A DNA stretch of 64,000 nucleotides from Selaginella moellendorffii (GCF_000143415.4 NW_003314296.1:124001-188000), one strand, 5' to 3'; numbered from the stretch's first letter, positions 1 through 64,000 are shown. Translations and numbers: made by a program. The notes: generated from the sequence alone by a model not told the origin.

Positions 1-622
1 AACGGCTCACACCAGACTTCATCATTCTCTTCGTCGTAGAAGTACGTGGAAACCGCGATCATGATCAGGAGACCATGCATAGCAAGCGCTACTCTGTGCT
101 TCCTCAATTCTCTGCGAGTGTAATTATTCCCCTGGAGACATGGATCTCCCGATCTGCCAAATTGAGCTTTGAGCTCAATAATGCCTGCTACCGTCAGTTT
201 GGACTTTACCTTCAGAACATGTCGCCGAGATGGGAACTTGGTAGTTCTCTAACCAATCATTAATTTGTTGACAAGCCGCAGCATGCTGAGTAACGAATTC
301 TATGCTGTTCAGGCAGGCACTGAACCTGGAGACAAACTGGAGATCCTCCTACACAATTGACGCATTTTTTAGTTTGCCACCAGCTGCACGAACTCTTCCT
401 GGAGCAAGATCAGAGGAAAGGGAGGATCATGGCCATAAGGTCGGTAACACCTGTAGACAGGCCGGTCATCCTGATACTGGGTTGAAAAGCTCGTGCCTGC
501 TGGAGGTCTTCTAGTTTCTCTTGTGTTTTATCTTTCTCTGCTCTCAAGTTTGAGAGAGAGCCGCGCTTGACGTAAGTGTAGAGCGTGAAGGTAGACTTTG
601 ATACATCCTTGTTGCTGGTCAC
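1..622 (-). pseudogene. Decayed Crinkler-type restriction-endonuclease-fold (REase) gene, running off the left edge
   Basis: Minus-strand translation across frameshifts/stops gives ...LILLQEEFVQLVAN*...EDLQFVSRFSACLNSIEFVTQHAAACQQINDWLENYQVPISATCSEGKVQTDG / GIIELKAQFGRSGDPCLQGNNY...GLLIMIAVSTYFYDEENDEVWCEP. TDG...IIELK...G..GDP..QG..Y resembles the PD-(D/E)xK REase found N-terminal to kinases in CR effector-like proteins (recognised by eye). Confidence 0.5.
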
Positions 623-3600
623 TGCAAGTCTTCAATACCAGAAACTTGTCCCAGGGACGAAGGCGTCCAAATGGCCCTAGAGTCCTGATGAGTAAACCAT
701 ATCAGGCTTTGTCTATGACGAACAAAATCTTGAGCTTTAGGCCCTTGAGATCTTCATTGGACTTTCCCACTAGTGGCGGCAACTCTTCCCCTTCGTCCCA
801 AACGTTGGATTCTTTTCCATGTAGCTCATTCTTTTCTTTTGAGACAGCTTATGTGGCTTGTGTTTCCGACTATTGATATTGTCCAAGCACTAGACTCCCG
901 ACCATACTATGCTAGATAAGCAATGGCCCGGAAGTGACAGCTCTGTCATAGAAGAATTGGCAATGGCGGAGGAAGGGGCCTCACACTTCGACATTTCCAC
1001 ACATTGTCTAAATCACTCACAGTTTGACGGGAATGCTTCCTTCAAAGTCAAATTTACAAGGGGCGTGCCCAGCCGTGGCTCACCACCATCCTCCTGCACA
1101 TAAGGTCGCCTTTTCATTACAACTATTACTCAGAGATCAGTGCTTCTCATCTCTTCATTTGAATAGAATGTAAATGCATTACTGTACACTAAATAATGGC
1201 TAACTAACATCGTTGTCAAAATGTTTCCACTTTTTTTTCTTGATCAGAATGGAAGTTTTATTAGAATGGATAGCAAGATATTGAATATGTAAATCCTACA
1301 TATCTCAGTTCCTACTTGCAAAGTTCATAAAAACCTTGAAACTTGCGTGCTTTTTTGGTACAGATCTGCAAATCCAGCAAGAACCAAAACCTTGAAAATC
1401 TAACTGAGTTAATAAGCGTTTGACTTAAGCTCAACTCAACTTCTTGAAACAAATGCCCAACCAGGAAAGTGTTTTTATAACTAACATGGTATGGCAAACT
1501 GCAACTGGATCAAGACGAAGACATGATATTACAAAGTTCAATGATTCGATAGCAAATTATAGAACAACATGTTCTTTAGTTTGTGATATGTATAAGATTT
1601 GATATGACATTTACAAATGTGACGTTTTAAAAATGTTTTCCTAGTTTTCTCATTTTGGTCTAGTGCAGTCGTTGTTCTTGCTACACTTGAGAAGAGGAGG
1701 TGAGCTAGGTCTGGTGAGTGGTGCTTCTACTTGCTTTGTGAGTGGCACTTCTATTAGCTGTGAGTTTAGGTGAGTGGGTTGGTGTGAGAAGTGCTTCCAC
1801 TTGCTGTGGTTTATGCGTGAGTTTGTTCAAGCAGCAGTTCTTCTTGCAATTTAGTTTGCTCGCACTTTCTCTTACTAGTGCTTCCTATTGTTATCACTTC
1901 TACTGCACTTATAAGGATTTTTCATATTTCCATTCCTTTAATCTCATGTGTGGCTTTGATATCTCAAATGGCAGGGGTCCAAGATGGCATGAGAGCTCAT
2001 GCTATTAGTGGTAGTCACCCACGTTCACAAATGGCATGAGGCCTTATACTATCTTGGTCCCTTGCCATTTTGAGAATGAAATCACATAGGCTTCCTATCA
2101 TGCCTGCTATGGTGTGTATTTCAAGATGGCATGAGGCCTCATATTATCTTATATGATGTTAGGCTAAGGTTGTTCTGCAATTGCTATGCTTTTGTTTGAA
2201 TCGCATCAAGTGCATCTTCTAAAGCACAAGGCATCTCTAATAATTTCAACAATTAGATAAGGCATGTTTTCAAGCTACCACTGTCAATGTCATCACATAG
2301 ACATTTATGTATTTATCAGATGTTTTGGTCTTAACTCCCTTTCTAATATAGAATTGCCTTCAATTTATCAAGGATGGGAATCCAGTTGCAAACAAGACTC
2401 TTGTGTTCATGGATCAAAACTTCATTATGCACTGTTAAAGGCTTGAGGAAGGGAATGTTGTTATGTCAGTGGAGGCTGTCTTGGAGTGTAACCCTTATTC
2501 GAGGATGGCTGTCAAGCGTTGAGCGTCACTACGTGAGAGAAGAGCGCCAAGAGTAATTGTTGTACGAGAAATATAACCTAAAACCCTAATATATTGGAAA
2601 TCCAGACTCTTGAGATCTTCAAAAGTCACAAGTCATACCATATATTCCCGCCACTTTTAATGTTATGGATTGCACATCTTGTGCCACATTGAACATCCTT
2701 GAATTCAACCAGCTGGGACACACATAATCTAAAAACAATTATTAGAGAATGTATTAGAGAGATATAAGACCAGTAAGCTTTAAGATGCCATTTTCAAATA
2801 CCTACTCTGTGACAGAATAAAAGACAACTTGGCATCTTGGTGATCAAGTGGAAGAGCACCCTGGGATGAGTTTTGCTTTCTCTAGGGCATAACAGGTGGC
2901 TCTAGTTTTGCGATATGTTGCATGAGAGGTAGAGAATTCATGCTTCATGCTTTATGTTATTTCTCTTTGTACTTGTTAGTCCCCAAAGGACATTGGGAAT
3001 ATACATATATGTTACATCAGATATTTAATGCCCTCATGAACTTGAAATTAATTGTTGCCAACTGAAATATGCCCATTCAGTACAAAGACTAGCTTCAAGA
3101 TGCTATTATCAATCAAAACAAACGTTCCATATTGTCAAAGTTCCACGAGAACGAAATTCTCTTGTTTCTTTGAGAAAACTTCTACTAAAGATCTTTAATT
3201 TCTTCCTTTCCAGGGGGCTAGCCTGTATCAACCAGCTTCCATGGCGAATGAAAAACTCCATGTCTACTCCCAGTACGCCATAGGAGATCTGGCAACGAGG
3301 TGCAATACTCACGGAACTTGTCCAGGATCTTGCGCCAGCAGCTCCTGATGTAGATGTGATCCATGCACATAGGCAAGAAATGGTCTAGCGTTCGCACAAG
3401 GAACGTCCAGAGTTCCCTCGGTAATAAAATGATTTTGGAGATTGAGAGATCGCGCTCGCCGAAGCCCCACCACGCCTCCTACACTTTGCTTTGTCATGGA
3501 AGCAGCTCAAACTCCAAAAGAGTTTCTCGCGCTGGATCGTCATGTTGCCCGGCACTCGATACATGGATTCGTAGACCAAACTCTCGGAGTATGCCCCTCC

Positions 3601-3935
3601 GGTTTTGGTCTCCACATTCTTCCAGCAACTATCCGGAGCTGGAGCTGGAGCTGGAGACGGTGTAATGTCGCTAGCTGCGTAGCGACTATCAATACCACAA
3701 GTAAAGAGAGACAAACTTGTGACGTGCCATGGCCTCTGATGGATTGGAAGAGAGATTTTTATAACGAAGTAGCGATAGAAACTTTGCGAGGGAAGCCCCG
3801 ACTGCGCAGAATTTCCAAAGCAATGCCTTGCTGTGATCTCTAAGACTTCGAAAGTGCCTGGCCTGATAAACAGTACTTCGTAGTGACGACCAAAAGAAAG
3901 GACAGACTTTTGCGTACCTGCTACTGCAGCGTCTT

Positions 3936-5374
<1,439 letters not shown>

Positions 5375-5553
5375 TGCCCCTGTTTGAATGAACCGATGAT
5401 AAACCCTAAAAGAAGACGTACATAACAAAGTATATTCTCTTTCGTACAGATACTTGTTGATGCTAAATATTTCTAGGGCTCAAGCGAGCATCACAATGCG
5501 CTGATATTCCAGCGCCTTCTCTTCGTCTTTCCCATCGATCGAGCTCCAGTGTG
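5375..5553. promoter_or_regulatory. Bidirectional promoter (179 bp between start codons) with telo-box AAACCCTA at 5401
   Basis: Divergent ATGs at 5374 (-) and 5554 (+); aaaccctaaa at 5401-5410. Confidence 0.6.
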
Positions 5554-8500
5554 ATGCTATCTCGCGCCGTGCTGCGAAGGCGTGGAGCAGGAGGATTCAA
5601 GGCAATGGAGCTCGCATCAGTGCTCAACGTCGGCAATCGCTGCTCGCCAGGGATTCTCAGGCGCTTCCCTCATCACAGGAATCAGCTCGCTTGCTTCAGC
5701 CGCGTCTCGCGTCGAGCTCCATCGCCGGGCGACGCATTTGGAGCGTCTCTCTCCGTGTCGAGGAGGAAGCTTTGCAACGCTCCCCAAGCCGCGGTCGCTG
5801 CTCCAGCGCCGAAGATTGGTAAGAAATCCTCGTAATATCGATGAGAGTGATTGGATGGGATTGAATTGAATCGCTCGTTCTTCCAGGAGCCAATCCGGAC
5901 GTTGTCAAGGAGCTGGGATTTGAGGAAGTGAGGGAAGAGTTTATTTCCGAGTACAAATCTACTGCTGTGCTCTATCGACACAAGAAGACTGGGGCGGAGG
6001 TCATGTCGGTCGTGAACGAGGACGAGAACAAGGTCTTTGGAATCGTGTTTAGAACACCACCGTAAGCAATATATGAGTTTCATCCTGCTCACCCTCATTT
6101 CTTTGCCTTTGTTTTTTTGGTTTCTATGTGCAGCAAAGACTCCAAAGGAATTCCACACATTCTCGAGCACAGCGTTCTTTGTGGCTCCAGAAAATATCCT
6201 CTCAAAGAGCCATTTGTTGAGCTGCTCAAGGGAAGCTTGCATACGTTTCTGAATGCGTTCACGTATCCCGACCGGACTTGCTACCCTGTGGCTTCCACAA
6301 ACTTAAAGGTTAGTGATTGATTTTCCAGGTATTTGTTGATGGATCGAGTTTTCCACTTCCTTGCAGGATTTTTACAACCTAGTGGATGTTTATTTGGACG
6401 CTGTTTTTCATCCTCGTTGCGTAAGCGACCCGCAAATCTTTCAACAGGAAGGTTGGCATTACGAAGTTAACGATTTGTCTGAAGACCTCACATACAAAGG
6501 CAAGTTATTTGTCACTTCGAAGCTCCTTGTTGACTGGTGTCTATGGTGTTACACGCAGGTGTTGTGTTCAACGAAATGAAAGGTGTTTATTCGCAACCAG
6601 ATAGTGTTCTCGGCCGAATTTGCCAGCAGGTATGAGCCGCTTTTTAAGTTTGATATTTTTAAAAATTCATTCTTTCATTTTCTTTCATTGAAGGAATTAT
6701 TTCCTAATAATGCGTATAATGTGGACAGTGGTGGGGATCCATCTGTGATTCCTGATCTAACGTTTGAAGAGTTTCAGGTATTCTCGCTCTCTCTCATGAT
6801 TGTTATGTGACGAATTTACAATGATTAACAGGAGTTCCATAGAAAGTTCTATCATCCCAGTAATGCGAGGATATGGTTTTATGGGGACGATGATCCAACT
6901 GAACGACTTCGAATCGTGAATGGTCAGTGTGTTAAGTTTATGGTTCGTGCATTTACTGATCCGTGTGAGGAGCAGCCTATCTATCTAATTTTGAAGCCAA
7001 CAACTCAGCAGCAGAATCCGAAGTTAAACCTCAAAGTCTTCTCTCTGAGCCAAAGAAGATTAAAGAGAAATATGCAGTAGGAGAGGAGACTGACACGTCC
7101 AAAAAGCATATGGTCTCTATGAACTGGCTTCTTTCAGACAAGCCATTGGATCTGGAAACTGAGCTAGCTCTCGGCTTTCTAGATCATCTAATGCTAGGGA
7201 CGCCAGCAGCACCTCTAAGAAAGACGTTGCTTGAAAGTCACCTGGGAGAGGCTCTTACTTCAAGCGGAGTAGAAGATGACCTCCTTCAACCGCAATTTAG
7301 TATCGGCATGAAAGGCGTCGCCGAAAGTGATATCCCAGCAGTTGAGGAATTGATCGTATCTACATTACAAAAGCTAGCTGATGAAGGTTTCACGTCTGAA
7401 GCTGTCGAGGCTTCTATGAACACAATCGAGTTTGCACTAAGAGAGAACAACACTGGATCGTTCCCACGCGGACTATCTCTCATGCTGAGGTCGATGGTGA
7501 GTATTTTAGACATTTTGGTATTTAATGCATGCTCTTCTGACACTTCTTACAGGGTAACTGGCTGTATGGTCGTGATCCATTTGAACCTTTGAGATTCGCC
7601 AAGCCATTAGAAGATTTGAAGGCCAAGATAGCGACGGAGGGTGCTAAGGCAGTTTTCTCACCACTTATACAGAACTTCCTTCTTAGCAACAAGCATCTTG
7701 TGACTGTTGAGCTCCAGGTACGGTCTTACATGAAAAAGGTCCTTCGTACTGATTTGGAAGTGGTGTTGCTCAGCCGGATGCTGAAAAATCAGCAGAAATT
7801 GAAGCCTTGGAGAAGGAAAGACTGGCGAAGGTGAAAGCAAGCCTGGCAAAACAAGAGCTTGAGGAACTTGCTCGAGCAACCGAGGAGCTAAAGAAGCGCC
7901 AAGAAACGCCTGATCCTCCTGAGGCATTAAAAGCAGTACCATCTCTGTCACTGTCTGATATTCCAAAAGAGCCTATTCACGTTCCAATTGCTGTAAGTTC
8001 AATAATTAGCGTTCCTCATTGTCTAATGCCTGATTGATCAGATCGGTGAAATGCACGGCGCGACTATGTTACGTCATGATATCTTTACCAATGATGTCTT
8101 ATATGCAGAAGTTGCTTTTGAGCTGCGCACTGTTCCTTCTGAGCTTTTGCCCCTGGTTCCGCTTTTCTGGTCAGTACTACTTCTGTTCCTCTTATCGACG
8201 ATATTTAGTGGGCCGTTTAAATGTCCAGCCAATCTTTGCTCGAGATGGGAACAAAAGATATGGATTTTGTGTCGCTAAACCTGCTTATTGGTCGAAAGAC
8301 AGGAGGCATTTCTGTCTATCCTTCGACGTCCTCGGTTCGCGGGAAAAAAGAACCATCAAGCAAAATGATTATTCGTGGTAAAGCCATGGCTTCACAGGCG
8401 CAAGATCTCTTTAGTCTGGTATGTATTTTAGCATTCGTGGGCACTACTCTTACATGTCATGTATGTGATCAGATGCGAACAATCCTTCAAGACGTACAAT

Positions 8501-9809
8501 TTACTGACAAGGAACGATTTAAGCAGTTTGTGTCCCAGAGCAAGTCAGGCATGGAGGTAAAGTTGCCGGCACCATTTATCTCGCTGACAATTATCATAAA
8601 ACATTACAGAGCCGCCTTAGAGGTGCTGGCCACAGAATTGTGGCGTCACGGCTGGACGCAATGCTGAACATTCCTGGCGCTGTTGGAGAGAAAATGGGTG
8701 GTCTCAGGTACTTATAACTCCGCTTTAATTATCCTCTAAGTACCGTCTGTACAGTTATCTAGACTATCTGCGCGAATTAGAGAAGCAAGTGGACACCGAC
8801 TGGCCCGCAGTGCAACAGAATCTGGAAAGAATTCGGACGAGTTTTCTGTCTCGGAAAGGGGCCATCGTGAACTTGACAGCAGATGAGAAGAATTTGACCA
8901 AAGCAGACAGTTTTGTCAGTTCTCTACTCGAAGCCCTGCCTGAAACCGAGCCAGTTGTTTGCACGTGGAATGGTATTCTTCAACCATGCAATGAAGGCAT
9001 TATAGTTCCCACACAGGTAAGAGGAGAATCTCTCGTTCCCTTTTGTAACTTGGGCTTTTTTTCCCCCACAGGTGAACTACGTTGGTAAAGCAGCAAATTT
9101 GTACGATACAGGATATGAGCTCGATGGAAGCGCGTATGTTATTTCCAAGTACATTGGCAACACGTGGCTGTGGGATCGAGTGCGTGTGAGTGGTGGCGCT
9201 TACGGAGGCTTCTGCGACTTCGATTCTCATTCGGGTAATTCACCATCTAGTAGTTTCTCACAGTCACATTTCTGTCTCTCTCAGGCGTATTTACATACTT
9301 GTCCTACCGAGACCCGAATCTGGCAAAGACCATCGACAACTACGACTTAACCGTCCAGTTCCTGAGAGAGCTTGAACTGGACGATGACGCGCTCACCAAA
9401 GCTATCATTGGCACCATTGGAGATGTTGATTCGTATCAGCTTCCAGATGCAAAGGGTTACTCGAGGTACGCTGCACAAATCTACATTCCTTTTGGCATTT
9501 CCTTACCTCCTCTCGTCCATTCCAGTATGCTCCGCTACATTCTAGGAATCACAGAGGAAGAACGCAAGCTGCGAAGGGAGCAAATCCTATCAACAAGGTG
9601 CGTTGTCACTCTAATCACCACTGCTTTGATAGATCTTTACTCTTCCTCGCGTTTGTGCTGGCAGCCTCAGAGACTTCAAAGCGTTCGCGGACGTGCTTGA
9701 GCACGTCAAAGAGAAGGGCATTGTCGCGGCTGTAGCGTCCGCCGAGGACGTGGAATCCGCGAACAAGGAGCGGCCAGGCCTACTCCAGCCGAAGAAAGTC
9801 AGCCTGTAA
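5554..9809 (+). CDS. PREP: Presequence protease (pitrilysin family M16C), organelle-targeted, multi-exon
   Basis: Arg/Ser-rich transit peptide; inverted zinc motif GIPHILEHSVLCGSRKYP; FLNAFTYPDRTCYPVAS; ENNTGSFPRGL; WDRVRVSGGAYGG; YRDPNL; ends LLQPKKVSL-stop at 9809; many ~50-nt GT-AG introns. Confidence 0.95.
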
Positions 9810-10249
9810 ACAAACAAGACACGCACACACACACACGCACACCAGTTTTGTTATAAGAAAGGAATAAAGAGCGAATATCCTGGTCAACGGTTTAGGGTTT
9901 TTGTCGCTCTAAACATCCGAAACAAGAGTGTTCGTCCGTTGTGGATTCATCCTGGGCCAGCTCCACACTGCAGTCGAGCAGTAAAGCAAGAACTCTAAGA
10001 TCTTAGAAACTTGCTGACTTTGTTCTCGATGATCCCAGGTGCAACGAGACAAGTAAATTATACAAAAACTAAACTTTGATTTGCCAGGAGCTGCCACGCC
10101 GCTAGATTTTGACGGCTCTTTCAAAGCTTGTGACTAGATAATAGCGGCTCCCTTCTCGCACAAACTTTCAAAGCCTTACCACGTGCATGTCCCATAAACT
10201 AGAAATTGAACGCGCACCACCCGTCGCACGCCATAACATACACATACGT

Positions 10250-10687
10250 TACGTATTAAGATACCCACAGGGGAATGTTGGCGGCAGCGGGGCGTATTTA
10301 CTATCGTCTCATGTAAAAATGGTAAGACCGCAATTCTTCATTCCCGAGCTCCTCCTCTCTTTTCTTTCGGCTGTCGATCGATCCATCGAATGAGGCGGCG
10401 GCGCGAGCAGCAGGATATCAGCGAGTCTGATCACGATTTCGAAAGGCATCAGTTGAAGGTTCTGTACCTAGAACACACAAGATACAATCCTTCTTCTAAA
10501 AAGGAAGAGGGCTGTCGAAGAAGGAGGAGGGATATGCCTTCGCAAGCAAGGCATATTCACTCTTCTGTCGATCGCAATCTGGATCTGGAAGACCAGCCCT
10601 GGAAGAATTTCTACTCTTCCAGTTGAATGAGTTGTGTGCCGAAAAATAAAAAAGTGTTTTGAGGTATGATATCTTTCCTTTTCTCAG
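10250..10687 (+). pseudogene. Deletion-riddled miniature copy of the WOX locus (promoter, exon 1 start, last-exon end, 3' UTR; homeobox lost)
   Basis: Collinear blocks match 13017-14758: acgtattaa..gggaatgt.ggc.gcagcg, aaaaatggtaag, cctcctctcttttctttcgg, gaatgaggcgg..cgagcagcagg, ggagggatatgcctt..gcaaggcatatt, ggtatgatatct..ttttctcag. Confidence 0.75.
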
Positions 10688-10689
10688 GG

Positions 10690-11650
10690 TAAGAGCTGGC
10701 ACGTCCAGAAAGCCTATGGTGTCTATGAACTGGCTTCTTCAGTCAAGGATCTGGAGACAGTGTGTTAGCTCTCGGCTCGATCGATCGTCTAATGCTAGGG
10801 ACGGCACCTCACAGGATTCATTTTCTCTTACCGACGATAGATATTCAAATGGGCCATTTGAATGTCCATTGCTAGTAACAAAAGACTTGTGTCGCTAAAC
10901 CTAAATTCGGTTCGCGGGTAAAGCCCAAGATCTCTTTACTAGTAGCAGTTATAGGCAATACTCATGTATGTGATCAGATGCGAACGAACACAAGGAACGA
11001 TTTAAGCGAATTATCATAAAAGCATTACAGAGCATGCGCGTCACGGCTGGAACCCATGAACGTTCCTGGCGCTGTTGTGTCGGTTTGTACAGATCTGTGA
11101 GTGGTGGCGAACGGAGGCTTCCGGAAAATGGAAGTGAATTCGTCTGAGAACAACGTTTGTCGATGGGAGCTCGAGCTAGCAGTTGGACTTGCGACGTCTC
11201 TGCTAAAGCTCGAGACACCGCGTTTAGCAGTTTCTCACGGTCTCTCTTTCACTCCCCGAATCTGGTAAGACCCTCGACAACAAGTCCAGTTCATGAGAGA
11301 GCTTGAACTGGACGGTACCAAAGCCATCATTAGCACCATTGGAGATGTTGATTTTGTCAGTGCGCCCTCTTTCGTCCATTCCAGTACATTCTCCGCCTGC
11401 TACGTGCTAGGAATCACAGAGGAAGAACGCAAGCTGTTCAAGGGATCTATCGCGTATCACTGACCTATACTCTTCCTCGCGAGTTTTCAAAGCGTTCGCG
11501 GACATTTGGAGCACGTCAAAGAGAAAGGCGTTGTTTTGCGACTGTGGCGTCCGCGACGACGTGGAATCATTGTGGACTTTGAGATGGATGGCTACACAGT
11601 TCCATAAGAGAGAGGAATAATCAATAAAATACACAGTTTAGGGTTTATCC
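10690..11650 (+). pseudogene. Deletion-riddled miniature copy of the 3' part of PreP
   Basis: Collinear matches to ~7085-9900 including intron sequence (tctatgaactggcttctt, tgtgtcgctaaacct, catgtatgtgatcagatgcgaac, gagagagcttgaactggacg, ctaggaatcacagaggaagaacgcaagctg, tttagggttt); no open frame. Confidence 0.85.
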
Positions 11651-11919
11651 CAGAAAGGTTTTTTTTTCCCACTGTAGTTTGTGAAAACTCTTTAATCAGG
11701 GGGTCTCTTATAAAATCTGGTCAGCGCATTGACAGGCAGGCATGTGATCAAAAGCGTAAGTTGGTGCGGCCGGGTTTGACTTTTTGCAACTTCGTGCATG
11801 TTAGGAACCACTTCGACGATGTGCGCGTAGAATTCTGGTCGTTAAAATAGTATTATTTTATATCACACATTGATTTAACGTCGGCCCGGTGACCATTCGC
11901 TCAGGCTGCGCTTGGATCC

Positions 11920-12384
11920 ATGGGCAAGTTCCGCTCCGCGTTGCTGCTCCTCTCTTTGATTACAACTGCGGGCTTGGTGTTACAGAGCTGCGAATCCAGA
12001 TTCCTGGAGAATGATCACGGGGGACTTGCTTTTAAAGGTACTAAAACCATTCTAAGCATGAAATATCCATCGTTGATCTTTATAGAGCTGGAAGATGTGA
12101 TCTTTTCAAATGACGAGACGAGCTCTTTGCCATCACAGAAATTCGAAGAGCAGGAGGTGAGTTTGTCTCCATTTCAAAGCTCTAAGATAGAGGCGAGTTT
12201 CCAAGCATGAGTATTTTTTAACACGAATAATCCCTAGAATCTGTCTAGTATTCCGTTCGAGAGCGGATGTGAGCCATTCGACGCAAGCCCAATCTGCAGG
12301 CGTCGAGGCCTTTCAGAACAGGATGACGATTACACGCTGCCTGCCGCAAATGTTCGTGACGAGGCCGCACTGAGCCCAACATAG
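11920..12384 (+). CDS. Small secreted peptide precursor (111 aa, 3 exons), PSY/phytosulfokine-like
   Basis: Exons 11920-12037, 12086-12156, 12238-12384 with GT-AG introns in compatible phase; signal peptide MGKFRSALLLLSLITTAGLVLQSCES; acidic pro-region; C-terminus GCEPFDASPICRRRGLSEQDDDYTLPAANVRDEAALSPT-stop. Confidence 0.7.
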
Positions 12385-12772
12385 GATGAAATAAAAGAGA
12401 GAGATTGGGAGTGAGAGTAAAACAAAAGAGAGAACAGTAGTTTTTTCTTCTGGTTCGAATCCGATTGGCATCTTTTTTCTTAGCATAATTTTGTTTGGGT
12501 GGTGGTTCTATCTGCTCCTGCAGGTTTCATGTGATCCTTAAATTCCAATGCATTTCTCAAGAAAGCTTGAAGCCCCAGATTCATGATAGACAAGGAAGCC
12601 ACATCTAATGCTCTCTAGATACTGCTCTTGAAAATCTCATCACACCCAATCACGCTTCAGTGCCCCCCTGCAACAATGCAAGGCTGCAGCTGCTGCTAGC
12701 ATCTCAAATCCCAATCCAAATCTTTCTCAACATTGGAGAAGAGGAAAACAATATAAAAACAAGAAGAATTTC

Positions 12773-12793
12773 AGAAGAAGAAGAAGAAGAAGA
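12773..12793 (+). repeat. (GAA)n microsatellite
   Basis: agaagaagaagaagaagaaga upstream of WOX. Confidence 0.8.
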
Positions 12794-13302
12794 ACGCAGA
12801 TGATTTTCTTGTATAGAAAAGAAAAAGATTTGAGACGAAGAGATTGTGATTAATTAACATTAAGGTAGCATGCTAATGCTGCGTGAATTTTAAAGTTGTG
12901 ACGTTGCTTGATTATCTTAACCCTCCGAAGGTTGTCGTTGACGGTTTTTACTCGGCACGCAAAAGTACAGAAAAACTTACCAAATACATACCGGCTGGGA
13001 GAGAATTTCTCTGGATACGTATTAAACTACGCACAAGGGAATGTAGGCCGCAGCGCGGGCAGTAAGTATTGATTTGTGGGAAGGTATTTACTGGCGTCAC
13101 AAAGTAAGTAAAAATGGTAAGTGCGAAGGAATATACCTGACGCAGTGATTACGTCGTCAACCCCAAAGATCAGGTGGAAACACAACACGACCCGGCGCTC
13201 TCTTCTTTTCTCCTCCATATCTCCAGCTCCCTGTGCGAGCAACTCGATCCCTCCTCTCTTTTCTTTCGGTTGTTCTTCACTAGATCGATCGACCCCGGAA
13301 GA

Positions 13303-14438
13303 ATGAGGCGGTGCGAGCAGCAGGCGGCATCATCGCCGGCGTCGTCCGAGTCTGATCAGATCGATCAGGAGCGGGATATCAACACAGAGCTCCTGGAGCT
13401 AAAGGCATTGCATATGCATCACAGAAGTATATATCTTTCTCTGGATCGTTTTGTTTTCGTTTTGCCGTCGTTGCAAGCACTGACTACCCATTTGTTCTTC
13501 TGCAAGGTCGCAGGAAACACATCGAAATCTCATCCGTGCCAGCGCCGCCAGCGCCGACAAGGCCTGCGCAGCAGCGGTGGCGGCCAAACAGTCAGCAGCT
13601 GGGCATCCTGGAGGAATTCTACGCGAAAGGGACGCCGCCATCGCAAGAAAACGTCACGGAGATAGCCGAGCTCATCGGCCACCACGGCCCGGTGGACGAA
13701 TCCAAAGTGTACTATTGGTTTCAGAACAAGAAGTCCCGCGAGAAACGCAAGCGGCGCCGCATCGAGGAGGCCAACGCCGCCTCTGGCGCCTCCGCCTCTT
13801 CTTCTCCCGCCGCCGCCAGTGCCACCGCCGCTTTCCAGCAGGATTTGTCCTCCTCCGCCCCTAGCGCTTCCGCTTCAGCTTCATCCGGTAAATCAATGAG
13901 CGATACTACTGCTCTCTCTCTCTCTCTCTCTCTTTCTTTCTCCATCTCTTTCGATCAATCCCATCGGTCTTTCATTTTCGTCCTCCTGGGTGCGAACAAA
14001 AAAAGAGAAGAACGAGAAAAATGAGAGTTTTCTTCTTCCTTGTTTCTTCTCGTCCTGATAGATAGATAGACAAGTCCCAGAGCGAGCAGTGCCGTATACT
14101 CCTAGCTAGACTGGACTGGGCAAGATCTTTGCTTCCTTTCTTTTCCTCTCCTAAACGGGCCAGCCATTTTTTTCTGTGCAGGGTCGGAGCAATTGCACCA
14201 TCCCGCCGCGCAGTCGTATGCTGCTGCCCAGATCGTGATTGACGGGGGCGTGGTTTCTATCATCGACGACAAATCGCCCTTCGATCTCGTGGGCCACTTT
14301 GGCGACGGCGCGGCGCTCTTCGATCCAGCGCTTGGGCGAATCGTTCCCACCAACGAGCGCGGCGTGACGCTGGAGCCTCTCGAGTCGCGGGCTTACACTC
14401 TCGTAAGGAAGACGAAGGAGGGATATGCCTTACCGTGA
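13303..14438 (+). CDS. WOX: WUSCHEL-related homeobox protein with WOX8/9/11/12-type C-terminal domain
   Basis: Probable exons 13303-13426, 13507-13887, ~14182-14438; homeodomain RWRPNSQQLGILEEFYAKGTPPSQENVTEIAELIGHHGPVDESKVYYWFQNKKSREKRK; C-terminal IVIDGG...PFDLVGHFGDGAALFD...VPTNERGVTLEPLESRAYTLV. Confidence 0.88.
13912..13940 (+). repeat. (CT)n microsatellite in WOX intron 2
   Basis: ctctctctctctctctctctctttctttc. Confidence 0.8.
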
Positions 14439-15349
14439 GCAAGGCATATTCCCTCCTTTAAAAAAGATTTGAACAGTATAGTAATGAGTTGGCGTTCTTC
14501 GTCTTCTAGGTGTGGCCGATTCCACTGGCGCACGAAGCCTCGCAGCTCGGGAGCTTCGCCAATTTGGAGGACCCCCCCTGGAGTTTGTAATGATCCAGTT
14601 CTTCCTCTTCCCAACTTGATCCAGATCTCGCGCATTCTTCCCAATTTGATCGATTTGATCCATCTCTTGCTTTGCTAGGCTGATTGATTTGTGTGTCCCA
14701 AGATCCACATTGAAAAAATAAAGAATTGTTGGTATGATATCTCTTTGCTTTTCTCAGAGATTTGGAATTCCTTCTCCTGGCAAATGCCAACATCCAAAAC
14801 CCATCGACAGGACGAAGACTAGGGCTTCATCATTCTTAATCATTCCCGTACGATACAGTAAACTGTACGAACGGTAATGCACACTTTACCTTCGGTAACA
14901 ACCACAGGTAAAAACCGTAAAAGCCAAGTCAAAATACATCGCAAAGTGCATGAACTCCCTACGTACGAAGTACTAGCAGTCAGTTCGAAAGATCAACCTT
15001 TGTATTTTTTTTTTCTCCAAGGAGAAGATCTATGAGTGTAGGAGCTTTGAATCCAATCGCGTACCTCTCACAGGCTCTTTTACTGCTCCTTCTCTAGTTT
15101 GTACTCTCGCAAGCTCGATTTGAGAGGAAACCACTTCCATCCAGCGGACGATCCAAAGCCCAAGAAGTAGAAATTCTCGAGCTTCTTTTCCACTTGAATG
15201 CGAGTACATACGGAAGCGAAGGCCGCTACCTCTGCGATTTGCACGACAGGAACTTGAGCGAAACTGGCTACGTAGCTAAAAACACAAGAGTACTTACGTG
15301 CATTGCTTGTCTCCTTTCACTGCCTTGGCCATGGACGAGATTTGGGACT

Positions 15350-16860
15350 TTAGACCGAAGCCTTACACACCGGACAGTTTGCACGCCGTTGGAGCCAAGT
15401 ATCAATGCACTGCAAGCCAAGCAGACACTGGTCAGATAACGAGGCGAAAGAGATGGATGGACCAGCGTCTCTTTTACCTCTTTATGGAAGCCATGCAAGC
15501 ATGGGAGGCGGCGGATCTCCTCTCCGCCTACTGGAACCTCGAGGCAAATCGAGCATGGCTCGCTTTTATCCGTTTCCTGTCGATCCTTGTCCGTAAGAAA
15601 CTAGAAAATGGAAACAAAGGCAAAAGGAAGCTAGATAATCATACCACTGCCTCCGAAACTGGAAGAGCGTCAATCCGGGCCTGAGAAGCTCCCCGCTGTT
15701 TTACACCTTCGTCCAAAGCTAAAAGTGTTTCGTAATCATTCCTGCCGCAGCGAGAAAAGGCAAAAAGTCTCCAGTCAAGATCACGGAAGCTTTCACGGAA
15801 AACACAGAAGCTTACTCGTTGAAGTCGCGGTCAACATAAGCCAATTGCATGGCAAGGGGTATACTCCTACGCAGCATAGCTCCAAATTCATTCAAGCGCT
15901 GGTCGAAAAGAAAGAAAGATAAGTATGCAACCAAACTTGTAGAACTCGTGAAAAAAGCATACCTCTTCTAAACCGCGGAATCTGCCTGGCAGTCCGCTAC
16001 GCTGCCTGTTCTCCAACGCCTGCTGGATCCTCGCATGCACCGATTCAAGCCGCCTGTAATACAACCGCTCAGCATTTCCATGGCCCATAGCGTGACGAAG
16101 CTGCTGGCGCTGTTCTTGCTCTTGCAAACTCCTAGCCAAATTAGCATCTCTCTGCTTCAGAAAAGAACAAAAGACATGAACTCTAGACAGAAAAGCAAAA
16201 GGAAAGAAAAGTTCTACGTACCCCGGCAGTGGAGAACTCCTCTTGCAGCTCTCTCGCAAGCCTCTCGTCTTCACTCACCTGTAAAGCTCGCGCCTCCACC
16301 TCCACAACACTATCCACATCAATCGGCCTCACCACACCTCTATCACCCGGTGCTTGAAACTGCCTTGGTCCTCTACCCCAAGTTGCTGCTCCATGAGCTC
16401 TTCCTCTTCCAAGTCTTCCAGCCGCAAGAGTTACAGCAGCTGGAGAGCCAGCTGGAGAGCCATCAGCCCTCAAGCTCCTTTGTCGCTTCGGCAAAGGTTG
16501 ACTAGAACCCTCCCCGTCAAGGAAAGAATGAGAAGCTCCTCCTATCCCTGGGGAACCAACCTCGGCTTCCAGATCGATAATCTCCGGCCCTGCTGCGAGG
16601 CCAGCCCCACCCCCTAAAACAATCGGCGATTGAGCCGAGCCCGATGCTCCAGCCCCAGCGCTAGATCGCCTGTAGCGAGCTGTCGGCCTCACACCCATGA
16701 TCGCCACTTTTCGATCCATCCTCGCAAACCGACTTGGAAGAGAACCTGCTGGGACCAATTCCTCTGGCGCTGCCCCGCGGCGCTCTAGATTCCGCTTCAA
16801 TCCAGCGCCGCCGCTGGCGCCCCCGCCACAGTCTCCGGACGCTTCGCATGGAGGGCACAT
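15350..16860 (-). CDS. RING-H2 E3 ubiquitin ligase, SDIR1-like C-terminus; start uncertain (ATG 16860 or 16719)
   Basis: Spliced minus-strand reading: [88 protein letters not shown]-stop (15350). Confidence 0.85.
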
Positions 16861-17174
16861 ATTTCTGCGCGATCGATCGGGAAAAGAAATTCGCAAGACC
16901 GGAAGAGATCCTACCTTTGCGCCCTCGCCATCGCCAAAACAATTACCCTAAACTCTGGCCATGGCTATCGTGGCCTTTATATACATATGTGTATGGAAAG
17001 AGCTTGGCCACGTGGCGCTGCCAGGGCCGTGCGATGCGCCTATCGAACGGGAATCGAACCAAGATACTATTGCCCTAAAATTCAAAAACGCGCGACGTTA
17101 CTAGTTTAAAAATCTTCCAACCTCATTAAGAGCAAATCACTATCACTAATCTACAAAAAAAAGAAAATAAAAAC

Positions 17175-17715
17175 AGATATTTTAGAACGAGTGCAGTAAA
17201 AAATCCGAGAAGCTACTTACTTTGGAGATTAAAAGCACCATTTAATCACGTTCGAGTGGAAGCCATGGTTTCATTCGAGTCACTAAAAAAAACACACGCA
17301 CATGTTTTAGAACTTTTAGAACGATGCTACTTACCTTGGAGATTAAAGGCACCATTTAATCCATAAAAATACATACACACATTTTTAGGACGAGTATAGA
17401 AGCTACTTACCCTGGAGATTAAAAGCACCATTTAATCACATTCGCCAGTGGAAGCCATGGTTTCCCAGTGTGATTCATGTGATAATGCCTGAAACAGAAG
17501 AACTGTTTTTAGAACAATAAAATCCGAGTAAGAAATCAGAACCTTGGAGATTAAAAGCACCATAAGCGAGTATTCACGAGTCGAAGCGATGGTTTCACTC
17601 GAGTCACTAGTGCGATAATGCCTAGAATTTGCAGATAAGAAAACACATCTTTTACACCAACAGTAAAAAATCCGAAGGGAACTAGAAGCTACTTACCTTG
17701 GAGACTTACCATTTC
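17175..17715 (+). repeat. Imperfect tandem array (~5 units, 75-145 bp) with conserved core AGCTACTTACCTTGGAGATTAAAAGCACCATTTAATC
   Basis: Core recurs at ~17210, ~17326, ~17401, ~17541 (partial) and ~17686 (partial) upstream of the first CYP78A copy. Confidence 0.8.
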
Positions 17716-17877
17716 GAGCGTTCCCCTTCTCGGCCAATAGTTTCTCCAGACATGCAGCTATGGATAATCTTGCTGTTGCCAGTATAAAAAGCGATGCCAC
17801 CACCGCAACCAAGAGCACTGCCTGTCTCGAGCTCTTTCTCTTGGTCCAAAGTGTCGCGCTTGTCTCGCTTCTCGATC

Positions 17878-19518
17878 ATGGACTCGTCCTCTGGGGTCGA
17901 CTGGTGGATTCTTACTCTGCCTTTTCTCTCGCGCCATCTCTCCGCGGATGCATGGAGATTCATCGCTGCTGCTGTGGCCGTGCTCGTTCTAGCGGCTGTC
18001 TCGGTGATCCTGGCGGCTTGTTCCCGGTGGCAATGCATGGGGGAGAACGCTGAGGAAGAAGCAGACGATCCCAGGACCCCGAGGATGGCCAGTGTTTGGA
18101 GTCCTGACGGATATGGGAGGCCAAGCTCACCGAAAGTTGGCCAAGCTTGCCGAGAAGTACCATGCGAAGGAGCTCATGGCCTTCAGTCTGGGTAACACGA
18201 GGATGATCATCACCAGCAAGCCGGAAGTGGCACGAGAGCTGCTCAACAGCTCCGAGTTTGCGGACAGGCCTCTCAAGCAGTCGGCTCAGCAACTCCTGTT
18301 TGGACGAGCAATCGGCTTTGCTCCCTATGGAGATTACTGGCGTAACTTGCGAAGGATCGCCTCCAACTATCTCTTCTCTCCACGCCAGATTGCTGCTCAC
18401 GAACCATCTCGTCAGGAGGAGACGAGCAGGATGATCAAAGCGATGAGTACCTTTGCAGCGGAAAACCATGGCCTTGTCCGAGTCCGGGACTTTCTCCAGC
18501 GAGCTTCGCTTAACAAACATCATGCAGACGGTGGTGTTTGGGAGAAGATTCGAGGATGGATCCGAGGACGCTGCTAAGCTCACGGAGATGGTGAGGCAAG
18601 GCTTCGAGCTGCTGGGTGCGTTCAACTGGGCCGATCACTTGCCAGCTCTAAAGGCAGTCGATCCCCAGAACATCCTCCAACGCTGTGCCGTGCTGGTTCC
18701 TCGGGTGACAAGCTTTGTCCAGAAGATTATTGATGATCATCGGCAACAGGATAGTAAAGCTGCACAGCCCGACTTTGTGGATGTGCTGCTCTCGCTGGAT
18801 GGCGAGGACAAGCTCGACGACGCCGACATGATCGCAGTTCTCTAGGTAAAAAACGAGGATGTTTTTACAACTGCTTCTAGCCTATCTAACGACTTACGTT
18901 GTTTTCCATGCTGTCTTCACAGGAGATGATTTTCCGAGGCACTGACACCGTTGCACTCCTCACCGAATGGATTCTCGCGGAGCTCGTCCTCCATCCTGAA
19001 ATCCAGAGCAAGTTGCGTGAGGAGATCGCTAGCGTAGTTGGAGGAAAATCCGAAGTTCCCGAGTCTGACCTCCACAAGATGGTGTACCTCCAAGCCATTG
19101 TAGCCATCTTCGGATGCATCCTCCGGGTCCCTTGCTCTCTTGGGCTCGGCTTGCGATTCACGACGTAACCTTGGCCGGTCACCACGTCCCTGCAGGCACC
19201 ACGGCCATGGTAAACATGTGGTCCATCACTCATGATCCTTCCATCTGGTCCGAGCCTGAGAAATTCAGCCCGGAGAGATTTCTTGAGCAGGACATCGACG
19301 TCAAAGGAAGCGACTTACGTCTCGCTCCATTCGGAGCTGGTCGTCGGGTGTGTCCCGGACGAGCTGTCGGCCTTGCGACTGTTCTCCTCTGGACGGCTCG
19401 ATTGGTTCAACAGTTCGAGTTCCAGGCAGACTCGCTCCATCCCGTGGATCTCACTGAGGTTCTCAAGCTGTCCAGCGAAATGGCTGCACCACTTGTCTGC
19501 ACAGCAAAGTTGCTATAA
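17878..19518 (+). pseudogene. CYP78A: Cytochrome P450 CYP78A (KLUH-like) pseudogene
   Basis: [59 protein letters not shown]. Relative to the paralog at 41844: frameshifts near 18015 and 18515, TGG>TAG stop at 18843-18845, deletion destroying KETLR (EXXR) near 19100. Confidence 0.9.
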
Positions 19519-21049
19519 GAGTGAAGAGCAAAGAAGCTCTTACAATAAAACGGCGCCACTATAGTTCTCTTTTTCAAAGGCAACACTCGTTAGTACTTTG
19601 CTGCTTGCTCTGTTTTCTAAGGCTCTCAAATGAGCTTTCTTTGAGAGTTCAGCCAAGATTTTTTTCTTTTCCATGGACACATCCACACAAATCGACACGA
19701 CCTCTGTATAAGAAAGGCCTGAGTGAGCTCGAAAGTATCTGACGTTTTCGTCTCGTTACCTTTTTCTCAGTATGCCGAAATGATAAGAGGTTGCACGAAA
19801 TAAAACTGCCAAACAATCGAGGGAAGCTGTGCCACAGATACGTTAATACGAAGGGGCCATTCGACACCTGTGCCTGCGTGCGTACTTCCTGCAAGAAGGT
19901 TTGCTGTTATTCATCCATCCTCTCACGCAAAGCTATTGATGCCATATAACAATAACTACAATCACAAACTTTCATTTTCCATTTGCCTCCTCTTCGGACA
20001 TGCTTGCTATGATTTTCAAGATCACAGCGCTCCTGGAAGTCCTGGAAAGAAGCTACATTTGGTGGACTCCTCGGTCCGGCAGTCAATCGAGCTGTGACGA
20101 AGGATGATTTCTAGCCCTAGAAGGAATATGATTCACGCAGGGAAAAGTTCAAATAAAAACAAAACAAAGAAAAAGAATACCAAGAAACCATAGCTTTTGC
20201 AAAAATTGGAGTTCCTCACTGTTGCGGGAGAGAACACTAGAGAGCTCCTCATTGTTCTCACGGGAGATAACGCTCGTCAAAATCTTCCCAGGTGGATCTT
20301 AGTTCTCCAAAAAGCATTCAAGTTTTCTTCCATCCATGGCAGCATATCTAGGGGACAGATTGAAGCGTCTGCCGAGAAGATCAACGTCACACAGATGGTA
20401 AGCTAGCTGCAAGAAGCGTTTTTTCCCTTTGTTTTTTCTCTTTCAAACCATGAAAATACGACGCAGATATGCGTTCAAACCTTCCACCTCTAATGCCGAT
20501 TTCGAGGATGAATTCTCGGCGGCTCCTGCCGAAACTCCAATTCCAGAGTGCAATCTCCAAAAGAGACTCAGTGTTCCTCATGCAACAATCCCTGCAAGAA
20601 ACCGGCAACTAGAATTACTATATATTAGATGAATACAAGGATATTCCATCAGCTTTAGGTGGAGTATATTTAGGAGGAAATCTTATTCTCACCGCAAAAG
20701 AAAAAAGAGTGGTTGATAACTATATTCTATCTCACAGTAAGGCAATCAAAAGGGCATGTTAGTTATTCTAGAAATTCTATTATTAAAGATGGTTCTAAAG
20801 CAATCTCCATTCATCCCATTTTAGCCAACCAATAAGAGGAATTACAATTTCATGTTGAATCCAAGAAATCCATCAACTCTTCACCTAATTCTTTATTGAG
20901 AGTTATGGAAGAAGATTTGAACTTTGGAGGTTAAACATTGATGAAGAGTTACAGGCACATGCCTGTACCAACATGTGGAGAAAAGAGGACAGGATATTTT
21001 TGTGAACTTTTAATACTCAGATTGAAATTATTATTTTCCATCTTTCTAA

Positions 21050-21230
<181 letters not shown>

Positions 21231-21641
21231 GTTCCATTAATGTTTCACTATATAAATTTTTATATGGTCATGATTCAATATTATGAACAAATTTGAGTTT
21301 ATTTTTGTAATTGCCAGAAGTGGCTAATGCTAAGTTACGGGATCAATATTTGACAAACATTCTTTCAATTGTTTTAAAATAGTCTATTAAGCATTCAATC
21401 TGTGTACAAGTGAGACAATAACAACACTCTCATTATCATCCACCTATAGAATACTTTATCAAAGTATTATATGTATGAATTCACTTAAGGTCTCACAACA
21501 TTGGGGAAGGCATGCCTTTCCTAAAGAAAACCCAAGAGAAACTTTTGGTTTCTCAATAGGAAGTAAATTCTCCTCCTGAGGGACTGATATTCTCTTCAAT
21601 AGTGGATATATTGTGGGAGGGTGAAGCACGTCCACTTAGCT

Positions 21642-22218
21642 ATGGTGGACAGTGTGGAGGAAGGTGTTGTGGAGAGGATCTTGAGCTTTGTGGACCTGGC
21701 CACACTGTCGAGTTGCTCTGGCATTTGCAAGTCATGGAACTCCATTATCAACTCTCACACCTTTTGCCACCTGTGGTGCTGCAACGCTGGTGTCATAGTG
21801 GCCCCCCGGATCATGACAAACTCCTTCAATCACAAGCGCTGCTACACCTTTGGTGCCAGGCAGGAGCTAAAGCTACCCCCAGCCGATGAAGCCCTTTGGT
21901 TCACTGAAGTTGTGGTCTCTGCTGGCGGCCTTGTATGCATACTTTGCGCATGCTTGGGCCAAAGTTTTGTACAGGCGCTCGAGTACCATTTCCTAGTCGG
22001 CAATCCACTCACCAGGGAGTGGCAGAGATACTAGTGCTGCGGTGGCCATGCATGAAGAAACAGATATATTTGAAGATATCTGTGGCTTTGCAATGTTGGT
22101 AGACGATGCCAGTGGTTTCTTCAAGCTGGGAGCTGTGGTTGGCAGCATGGGCCACACTGGGTCTGTATACGACTCAGGCACTCGAGCATGGTCAAGCGCG
22201 CCTCAAAGCGAGGGCTGA
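21642..22218 (+). pseudogene. F-box protein with F-box-associated domain, disrupted
   Basis: VEEGVVERILSFVDLATLSSCSGICKSWNSII F-box motif; SAGGLVC, FLVGNPLTREW; stop at 22034 with homology continuing in another frame (FKLGAV..SVYDSGTRAWS). Confidence 0.6.
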
Positions 22219-22929
22219 TCAGATGGGTGGAGCTCCTCAACATGAACCTTTAGAGCTCCAGGAGACGCTGTTGATTTTAGGGAGCTCGATTCGCCACATC
22301 TTTTGTACGAAAGAGATTCTGGGCTGGTTGTTCCGGATTAAAACTCTTGCAGGAAGAAAAGAGCAGGAAGACAAGTTCAAAACCAGTTCTTACAAACTTC
22401 CATCTCAGGAAAACAGGAAAGCAAAGCAAAGAAGAAAAGCAAAAGGAGAGAAGAGGCACGGACTTATATGTATCAAAGGCAGGAGACGAGAAGCAGTGTG
22501 TTGTGCGCGAAGAAATCCGCAACGGAAGACGATCACCACCACAACGAGAGTTTGAGAAAGATCTGAGTGCTTAGGATTCCATAAGCTTTGCAAATGAACG
22601 CTTCAAGCATCCCAAGTGGCTGAGACTTGCAACTGATATAATAAGTGATCAGAATATTCATGGAATAGATAATTATTGCTAAGCGAGGAACTGGGTTTAG
22701 GGTTAAAGTCTGGGCGCTTTATTTAATGGCTATAATGGCCGTGAGCTTATCAAACGCTGCTTTGAGCCTCTCGGCGAGCAAAGCACTCTCGAGAATTAGC
22801 CAAGGTGTCAAGGGTCTTGTCCGGGTCATTGACTTCACGGCAAGAAAGAAAAGAGCAGCTCATCCAAAGGTTGATTTTTAATTTATTTTTTACTAATTCC
22901 GGGCTGCTACTCATTGTTAGGGCTAGGCC

Positions 22930-24433
22930 ATGGAGGAGGCTGCGAATGCGGCGCTCAAGAAGCTAGATGGTCGGTATGTTTCTCCGACGACCTTAAAAGG
23001 TATGATTTCTGAAGCCCATCCCACGCCACCGATGGAGGTGGTAGCATATCATCTACAGCAGGTTTCCACTCAACCCCCGTTGAACGAGATATGCATGCTG
23101 GATGATTTCGCGATTGAGGACTGGCCATCGTTCAGCAACGACAAGATCCTGTGGTTTGCATCTCTACAGGACCCACCTTTCCCACCAAAAGTTCGAAGTC
23201 CACTCTATACCGAGTTTAGACCTTACCTCTTTCATGCTACAAAGAGAATCTACGAAAGCAAAGTTTGGCGGCAGCAGCAGCAGCGGGATCCGTTGGAATT
23301 GAACTTTCATTATGGCAGTGGTGAAGGATCTTGTGTTGGTTCTCCTGATATGGTGATCACAGACTCTTCAAATGACGAGACTTTGGTCGTCGGGGTGATG
23401 GCCATGGATCCAACCGGCCGGCCCGCGCTTGCGAGGCTGTATTCCTATCTCCTTCTCACCGATTGCTCGTTCGGGGTGGTGTCATCCTACATGCGGACTG
23501 CTTGTTGCAAAAGGGTGGGCAGTCGTCTGCTTGTGTCCCAAGGTCTTTCTCACGTGGAATCTCCCATGATGGGAATCGGTTTTATGCTTGCGGAGGCTCT
23601 GCAAAATAAGAAGCACAAACCTGCGCTTCCACTTAGAAGCCTACACCTTAGCTACGCAAAAGCTGTTTTTGAGGAATGCTGTCGAGTACAGCAAGTCAGG
23701 TCGGTGGGACAGATGGTTTCAGGTCTTGGAGCGCTCGACATTGATGATGTTCGGGAATTGAGGTTTGTGTGCAGTGGCTTTGAAGGTCTCACTAGCGTCG
23801 TCCGTGGTTTGTACAAAGGGAGGACAATAGTTGTCAAAGCCAAAGATCTTTCAGGTGCGCTTTTATCACGTCAGTAATGTCATTTCCTTGGTTGCAGCTC
23901 TGCAGAGCAATGGCGAAAGCATGAGCTACTCGCTTGGTAAAAGCGTGAGGGAACTGGACGTGTACATGAGGCTCCACAGGGTTCAAGGCATATGCATCCC
24001 GAGGCTGCTGTCTTATGGGTTCATCCGCGGGGGAATGATCTTCTACGTAATAATGTCCGATGAAGGCCAAGCTGCTGGAGTCGAGGATTGGACTCCGAGC
24101 AATACGGGAGAAGTGCGAGCAGTCGTGTCCCAGGCCCGGAAGGCGCTCTTGGCATTTCATGACCGCGGAGTTGTCTACAACGGGCTTCATGACCTCAAGA
24201 ACATCGTCGTTACCGTAGAAGGTGGCCAGCCGCGTGCTAAACTGGTCGGGTTCGGCAATGCCATTGTCGGCAGAGATCGGAGAACATGTCGCGCCATGGA
24301 CGAAGACTTGATGCAGCTTAAGGAGTGTGAGGAGTTTCTACAAGAGATATGTGCAACTTTTGGTGGCAGGAGGAGACGCGAGAGGACGAGAACAATCAGG
24401 CGCGTTTCCGTTTCGGACTCGGATTCAGACTAG
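22930..24433 (+). CDS. Crinkler-type inactive REase + pseudokinase protein (2 exons)
   Basis: Exon 1 22930-23854, 43-nt GT-AG intron, exon 2 23898-24433 in phase; REase-like GSPDMVI..VVGVMA..ALARLYSYLLLTDCSFGVVSSY; kinase-like IVVK, ELDVYMRLHRVQGICIPRLLSYG, ALLAFHDRGVVYNG..NIVV, KLVGFG. Confidence 0.65.
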
Positions 24434-26689
24434 ACTTATCAAAAGCAGGATATCCTTTCTATAGTAACGTTATTGCACGGATTTTCAAATGGAAGGATCG
24501 TTAACAGGAATCTGTTCTGTTTTAGAATCCACTTGTCAGGAGCGGTTTTACTTGCAGTTTTCTCGAATATAAAAAGTAACTCAGATACGTCCTCTTTTGC
24601 GGGTTTTCTAAGAATTCTTTCCAAACCTTCAAATTGATATTTCCAGAACAAAGATGTTGGCAAAGTACAAGGCAATTTGGCTGAGACTTAAGATGTTGAT
24701 TACTTGAATAACTTGATGGGGCAACCTGGAAGTCTTAAAAGAGTCGGTGCAGCCGTTGTTCAGAGGCCAAAATTCGGACAATGTCAGTTGTTGTGCGAAA
24801 CCGTGTTGGCCATGCACGTCAATGCGCTTCCGGCAGTTTTGTTGACCATCTCTGTAACATGCGGAACGTCTAGCTGGACGTCTTCATGTGTAGTGGCTAG
24901 TGAGCAACAGACTGAATTGCAGGAGCTTGGAAACCCTGCAGTAGCCCATGGGAAAGCTTTTCCAAAACACTAGCATTGCCGACTTCTCAATGGTGGCTGC
25001 CGCAAACTCACCTATGCTCTACTCTCACTGCCATGCCATGGAAGTTGATGGATGGCCTGCTCGGACTAGAAAGGCGAGGCTTCTAAACACCAGCAGGAGG
25101 TGTTAGTCACAGCACTTCTATGAGCAAACTTAGCCACTCTAAACTAGAACAAGGCACCATATAAGCGATCAATCAAGTAGAGAAGGGTTCTTCTGTATGA
25201 GCAGTGGCAAAGCATTGGCCATGCTCTGCCACAGCATAATCATCTTCCTGGAGCTGCTGCTGTTCCTCTTGGCATGCTGGGCATCCCACGGCCGGCTGGC
25301 AGCAGAGCTCAGCTTCTCATTTGGTTTCTGGTATTAATTGATTGGTGGAATGTTGTTTTCCAGCAGAGAGCAAGCCCGAAACTGGACTCAACCAGCTGGA
25401 AGTAGTAATCTAATACACTATATTTTACTCAATAGAAAGGGATCCTTTGTAGGTGTTTGCCAAACTCTCTAAGTAGCTTTCAGTGGTCAAGATGTATAAC
25501 TGTGGTCTAGATAAGTATAGTTCTATGTTTATATTTCCTACTAATTGGAAAAGAAGGTGCTCTTTTGTTCATGGGCCACCCTTTAGTTGCTCATAATCTA
25601 TTATATTTTCTAACAAATTCATAAGTCCTCATGAAAAAAAATTAATTGCCATAAATCTCTCAAGAGCCCCACTCTCTTGTTCATAATGAACCATCTCTCA
25701 ACATGTAGATCACTAATATGTGGTATTCTTTCTCAATACCCCTTTGGTCCAAATGTAAAGCTTCTAAATTTTGACTTTTCAGAAGGATATTCAATTGATA
25801 CTTTTAACTAATTGAAAAAAAAAGTACACTCTTGTTTAAAAACTCTTTCTTTTTATATTTGAACTTTAATAAACTATCAATAAAAACACATATTTTTATA
25901 ATTATATAGTTTTTTACTCAATATTAAACTTATTTTTGTAAGCTCAATATTTTGGAAGCATTTAGCACTGAATCAATGTATGCTATTACACTTAACAACT
26001 ACAATAAAATCAATAAAGAAGGTTTTGGAGCTTTGGTCAAAACTAAAGTAGAGTTAATAGTAAAGGAAAGGATGATATTTACTGTTTAAGCAAGATGATG
26101 AGATGTTAACAATCACAAGACCCTCTTTCCCATTTAAGCTATTTACACATAAATAAGCATTAAGTTTACTTGTATTGATATGCTTTATATTGATGGTTGG
26201 ATTGATACAATAAAACAATTAAAGCTCATTGTGAACAACCAAAAAGAATGAGTCAAGAGATGATATATAAAGGTTTAAATATAAAAGAAAAAAGCCCTAT
26301 GAATAGCACTTTATTTTTCAGTTAGTTAAGAATTTTGGGATATTTAGGGTTAACCATCCATAAATTTGAGTTTTGTTGGGCTCGATGCAAATTCATGAGC
26401 TTAAACTATCACAACAATTAGACAAAGTTATGTAATAAATAAATTAAAAAATAGTTGAAATTTCATATATAACCTTACTTTTTTTATGGATCATTCTTTG
26501 CAAGCATATATTTGTTAAGGATTAAAGAAATTAACAAGTTGCTACCACTGAATAGACTTAAGAAGATCTTAGGATTTTACTTTGTTGCACTAAAAATAAT
26601 ATAAAGAGATATTTTTGTAAATTGAGGTATTATTATTGTACAAAAACAATATAAATCCCCAACTTATAAAGGATGTTTAAAGGAAGTTG

Positions 26690-26863
26690 TGTGAATGCAT
26701 AGAATATAGAAAGGGATTATAGAAAATGTGCATATCAATTAACCCAAAAACCCTAACTTTTATATAAGAGCAAGTGGTCCGAATTGAAACTAATTTGATG
26801 GCTACTAAAATCCCATTACACTAATATTAGTACGACATCGTAGTTATATATTTAGACCTCACA
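26690..26863 (-). repeat. 3' LTR of gypsy element (174 bp)
   Basis: Aligns end to end with 32368-32543, with many transitions. Confidence 0.85.
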
Positions 26864-28096
26864 TTATCCCTTCCTCTCGGAATAATAGAAGATCATTAGG
26901 GTTCCCTTGTAGATGGACCAAGATTTGGAGGAATGTCAAGAGGAAGCATTAGTGGATCTGTAAGTGGTATTAGCTGTTCCTAATCCTTTTGGACGAAGCG
27001 TTTCAACCGTTGCATATGCACAATTTCTGGAGGATTGACTTGTTAGACGTCATGCCGAACCTCATAAACTTGCCGTAATACCTAATATGGTCCTTTCCAC
27101 TAAACAAAAAGCCCCTAGATAAACCATATACCATAAAATGGAGAAAATAAACTAATACCAAATCACCCACTTTTTACTCCACATGTGGACGATGATAGGA
27201 GTTATACGCCATTATTGTCCCACTTGTATGCAGCCTAAGTGTTTGGCAGACTCTGCTCAGATAAGTGGAAGAATGCTCGTCAAATACTAATCCCATGACC
27301 TAGCATTAGTAGCTTGTGGCAATCGTGAAGGTAAACCCAGCTCCATTGGTAATATTAGATCATGACTATATAAGAGTTTATATGGTGAAGTATTAATAAA
27401 ACTCTGCACCCTTGTGACATATGCATACCGAAACAACAACAAATAACCATCTCAATCCGAATGTTGAAAGTTCACGTACTTCATGATCATCCCTTTGAAC
27501 GTCTGAATGAGCCATTCCACCAAATTGTCTGATTGTGGATAATAAACACTCATAAAAGTGTGGCGTATCCCCAACTGAGACGTCAAAACATGAAATGCCT
27601 CAACCATAAATGCAGGACCATTATCCAAAAATATCGTAGTATCTTGGTTGTTTTGTGGATCATCTTTTTGATCGCACTGCACCGTTGCAAGCATTAATGA
27701 AGTCATCAACGCCATCTGTTATCTGATCTCCGGATTGTGAGTAGGCGTTCATGGATCTCAAAGAGCTATTGACGACTCCTCCGGTGTTAGCATATCTTGA
27801 CTACAGTCAACCTTTCATTTTGTGCGTGGATGCTTCTGGTATTGGTCTTGGAAGTGTGTTGATGCATGAGAGCTCAAGTGTGTATGATCAGTGCCATCCC
27901 ATTGTGTATATTAACCGTACGTTACAACTAGCAAAGGTGAACTACTCCACAACAGAGAAGGAATGTTTAACAATAGTTTGGGGTTTCAAGAAATATTATA
28001 CATATCTACATGGTTTTCGAACATTACTAAAAGGTAATTATACTGCCATTACTTTATCATTGAAGTGGAAGAACCTGGTTGGTCGTACTGCTCAAT

Positions 28097-28691
28097 TGTA
28101 AGCAACCAAAGGGAACGACTCGAGAGACGATCCATAGGGGTTCAAATATAGAGGGAAAGGGCCTATGAATAAGAGTGCACCCCCTTTTCCAATCGGTTAA
28201 GGGTCTTGGGATAGTTGGAGTTAAGCGTCCTTGGGTTTGAATAGTACTGGGCTGGGTGACCTCCTGGGAAGTCCAAACTCAGGAGCTTACATTTGGTATC
28301 AGAGGGGTCTCGGGTCCGACTCTGTTGGTTGGCTAGGGGAATCACACCACATGTTGATTGACATCTGGCTGGTCCAGTTTGCTCCCGCTGGGCTCGACCC
28401 GAGGGGTAGGGTGTCAAGAGAGCGGGGCTCTCGGGAGAGCTGTGGCTCTCAGCTTCTGTTCACGAGGGCGTGAACTTGCAGGGAAGCGTGGTGGATTGTA
28501 AGCAACCAAAGGGAACGACTCGAGAGACGATCCATAGGGGTTCAAATATAGAGGGAAAGGGCCCATGAATAAGAGTGCACCCCCTTTTCCAATCGGTTAA
28601 GGGTCTTGGGATAGTTGGAGTTAAGCATCCTTGGGTTTGAATAGTACTGGGCTGGGTGACCTCCTGGGAAGTCCAAACTCAGGAGCTTACA
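28097..28691 (+). mobile_element. Cassandra-type TRIM (595 bp) with 5S rRNA-derived LTRs
   Basis: 195-bp LTRs 28097-28291 and 28497-28691 (2 mismatches), TGT...ACA ends, perfect TSD TCAAT, tRNA-iMet PBS TGGTATCAGAG at 28294, purine tract before the 3' LTR, 205-bp non-coding interior. Confidence 0.93.
28219..28274 (+). promoter_or_regulatory. 5S rRNA internal Pol III promoter (A box - IE - C box) in TRIM LTR; second copy at 28619-28674
   Basis: AGTTAAGCGTCCTTGGGTTTGAATAGTACTGGGCTGGGTGACCTCCTGGGAAGTCC aligns without gaps to the plant 5S internal control region (49/56 identities to the angiosperm sequence as recalled). Confidence 0.88.
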
Positions 28692-31600
28692 TCAATGAGC
28701 TTTGAAACTTTAAATATATAATTTTGATGTTATTCATCACCCAAGGAGTTCTATGGTTGATGTTGATGCCCTTTCTCAAGATTTTTTTCCTTCTTTACTC
28801 TCTTCTCATGTTTCTAATAAGCTTGTTATTCTAGCATCTATGGATTTTCTAAATGAGGATTCTGTGCCATTTGCAGTTGTTGTACTTGATGTTCAGTTTC
28901 CACAAGGTACAGAACAAGACCTACCTTCTCTTGATGAGGTTCATGAGGCTTAAAAGATTAAGCCATAAATTCAAATGCTTCGAGAAAGGTTTGAGAATTC
29001 TACATCATTTGCTGATGACTTGCTATTCCAGCATTTACATTCTCAATATCACCTTAAAGACAACCTTCTTTATTTTATGGGGATGGATCCTAATGATCAT
29101 TTACGGTTGATGGTGCCTTTAATCTTTATTCCACGGTTTCTTCATGCTTACCATGATTCTCCTATTCTATGTGGGAATATAGGACATTGTCATATGATCG
29201 AGAAGCTGTACAAGTCTTTGTATTGGCAGAATATGCAACACAATGTTATCCACTATATGTGTAGTTGCATTTGGTGTCAAACTTTTGATCTTATGGGACC
29301 TTTTCCATGATCGACTACTAACAATGAATATGTTATTACTTTTGACTACTTGATTTGTTGGGTGGAAGTTGGTGCTTTTGCTAACACCTCTGCAACTATT
29401 GTTGGATACTTCCTCCTTAATCAAGTGGTGTTCTAGCATTCTTGCCTAAGAAGTGTTGTACATCATTTACACACTTCAAAGAAGAGAACTTTAAAACAAC
29501 CATAAGTTCGTCAAAATTAATTTACAAACCCTCACAAAAAATACGGTACCTAAGATAAGTCATATCCTTGGACCCAAACATGGCATTGACTAGGCACACT
29601 TGGGCTTTCCTACATCAACACACCTCCGAAAACAATATTAGAAGCATCCACGTGCAAATGAAAGGTTAAGTGTAGTCAAGATACGCTAAAACTGGAGGAG
29701 TCACTAATAGCTCTTTGAGATCCATGAACACATGCTTATAATTCAGAGACTAGATAAAAGATGACGTTGATGATTTCATGAACGTTTGCAACAGTGTAAT
29801 GCGATTAGAAAGATCCACAAAACAACCAAGATACTGCACTTGCCCAGGAAGCACTACACATCATTTACACACTTCAGAGAAGGGAATTTTACAACAGCCA
29901 TAAGTTCATTATGATCAACTTGCAAACCCTCAAGAAAAATATGGTACCCAAGGTAAGTTGTGTTCTTAGACCCAAACACGCACTTTAATTGCTTCAGCTT
30001 TAAACCAATGTCCCATAGCCGATCTAACACTTTACAAATATCATGGATGTGCTCCTCCCATGTCCTTTCCGAGTGGATTAAGACATCATCAATAAAGTCA
30101 GCAATCATCTATGGCATATCGCAAAGAACTTTATCCATCATCTTGCTAGAGCATTGTTCAAACCAAAAGGCATCACCAAGAATTTATATAAATTAAATAG
30201 TGTATGAAAAGCAGTTTTAGGAATATCTTCTTCAGCAATCAATACTTGCCAATACCCAAAAGCAAGATCTAGCTTGGTGAACCAATGACTTCTCCTCAGA
30301 CAATCAAAAAGATCAACTATATGAGGAAGAGGGTACACATCTAGAATGGTCACTTCATTTAACAAACAATAGTTGATGCAGAAAAGAATATTCCTATCAG
30401 ATTTTGTCACAAGATGAGGTTCATATGCCTAAGGACTTCACGACTTCTAAATAACACCCTTCTTCAACATTTCCTTGACGTTTGCATGTAAAATCTTAAT
30501 CTCTTTGAGTGACCGACAATGAATAGGAACCTTGATTGGATGAGCATCCCCAGTTGAAATCGAATGACATGTGGCAATCTTGGCCCCAAACAATAGGTTA
30601 AATTCAAAGAGATCGGAATACTCCTTCATGAGCCAATCAACTGCTGCAACACAAAGACTATTGGAGGGATCGATAAAGGGAAGAGCGGAATAAGACGAAG
30701 GAAGTAGTGGGGGGACAAAAATAATGGAAAAAGAAGGATGAAGAGGTATAGAAGTGAGAGGAATGGATGATATATAAGTATAAGACAAGGGGGAGAAGTC
30801 TCAAAGTCACACTTGGCATGATTGTGCTGCAACCAATCCATACCAAGGATGAAATCAAAAACTTGACTCGACACCATTCACAATGATTGCAACCCAAGGT
30901 CGAGATCACCCATAGGCACAACCAAGTCTGCCTCATCCCATGCACATGCATGTGTATGCCCATTACCATAAAAAATGAAAATTGGCTTTGCCACATGACG
31001 CAAATGTAGATGGCAACGTATGGCAATAAATCGAGCAATAGAAGATAAATTTGACCTGTATCAACCAACATGGAGAGAATAATAAAAGACTTTTTGTTAT
31101 AAAAACGAGATTGGAAAGTAAACACTCACATTCACGAACCGGTGTCAAGTGAACCCCTTGGTAATACTCCCGAAAGAAAGATGGAAAGGTCACTAACTTA
31201 TTCGCGCAAGGTCCCTCCAATACTTGTGTGACTCCTCATTTCTTAGATGCATCTTGGTGTCTATACCTTTCACTATAATAGCACTAATAGAACATTATTG
31301 ATGCCAAGGTTTTCACCTAGGAAATCGCCAATTTGGAAAATGCCAATAACACCGATAAGTGTGACCAACTTCATCACATGCCTAATAGCAAACATTACAA
31401 CCACGATCACGTCCTCACCCTTGTCTTTGGACTTGAGTAGCAGTAGCATCAACCTCCATTGGAATAGGACTATCACCCACAAGAAGTGGAACAAAAGGAC
31501 GTGTAGTAAGAAGTGGAAGAGGCAATGTCTCATAATGTTGTGCCAAGCGAAGCGCATCGTCAAAGGTGGCCAGAGCAAGTGCATGCACAAGTCCGACAAA

Positions 31601-32367
31601 ATCTTAATAAAGTGTTAGGTATAACATTCATAACTTCATATTTGGCTTCGCACAAAGCAAGAGGCTTCGGAAACAGACACTAAATTGCATCATTGACTCA
31701 AATGGCCCTTAACAAAGATGATGCAATTGTTGGAAAACATCATCACAATCATCAGCATGTCCAAATATGCATTTGAAGATGTTTAGGAAAACACTCTAAT
31801 CCCCACGAGTAGTTGCACTCAAACCATTATACCATTGCAGCGCCGTCCCTTAAAGACACATAAAAAACTTATCAAACATTGAGCATCATCCCAAGAATGA
31901 TATATGGCAATCACCGTAAAGTGATTGAACCAATGGTACACATCATCCCTAAGATTCCCACGAAAGAACTCCAACTGAACACGAGGATTGGCACCAAGAG
32001 CAGGAGGAGTTGTACCACGTGCCGTGAATGCTGCCATCAACTAAGTTTGGTTGTTTAATTGCAATTGCATAACATCAAGCAATTGCACCAACTACTGCTC
32101 TAGAGTCAAAAGAGGAGATTATTGCTCTGCTATGAAGACAAATAAAAAGAACAAAGCAAAAAAAGAAAAATGAAAAAAAAAACTAGAAGGAAAGGGAGAT
32201 CTAAATAATGGAAAAGCTAGATATAAACTAAAATCCTAAAAGGAAAGAACAAAAAAAAGAAAATGAAAAAAGTTAGATTTAAATGGTGTAAAGGTTAAAT
32301 TTAAATCAAAAATCTTAAATCCAAGCACTCCTCAGGGACAATGAAAGATGCCCCTCGTCTCCACAAA

Positions 32368-32543
32368 TGTGAGTACATAGAATATGGAAAGGGAATATAG
32401 AAAATGTGCATATCAATTAGTCTAAAAATCCTAACTTATATACAAGAGCAAATGGTCTAGATTAAAACCAATCTAATAGCTACCAAAATCCCACTACACT
32501 AAGATTAGTATACCACATCGTAGCCATACACTTGGACCTCACA
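32368..32543 (-). repeat. 5' LTR of gypsy element (176 bp), followed on the minus strand by a degenerate PBS
   Basis: Pair of 26690-26863; adjacent TTGTGGAGACGAGGGGCATC resembles the complement of a tRNA-Ala 3' end (inference). Confidence 0.8.
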
Positions 32544-34275
32544 GCTGATATTATTAGTCATTTAATACCTACCAAAGTGACAATTTCAAAACATAAAGCT
32601 ATGTGTAAATTAAAAGAGAGAAACTCATAAAACATAGCAAATATGGATGTTATATGAATGGCAAAGTAAACACAAATGCAATAGTTGCAGATCCAGATAT
32701 GTTAAAACTATATAGTTTTTATTATATTTTATATTTTTGGTTCTTAGGAAATATATTACATTAAAATATATTTCACCACAACTTATCATGTCTAGCCTGG
32801 GGGGTATATTAGACCCTTCATACAGACGCTCGATTTTTTTGTGTCATTATGATATTGTTCCCACTGTCCATGCATTTCCCATTGAGCTTGTGGAGCCCGA
32901 TTATTTCACATTGTGCTGAGACTTATAATGCTGATAACAAATAACATGAAAATCCCTGAAGCCCTGGAAACATAAGGAGATATTTGGTAAATGGTGATTA
33001 AAAATATGTGACCAGGTTAAGTCGGCCATTAGCTGCTATAGAACTATAGAGCAAACGAACTCTTGGTGAGCAAGGACATTATTCTGAAATTCCACCAGAC
33101 TTCTTTCTACTTAAACTGTGACCCACATTCTTTCTTGTGAATTTATATCAATAGTGATTGGTCAATCTATCCATTCTTCTTCTACTCAAATTCTACTTCC
33201 ATCACCAGACGGTGTCATGTTGGTCTTATTAAAGAGGAAAACAAAAAAGGCTTGGAGTTATGGTTTTTAGAGCCATTCACAATTCCTCAGGTTTATGTTG
33301 AGCTGAAGGGACAAGAAGCTATTAAGCCCATATTGAAACTAATATAATTCCTGTTCTCACAGGCACTCTGATAGTTAGATAATCTCTCCTTCTTGCCCTG
33401 TTAACAATTCAGAGAGGGATTGGCAGTCGTCCAAGATGAGAGTCTTGACACCCATCTCCTGTTACGCACAGTCCCTATGAGACCACCAAACGCCCCAGAC
33501 CTCCTGCCGGATCTCTAACCTGGTCGAGCAGCCAGACGAAATTGGAAACACCGAAGAGCTCCTGTGCGCTGTCTTTTGGAAAGCATAGAGCCACGCAAAC
33601 ACCATCGTTGCAACCCAGTCGACCACGGCCGATGCCTTTTCTTCAAATCTTCGTCTTCAAACGACGACGATCAGGCTGGCCACCTGCATCTCCTCTTGGA
33701 CAAGCTCCACAGGTCCCCGCTCCAATCTCAAATCTCACCAAGAAAGTGCGCAAAGGATGTCTTTCATCTGCTTCGTCCTCTTGGATCCAACCGGAGCAGA
33801 AAAACGAGAGCCCTCTACGAGCTCGCAGCATCACCATCGCAAAGATCTTGGATTTGCATCTGGCGAAGAGCTGCCCTGGTCGCAGTGAGTTTGTTGCGAG
33901 CATGTGGAGGAAGGGGTGGGCGGGGATGGTTTAGTAGAAGCTCTGTGCCACTTGGTTGGCGAACCAAAGAATTTAATCATCATTGTTTGATGAAGCAATG
34001 CATGGTGGTAATTAGAATAATTATAAGGTTTAAGTCATGCCATAAAATTAAATTAAAATGTCGTAGATGATCTTTGATGAGAAGCTATAGATTCTCTTTT
34101 AGAGTGGGGAAAGAACAAACAACCAAATTCTCCGCGTTGGGCACAAAGTTTGCTGATACCTGACACACGACACATGATGAGGGTCCCTCAAGAAAACGAT
34201 GCGATGATCTCCAACTCAAAGTGGAGAAACAAAAAAACCACCAAAGAATTATGAAGATCCACAGTCCCGATTTGC

Positions 34276-34296
34276 GAGAGAGAGAGAGAGAGAGAG
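34276..34296 (+). repeat. (GA)n microsatellite
   Basis: gagagagagagagagagagag. Confidence 0.85.
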
Positions 34297-34797
34297 GAGG
34301 GGAGTGAAAGAGAGAGGTGAGCTATCACACACTCTCACCTAGTGACTGTCCCCAACAGCAGCATTGAATCGCGCTTAACGACTTATCGACGATCAAAAGT
34401 TTGGTGTACTGCATGGACCCAGCACCTTAAAAACACACTGCATAAGTATTCCACCCGAATTTCCCACTTTGTCAAGCCTTAACACTTACCTCTCTGCGCG
34501 AGAGCTCCTCGAACAAGGAGGTCCTCTTTCTTTCCTCTTCTTCTTTTCTTTTTTTTCTCTTCTGGAATTCTCGTCCACTTCATTCCTCTGCAAAGCCTGG
34601 CTCCGACTCTGATCGATTCTCTTCACCCCCTCGCTCCCATTTGCCACAGAGAATCGGAAGTTAATACAAGCACTTCTTTCCTCGATTGCAGTTCTTGCTG
34701 AAACTTCGCGTACCTTGTACTGACTCTGCTTGTTCTGTTTCTTGCTTTTTCTCCTCTCCGGGAAGAGATAAGAATTCGCCACTCCACACCAATCGTC

Positions 34798-36165
34798 ATG
34801 GATCACAGCCTAACTGCATTGTCGTCTCGATGGAGGTGGAGCACTTTCCTGTTCTCGGCGATGATCCTGGCGGAGTTCTTCCCCCTGTCCCAGCAACTTT
34901 CGTACGATTACTACGACAACGTCTGTCCCCAGGCCGAAAGAACTGTGAGAGCTTCGATTTCCAGCAACCTTGCGGGTGATCCCACCGCCGCAGCGGCGCT
35001 TCTCAGGCTTGCCTTCCACGACTGCCAAGTTGGAGTAAGTTCTTCGCACTGTTCTTTCCTTTCAGTCAGCTGAATTTCTGTTTCTTTCGTTGTCACCACC
35101 ACCACCGGGAAAATCAAAACTCGTTTCTCTGTTCTCCGGCCCAGGGATGCGACGCTTCCATCATGCTGAATTCGCAAGGTGGCATCACCAGCGAGATGGT
35201 TGCCTCCAAGAACTTTGGAATCCGGCGTCTCAACCTCATTGACAACGCGAAAGCGGCTGTGGACTCGCAATGCGGGCCTGGCAGAGTTTCTTGTGCTGAC
35301 ATTATCGCCATGGCTGGAAGGGACGCCGTTGTCTTCGCAGGAGGCCCCGACTTTCGAATTCCCATGGGAAGGCTCGACAGCACGTTTGCTAGCAATGCCG
35401 CCGCCGATTCCAGCCTTCCACCGACGACCATCAGCGTTGATAATTTCCTCAACCTCTTTGGATCCATGGGCATGTCCACAGAAGAAAGCGTTGCAATTAT
35501 GGGTAAGTTCTTCCAGTGTTCCTTAGAATTCCCTCTTCCAAAATTCTCATCTCCGTAAGTTCGTTGTCTCATCGGCTCTTAGAGTGGTTCTTTAAGTTCA
35601 TCGTTCCAAAAGTTTTCATATCGGTAAGTTTCCGCCAGAGTCCAAGTTTCAAAGTTCTCTGTTCGTCCGTTTCCGAGAGTCTCGATAAAGTTTCCCCGCG
35701 AGTGCACGTTTCTTAGTTTCAAGTTTCTCACGGATAAAAAACCTCGTTTCTTACCAACCAGGTGGCGGTCATACTCTCGGCGTCGGGCACTGCGTGAACA
35801 TCGTCAACCGGCTCTATCCCAATGCGGAGTCGACCTTGAGCTTCGTATACGCGACTAGATTGCGAGTGAGCTGCCCGTCCTCAGATCCCAGATTCATCAT
35901 CAATGCCACTACTGTCCAGAACGATTTCAGCAGCCTTCAGTTCGACAATCAGTACTTTCGAGAGGCGACAATGGGTCTCGGACTCTTCACCATTGATGCA
36001 GCGCTGGCCAGTGACGCGAGAACTTCTCCGATAGTGGCCAGGTTCTCTCAGAACCAGAACTCTTTCTTCAATGCCTTCGCAAGTGCTTACGCGAAGCTCA
36101 CTTCTTTCAACGTACTGACTGGAAATCGAGGTGAAGTGAGAAACAACTGCAGATTTGTGAACTAA
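34798..36165 (+). CDS. Class III secretory peroxidase (PRX29-like), 3 exons
   Basis: LSYDYYDNVCP, LLRLAFHDCQVG/GCDASIML, VSCADIIAMAGRDAV, GGGHTLGVGHC, FDNQYF, GEVRNNCRFVN-stop. Confidence 0.95.
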
Positions 36166-36705
36166 AGTTCAAGAAAGAAGAAAAAATGGAAGTTTCGCTA
36201 CCTTCTAGAACGGACAGCGTGTTCTCCACCAGCTAGCTAGGCTAGTCAGTCCAAGATCTTTACGAACTGGTACGAGATAAAGTCGGGAAAAAAAAGGAAC
36301 ACATGAAAAATAAAATAAAAAAGAAGGTTCCTTTCTTGTACCTTGAGACGTAGCTTTACACAGTGTGTTCTCCACTGGGCAGTCAAATAAAAACACCATC
36401 TTTACGAATTATATGCTCCTTGTCTGGACTTGCATCGCAAGGATATCTTGCACAGCACGCGTCAGTCCCACACTGAAAAGATTGATTCCTAGTAAAATGT
36501 CATACCTTATACGTGAGTGGAAGGACTTCCAGCTAAGTCGCCCAAGAGCAGCAATCATGCTGAAAAGTTTTGCTGTTCCTGTAACATTCACCGTTAGAGA
36601 ATCACTTGCTGGAAAACAACCTTTTGACATACCAAAAACTTTGTCTCGATGCCATTCATGCGCACAAACTTCCCGTTGACATGGTCTGCTCGTCCGCTCC
36701 AGTTG

Positions 36706-39519
36706 TTATGAGCCACTCTCGTTGTAAATGTTCGCCATCAACACGTAAGCTGAAGAGTCCCCACAATCAGTCTCCAACACCGACTCAAACGCAAGCTTTC
36801 CAGTCACCTCGTGCCTCCATTTCCGACAGGCACTTAAAACAGTCCTCCAAGTCACTGCATTCGCCTTGAAAGGCATCGACTTTACGAGCTGGACAGCCTC
36901 CTCCACGCGGTTGGCTCTGCCGAGAACGTCCACCATGCAGTGATAGTGAGACATCCCTGGCTCAATGCCGTGCTTGAGTTGCATTGTCTCGAAGTATCTC
37001 TTGCCGGTCTCGCCTAGACCAGCGTGGCTGCAAGCAGTGAGAACCGAGAGGAACGTCACTGAGTCGGGCTCCAGGCCTTGCTCTTGCATCTCCTCGAACA
37101 GCCTCAAAGCGTTCTTGGTGTCACCTTGACGGGCATAGCCTCCAAGCAGCGCGTTCCAGGACACGAGCTTGTCTTTGGCAGCCGAGAGAGCGTCAAAAAC
37201 GCGTTGAGCATCGTCCATGCTCCCCCACTTTCCGTATACATCCACCAAGGTTGCCTCTAGAACCGCACCATCTTCCAGCCCAGCTCTACACATGTTGCCA
37301 TGGATGATCTTTCCACTCTCCAAAACTCCAACGCACTTGAGAAGAGCGATGAAAGTTTGAGCGTCCTGTTCTGGTGGCCTAGACTGGGAGTAGAGCTCCA
37401 TAGCAAGGTCACCGTCACCACTTTCAGCGTATCCCAGCATGAGTGCGGTCCAAGAAAACGTATCATGCACAGGTACCCTGTCAAAAACTTCGCGAGAGTC
37501 GTCCATGCTGCCACACTTTGCCAACATATCCACCAGAGAGCTTGCAACGTAAGCTTTCAGCCCGATCCCAAAGCTCCGAGCCTGTGAGTGTAGCATCCTG
37601 GCTTTTCTCAAGGATTCCACCTTAACGACCTTTCCAGCGAGTTCCTGTCCAGTTTCCTTGGCGGCGAGACAGCTGCAAGCCTTGAACGCAGCGCAAAAAG
37701 TTCTAAAGTCGGGCTTGCAGCACCAGCCGGCACCGAGCATTGCTTGGAATAGCTGCAACGTGAGAGACTCTTCTCCGTTCTCGGCATAGCCAAGCAACAA
37801 GACGTTCCATGAAACAACGTCTTGCGAAACCACCCTGTCAAATACTCTTCGTGCATCCACCAGGCTCCCACACTTCGTGTACATGTCGATGAGCGCGTTG
37901 GTTGTGTAGCTCAGCGAGTCACAGCAGCTGCTCTTGGAGATGATTTTTGAGTGAATATCAAAGCCTTTGACCAGTGAGTTGAGCTTAACGATCTTTCCGC
38001 AGATCTTCTGACCGGTTTCCTTGATGGCGAGACTGCTACAGGCTTTGAGAGCCGTCACAAAAGTGAGATCATTCGGCAAACACTCTCGTTTCTTCTCCAT
38101 AAGATCGATAAGCTCCAGCGCTAGCTCGTCCTCTCCATTCTCCACATACCCCAGTATCATCGAGTTCCACGACGTAACGTCTCGGTCGTTCGTCCTGTCG
38201 AAAACTCTCCGTGCCTCGAGCATGCTTCCACAAACTGTGTACATCTCCAAGAGAGTGTTGGCCACGAAGATATCCACCTCGCAGCCACGGCCAGCAGCTT
38301 CGGCGTGGAGTGAAGCACCTCTCTGTAACGTCTTGATCTTGACAAACTTCCCTTCGAGACCCTGCCGTGGTTCCTCTATAGCTGCCAAGCTGGTGCATGC
38401 CTTCAAAGCAGCGACGAAGCTTCGGCTGTTTGGAGCACAGGACGAGGCTTTCATGTGCTCAAACAGCTCCAAAGCCAGCCCTCCTTCACGGTTTTCCACA
38501 CAGGCCATGATCAAAGCAGTCCACGAGACCACATCATGCCGAGAGATCTCAATCCTGTCAAAAACCCTTCGTGCGTCGAGCAGGCTTCCATACTTCCCAT
38601 ACATGTCGATGAGAGCACTGGCCACGAAGATGTCCGAGGAGTCGAGTCCGAGAGCCTGGGAATGCAAGGCCATCCCTCTTTCCAAGCACCGTATTCTATT
38701 GCCACCAAGATCATCACCTTCTTCTGTCGTTGCAAAACTTCCGCAAGCCTTGAGCGCTGCTACGAAAGTTCTAGCATCTGGATCACATCCCTCTCGTTTC
38801 ATGTACGGGAGAAGCTCCAGAGCTAGCTCGCTTTCTCCATTCTCAACATATCCCATCACCAAAGCGTTCCACAGCACCGTGTTGTGGAAAGGAGCTCTCT
38901 CAAAAACCCTGCGAGCATCCACCAAGCTTCCACACTTCACGTACATGTCGACTAAGGTGGCAGCCACGAAAATATCCGACTCGAATCCACTCTCGCGAGC
39001 CTGGGAATGAAGACCCATTCCAATCTCCAACGATCTCAAGCTAACCATCTGTCCTTTGTCTCGATCATATCCCCCCCTGGCCGAGCAGGCTTTGATCCCA
39101 GCCACAAAGCTTCTTCCATTTGGTCGGATTCCATCTTCCCGCATTCCTCCCAGCAAACCCAGGCAGGCTTCCCCATCCCCAATCTCGGCATAGCCCAGCA
39201 TCAAGCAATTCCACGACACCACATCGCGATTCTTCTTCCCCATGCCGTGGAAGACCTGGATCGCATCATCCAGGCTGCCGCATTTCCCATACATACTCAC
39301 CAGGCTGTTGAGCACGACGCGGTCGGAGCCATGGCCGTTGCGAATCACCTCTTGGTGGATGCGCCGCCCTCGCTCCAGATCTCTGGCGCCGCCGCATTCC
39401 TTGATCCAGGCGATTAGCCGGGACTGCGGTGCTGGCGCCGCTGCTGCTAGCGCATCCGAGAATATCGCAGCCGCAGCGCTGATCTTGCAAAACCCTCTCC
39501 CCCATTGCGCTTGGAACAT
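36706..39519 (-). CDS. PLS-class PPR protein with E domain, no DYW; intronless
   Basis: Repeating P-L-S motifs (DVVSWN..., MYGKCGSL.DA..VF), C-terminal HYHCMVDVLGRAN...WRTVLSAC...SAYVLMANIY; first in-frame ATG at 39519. Confidence 0.93.
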   Translation of the reverse strand: MFQAQWGRGFCKISAAAAIFSDALAAAAPAPQSRLIAWIKECGGARDLERGRRIHQEVIRNGHGSDRVVLNSLVSMYGKCGSLDDAIQVFHGMGKKNRDVVSWNCLMLGYAEIGDGEACLGLLGGMREDGIRPNGRSFVAGIKACSARGGYDRDKGQMVSLRSLEIGMGLHSQARESGFESDIFVAATLVDMYVKCGSLVDARRVFERAPFHNTVLWNALVMGYVENGESELALELLPYMKREGCDPDARTFVAALKACGSFATTEEGDDLGGNRIRCLERGMALHSQALGLDSSDIFVASALIDMYGKYGSLLDARRVFDRIEISRHDVVSWTALIMACVENREGGLALELFEHMKASSCAPNSRSFVAALKACTSLAAIEEPRQGLEGKFVKIKTLQRGASLHAEAAGRGCEVDIFVANTLLEMYTVCGSMLEARRVFDRTNDRDVTSWNSMILGYVENGEDELALELIDLMEKKRECLPNDLTFVTALKACSSLAIKETGQKICGKIVKLNSLVKGFDIHSKIISKSSCCDSLSYTTNALIDMYTKCGSLVDARRVFDRVVSQDVVSWNVLLLGYAENGEESLTLQLFQAMLGAGWCCKPDFRTFCAAFKACSCLAAKETGQELAGKVVKVESLRKARMLHSQARSFGIGLKAYVASSLVDMLAKCGSMDDSREVFDRVPVHDTFSWTALMLGYAESGDGDLAMELYSQSRPPEQDAQTFIALLKCVGVLESGKIIHGNMCRAGLEDGAVLEATLVDVYGKWGSMDDAQRVFDALSAAKDKLVSWNALLGGYARQGDTKNALRLFEEMQEQGLEPDSVTFLSVLTACSHAGLGETGKRYFETMQLKHGIEPGMSHYHCMVDVLGRANRVEEAVQLVKSMPFKANAVTWRTVLSACRKWRHEVTGKLAFESVLETDCGDSSAYVLMANIYNESGS

Positions 39520-39589
39520 CCACAAGCATGGCTGCCTCGACCTAGAAACCCATAAGCCCTAGAATCCAAAAAATTGGCGCGTTTATTTG

Positions 39590-39745
39590 ATTTAGAAGCT
39601 CGAGCTCCATAGCTGGAGTAAAAAACGAATGGATAGAAGCTGGAGCTCCATAGCTGAAGTAGTGGATAGAAGCTGGAGCTCTAGAAGCTTGAGCTCCATA
39701 TGGAAAAATCGATTGGATAGAAGCTCGAGCTCCATAGCTGAAGCG
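39590..39745 (+). repeat. Short imperfect tandem repeats (core GATAGAAGCT(C/G)GAGCTCCATAGCTG)
   Basis: About 4-5 units in the 265-bp gap between the metallophosphoesterase stop and the PPR start. Confidence 0.75.
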
Positions 39746-39784
39746 AAACGTTTTTTTACACAGCGAAGCTTTGAACAACAGTTT

Positions 39785-41199
39785 CTACAGTTGAAAGAGA
39801 TCTTTCTCACTGGCAATGCAAACATCTCCAGCAGCGACTTTCACCCACGTCTCCGTGACCCTTTTAACTTCGTGATCTCGCAGCTCTACCATGGTAAACT
39901 GTCGATTCAATCCTTCTCGCCTGGGAACCACGGCACCATTCACAAAAACCTTGCGATTGAGCGCCGCGACCATCTTGCGCCCCTCGTTTCTGTGCATATG
40001 ACCAAACACCACCAAAGGTATCTCGCACTCTTCTTCGCAAAGTTTTATAGCCTCGGCCAAGTCTGTCGAGGAAAAAGAAATGAAAAAACTGGTATCTTTA
40101 GCGAGAAGTTCTGTACTTACCAGGATCCCCATTGTCTCCACCGCGTCCACTAAAATCTTTACCACAAATATCATGACTTTCTGAGCCCAATCCTGTAAGT
40201 CTTGTGTAAGAAGAGGCATGGAAACAAGCATTTAATACCAGTCGGTCCATTGTGTGCGAGTATCACTACACTGTGATCTTTGGGAGCATCGAGGATGAGC
40301 TCTTTGATCTTCTCGGCACTACCTTTCAGATCCGAAATGCCAAATCTACACGAGAAGTCTTCAAAGGATGAAAAGGAAGAAAAAGTTCTTACAACGGAGA
40401 AAGGAGAGTTTTGCCGTAAACTCCATCACCTCCCATTGCAAATGGCCTCGCTCCAACGACACTAAGTTTTAAGTGACGATAATCCACACGCTTGAATCCT
40501 ACAAACGAGTCTCCAAGCCTGATAAGAAATCGAGAATTATTTCTCTAGACATCCACAAAAAGAGGAACTTACATCTGGATTTGCTGCTCTACAGCAGGCT
40601 TGGATGGTCTCTTGAAAAAAGAAACGAGATATCCAACTAGACGCTCCAGATAGCTGGTTGTAAGCTTCTCGTAGAGCAAGTCGATATTACCGCTAGAAAA
40701 GAGAGATGAAACGAAGAGAAAAAAAAAACAAGGAGAATCAATGAACAAACCCGAGAGCACTCCGGCAGCAGTCATGGTTTCCAAGGATCACGGCCTTGCT
40801 CATGTCAAGCTTGGCCACTTCTCTCACGATTTGCACGTCCTCGTCGCCAAAATCCCCCGTGAATAAGACGATATCCGGCTGATTGAAAGAGATCCGACTG
40901 AGTGATTTTAGTGCCATCTTTTGATTCAAATCTAACGAATTGGCTTGGAGGACTGGACTGTCCTCATCGAAATGGATGAAAGGAATGGTGGCGGCCAGGA
41001 TTTGGGATATGTGTTCTTCCCTCTTTCAGGACATCGTCTATCTTCGTTAACTTACATTGAGGTGTTGCAAGGCTCTCCTGTCAGCTGTGGCATCCCAATC
41101 GCCATGCTGCCATTCAAAACGAAGAGTCTAGAGCAAATCAATGAAGAATCAATGATTTACCACATCGCCCACAACAGCGATTCGCACAAGATCCGCCAT
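39785..41199 (-). CDS. Calcineurin-like metallophosphoesterase, DevT/TIGR04168-like, multi-exon
   Basis: MADLVRIAVVGDV/HGDWD; PDIVLFTGDFG; AVILGNHD; LSVVGARPF; ILAHNGPTGLG; GDNGDPDLAEAI; PLVVFGHMH; VNGAVVPR. Confidence 0.85.
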
Positions 41200-41843
41200 T
41201 TTTCTGTCAACCCTAAAGGGTGACTTGGCATGTTCTATATATATATATACCTTTGATTATACATGTGTGTTTTCCAAGAAAATCTCGGCGCAAGCTGCCA
41301 CCTTTCTCCGACTTCTCCGAAGTGATTGGCTCCACTGTCATCGAGCTCTTCCTTGTCCTCGGCAAAAAAAGTTGTCCAAGCGATGACCATCTGGCAGTGT
41401 CCAGCGGAAACAGCTGAAAACAAGCGATGTATCGCCCACTTTATCTCGGAAAAAACCGCCAGTCACAAACAGGGACTGCTGCTCGTCAATTACCCGCGAT
41501 TAATTAGTCCTCTAGACCCTGTAGAAGATTCGTCGCATTCTGGATGAAATGTCGCTTGAACGATGCACTTATAGGAAGGGGACTTGTAGTTTGATGATCA
41601 AGTCACTTGCCAAATCAAGTTTCTTCAAGTGTTAGAACAGTAAAATCCACAAGACACGAGCAAATGTAGAAGCTGTACTATCTTAGAGACTTACCATTTC
41701 GAGCATTCTTGTTCTCAGCCAATAGTTTTTCCAGGCATGCAGCTCTGGATAATCTCGTTTCTCGTCGCTATAAAACCCGAGACCATCAGAAACCAAAGGC
41801 AGTGTCTTAAGCTTTGCCTCCCCAAAGCATTCTCGATTCAATC

Positions 41844-43450
41844 ATGGAGTCGTCTTCTGGATTCAATTGGTGGATCCTCACTCTGCCTTTCTTCCCCCGG
41901 CATTTAGCCACCGATCATGCATGGAGATCTGTCTTCTCTGCTGCTGCACTGCTCATTCTAGCTGCCATCTCAGCGATCCTGGCTCCTTGGCTTGTTCGCG
42001 GTGGCAATGCATGGGGGAAAGCGCTGAGGAAGAAGCAGAGCATCCCGGGACCCCGAGGATGGCCAGTGCTTGGAGTCTTGACGGAAATGGGAGGCCAAGC
42101 TCACCGAAAGTTGGCCGCGCTTGCCGAGAGGTACCATGCAAAGGAGCTCATGGCATTCAGCCTGGGGAACACGAGGATGATCATAACCAGCAAGCCGGAA
42201 GTGGCACGTGAGTTGCTCAATAGCTCTGAGTTCGCGGACAGGCCCCTCAAGCAGTCGGCTCAGCAGCTCCTGTTTGGACGAGCAATCGGCTTCGCTCCCT
42301 ACGGAGATTACTGGCGTAACTTGCGAAGAATTGCCTCCAACTATCTGTTCTCGCCACGCCAGATTGCTGCTCACGAGCCATCGCGTCAGGCAGAGACAAC
42401 CAGGATGATCGAAGCGATGAGTACCTTTGCAGCGGAAAACGATGGCCTTGTCCGAGTCCGGGACTTTCTCCAGCGAGCTTCGCTTAACAACATCATGCAG
42501 ACAGTGTTCGGCAGGAGATTCGAGGATGGCTCTGAGGATGCCGCTCAGCTCTCTGAGATGGTGAGGGAAGGATTCGAGCTGCTCGGTGCATTCAACTGGG
42601 CTGATCACTTGCCAGTTCTGAAGGCAGTCGACCCCCAGAATATCCTCCAGCGCTGTGCCGTTTTGGTTCCCCGAGTGACGAGCTTTGTCCAGAGGATCAT
42701 CGACGAGCATCGCCAGTCGGTCGATAAGAAAGTTGGCGAAGCCGACTTTGTGGATGTGCTGCTCTCCTTGGATGGCGAGGACAAGCTTATAGATGCGGAC
42801 ATGATCGCAGTTCTCTGGGTAAGAAAATGAACTCTGCCTCTGATTTTTGTTACGACTTACGTGGTGCTTTCCAGGAAATGATTTTTCGAGGCACTGACAC
42901 GGTTGCACTTGCAGAGCTTGTCCTCCATCCTGAAATCCAGAGCAAGTTACGACATGAGATCACTAGCATGGTTGGAGGAAAATCCAAACTTGCTGAGCCT
43001 CATCTCCACAAGATGGTGTACCTCCAGGCCGTCGTGAAGGAGACCCTTCGGATGCATCCTCCGGGTCCCTTGCTCTCCTGGGCTCGGTTGGCGATCCACG
43101 ACGTAAGCTTAGCTGGCCACCACGTCCCCGCAGGCACCACGGCCATGGTAAACATGTGGTCCATCACTCATGATCCTTCCATCTGGTCCGAGCCTGAGAA
43201 ATTCAACCCGGAGAGATTCCTTGAGCAGGACATCGACGTGAAAGGAACCGACTTACGTCTCGCTCCATTTGGAGCTGGTCGTCGAGTGTGTCCCGGACGA
43301 GCTCTTGGCCTTGCGACTGTTCTCCTCTGGACTGCTCGTTTGGTGCAACAGTTCGAGTTCCAGGCAGACCCGACTCATCCCGTGGATCTCACCGAAGTTC
43401 TCAAACTTTCAAGTGAGATGGTCGCACCATTGGTGGTAAAGGTGCTATAG
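41844..43450 (+). CDS. CYP78A: Cytochrome P450 CYP78A, open frame but with an 18-nt in-frame I-helix deletion
   Basis: Exons 41844-42818 and 42875-43450; intact KETLR, PERF and [10 protein letters not shown]; reads [11 protein letters not shown] versus [17 protein letters not shown] in the paralog. Confidence 0.88.
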
Positions 43451-43499
43451 CTGTTTGTACTTCAAACAATTCAGTAAATAAAACTAAAGACAGGAAATG

Positions 43500-43950
43500 T
43501 ACCTGAAAGCAGTCGCCTATCGAGCGATATCACATAAGGTCTCTCGATCTTGGCTCAGATCTTTGCTGCACTCTCGACATGCCCTCGCTGGGCATCCGCC
43601 ACAAGTATGATATTCTAAGAAACGGTGTCGAGGTCAGGCATCTGTTCGAAACAGTGCCTGGCTTGGACGAGATCGTTGCTTTGAAAAAGTGCCTGGATTA
43701 TCGACACCACATTTCGATGTGGCATTCGATGAAAGGCCTCCGCTGTCCCGCGACAGTGCCCTCCTTGGGCATTTGCCGTGACCATAACATTCCAGGAGGA
43801 AAGATTTCGCTGCGAGAGGCGCTCGACAGCGAGTCGAGCTTGAACGAGGCAGCCACTTCATACATGGCGACGAGGATATTCCCAATAAGACTATCGCGAT
43901 CGCAGTCTTAAGCTGGGAGTGGTGCCATCAGGCCCTGCTAGCAGCATACT
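43500..43950 (-). pseudogene. Degenerate PLS-PPR fragment
   Basis: Minus-strand pieces DRDSLIGNILVAMY, SWNVMVTANAQGGHC, S*NIILVADAQRGHVESAAKI, with stops and frameshifts. Confidence 0.65.
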
Positions 43951-44388
43951 TAAGAACTGGTATCATCTAGATTGCCTCTAACGCTTGAACTGGTAATGTG
44001 AAGTATGGTTTTGTTTCAATTGAATAAAACAGTAAATGTGTATATTGTTCCAATGAAACATAGTGACACGATCGACATTTGCTTTGACTTTCTCAAGTTC
44101 TTTTGTAGGCCTGCAAACACAAGAACTACTAAATACCAAGGCTGGGTCAACTTTTTCAAGCAGACTTTTCCTGCATCTTGGTAAAATTGCGTCCCCAGAG
44201 CTCAACTTAAGAATAGTCACCTGATTGCCACCCAAGCCTTCGCATCTTAGAATAGCCATTGGTTTATCAAGCAAGATGCCAGTGATCAGCGATTTCTGAT
44301 CTATGCACAGACATCAGAACACAGGAAAATGATTTTCTCGAGCTCATCACAACAATGTAGAGATTTAATATTAATATTAAGCTTATAG

Positions 44389-45255
44389 TTACTTATTATG
44401 GTCATTCCTTTCCTTGACTGGCCTCTCCCTGGGAGCCGCCCACTCGACATGGAGTATAAGACTATCGTAGCCATAGCCATCGAGCTTCTTCATGGCGCGC
44501 TCGGCATCCTCCCTCCTCACAAAAGTTATGAAAGCAAAGCCACGCCCCAGGCCCGTCTCCCTATCCGACGCCACAAAGATCCGCGAGATACTCCCAAATC
44601 GCCCAAACAGCTCCTGCAAGTCGGCCTCCCTCGTGTCCTCGGACAAGTTGGTCACTCTTAGCGAATTGCCATCGTCTCTATAGCGCATCGTCTCTTTCGA
44701 TCCCGCTCCTCCTCCGGGACGCCGGTTGGGAGCAACGTACTTCCCAGTGCTTTGCTTCGAAGTCACGTCGCCACGATCGCCGTGATCTTCGGCGGGCTTG
44801 ATCACCGCATCATCGTCCTTGAGCAGCAAATCCTTGAAAGGGCACCTCGACGTCCAGTGATCGCCCTTTTTCCCACAGGCCCGGCAAACGATCAAGGACG
44901 TGTTACCGGAGCTGGGCAGCCCCAGATCGACGTTATCGCTGCGGGTGTTCCTCGAGCCGGGCTTCTCGAGCCGGATCTCGTCCACGGAGACGAGCGTCAC
45001 GCCCTCGGTTGCGTTTGCGACGTCGCCGAATCTCTTGAGCTGCTTGCGGTGAAGAACCGCGGGGCTCATCTTCTTCGTCTTCTTCGTCACTCTCACTGTC
45101 TCGATTACCTTGATCAGCTTGCCAGTGTCTTCATTCCTGCGCCACGAGGTGATGATCTTGATCCCCTTCTCGTCTGGCCCGACGACCTTTCTTGGTGGCA
45201 ACACATCGACCTCTTCGTCCTCCACATCACCCCACCGGAAACTCGAGCTCATCAT
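44389..45255 (-). CDS. eIF3g: Eukaryotic translation initiation factor 3 subunit G, intronless CDS
   Basis: FRWGDVED, VVGPDEKGIK, zinc knuckle CRACGKKGDHWTSRCP, GKYVAPNRR, RRM SLRVTNLSEDTREADLQELFGRFG..RGFAFITF..GYGYDSLILHVEWA. Confidence 0.95.
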   Translation of the reverse strand: MMSSSFRWGDVEDEEVDVLPPRKVVGPDEKGIKIITSWRRNEDTGKLIKVIETVRVTKKTKKMSPAVLHRKQLKRFGDVANATEGVTLVSVDEIRLEKPGSRNTRSDNVDLGLPSSGNTSLIVCRACGKKGDHWTSRCPFKDLLLKDDDAVIKPAEDHGDRGDVTSKQSTGKYVAPNRRPGGGAGSKETMRYRDDGNSLRVTNLSEDTREADLQELFGRFGSISRIFVASDRETGLGRGFAFITFVRREDAERAMKKLDGYGYDSLILHVEWAAPRERPVKERNDHNK

Positions 45256-45351
45256 CGTCTTTCTAGGTCTACGCGAAGTTTCAACTTATAAGCTGTAGAA
45301 CGAAAAGGCATAGGCTATAGAAAAAGGTGACGAAAAGGCTTATATATGATC

Positions 45352-48300
45352 TCAGGGATGGTTTCTCAACAGTGTCGCAAACGCTGAGGATGGATTGCTC
45401 GAAAGCACAGGTGGTGCATCGAATTCCACAAGCTTGCCTTCAAATCCACAAAGACAATTGAGTTGAGAGTAAAAAAGAGAGGATCAATCGCGGATTTACC
45501 ATTTTGCAACACGGCAACTAGATCAGTGTTGGAAAGGATTGTTGCCAAGCGGTGTGCTATCGTCACCACAGTGCACTCCTGGAAGTTTTCAGCTATACGA
45601 GTTTGTATGATTCTCTCGGTGGCACTGTCGATCGATGCCGTCGCTTCATCCAACACAACGATCCTTGATTGCTTCAGCAACACTCTGCCAAGGCACAAGA
45701 GTTGCCTTTGTCCCATGCTCCAGTTCTCGCCATCTCCCGAAACTTCAAAAGAACATCACAAACGACAGATCCATCCTAGATCAAATGACAAAACTTCGTT
45801 ACCGAGTGAATCGAGACCAGCTCCCTTGGAAGCCACAGCAGTCATGAGCTCACATTTCCTCAAAACCTGTGTGAAGAACGCAAGTTATTCACACATTACA
45901 AGAGCCATGGTTCATATGCATACATTATACCTCCCATATTCGATCGTCCGAGAACGTACTCAGTGGATCCAAGTTGTAACGTATGCTTCCTTCGAAGAGA
46001 ACGGGGTCCTGCGGGATTATACTCAGCTTGGAACGCAAGAGATGCACGTCCACTGCAGAGATATCGAGACTATCGATGAGAATTTGGCCAGAAGTGAGCT
46101 CCACTGTGCGGAAAATTGCCTGCACGAGTGTCGACTTTCCACTGCCAGTACGTCCCAAGACGCCCACTTTCTTCCCGGCTGGGAACTTGCATGAGATCCC
46201 GCAAAGTGCCATCGGTGCGCTTGGTTTGTACCGAACCTGCGAACAAAAACAAAAAGCTTTAGAACATGCCTCCGACGTTCAAACTTTAAGGAAAGAGCTG
46301 TGATAGAAACCTTGACTTCTTTGAGTTCCAGAGTGCCTAGTTGCGGCCAATCCTCAGCAGGCTGAACATGCTTCCCTCTCCGTGGAGATTGATAATGGAG
46401 TTGTGTATACTGGAGTAGACGCTCGGCCGAGATTATTCTCTTTTCGGTGTCAACTCTACTCCACAGTGTCCATGTCAACACTGTTGTCAAGCTCAAGGCG
46501 TACGTAACAGCAACTCCTGCCGAACCTGGCATTTGGAACCGTGAGCTTTCATCCATCCTAAGAGAGAGTTTTGCAAAAGGAAACAACGTACCTGGACTTT
46601 TGGGGAAAGCAACGAGCAGGAGCATCAAAGCGCAGAAGAAAACGTCGGCAAGGACGCCGATCCTGAGAGCCAGAAACTCCATGGATGCAAAGTTGTGGAA
46701 CTGTGGACGGTTGTTTACGTCGACGAGGTGGAACAATCTCCCGAGAAACTGTGGCTCCCGGTGGAATGCTCGTATCGTGGCGAGGCCGCTCAGGGACTCT
46801 TCAAAGTGGTGAACGATGGGAGCGCGCTGGATCTCCATTAGTCTTGGGAGCTCGCGAATTGTCTTGATGTAATGTCTCTGCGTGGAAAGAGTTTAGAAAG
46901 GAAATAATATTGTAGTCAAGAGCAAATACCTGGAGGTAGTAAGCCACAGAAGCTAGAAACGCGAAGACCGGGAGGACATGCCACGAAACAAATGAAACGA
47001 TGACAATTATTGTAACGAGCTCGGTCATGTAGCCGGCTAGCTCGGACAATCTCAGCGGCACAGAGATATCTACCGAGGTTTGGTCTGTAGAAGCCTGCAA
47101 GCACACACCATCGAGCAAGAAAAAGATTAGCGAGAGAGCTGAAAGACATGCTTACACGATTTAAGATACATCCGATCGGAGTAGTGTCGAAGAACGACAT
47201 AGGAGCGAGGAACACCGAGCGGTACATGCCGAGAAAGAATTTCTGTGAAGTTTTCAATCCCACCACGGCGACAAGCAAGACTCGGCAGAGTGAAGCCAGC
47301 GAGCTTCCCAAAGAGAGCAAACCGAAAACCATGACAAGCTTTGCCTCGGAAGTTCTCGGCCTCGCAACTTCCCATGTCGCGGCTGCTTGCGAGCCTTGAT
47401 AAATAGCCAGTGACACTAAGATCACTGGAATGAGACCTCCTCGATAGACTGATGTTAGATAGGCCCAGTAGACGCCCCCGCTCACACTTCCACACTCCCT
47501 TTGCTCGGCTGCCTCTGGCTCTTCCAACTTTTGCTGGATCTCGGCTGGATCTTCCTTTCGATCCTGATTGGAAGACTCATCCATTGTTGCACTCTCTGCT
47601 GCCGCTCGGCTTTGCTCTGCGCAGTCCACTGATAAGCTCCCGTTCGCCATTACCTGCATGGTCCACGACAAGATCGAAACAAGTTCTACCTGAAAATTTC
47701 TGACAGACTTACGATCACTTTGTCGGCCATTTGGATGGACTGAAGATGATGCGTCACAAGTAGAACGGTCTTCGTGCACAGAATCCCTTGGATACATTCC
47801 TGCAAAGTGCTTAAACTCGTGAACAAAAGAGACAGGGAGTTCGCACTTACCTTGAGAATGTCCCTGGATGTTTGAGTGTCGAGAGCACTGAGAGGATCAT
47901 CCAGGAGATAGATATCAGCATCCTTGTACATGGCTCTTGCGAGCTGGAGTCTTTGCTTTTGTCCCCCACTCAGTGTCACACCTCGATCGCCAATGCGTGT
48001 CTCGTCGCCATGGGTTAGCATCTCCAAGTCTCTCTTGAGCTGGCAAGAAGAGATGATCTTGTCATACTTTTCCTTGTTCATCTCGCTCCCGAACAAGATG
48101 TTCTCCTTCACGGTAGCATGCTGTATCCATGCCGACTGAGAAACGTAAGCAGTTGTGCCTCTCACAATCACCTGAAAGAATTATTTATTTTGTGACAGAG
48201 CCTGTTAAGTAAGGATATCAAATCGTATACCTCTCCACAAAGCTTTGGCATCTGTCCCAGGATACACGAAAGGAGGCTCGACTTGGCAGAACCAACGGCT

Positions 48301-49583
48301 CCAGTGATCGCCACGAAACATCTCTTGGGAACCTCCAAGTTTATGTCTTTCAAAGTTGGATGCTCTGGATCCCTGTCCCAGCTGAAACTGGCCGCTCTTA
48401 CTTCGATCGCAGCAGCAGCAGCAGCACCACCACAACCTGTAAACTCTGGCCTCGATTCCACTTCGCTGGCCTCGAAAAACTTGGACAACCGCTGCATGGA
48501 GACACGAACTCCCACCAGAGAGCTAATGAAATCCGGGATCCCGTCCTGCATGCTTTGCAGCATCCGAAACACTGCGACTGCCGAAAGGATCTTCCCCGGC
48601 TGGAGCTTTGCCATCAACGCGACAGCAACCACAGCCATGGCCGACGGAGCAGTGGCAAAAACGTACTTTGACAGTGCTTGGACGTAAGAGTATCTGGAGA
48701 GATGGGCGTACTCAGCAGCTCGGAGGCGCTCGATCTTGCGCAAGAAACTCTCCTCCCATCCATGAAGCTTGAGAGTTCTCATGCTTCGCAGAGACTCGGC
48801 AGTAGCTCTCATCCGGCAGTCCCGCTCTCGCATCATCTTGCCTTGCGACTTCTCTTGAATACTTGCGAGTGGAACGTTGCAGAGTGTGCAAGCGATCAGC
48901 GCTCCAACGCTTGCAAAGCTCGCAAGCCCGACGTCTCTGTAGAGGATGATCAAACCGAGCAGTGCTTCGAGTGGTAGCGTCCAAACGCTGTGGATCTCCC
49001 AGCAAAACCACCCGACTTGCCGGACATCCGAGGTGACCAAGTTCACCACCTCGCCAGTCGAAACCCTCGAGCTCTTGAGCGCCTTGTGGAAGACATGGCA
49101 CGCCAGGGAGGATTCGACGTGCAGTCCCAGCAGGCACAGCATGAAATGCCGCTGCCTCTCGAGCAAGTTGGCGCTGATCTTGGCGAGAAGAAACCCCGAC
49201 GCCAGCGCGAATCCCTTGCCTGCGGAAGTGCCGTAAGACGCGACGAAGTCCGCCACCAGGAAAGGGCCCGCGTAGGAAGCCAAGACGTGCAAGAGTGAGA
49301 CGATCCCGCTCGCGATCACTAGTTTGCGATTCGGCCGCCAAATCGCATCCCAGATCGAGCTCCCGCGCAATCTCTGGAAGAGGAATGCCGCGGAATTTCT
49401 CTCGCCAAGCCACGGGAGATCTTCGAGCTGGAGAGGCCGCTTGGAACCAGCGGCGAAGAGTGGATCCAGCCAGCGGAAGAACGCAATGCTGATAGCGGAG
49501 GCGGTCACGTGAGGCGTGACGATCTTCTCCTCCTCTTTCGCCAGTGAATACGTACCTTCATTCTGGAGGAGAGGCTCTCTCAT
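45352..49583 (-). CDS. ABCC/MRP transporter lacking TMD0, multi-exon
   Basis: Starts at the L0 linker ([21 protein letters not shown]); NBD1 [34 protein letters not shown]; NBD2 [29 protein letters not shown]; stop TGA at 45352-45354. Confidence 0.92.
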
Positions 49584-49876
49584 TGGTTAGAACCCTAAGT
49601 ACCAAATGTAAGCTTTAAACGTTCTAAAACTTCCCGATAACCCTAAAAGAATGTTTTAAAGAATATACGATGAATGTAAGATACTTTTGGAATATTCTTT
49701 TTCCTTGTTTCACAAAATTTGTTTGGGGAGGGAGGAGCGCGGGCGGATGCTCGATCGGCGCGCGATCGTGGCGAGAGAGCCGAGAGCTCGGCACTGCGGC
49801 TAGAATGCAGCGCCTGCGGTAGCGAGAAGAGGAGGATCGCGGGGCGGGGCGGCAGCGGCTAGGGTTTGTGGCCAGG

Positions 49877-52837
49877 ATGATAATCCGCACGTACCAGCGG
49901 CGGCACAGGGGTAGCGATTCTCTCCGGGGAGATTCTAGCTCGCAGGAATCCTTTTGGAGCAGCTCGCAGGAATCGGCGTGGAGCAGCTCGCAGGAGGCAG
50001 GGTTTGTGTCGTCGCAGGATTTGTCCAACTGGTCGTCGCTGGAAATCGAGGAGAATGTGCCCAAGAAGAGGAAGCAGCAGCAGCAGGAGGAGGAGAGCTT
50101 CCAGGTGGAGAAATTCGAGGGCAGGGCCACCGGGGCCAAGCAATTGAATCGCTTGCAGAGGCAAGTGGGCCTGAGCTTGAGCCGGCGATGGGGATTCTCT
50201 GCTCCTCCAAACTCGACGCTCATGGAGGCCCAGGAATCGGGTGAGATGATGGAACAGGTTGACGAGGTGAATTTTGCCATGGATGGCTTGCGCGAAGGAC
50301 AGCCTCTCCAAGTCCAGCAGGCCAGCTTGATCTCCATTCTCTCGCTCTGTGCTTCGCTCCAACAAAGGCGCTTTCTTCGATCTCACGGGTGCGCTAAAGT
50401 TTTCTTCTTTTCCTCTTCTTCGTGTTGTTTGATCACAAGCACTTTCTTTCTTATCAGGATTGCGAAAACTTTAGTAGATGCTATTGTAGCTTTACCAACA
50501 GGCGATCCGGCGTTGTCCTTGGCTGCCTCAGCTGTTTTTTACGTGCTTGCCAGTGATGTAAGCGTTTTCTCTACCCCTCGTACACTCTAAATGATTTTTT
50601 TTTTCCTTCGTTTTTGTTGTTTGTCAGGGGCATGATGCGAGTGTGATGGACTCCGACCCGTGTATTCGCTTTCTTCTCAAGCTTGTTACAAGCCAGACTG
50701 ATACAGTCAGTAGCAGCGATGGGATGAATATTGTGGCTAAAGTTTATGAGAAGTTGCGTGCCACGAAAACTTCAAGTGACGCTGTGACAACGAATCAACT
50801 AACTCCGAAGTCACTGGCATTGCGTACGTTAGAGAGAGCGTGCCTTTCTGCTGTCGTTCTAGATGGTACGTGATGGCTTTCATGTTTATTGTGGTTGAGG
50901 TTTCTAAAAACTTTTGTAGACAATAGTGGTGCGGTGACAAAGGTTGGAGGACAATTCAAAGAAAGGCTTCGCGAGCTGGGTGGTTTGGACGTTGTCTGTA
51001 ATGTTGTTGCGACATGTCTTACAAATTTGATGGTCAGTGAGAGTTTCTGTTGGAATTGCTTGCTCTTATTACTTTCGTTTCAGAAGGGAAGGACTCGGAG
51101 TGACCATACTGTCAGTTTACTACTAAGATGTTTGAAGGTGATGGAGAACGTTACATTTTTAAGCGAAGAAAATCAGGTGTGCGGATTGTTTTTGTCTGCG
51201 TTCATGTTATCTGAGCATTTTTATATCCAGGCTTATCTTTTGAGACTGAAGCACCATCAAAATTCTATTTTTTTGCCAGAGAGCTTCATTGGAATCGTTA
51301 TAAAAGCAATTGATACTTTGCAAGGTACCAACTTCTTTTCTTCTTTGCATCCAGCACAATTTTTTGTAAGCAGATATCTCGAGTCAAGATAGAACGGCTG
51401 GCAAAGAAGTCGACTCTAGTTTGGAAATTTCAAACACGAAAGAGACAATAACCTGCAAAGATGATGCCATTCAAAAACAAAGGCCGGCCTTGAAAGGTGC
51501 GTCGTCTCGTTCTTTTGTCTCTGTGATTTATTGTCTTCTGTAGGAAGAGATGCTTCTAAATCTGCAAACCAAAAGGAGCTCAAGCTGAGAAATGCTCTGC
51601 AGAAAGCTAAAATTATCAACACGCAACGAAAGGCATCCCTGACGAGTAACTGCCAGAAAATGATTCAAACGAAGGTTTCCGATAACGACAGGCGCTTCAA
51701 ATTTCCTAGTGATACTTCTATGACGACGGACAACGCGAGTGACGATATCTTCTCACAAGATCCATACGATTTTGATGAGCCAGATTATGACATTAAGTTT
51801 CAATTTGGTAAACCGAAGCATCAACACAAGTCCAGAGTAGAACCCCTTCATCCAACTTTTGAGAATCACGAAGCTGGTGGCTCTTCTGCTAGATGCAAGC
51901 TAGAAGAAGAATGTTTACTTTCGGCTGTCAAGGTATGCCATCGTTTTTCGTTTTCCTCGGTTAATAATCGCTGAAATATATTCTAGGTTCTGATGAACTT
52001 GACGAATGATAATGCTACTGGATGCAAGCAAGTTGGAGCATGCAACGGGATTTTCTCTGTCGCCTCGCTCCTCGTGTCAAACTATCCTCGCGAGTCACAA
52101 GAAGAGATGAGCTTGGATCTCCTTGTGACGGTACTTGGCATGCTTGTCAATCTAGTAGAGAAAGACAAGAGTAACAGGTGAGACATTCTTAGCTTTCAGA
52201 ACTTGTTAACTTCTCGTGTTTGTTATCCAGATCTCAGCTTGCAGCTTTGGACTTGAAACTGCCATCCCACATAGCCTCAGGAAATGGAAGAGGCATTTTA
52301 ACGTTATTGTGCTCTCTCTTTTTAAGCAAACAAGGTTCCGGGGAAGCTGCTGAAGCGAGAGAAAAATCCATTATCAAGGTACTTGATCTGTTTTCTTTTG
52401 TTTCTTCTATAAGTTATTCAATAATTCCAGGTCGAGGATGATGATACTGTACAAAGAGGACAACGAGAAGCCGAGAATATGATTGTGGAGGCTTACACAG
52501 CCTTGTTGCTCGCGTTCCTCTCCACTGAAAGGTACTGCTTTCTCATAGATTTAAGCAACTTTAACTTCTGTGGGGGCAGTGACAGAGCACGACAAGCAAT
52601 CGCCGAGAGATTGCCGGGAGAAGGACTATTATCCTTAGTTCCCGTTTTGGAGAGATTCGTGGTGCGTATGCTCTATAATAACTTCCAAGCTTTCTTTTCG
52701 GTCTCTTTAGAGCTCACCACCCTTTGTGATAAAACTTGCAGGCGTTCCATCTGTCGCTAAATATGATCTCTGCCGAGGCTCACGCGGCTGTCCAGGAGGT
52801 GATAAATTCGTTAAAACAACCTGCGATTGATTTGTAA
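49877..52837 (+). CDS. WAPL: Cohesin release factor WAPL, multi-exon
   Basis: MIIRTYQRR N-terminus; TLMEAQESGEMMEQVDEVNFAMDGL; FKERLRELGGLD; LMNLTNDN; LGMLVNLVEKD; MIVEAYTALLLAFLSTE; LVPVLERFV/AFHLSLNMIS; stop at 52837. Confidence 0.92.
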
Positions 52838-53197
52838 ATTCTGACCTCAATGGAATAGAAAATCGCCATTTATTCAGGTCGAATGCTACCATGTAAATAC
52901 CAGATCATGGAGGCAAAACTGGTTTCTGACTTGGCAGAGGATCTTTATAGACTTTTATTGACTCTTCATTAACTTTCAACGTGCAGTGAAAAGTGGAATA
53001 TGCAATGTCTTATAATGTTGTGACAAGCAAAAAGCATAATCAAGGGTCATTTTCAGGCACCTTCATTGACTATATTGATCCTGCAAGAATTTCATTTAAA
53101 AATATGGTGGGTTCTAAGCGCAGATCAGGTGTAGCAATGGTAGATCTTGAGCGAAATTGCAGTTGTGGGCGATGTGGTAACTATTTTTCTTGATTTT

Positions 53198-54110
53198 CTC
53201 TAGACTCTTTTTTGGAATGGTAGCATGGTTGCCACAGCTGACAGTGTGGATGTCTGGAGAAATCATTCTCGATCTCTTGGGTGTTACACCAGGCCTGGAG
53301 ACTCGTTTGTAGGATTCAAGCGTGTGGATTATCGTCACTTAAAACTTAGTGTAGTTGGAGCAAGGCCATTTGCGATGGGATGAAGTTTACGGCAAAACTC
53401 TCCTTTCTTCGTTGTAAGAACTTTTCTTCCTTTTTCATTCTTTGAAGATTTCGCATTTCATATATGAAAGGTAGTGCTGAGAAGATCCAGGAGCTCGTCC
53501 TTGATGCTCCCAAAGATCACAAAGTAGTTATACTCGGACACAATGGACCGACTGGTATTAAATCCTTGTTCCCATGCCTCTCCTTACAAAAGAAATCTTA
53601 CAGGATTGGGCTCAGAAATCGATGATAAAGATTTTAGTGGACGTCTGATCCTGGTAATTTCAAAACCTCAACTAGTTTTTCCTCGACAGACTTGGCCGAG
53701 GCTATAAAATTTTGCGAAGAAGAGTGCGAGATACCTTTGGTGGTGTTTGGTCGTATGCACAGATGGTCGCGGCGCTCAATCGCAAGGTTTTTGTGAATGG
53801 TGCCGTGGTTCCCAAGGATTGAATCGAGAGTTTACCATGGTAGCGCTGCGAGACAACGAAGTTAGACTTGGGAGACTTGGGAGAGAGTTGACGCTGGAGA
53901 TGTTTGCACTACCAGTGAGAGAGTTCTCTTTCAACTGTAGAAACTGTAGACCACAAGAAAGAAAAGACTTCGATGTGTAAAGAAATGTTTGGATATTCTT
54001 ACTTCAGCAATGGAGCTCGAGCTTCTATCCAATCGATTTTTCCTAATGGAGCTCAAGCTTCTATCCACTCGAATTTTACTTCAGCTATGGAACTCCAGCT
54101 TCTGTCGATT
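53198..54110 (+). pseudogene. Inverted, deletion-riddled copy of the metallophosphoesterase gene and its downstream repeats
   Basis: Reverse-complement match to ~41135-39590 including introns (ggagactcgtttgtaggattcaagcgtgtggattatcgtcacttaaaacttagt; acagacttggccgaggctataaaa; tggagctcgagcttctatccaatcgatttttcc). Confidence 0.88.
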
Positions 54111-55267
54111 TTTACTTCTTCAAAATCATTTTCCCAGATCAGTTACTTCCAACGGCTGTGATGCTCGCTTGTGACGGCTACGTTGTAACAAACGCTTTGC
54201 CAGAGTTGACTACCTTCCTCCAGTAAAAGGAGAGCTCAGGAATATAACAGAATATGCCGTCAAAGGTTTATCAGTTTACGGAGGGAGGCGCGGTCAGCGA
54301 CACATTGTTTCCTCCCCTCGTTACATTTTCTTCCTCACGTTATGCCTCTCCAGGGACTACTTTGAGGATGTGAATCGGACGCGGGACAAGTTTGAGCAAA
54401 CGCTTTCGGAACCTGTGCCATTTATCTCTCACTGCAGGTAGTGTAGATGCTGGATCAACCCGAGGGAGCTGGACCGGCACTCATCTCCACCACTCGAACG
54501 AAAGTAACGTTGTTAGCAACGAGTAGGAGCTGAGACTTAAGTCGTCACGAGTTCCCTGTCGTCGTTGAGCGATGCTCTGCAGCTTCGACTGAAATGGACA
54601 TCCTCCCCTGACGTCCTGCGAGCAAAACGCACCATGGCAGGAGTGTGGAGGAAGGATATACACGTTGTGTTGAGATTGTTGTGGACGTTGCTAAGGAGCT
54701 TGATGAGATCGTGGTGCTCCATGAGCGTCTGGCATTCCGGGCATGCACGTATTTTCCTAGCTTCGAATTTCTTACTTGTCAGTGACGAGGAAACTGTCAG
54801 CGAGGTGAGCTATGGTGGCCTCCGAGGCGGTGAGAGCATCGATCCCGGCCTTGGCCTTGGCTTCCAAAGCTGCGCGTCATTCGCCTGGATGGATCCGAAG
54901 GAATGGAGCGTGGATTTAGGCGCTGTAGTGGAGAGATGTAACGAAGAAAGCGTACCTGTTGACAATAGTAGACATTCTGTCCAGAGAGACCACCCGAGGG
55001 AATCACACGATAAAATGCCCGGCAACGGTAAATGCCGAAATCAGACAAGTGGTCTTTCATCAGGTCGAAGACGTCGAGCGCCAGATCCGTGCAGCCACAC
55101 CTGTTTTCCATCACCGAATCGTCAGGCCTCTCGTCTTGGAGGATCCGAAGCGATTCCCTCAAGACGAGCTTACCCTCCGGAAGAGCTCCGCAGAAGCGCC
55201 GCGGACTAACTCCAGTTGCCGCTTCATTCTCGCGGACTGCAAGACTCCATGCTTACTGCAAGTTTCC

Positions 55268-56830
55268 ACGGCTGAAAACTTGCATGAGATCCCGCAAAGT
55301 GCCGGCGGTGCGTTTGGTTTGTACTGAACCTGCGATGATCACATTGGGAAACAAAGAGCTATTAGACACGATCAAACAAACTTTAAGGCAAGAGCTGTGA
55401 TAGAAACCTTGACTTCATTGAGTTCCAGATTGCCTAGTTGCGGCCATGTGTATACTGGAGTAGAAGCTCGGCCGAGATTATTCTCTTTTCGGTGTCAACT
55501 CGACTCCACAGTGTCCATGTCAACACTGTTGTCAAGCTCAATGCGTACGTAACAGCAACTCCAGCCGAACCTTGCATTTGGAACCGTGAGCTTTCATCCA
55601 TCCTAAGAGAGAGTTTTGCAAAAGGAAACAACGTACCTGGATTTTTGGGGAAAGCAAAGAGCAGGAGCATCAAAGCGCAGAAGCAAACGTCGGCAAGGAC
55701 GCCGATCCCGAGAGTCAGAAAACTCCATTGGACGGTTGTTTAGGTTGACTAGGTGGAACAATCTCTCGAGACACTGTGGCTCCCAGTGGAATGCTCGTAT
55801 CGTGGTGAAACCGCTCAGGAACTCCTCAAAGCGGTGAACGATGGGAACGCACTGGATCTCCATTAGTCTTGGGAGCTCGCGAATTGTCTTGATGTAGTAT
55901 TTGTGCGAGAAAGGATTTTAGAAAGGAAACATTTTTGTAGTCAAGAGCAAATACCTGGAGCCAGTAAGCCACAGAAGCTAGAAATGCGAACACCGGGAGG
56001 ACATTCCACGAAACAAATGAAACGATCACAATTATTGTAACAAGCTTGGTCATGTAGCCGGCTACCTTGGACAATCTCAGCACAGAGATATATACCAGGT
56101 TTGGCCTGTAGAAGCCTGCAAGAACACCATTGAGAAAGAAAAAGATCTGTGAGAAAAGTGAAACATGCTTACACGATTTAAGATTGGAGTGGCGTCAAAG
56201 AATAACATAGGAGGGAGGAACATGGAGCGGTACATGCCGAGAAAAGTCTCTATGAAGTTTTCAATCCCACCATGGTGTCGGCAGAGTGAAGCCAGTGAGC
56301 TTTCCAAAAAAGGCAATCTGAAAATGTTAAGATCCTATCCTTTACATCCTAAGCCAACTAATTAAAAAGGTGATCACTTGATTGTAAGGCCTTTTTTTTA
56401 TGTATTATCTGAATTAGTGCCTAACAGAAAACCATGATAAACTCTGTCCCAGACATTTTCAGCCTCACAACTTGTGTTTTAGCTGCTTGCAAACCTTAAT
56501 AAACAGATACTAAGATCACGGGAATGAGAGCTGATGTTAGATAGGCCAAGTACCCTGCTCACACTCCACATACCCTTTGCTCGGCTGCCTCTGTCTCTTC
56601 CAACTTTCGCTAGGTCTCGGCTGGAGCTTCGTTTCGATCCTGATTGGAAGACTCGTCCATTGTTGCTGCACGGCTTTTCTTGGCTGCGGAGTTCACTGAT
56701 AAGCTCCCGTCAGCCATAACCTGTATGGTTCACAACAAGAAAGTTGGTGATAGACTTACGATCACTTTGTTGGCCATTGAGATGATGCATCACAAGTAGA
56801 ACCGTGTGCAAAATACCTTGGATACACTGT
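55268..56830 (-). pseudogene. Degenerate partial copy of the ABCC gene (TMD2 region)
   Basis: Same-orientation match to ~46175-47800 including introns; frameshifts and deletions. Confidence 0.9.
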
Positions 56831-58620
56831 GACTCTCATGGCTGATGACACTGCTAAGTGAAGATAGCAATTCTTTGGTGGCGAAGGCAGCAGAGGCCTA
56901 CAAGCTTTAAAGAGCAACTGGCTTTGAAGGCGTCCGAGGTGAGAGCTAATGTTCAAGCTAAATGCAGATTGAGACCTTTCAGAATGAACAAGATGCAATA
57001 GTTGCTAGTGAGGCACAAGCAACTAGATAGCATACAACCTCAACATGCTTGGATACTGAGTAGTCGCAAACAACTAAAGGGTGATAAGTTGCTATAATGC
57101 TTATTTCCTACGTGCGCTGGCATACAATTCCTATATTCCTAGAGGGTAAGTCTCTCTCTACATATTTGTAGGAACTAGCTGTTTCTTTTGTTGGTAGACT
57201 TTGGCCTTGCATGAACCCGAATGAGCAAGTAGCAGTCGACAATGAAAACATTCGTCTTAGAATGTATCATGCACACAACATGGAGAACTTCCGAGGTTCC
57301 AACTTGCATGCAAAGTAATGAATCTGCCTAGAGCAGGATGAACAGTCACCATTGTACTGTATGATATTATGTATAGTACTGCATATGATATCATGTTATG
57401 TGTTACAGTTTGATTTGTGTCTTCCTTTATATTTTTTCTCTCTTGAGACTTATTGAGTGTCTTGTGTGTGTGTCTTTTTTTTTTCTTTTTGTATTTAGTA
57501 TGAAGACTACATTAGCTCATGATTACATAGTATGAAAACAAAATAATCTCTAGTAGCATTGATATTCCTCAAGATGAAAAAAACAGATGTTAATGAAAAA
57601 CAATGTAAGATAGATGTTTTGTATCCTCAAGCTAAAAAAAGTAATATTAGATTAAATAATAGTGCAAGTTAGTTATATATTTCACAACAAACTCATGATT
57701 CTTATATAAAATCCAAATGCATCTAGAATTTCATCCAAACTTGTTATAGGGTTTTTTATTGATTTCTACAACTTGGTGAGCATTATTTATAAAAAGCAAA
57801 TTATTATTAAAAATCAAAATATTTAATTTTGTATGGATTTAATTTTAGATTAAATATGTTTATTAAATAACTTTCAAAGTTTTTAAAATTATTAAATCAT
57901 TGTGGCTTGTGAGCACTTTTTTCATTGGCATTTTATCACTTTATATTAACAAATCATTGGACGACAGAAAGTTAATCAAATATGTACTTTTATTGGTCTT
58001 AGCACAAATTATTTCACATTAAATTTATTTTCTTTATTATAATTATTTTAGTTAAAATTATTTATTCAGATGTGTGTTAACCTTTTTCCTTTACTAGAAC
58101 AATAATAATTTTAATTATAAAGGTAAAAGAGTTAAAAGTATAATAAATTTATAGATTTTATTAACTTTATTTTGTTTTTAATATATTTTTTATTTAGGGC
58201 TATTCATTTTCTGTTTAAGATATTTAATTTTGTTCAAGTAATAGACATATAAAAGAATGAATGAACCACAATATAAAATTGTTTGTAAAGCTATATAACA
58301 TTTATATGAATGTAATTAAGAAAATGGTAAACTTTATTAACTTTAAATTTATGATTTCAAAACAAACATTATGGGAGTCCTTAAAAGATTTACTTGAACT
58401 TAATGACCATGACAACATTTCAGGTTTCATAAAAATTTCAAATTTTATTCAACTTATTACATTAGTTTTCACTGTTGTAGCCTCAAATGATAGGGCAATA
58501 ACACCAAACAGAAGAAATAGGGGAAGTCTTTTATTAGCAGTAAAAAACCCCTCTATAGCACAAGTAGAAGTTATAAATGGCTTTTACTTTTAATTATTAC
58601 TCAATAACTAAAAATAAAAG

Positions 58621-60348
58621 TGTAAGCGACTAAATTTTCCATTCTACTTTAGTCATTTAACCACACCTCTGACCACTTGGAGGAGTCTCATTCAGAACCT
58701 CCATAAGTCCAATCCAGGACTTAGGACTTACTAGCCCCGAGAATGACATCCATGCCACTCAACATTTGCATTTATTCTAAGTGCTCCATGTGTCCGATCC
58801 CATGACCGACACTCAAAGGTACCACCGACATAGCAACCCGTTACGCTAAGGCCATGCCTAATCACCTTTGCCACACTGGTAGTCCATTACCACTTGCATC
58901 ACAATCTTGGCTCTCCAAGACTAGGCAAACCCTCCGTGAGTGGTCATCTCAGATCCACTCCTTAGCATCCTTAGGATGCCCACCGACAAGGGGAATAGCT
59001 TTCCCCAATATCCCTCTGTCAGTCCCCACTAAGTCCCTTTCTGCCCTTGGCCGTGTTTGCCAACACTGCCACTGGATCGAGACCCACAAGCCTGACCACT
59101 AAGTCCCATGGTCCTCTGAGACTTCCTCACCACACGACTGTGTCCTTGGTCACTACCCCAGAGGACTGTTCCTCTTCCTTTCTACAGTCTAGGCCTTTGG
59201 GACAACATTTCGGAACACCGTGGCCCTACGCGGGCCTCATGGGTACTCTCCCTGCCTTTCGCCTTTGGGTGCTCTAGCCATGGGCTTAGAGCGAGGTTCC
59301 GTTGAGCCACACCAGGTATCCAAGTAGGTAGTGCCACCCACACTTGGACTGGGAGCATCGGCCAGTCGATCTCCCGGGGGAACTAGAGCCGGCTCTTGAA
59401 CACTTCACCAAGCTACCCCGCTTGTCGGTCCGTGTTCACTCTAGTCTTGGACTTCCCAGTGGGCAGCTTTTCACCCAACACTGGGTCCGGCCTTCCTGGG
59501 CCAAACTGGCCTTTCCTGGCCAAATTGGCTCCACTGCAGTCCTCCCCCTACTATACTTTTGGAGCTCACCAAACCCCCCAGGGTCTGGGAGACAAACGCT
59601 TTGGGCTTTCACCCTCTCAGACTTAAACTCGAACTCGGACTCGGACTCGGACTCGGACTCGGACTCGGACTCGGACTCGGGCTCGGGCTCAGTCTCGGCC
59701 TTGGCTTTGGCCTCGGTCTCGTTCTCGGTCCCGATCTCGGTCTCGGTCTCGGTCTCGGTCCCGGTCTCGGTCTCGACTTCGGACTCCATCTCGGACTCCA
59801 TCTCGGACTCCATCTCGGGTCCATCTCGGACTCCATCTCGGGTCCATCTCGGACTCCATTTCGGGTCCATCTCGGACTCCATCTCGGGTCCATCTCGGAT
59901 TCCATCTCGGACTCCATTTCGGGTCCATCTCGGGTCCACCTCGGACTCCATCTCGGACTCTATTTCGGACTCCATTTCAGGTCCATCTCGGGTCCACCTC
60001 GGACTCCATCTCGGACTCCATCTCGGACTCCATTTTGGGTCCATCTCGGGTCCACCTTGGACTCCATCTCGGACTCCAACTCGGGTCCATCTCGGACTCC
60101 ACTTCGGACTCCAACTCGAGTCCATCTCAGACACTTCCACGTGTCATGTGTTGGTCCTTTTGGGTCCCTTTTTGGAGCCTCGCTTTTTGTTCGCTTCGTG
60201 CTCGTTCCTCGAGCACTTCGTTAGGAGTTCCACTCCCACTCTCGACCTTTCAAGTCGGAGTGTTACACTCGTTTGGCTTTCGCTTCGGTCACTACCACGT
60301 GGCACCCTTCCGGCTCCACTTTGGGGCCTAGGGATTTTGTGTCTCACA
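58621..60348. mobile_element. Solo LTR (1728 bp) containing a satellite-like array
   Basis: GC-rich island in AT-rich DNA; starts TGT, ends ACA; perfect flanking TSD AAAAG (58616-58620 and 60349-60353); no coding domains. Confidence 0.78.
59628..60130 (+). repeat. Tandem array: TCGGAC/TCGGTC hexamers grading into TCGGACTCCATC (12-mer) and TCGGGTCCATC (11-mer) units
   Basis: Directly visible periodicity. Confidence 0.95.
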
Positions 60349-61714
60349 AAAAGTTTCTAAAGATTTAGAGAAAGTTATTAAACATATTTACTAAACCTGA
60401 AAGTAAATCATTAAAATATTGAATCTTTTAAATTTTTCATGATAACAATTGAAATTTTTTACATAAGGAAACAATACCCAAAATGACAATAACAAAGGTG
60501 TTCAAGTTCTATAAACTAATAACAATTAAATCTTTTAAACCATATAAGTAATAAAAGGTTCATAGCAAATTTGAATAAATTTTAGATACATTTAGATTTG
60601 ATAATAAGATCAAGAGTTTATTATAAGGTTTTTAATTAACTTATACTATTATTTAATTTAACATTACTTTTTTTAGCTCAAACAAGTTTACTTGTTTGTG
60701 AATTAAGTTATAACCATATATACCTTCATATTTTATTCATAAAAGGAGTGAGAGTTATATTTGTGAATATTAGTATTTATATATTTGTTTGAGTTTATTC
60801 ATCCACTAGGTTTTAGATTTGAGTTAAAATTTAATAAATTTTTTCTTTCCATTTTTGAAAGGTTCCGCAATGTTGTTCATTTTTAGTTTAATGTAGCCAT
60901 TAGTGTCATTTGTGGAATTTTTAAAACTGTAAAATTATATATATGTTTAATTTTAAGTTTATCTTTGTTAGTTTGCTCTTGGATAATTTAAATATTTTTC
61001 AAAAACTTATAATTTAGTAATTTAGTATCATCTATTAGTAATATGGTAAGTTAAATTAAGTTTTAAATATTAATAAAACTGAAAAATTGTTACAATTTAT
61101 AAATTCTATAAAACTTTTAAAAGACTTTATCGCTCGTAAACCGTGAAATTTGAAATTAACAAAGTATATTAATTTTCATTTACATACATATAATCATAGT
61201 AGAGCTTTTCAAAAAAACAAAATTATATTTTGATTCATCTTATTTTAATATTTATTGCTTAAAACATAAGACAAACAACTTCTATACTCATAAAATGTTA
61301 AAATGAAAATAATATTAATTAAATTTATATTTTATTATTTTAGAAGAAAAAATGGGTCAATAATACAAAGTGGTAAAAAGTTATTAGAATTTGAAAAACA
61401 ATTATTCATGAAATCTACTTTTTGTTAAAAAAATTCTATAATTATTTTTATTCTGAAAATACTTGTGATCATAAAAAAAACTAGTTGACGAAGTTTTAAA
61501 TTTTTTAAAATAAAAAGTGTAGTTTTATTTTAATTTGTTTATATTATTATATCATGCATCTGACTTTTAGTAAAAAAAAGCCAATACACACTATAAAGTG
61601 CCATGGTTTGAAAGAAATCAAGAGTTCTGCATGGTACACCACAGAGTTATGAAAAGGATCACAGCTATCTAAGAAAAAAAAAAAAAAAAAAAGCTTCACT
61701 GTGTAAAAATTAAA

Positions 61715-62205
61715 TGCTTTGGGAGAGGATCAGCGCTGCGGCCGCGATATTCTCGGATCAGGTGCGCAAATCGCATGGATCAAGGAATGCGGCGGCGCCA
61801 GAGATCTGGAGCGAATCCACCAAGAGGCATTCGTAGCGGCTATGGATGCGGCAGCCTGGATGATGCGATCCATCTTCAACGCCATGGGATGAAGAATCGC
61901 GACGTGGTGTCGTGGAATTGCTCTAGCCATCAAGAAGATCTGCGGGAAGGTCGTCAAGCTCAACTCTCCGCTTTGATATCCACTCGAGAATCCTCTCCAA
62001 GAGCAGCTTCGCTGAGCTACACAACCAACACGCTCATGGACATGTACACGAAGTATGGGTATTTGACAGGGTGGTTTCGCAAGACGTTTCATGGAACGTC
62101 TTGATGCTTGGCTATGCTGAGAACGGAGAAGAGTCTCTTATGTTGCAGCTACTCCAAGTGACGGCTGGTGCTGCAAGCCCAAGGCTTGGGGCTGTCTCGC
62201 CGCCA
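61715..62205 (+). pseudogene. Inverted miniature copy of the PPR gene 5' half
   Basis: Reverse-complement match to ~39505-37660 (gatcagcgctgcgg..gatattctcggat; tggatcaaggaatgcggcggcgccagagatctggagcg; cgctgagctacacaaccaac) with large deletions. Confidence 0.85.
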
Positions 62206-62228
62206 AAGTAAAAGAAAATCACTGAGCA

Positions 62229-62940
62229 GCATTTTCTCTATTGCCTCGCTCCTCGTGTCAAACTATCCTGAGCTTGGATCTCCTTGTGACGGTGCTGGCA
62301 TGCTTGTCAATCTAGTACTTTCTCACAGGTGAGACATTCTTTTAGCTTTCAGAACTTGTCAACTCCTGGTGCTCGCGATGCAGATCTCAACTTGTAGAAA
62401 TCACCATCCCAACTATCCTATGCATTTTAACGTTATTGTGCTCTGTTTTTGAAAAAAATCCATCATCAAGGTACTTGGTCTATTTTATTTGCTTTTTTCC
62501 AAAGGATTCCATCTGATACTGCAACGAGAAGCCGAGAATATGATTGTGGAGGCATAAATTGCCTTGTTGCTCGTGTTCCTCTCAACTGAAAGGTACTACG
62601 TCGCTCATATCAAACTTAGGCCAGCAATTCAAAGCTACTGGATGCTCTCTTCCGGTGGCACAAATTACGATTTATAAGTGGCATGGATTATTTTTTAATG
62701 ATCTTTTGGCTTTGATGTATATATTTACTCTCCTTTGGAGTGTGTATAATGCTGTAATATGAGGACCAGAAAGTCTCGAAATCTATAACATGGTGTTGGG
62801 AAAGTAATTCCAGGGAGAAGTTACATTAGATGATGAGAGCTACTGGTGCTTTCAAGAGTGATTCCATTTGAATGTACTAGGTTAACCGCAACTTTGGGGG
62901 ACGGAGCACGACAAACAATCGCCGAGAGATTGCCAGGGCT
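62229..62940 (+). pseudogene. Degenerate fragment of the WAPL 3' region
   Basis: Matches ~52050-52620 including introns (gcctcgctcctcgtgtcaaactatcct; aacgagaagccgagaatatgattgtggaggc; caatcgccgagagattgcc); interrupted by unrelated sequence at ~62620-62895. Confidence 0.82.
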
Positions 62941-63069
62941 TTGACACAGTTAGATCGCACTAAAGAGAAATAACTACACACCATTTGATCATCAAATTAA
63001 GGAGGTGGCTGACAAATCGAAAGTGAAAGAGAACTAGAGCTGTTATACAGATAAGTGGTGGAGGACTTT

Positions 63070-63385
63070 ACTGCTAACACTCTCTCCTGTTTAGCTGAGT
63101 CCTGCAACAGCTAATCAATCCTTGCTAGTCTGCTCGAAACACTAGTATCCTTTAGCTGAGTCCTCCTGGCTAATCTGCTGTTACGACTATGCCTGCTGCA
63201 AGTAATCTTCAACACCTCTATATCTAATTTGTTGCCAATCTCCTGCTACCAAAATACTAGTCTCCTTAGCTGAGCCCTCTTGGCTAATCTGCTACTATAT
63301 CTAAAGACAACATTCTTTCCTCTACCCGCTTCCTAGCTTCGGCTATACTTATCGGCTACTTCGGCTATACTTCGGCTATACTTCT
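63070..63385 (+). repeat. Degenerate repeats (TTAGCTGAG(T/C)CCT...GCTAATC x3; TTCGGCTATAC x3-4)
   Basis: Visible short direct repeats; origin unknown. Confidence 0.55.
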
Positions 63386-64000
63386 CTAAACACCTGCTCA
63401 ACCTGCTTCTACGTAACTAATCTTCATAGTCCATCCCAGTACTGGACTATGTCCTGCTCTATGGTTGCTGCTAACTTAATCCATGTCCTCTGCCCCCCAC
63501 ACCTGTTTGATGCTGCCTTCGTTACTTGACCACTTCTGCTTCGAAACTGCTGTGTAATAACTTCTGCTTCGAACGAAACGTGACCTGCTTAATAGGAAGC
63601 GAGGAAATAACAGGGCGTGAAGCGGCAGGGGAGCGAAGTGAGTGGCGCGGAGGAGGGAGGAACAAACAACATCAGCAGCGGCAGCAGCAGCAAGGACATA
63701 AAGTCTTACGCTTCTTGATGGGCACCACAAGACTATAAACATCGGCATGGTCTGTTGGGTAGAGGCCCTTGCAGATGAATCCACATTCCCATGTTGCCCT
63801 CCGCCATACAGGAACCATACGGAAAATAAGTCCTTCGCATTGTTGGCCAGCTTGGACAGCATGGGTTCCAAGTTCCAGCTCCACCATAAGCTATGTTCCA
63901 GCCCCACCATTTAGCAGCCTGTATAAAAAAAGACATAAAACGCTGAGAGATTGACAACGAAGAAACAAGGAAATCGAGAAACAATACCTTTTCATCTCGG

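What the first reader, a model, noticed from the sequence alone, without database searches (positions are those of the whole stretch)
11920..12384. Secreted peptide precursor combining a phytosulfokine-type pro-domain with a PSY-type mature motif
Seen: splicing at canonical sites gives a 111-aa protein the ORF track misses: signal peptide, acidic spacer, then C-x8-C-RRR-GLSEQDD-DYTLPAANVRD. Established: PSK precursors carry two Cys followed by basic residues shortly before DYIYTQ; PSY peptides follow DYxxPxANxxH (PSY1: DYGDPSANPKH); an acidic DY context is a tyrosylprotein sulfotransferase site. Inference: this is a hybrid or ancestral-type sulfated peptide hormone precursor (PSK scaffold, PSY-like ligand lacking the His), possibly an undescribed signalling family of seed-free plants.
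Basis: partly seen in the sequence, partly recalled or inferred. Interest (0 to 1): 0.78.

Follow-up and report, generated by a model that had tools for sequence, protein, structure and literature searches.

The report
Spikemoss PSY-like sulfated peptide gene
This is a real, expressed three-exon gene of the spikemoss Selaginella moellendorffii, already in public annotation as an unnamed protein; it most likely makes a divergent version of the known plant growth peptide PSY, not a PSK/PSY hybrid or a proven new hormone class.

Summary
Stranded RNA-seq confirms both GT..AG introns: 130 and 96 junction reads in run X20, plus a 400-nt transcript contig from another study.

The gene is not hidden. 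The protein is identical to SELMODRAFT_417552 / XP_002977653.1 / D8S2U4 ("hypothetical protein", Selaginella moellendorffii). The second haplotype, SELMODRAFT_419271, is 107/111 identical, and both are expressed about 1:1.

The C-terminal 18 residues, DYTLPAANVRDE(A/P)ALSPT, match the published PSY motif DYXXXX[AP]NXXHXP at D, Y, A7 and N8. The second haplotype also has P13. Both have Asp where PSY has its near-invariant His.

The "PSK scaffold" reading is not supported:
- The Pfam PSK model gives no hit.
- There is no YIYTQ.
- The basic block RRRGL resembles the proven SBT6.1 site of CLEL6 (RRRAL), so it is a general processing signal, not a PSK-specific one.
- Conservation of the Cys pair cannot be tested, because four sequence searches, one against 1.84 billion proteins, found only the gene and its allele.

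This scan already reported the allelic copy on other DNA (s1-431151) with the same verdict, and it noted other His-less PSY-like genes in this genome. Verdict: a divergent lycophyte PSY-like precursor of modest interest.

The parts
11854..11863 (+). AT-rich TATA-like element (TATTTTATAT), about 12-30 nt upstream of the 5'-most RNA reads
   Evidence: Read directly from the sequence. Its function is inferred, not tested.
11875..11919 (+). 5' UTR (minimum extent)
   Evidence: The X1 transcript contig starts at 11875, directly after adapter letters. X20 coverage is low here and rises steeply from 11913 to 11936.
11920..12037 (+). Exon 1 coding part: Met1-Lys39 plus the first base of codon 40. It contains the signal peptide: n-region MGKFR, hydrophobic core S6-L21, and a likely cleavage site around residues 22-25.
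   Evidence: hydropathy 2.0-2.1 over residues 6-21. AF2 predicts a helix at 4-25. SignalP was not available.
12038..12085 (+). Intron 1, 48 nt, GT..AG
   Evidence: 130 (X20) and 7 (X21) junction reads, plus contigs in X1 and X5. for the splice-site letters.
12086..12156 (+). Exon 2: acidic spacer (E40-E63)
12157..12237 (+). Intron 2, 81 nt, GT..AG. A minor alternative acceptor moves the exon 3 start to 12249, which shifts the frame and is non-productive.
   Evidence: 96 against 12 reads in X20, and 6 against 2 in X21. for the translation of the minor form.
12238..12384 (+). Exon 3 coding part: N64-T111 plus the stop codon
   Evidence: 100% identical to residues 64-111 of P0001.
12268..12297 (+). 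Cys74-x8-Cys83 pair in the pro-region
   Evidence: Identical in both haplotypes. A disulfide is inferred only.
12298..12312 (+). R84-R85-R86-G87-L88: basic block that fits the RRxL / RxxL subtilase (S1P/SBT6.1-type) recognition motif
   Evidence: Sequence. The motif definition and the CLEL6 and RALF23 sites come from PMC13082318. Cleavage is inferred.
12322..12333 (+). D92-D93-D94-Y95: acidic Asp-Tyr context, the predicted TPST sulfation site and the only Tyr in the protein
   Evidence: The DY/acidic rule is quoted in PMC13074997. Sulfation was not tested.
12328..12381 (+). Predicted mature peptide D94-T111 (18 aa), DYTLPAANVRDE(A/P)ALSPT, which runs to the C-terminus of the protein. PSY motif positions: D1, Y2, P5, A7 and N8 are kept, position 11 is Asp instead of His, and position 13 is Ala (this haplotype) or Pro (the other).
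   Evidence: Motif DYXXXX[AP]NXXHXP from PMC11641228. AtPSY1 18-mer from PMC8462819.
12385..12480 (+). 3' UTR with AATAAA at 12390-12395. Read depth fades out between about 12430 and 12480.
   Evidence: In the other haplotype, SNP 12394 A>G lies inside the AATAAA.

Best explanation
The locus is the S. moellendorffii gene LOC9656416 / SELMODRAFT_417552. It encodes a 111-aa prepropeptide of a post-translationally modified, tyrosine-sulfated signalling peptide that is a divergent relative of the PSY family.

Shown:
- The gene is transcribed from the + strand and spliced as modelled.
- Both alleles are expressed.
- The product has a hydrophobic N-terminal leader.
- AF2 predicts an acidic (pI about 4.1) pro-region with no confident fold.
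- One Tyr sits in a DDDY context.
- The C-terminal 18-mer matches the PSY core at D1, Y2, P5, A7 and N8.

Inferred pathway:
1. The signal peptide is removed near residue 23-24.
2. Golgi TPST sulfates Tyr95.
3. An S1P/SBT6.1-type subtilase cuts after R85-R86-G87-L88.
4. Asp-directed subtilases or aminopeptidases trim SEQDD, leaving D94-T111. No C-terminal cut is needed, because the protein ends there.
5. Pro98 and/or Pro110 may be hydroxylated.
6. The peptide is perceived by a PSYR-type LRR receptor kinase of subfamily XI.

Cys74-Cys83 may form a small loop that presents the cleavage site, or it may have no role.
For: - Gene model and expression.
- Identity to the annotated protein and its allele.
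- Motif: D, Y, [AP]7 and N8 of DYXXXX[AP]NXXHXP (PMC11641228) are present, as is P5 as in AtPSY1 DYGDPSANPKHDPGVPPS (PMC8462819).
- Against AtPSY1, 6 of 18 residues are identical (D1, Y2, P5, A7, N8, P17). Both peptides are 18 residues long counted from the Asp.
- The other haplotype carries Pro at motif position 13.
- Chance estimate: DYxxPx[AP]N at 2.5e-5 and RRxL followed by DY at 2.7e-4 in shuffles.
- No substitution between the haplotypes falls in residues 59-105, which hold the Cys pair, the RRRGL block and the DY core.
- The processing-site analogy rests on experimentally mapped sites (PMC13082318).
- PSY signalling is ancient: a functional PSY and PSYR1/2 exist in the moss P. patens (PMC13618415).
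- AF2 finds no fold beyond the leader helix, as expected for this class of precursor.
- Independent notes of this scan report several other PSY-like genes in the same genome, some His-less. I did not check these myself.
Against: - His11 is conserved in 31 of 32 aligned PSY sequences together with D, Y, N and P (PMC7913133). Here it is Asp in both haplotypes, and Pro13 is Ala in this haplotype.
- Searches found no statistically supported homology to any PSY precursor, nor any homologue at all beyond the allele. Pfam and the Atlas also gave nothing. The family assignment therefore rests on 5-6 residues.
- Haplotype differences in the CDS are 4 non-synonymous to 2 synonymous, so there is no measurable purifying selection, though power is very low.
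- Fragment ends pile up at 11922, inside the ATG, so part of the mRNA may lack the start codon.
- Sulfation, cleavage, secretion and receptor binding are all untested.
Confidence: 0.55

Rival explanations
1. A lineage-specific sulfated (or otherwise modified) secreted peptide that is not homologous to PSY. On this reading the DYxxPxAN resemblance is convergent or chance, and the peptide acts through a different receptor. It would be a separate, lycophyte-restricted family.
For: - No homologue in 1.84 billion representative proteins or in the word-indexed 5.8 billion.
- The near-invariant His is missing (for the rule, for both alleles).
- The moss P. patens has PSY-like (PSYL) peptides with shifted H/P positions and distinct activity (bioRxiv 10.1101/2024.05.13.593875). 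So DY peptides around the PSY theme diversify in non-seed plants.
Against: - The core matches PSY at five positions with a low chance expectation.
- The length (18 aa), the C-terminal position and the precursor size (111 aa; the median for PSY-like precursors is about 110 aa) all fit PSY.
- Short peptide precursors routinely escape sequence searches (stated in PMC8462819), so finding no hits is weak evidence.
Confidence: 0.2
2. One reading: a hybrid or ancestral precursor that combines a genuine PSK-type pro-domain (Cys pair plus basic residues) with a PSY-type ligand, pointing to a common origin of PSK and PSY precursors.
For: - C74-x8-C83 is followed directly by RRR.
- The basic residues lie 8-10 residues before D94. 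PSK precursors have conserved dibasic residues 8-10 aa upstream of the mature peptide (PMC2667306).
- The combined pattern C..C..RR..DY is rare in shuffles (2e-5), although it was defined post hoc.
- From my own recollection of Lorbiecke & Sauter 2002, not verified in the papers held here: PSK precursors carry two conserved Cys just before the RR.
Against: - The Pfam PSK model gives no hit on the whole protein or on exon 3, even at E<=10.
- There is no YIYTQ and no His-x-Asp before the Tyr.
- RRRGL matches the SBT6.1 sites of CLEL6 and RALF23 just as well, so the basic block is not PSK-specific.
- As I recall the PSK signature (C-x(4-9)-[ED]-x-C-x2-RR), its acidic residue two before the second Cys and its two-residue gap before RR are both absent here.
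- No homologues exist to show that the Cys pair is conserved.
Confidence: 0.1
3. It is not a hormone precursor. It would instead be a young orphan gene for a small secreted acidic protein of other or no function, or a transcript whose main form is not translated into this protein.
For: - It is an orphan in all searches.
- The 4:2 non-synonymous to synonymous differences between haplotypes show no detectable constraint.
- There is a 5'-end pile-up at 11922.
- About 11% of transcripts use a frame-shifting acceptor.
Against: - Expression is robust and spliced in several independent studies.
- The intact ORF is identical in architecture in both haplotypes.
- The combination of leader, acidic spacer, RRxL, DDDY and a PSY-like C-terminal 18-mer is the textbook layout of a modified-peptide precursor.
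Confidence: 0.15

Closest known systems
[quoted passage not shown]
   Same: - A precursor of about 70-120 aa with an N-terminal leader and a variable pro-region.
- One DY at the start of a C-terminal motif.
- Positions D1, Y2, P5, A7 and N8 are identical to AtPSY1, and P17 as well.
- The peptide is 18 residues long.
- The second haplotype has the motif's P13.
   Different: - Asp replaces the near-invariant His11, and Ala replaces Pro13 in this haplotype.
- The peptide ends the protein, so there is no C-terminal extension to remove.
- There is a Cys pair and an RRRGL block just upstream.
- No homology is detectable by sequence search.
Phytosulfokine (PSK) precursors (Pfam PF06404)
   Same: - A small secreted precursor with an acidic pro-region.
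- Basic residues 8-10 aa upstream of the sulfated Tyr (PMC2667306).
- Two Cys shortly before them (the PSK side of this comparison is from my own knowledge).
   Different: - No YIYTQ, and only one Tyr.
- No His-x-Asp before the Tyr.
- The Pfam PSK model does not match.
- The predicted ligand is an 18-mer, not a pentapeptide.
RGF/GLV/CLEL precursors (for example CLEL6, cut by SBT6.1 at ERRRA|L|GG and then by SBT3.8 before DY)
   Same: - An RRR-small-Leu block upstream of an Asp-Tyr peptide.
- The two-step maturation scheme, with an S1P-type pre-cut followed by trimming to DY, is the best available model for this precursor.
   Different: - The mature motif lacks the RGF hallmarks: the Pro-rich centre and the C-terminal His-Asn, as in DYSNPGHHPPRHN.
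- Here the basic block lies only 7 residues from the DY.
PSY-like (PSYL) peptides of the moss Physcomitrium patens (bioRxiv 10.1101/2024.05.13.593875)
   Same: - PSY-related DY peptides of a non-seed plant that depart from the canonical spacing or identity of the H and P positions.
- Precursors of about 110 aa.
   Different: - PSYL peptides keep N, H and P (DYDNH*P / DYD*NHP).
- The spikemoss peptide keeps the canonical A7-N8 spacing but has no His.
CIF/TWS1 peptides
   Same: An N-terminal sulfated DY, and DYxxP as in TWS1 (DYNFPV, PMC13082318).
   Different: It has none of the Pro-rich tail (PxPPLxxPxPF, PMC8462819), and it is shorter.

Membership tests
PSY family | Small precursor (60-200 aa) with an N-terminal secretion signal | tested here: met
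   111 aa. Hydrophobic core at residues 6-21 with Kyte-Doolittle values about 2.0-2.1. AF2 leader helix at 4-25. SignalP itself was not available.
PSY family | Motif lies in the C-terminal region and starts with Asp-Tyr in an acidic context (TPST site) | tested here: met
   D92-D93-D94-Y95. The motif occupies the last 18 residues, and Tyr95 is the only Tyr. Criterion from PMC11641228.
PSY family | [Ala/Pro]7-Asn8 of DYXXXX[AP]NXXHXP | tested here: met
   A100-N101. Occurs at 5e-4 in shuffles.
PSY family | His at motif position 11 (one of the five conserved residues D, Y, N, H, P; all five present in 31 of 32 aligned sequences) | tested here: not met
   Asp104 in both haplotypes. Rule from PMC7913133.
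PSY family | Pro at motif position 13 | tested here: inconclusive
   Ala106 in this haplotype and Pro106 in the other (P0004). Both alleles are seen at about 1:1 in RNA (12364 G>C, 41 of 75 reads).
PSY family | Sequence homology to known PSY precursors | tested here: not met
   phmmer of exon 3 against 1.84 billion representatives found only itself and two chance repeat proteins. Three word searches found only itself. This is weak negative evidence, because PSY pro-regions are not conserved even among angiosperms.
PSY family | Tyr sulfation, proteolytic release, and binding to PSYR receptors | not testable with these tools
   Needs mass spectrometry, a TPST assay and receptor-binding assays.
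PSK (phytosulfokine) precursors | YIYTQ (or YIYTH) pentapeptide | tested here: not met
   Absent from the protein. The window's only Y[IV]YT matches are a stray IYIYT at 41240-41251 (+), far from this gene, and translated simple repeats near 21.1 kb.
PSK (phytosulfokine) precursors | Match to the Pfam PSK model (PF06404) | tested here: not met
   No family at E<=10 for exon 3, P0001 or P0004.
PSK (phytosulfokine) precursors | Dibasic residues 8-10 aa upstream of the mature peptide | tested here: met
   R84-R86 lie 8-10 residues before D94. Rule from PMC2667306. The feature is not specific to PSK.
PSK (phytosulfokine) precursors | Conserved Cys pair of the PSK signature, with an acidic residue two before the second Cys and RR two residues after it (own recollection of Lorbiecke & Sauter 2002) | tested here: inconclusive
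   A Cys pair is present (C-x8-C). However, Pro, not Asp/Glu, sits two residues before C83, and RRR follows with no gap. The signature could not be verified in the papers held.
RGF/GLV/CLEL | DY peptide of about 13 aa with a Pro-rich centre and C-terminal His-Asn | tested here: not met
   The peptide ends ...ALSPT and has no HN. RGF1 sequence from PMC8462819.
CIF/TWS1 | DYxxxxPxPPLxxPxPF-type Pro-rich 20-21-mer | tested here: not met
   Only two Pro in the 18-mer and no PxPP. Query motif from PMC8462819.

The most novel reading that the evidence does not exclude
Lycophytes carry their own His-less branch of PSY-like sulfated peptides, in which Asp or another residue takes the place of the invariant His. 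This gene and the other His-less copies noted elsewhere in the genome would belong to it. The precursor retains a Cys-pair/RRxL module like that of PSK precursors. That would imply that PSK and PSY precursors descend from one ancestral sulfopeptide precursor, and that receptor recognition of the His position was re-tuned in this lineage.
Probability: 0.1. Interest if true: 0.7.

Novelty: new variant of a known kind. Interest (0 to 1): 0.33.

Why it matters
The papers I read trace PSY signalling to mosses, liverworts and a gymnosperm (PMC8462819), and functional work exists in Physcomitrium (PMC13618415). I found no PSY ligand described for the lycophyte S. moellendorffii in those papers.

A transcribed PSY-like gene would help fill the gap between bryophytes and seed plants. 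It keeps the sulfation site and the A-N core but replaces the near-invariant His.

It also offers a natural experiment on what the His contributes to PSYR recognition. The His-to-Asp difference, and the Ala/Pro polymorphism at position 13, could be tested with synthetic peptides.

The gain is incremental. The gene is already annotated as a hypothetical protein, the class is known, and this scan had already reached the same verdict on the allelic copy.

Tried and rejected
- Pfam on each exon and on the whole protein: no family.
- ESM Atlas feature search with exon 3: no usable hit.
- Word-indexed protein search with exon 3, with residues 60-111 of P0001, and with all of P0001: only the gene itself.
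- phmmer of exon 3 against 1.84 billion representatives: the gene itself, plus P0002 (1427 aa, 8 stretches) and P0003 (a 433-aa tandem-repeat protein). I dismiss P0003, whose sequence I read, as a compositional or repeat match, and P0002 on its table row alone (8 matched stretches, 33% identity); I did not fetch its sequence.
- AF2 of the single sequence: mean pLDDT 56, with only the leader confidently helical. No fold search was run, because a low-confidence model gives meaningless matches.
- The bacterial promoter/terminator scan is irrelevant for a plant gene and found nothing.
- One paper search was too loose and returned nothing useful.
- The PSK Cys signature could not be found in the PSK papers held.
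- Run X12, from a different organism ("organism B"), holds 15% of the words of the stretch.
Exons were searched separately by reference, and whole-protein searches used P0001, the identical sequence returned by the library. The only joining was inside a local script, by coordinates, to check identity with P0001.

Full report
**What is there.** On the + strand, three exons (11920-12037, 12086-12156, 12238-12384) encode 111 residues. The exon translations give M1-K39, L41-E63 and N64-T111, and codon 40 (Glu) spans intron 1. The introns are 48 nt (GTACTA..TATAG) and 81 nt (GTGAGT..CCTAG).

**Transcript evidence.** I laid RNA reads on window:11600-12900.
- In the stranded run X20, 130 reads join 12037 to 12086 and 96 reads join 12156 to 12238.
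- Run X21 shows 7 and 6 reads for the same joints.
- A 400-nt contig from another study (X1) carries both joints, and a contig from a third study (X5) carries the first.
- All first mates lie on the - strand, so the RNA is + strand.
- A minor acceptor moves the exon 3 start to 12249 (12 reads in X20, 2 in X21). It shifts the frame and would give a 70-aa product without the Cys pair or the DY motif.
- Four reads also suggest a rare GC..AG intron at 11924-11985 inside the leader. It is below the tool's listing threshold, so I treat it as noise.

**The 5' end.** The X1 contig starts at 11875. In X20, coverage is only 9 reads at 11913 against 74 at 11936, and 17 fragment ends pile up at 11922. This could be the usual loss of 5' ends in cDNA libraries, or a start site that partly excludes the AUG. 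It needs CAGE or RACE.

**Identity and organism.** I searched exon 3 (48 aa, by reference) with phmmer against 1.84 billion representative proteins. It returned a 111-aa protein, P0001, identical over residues 64-111. P0001 is hypothetical protein SELMODRAFT_417552 / EFJ20991.1 / XP_002977653.1 / D8S2U4 of Selaginella moellendorffii. A local script confirmed that the CDS built from the window coordinates translates exactly to P0001.

Only its function is unassigned.

**The second haplotype.** The same 90% cluster holds P0004 (SELMODRAFT_419271), which is 107/111 identical with S6F, L21V, K58R and A106P. The same differences appear as roughly 50% variants in the X20 reads, at 11936, 11980, 12140 and 12364, together with two synonymous sites. 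Both haplotypes of the sequenced plant are therefore expressed about equally.

That is almost certainly the allelic copy. Its follow-up reached the same verdict as mine.

**Anatomy of the protein**.
- Leader: MGKFR followed by a hydrophobic core at residues 6-21. This is the only confidently helical part of the AF2 model.
- Pro-region: acidic (pI 4.1, 20 Asp+Glu against 7 Lys+Arg), with no predicted fold.
- Features in order: Cys74-x8-Cys83, Arg84-Arg86-Gly-Leu88, Ser-Glu-Gln, Asp92-Asp93-Asp94-Tyr95, then TLPAANVRDEAALSPT to the stop codon.
- Tyr95 is the only Tyr.
- A third Cys (C24) sits at the likely signal-peptide cleavage site.

**Comparison with PSY.**
- The five residues D, Y, N, H and P are all present in 31 of 32 aligned sequences (PMC7913133).
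- AtPSY1 is DYGDPSANPKHDPGVPPS (PMC8462819) and occupies residues 48-65 of a 75-aa precursor (PMC8872720).
- The spikemoss peptide D94-T111 has D1, Y2, P5, A7, N8 and P17 identical to AtPSY1. R10, E12 and T18 are conservative changes.
- It is also 18 residues long, but it ends the protein.
- Position 11 is Asp instead of His in both haplotypes.
- Position 13 is Ala here and Pro in the other haplotype, so that allele restores one more motif residue.
- In 200,000 shuffles of the pro-region, DY-x4-[AP]N appears at 5e-4 and DYxxPx[AP]N at 2.5e-5. Even so, the core is unlikely to be chance.
- In the six-frame translation of the window, DY..P..N occurs only here.

**Comparison with PSK.**
- Basic residues 8-10 aa upstream of the peptide are indeed reported for PSK precursors (PMC2667306). 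Here Arg84-86 lie 8-10 residues before Asp94.
- That feature is not specific to PSK. The experimentally mapped SBT6.1/S1P sites are ERRRA|L|GG in CLEL6 and RRIL| in RALF23, and RxxL/RxLx is the general motif (PMC13082318). RRRGL is nearly the CLEL6 site.
- The Pfam PSK model does not match the protein at E<=10.
- There is no YIYTQ.
- As I remember the PSK Cys signature (Lorbiecke & Sauter 2002), it fits only loosely. I could not verify it in the papers held.
- Conservation of the Cys pair cannot be judged, because no homologue beyond the allele exists in the searched collections.

I therefore do not accept the hybrid reading, although it is not excluded.

**Other DY families.** RGF peptides (C-terminal His-Asn) and CIF/TWS1 peptides (Pro-rich tail) fit worse.

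**Most likely mechanism** (inferred; see the best explanation). The steps would be co-translational removal of the leader, TPST sulfation of Tyr95 in its DDDY context, an S1P-type pre-cut after RRGL, and N-terminal trimming to Asp94. Pro hydroxylation is possible. The 18-mer would then be perceived by a PSYR-clade LRR receptor kinase. PSY-PSYR signalling is functional in the moss P. patens (PMC13618415), so it predates the lycophyte lineage. None of these biochemical steps was or could be tested here.

**Selection.** The haplotypes differ at 6 CDS sites, 4 non-synonymous and 2 synonymous. That is too few to show constraint. None falls in residues 59-105, which hold the Cys pair, the RRRGL block and the DY core.

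**Surroundings.**
- Upstream on the + strand lie exons of a presequence-protease-like M16C peptidase (Pfam Peptidase_M16_C, M16C_assoc and PreP_C at 7110-9697).
- Downstream on the + strand is a homeodomain ORF at 13536-14021.
- Neither suggests a functional link.
- No second DY-peptide gene lies in the window.

- Read laying received 1,301 letters.
- Exons were searched separately by reference.
Whole-protein searches used the library's own P0001.
- The single joining step was a local identity check by coordinates.

**Verdict.** It is a new variant of a known kind, already annotated as a hypothetical protein, and this scan has already reported its allele.

Noticed in passing
window 11936, 11980, 12009, 12024, 12140, 12364, 12394: About 50% variant reads in RNA run X20 match the second-haplotype protein P0004, so both alleles are expressed about equally. 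The variant at 12394 (A>G) lies inside the AATAAA poly(A) signal of this haplotype.
   Followed up: partly
window 11922-11986: 17 fragment ends pile up at 11922, two bases into the ATG. Four reads also join about 11923 to 11986, which would be a 62-nt GC..AG intron (GCAAGT donor) that removes most of the leader and shifts the frame.
   Followed up: no
window 7110-9697 (+): ORF pieces with Pfam Peptidase_M16_C, M16C_assoc and PreP_C. These are exons of a presequence-protease (PreP)-like gene upstream of the peptide gene.
   Followed up: partly
window 13536-14021 (+): ORF with a homeodomain (Pfam PF00046, E 1.9e-11). This is a homeobox gene about 1.2 kb downstream of the peptide gene.
   Followed up: no
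window 12475-12664: A low-depth (3x) 190-nt contig in run X1, beyond the main 3' end of the gene. It could be a longer 3' UTR form or a separate transcript.
   Followed up: no
window 21050-21223: An AT-rich simple repeat that translates as IYIYIY... runs. It produces false YIYT (PSK-like) pattern matches.
   Followed up: no
runs X20 and X21 on window 11900-12400: About ten-fold difference in depth between two equally sized RNA runs of one study (about 100-170 against about 10). The gene is differentially expressed between those samples, but the sample identities are coded.
   Followed up: no
run X12 (organism B): A run from a different organism holds 15% of the sampled words of window:11700-12700. 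This may be an orthologue in a related species.
   Followed up: no
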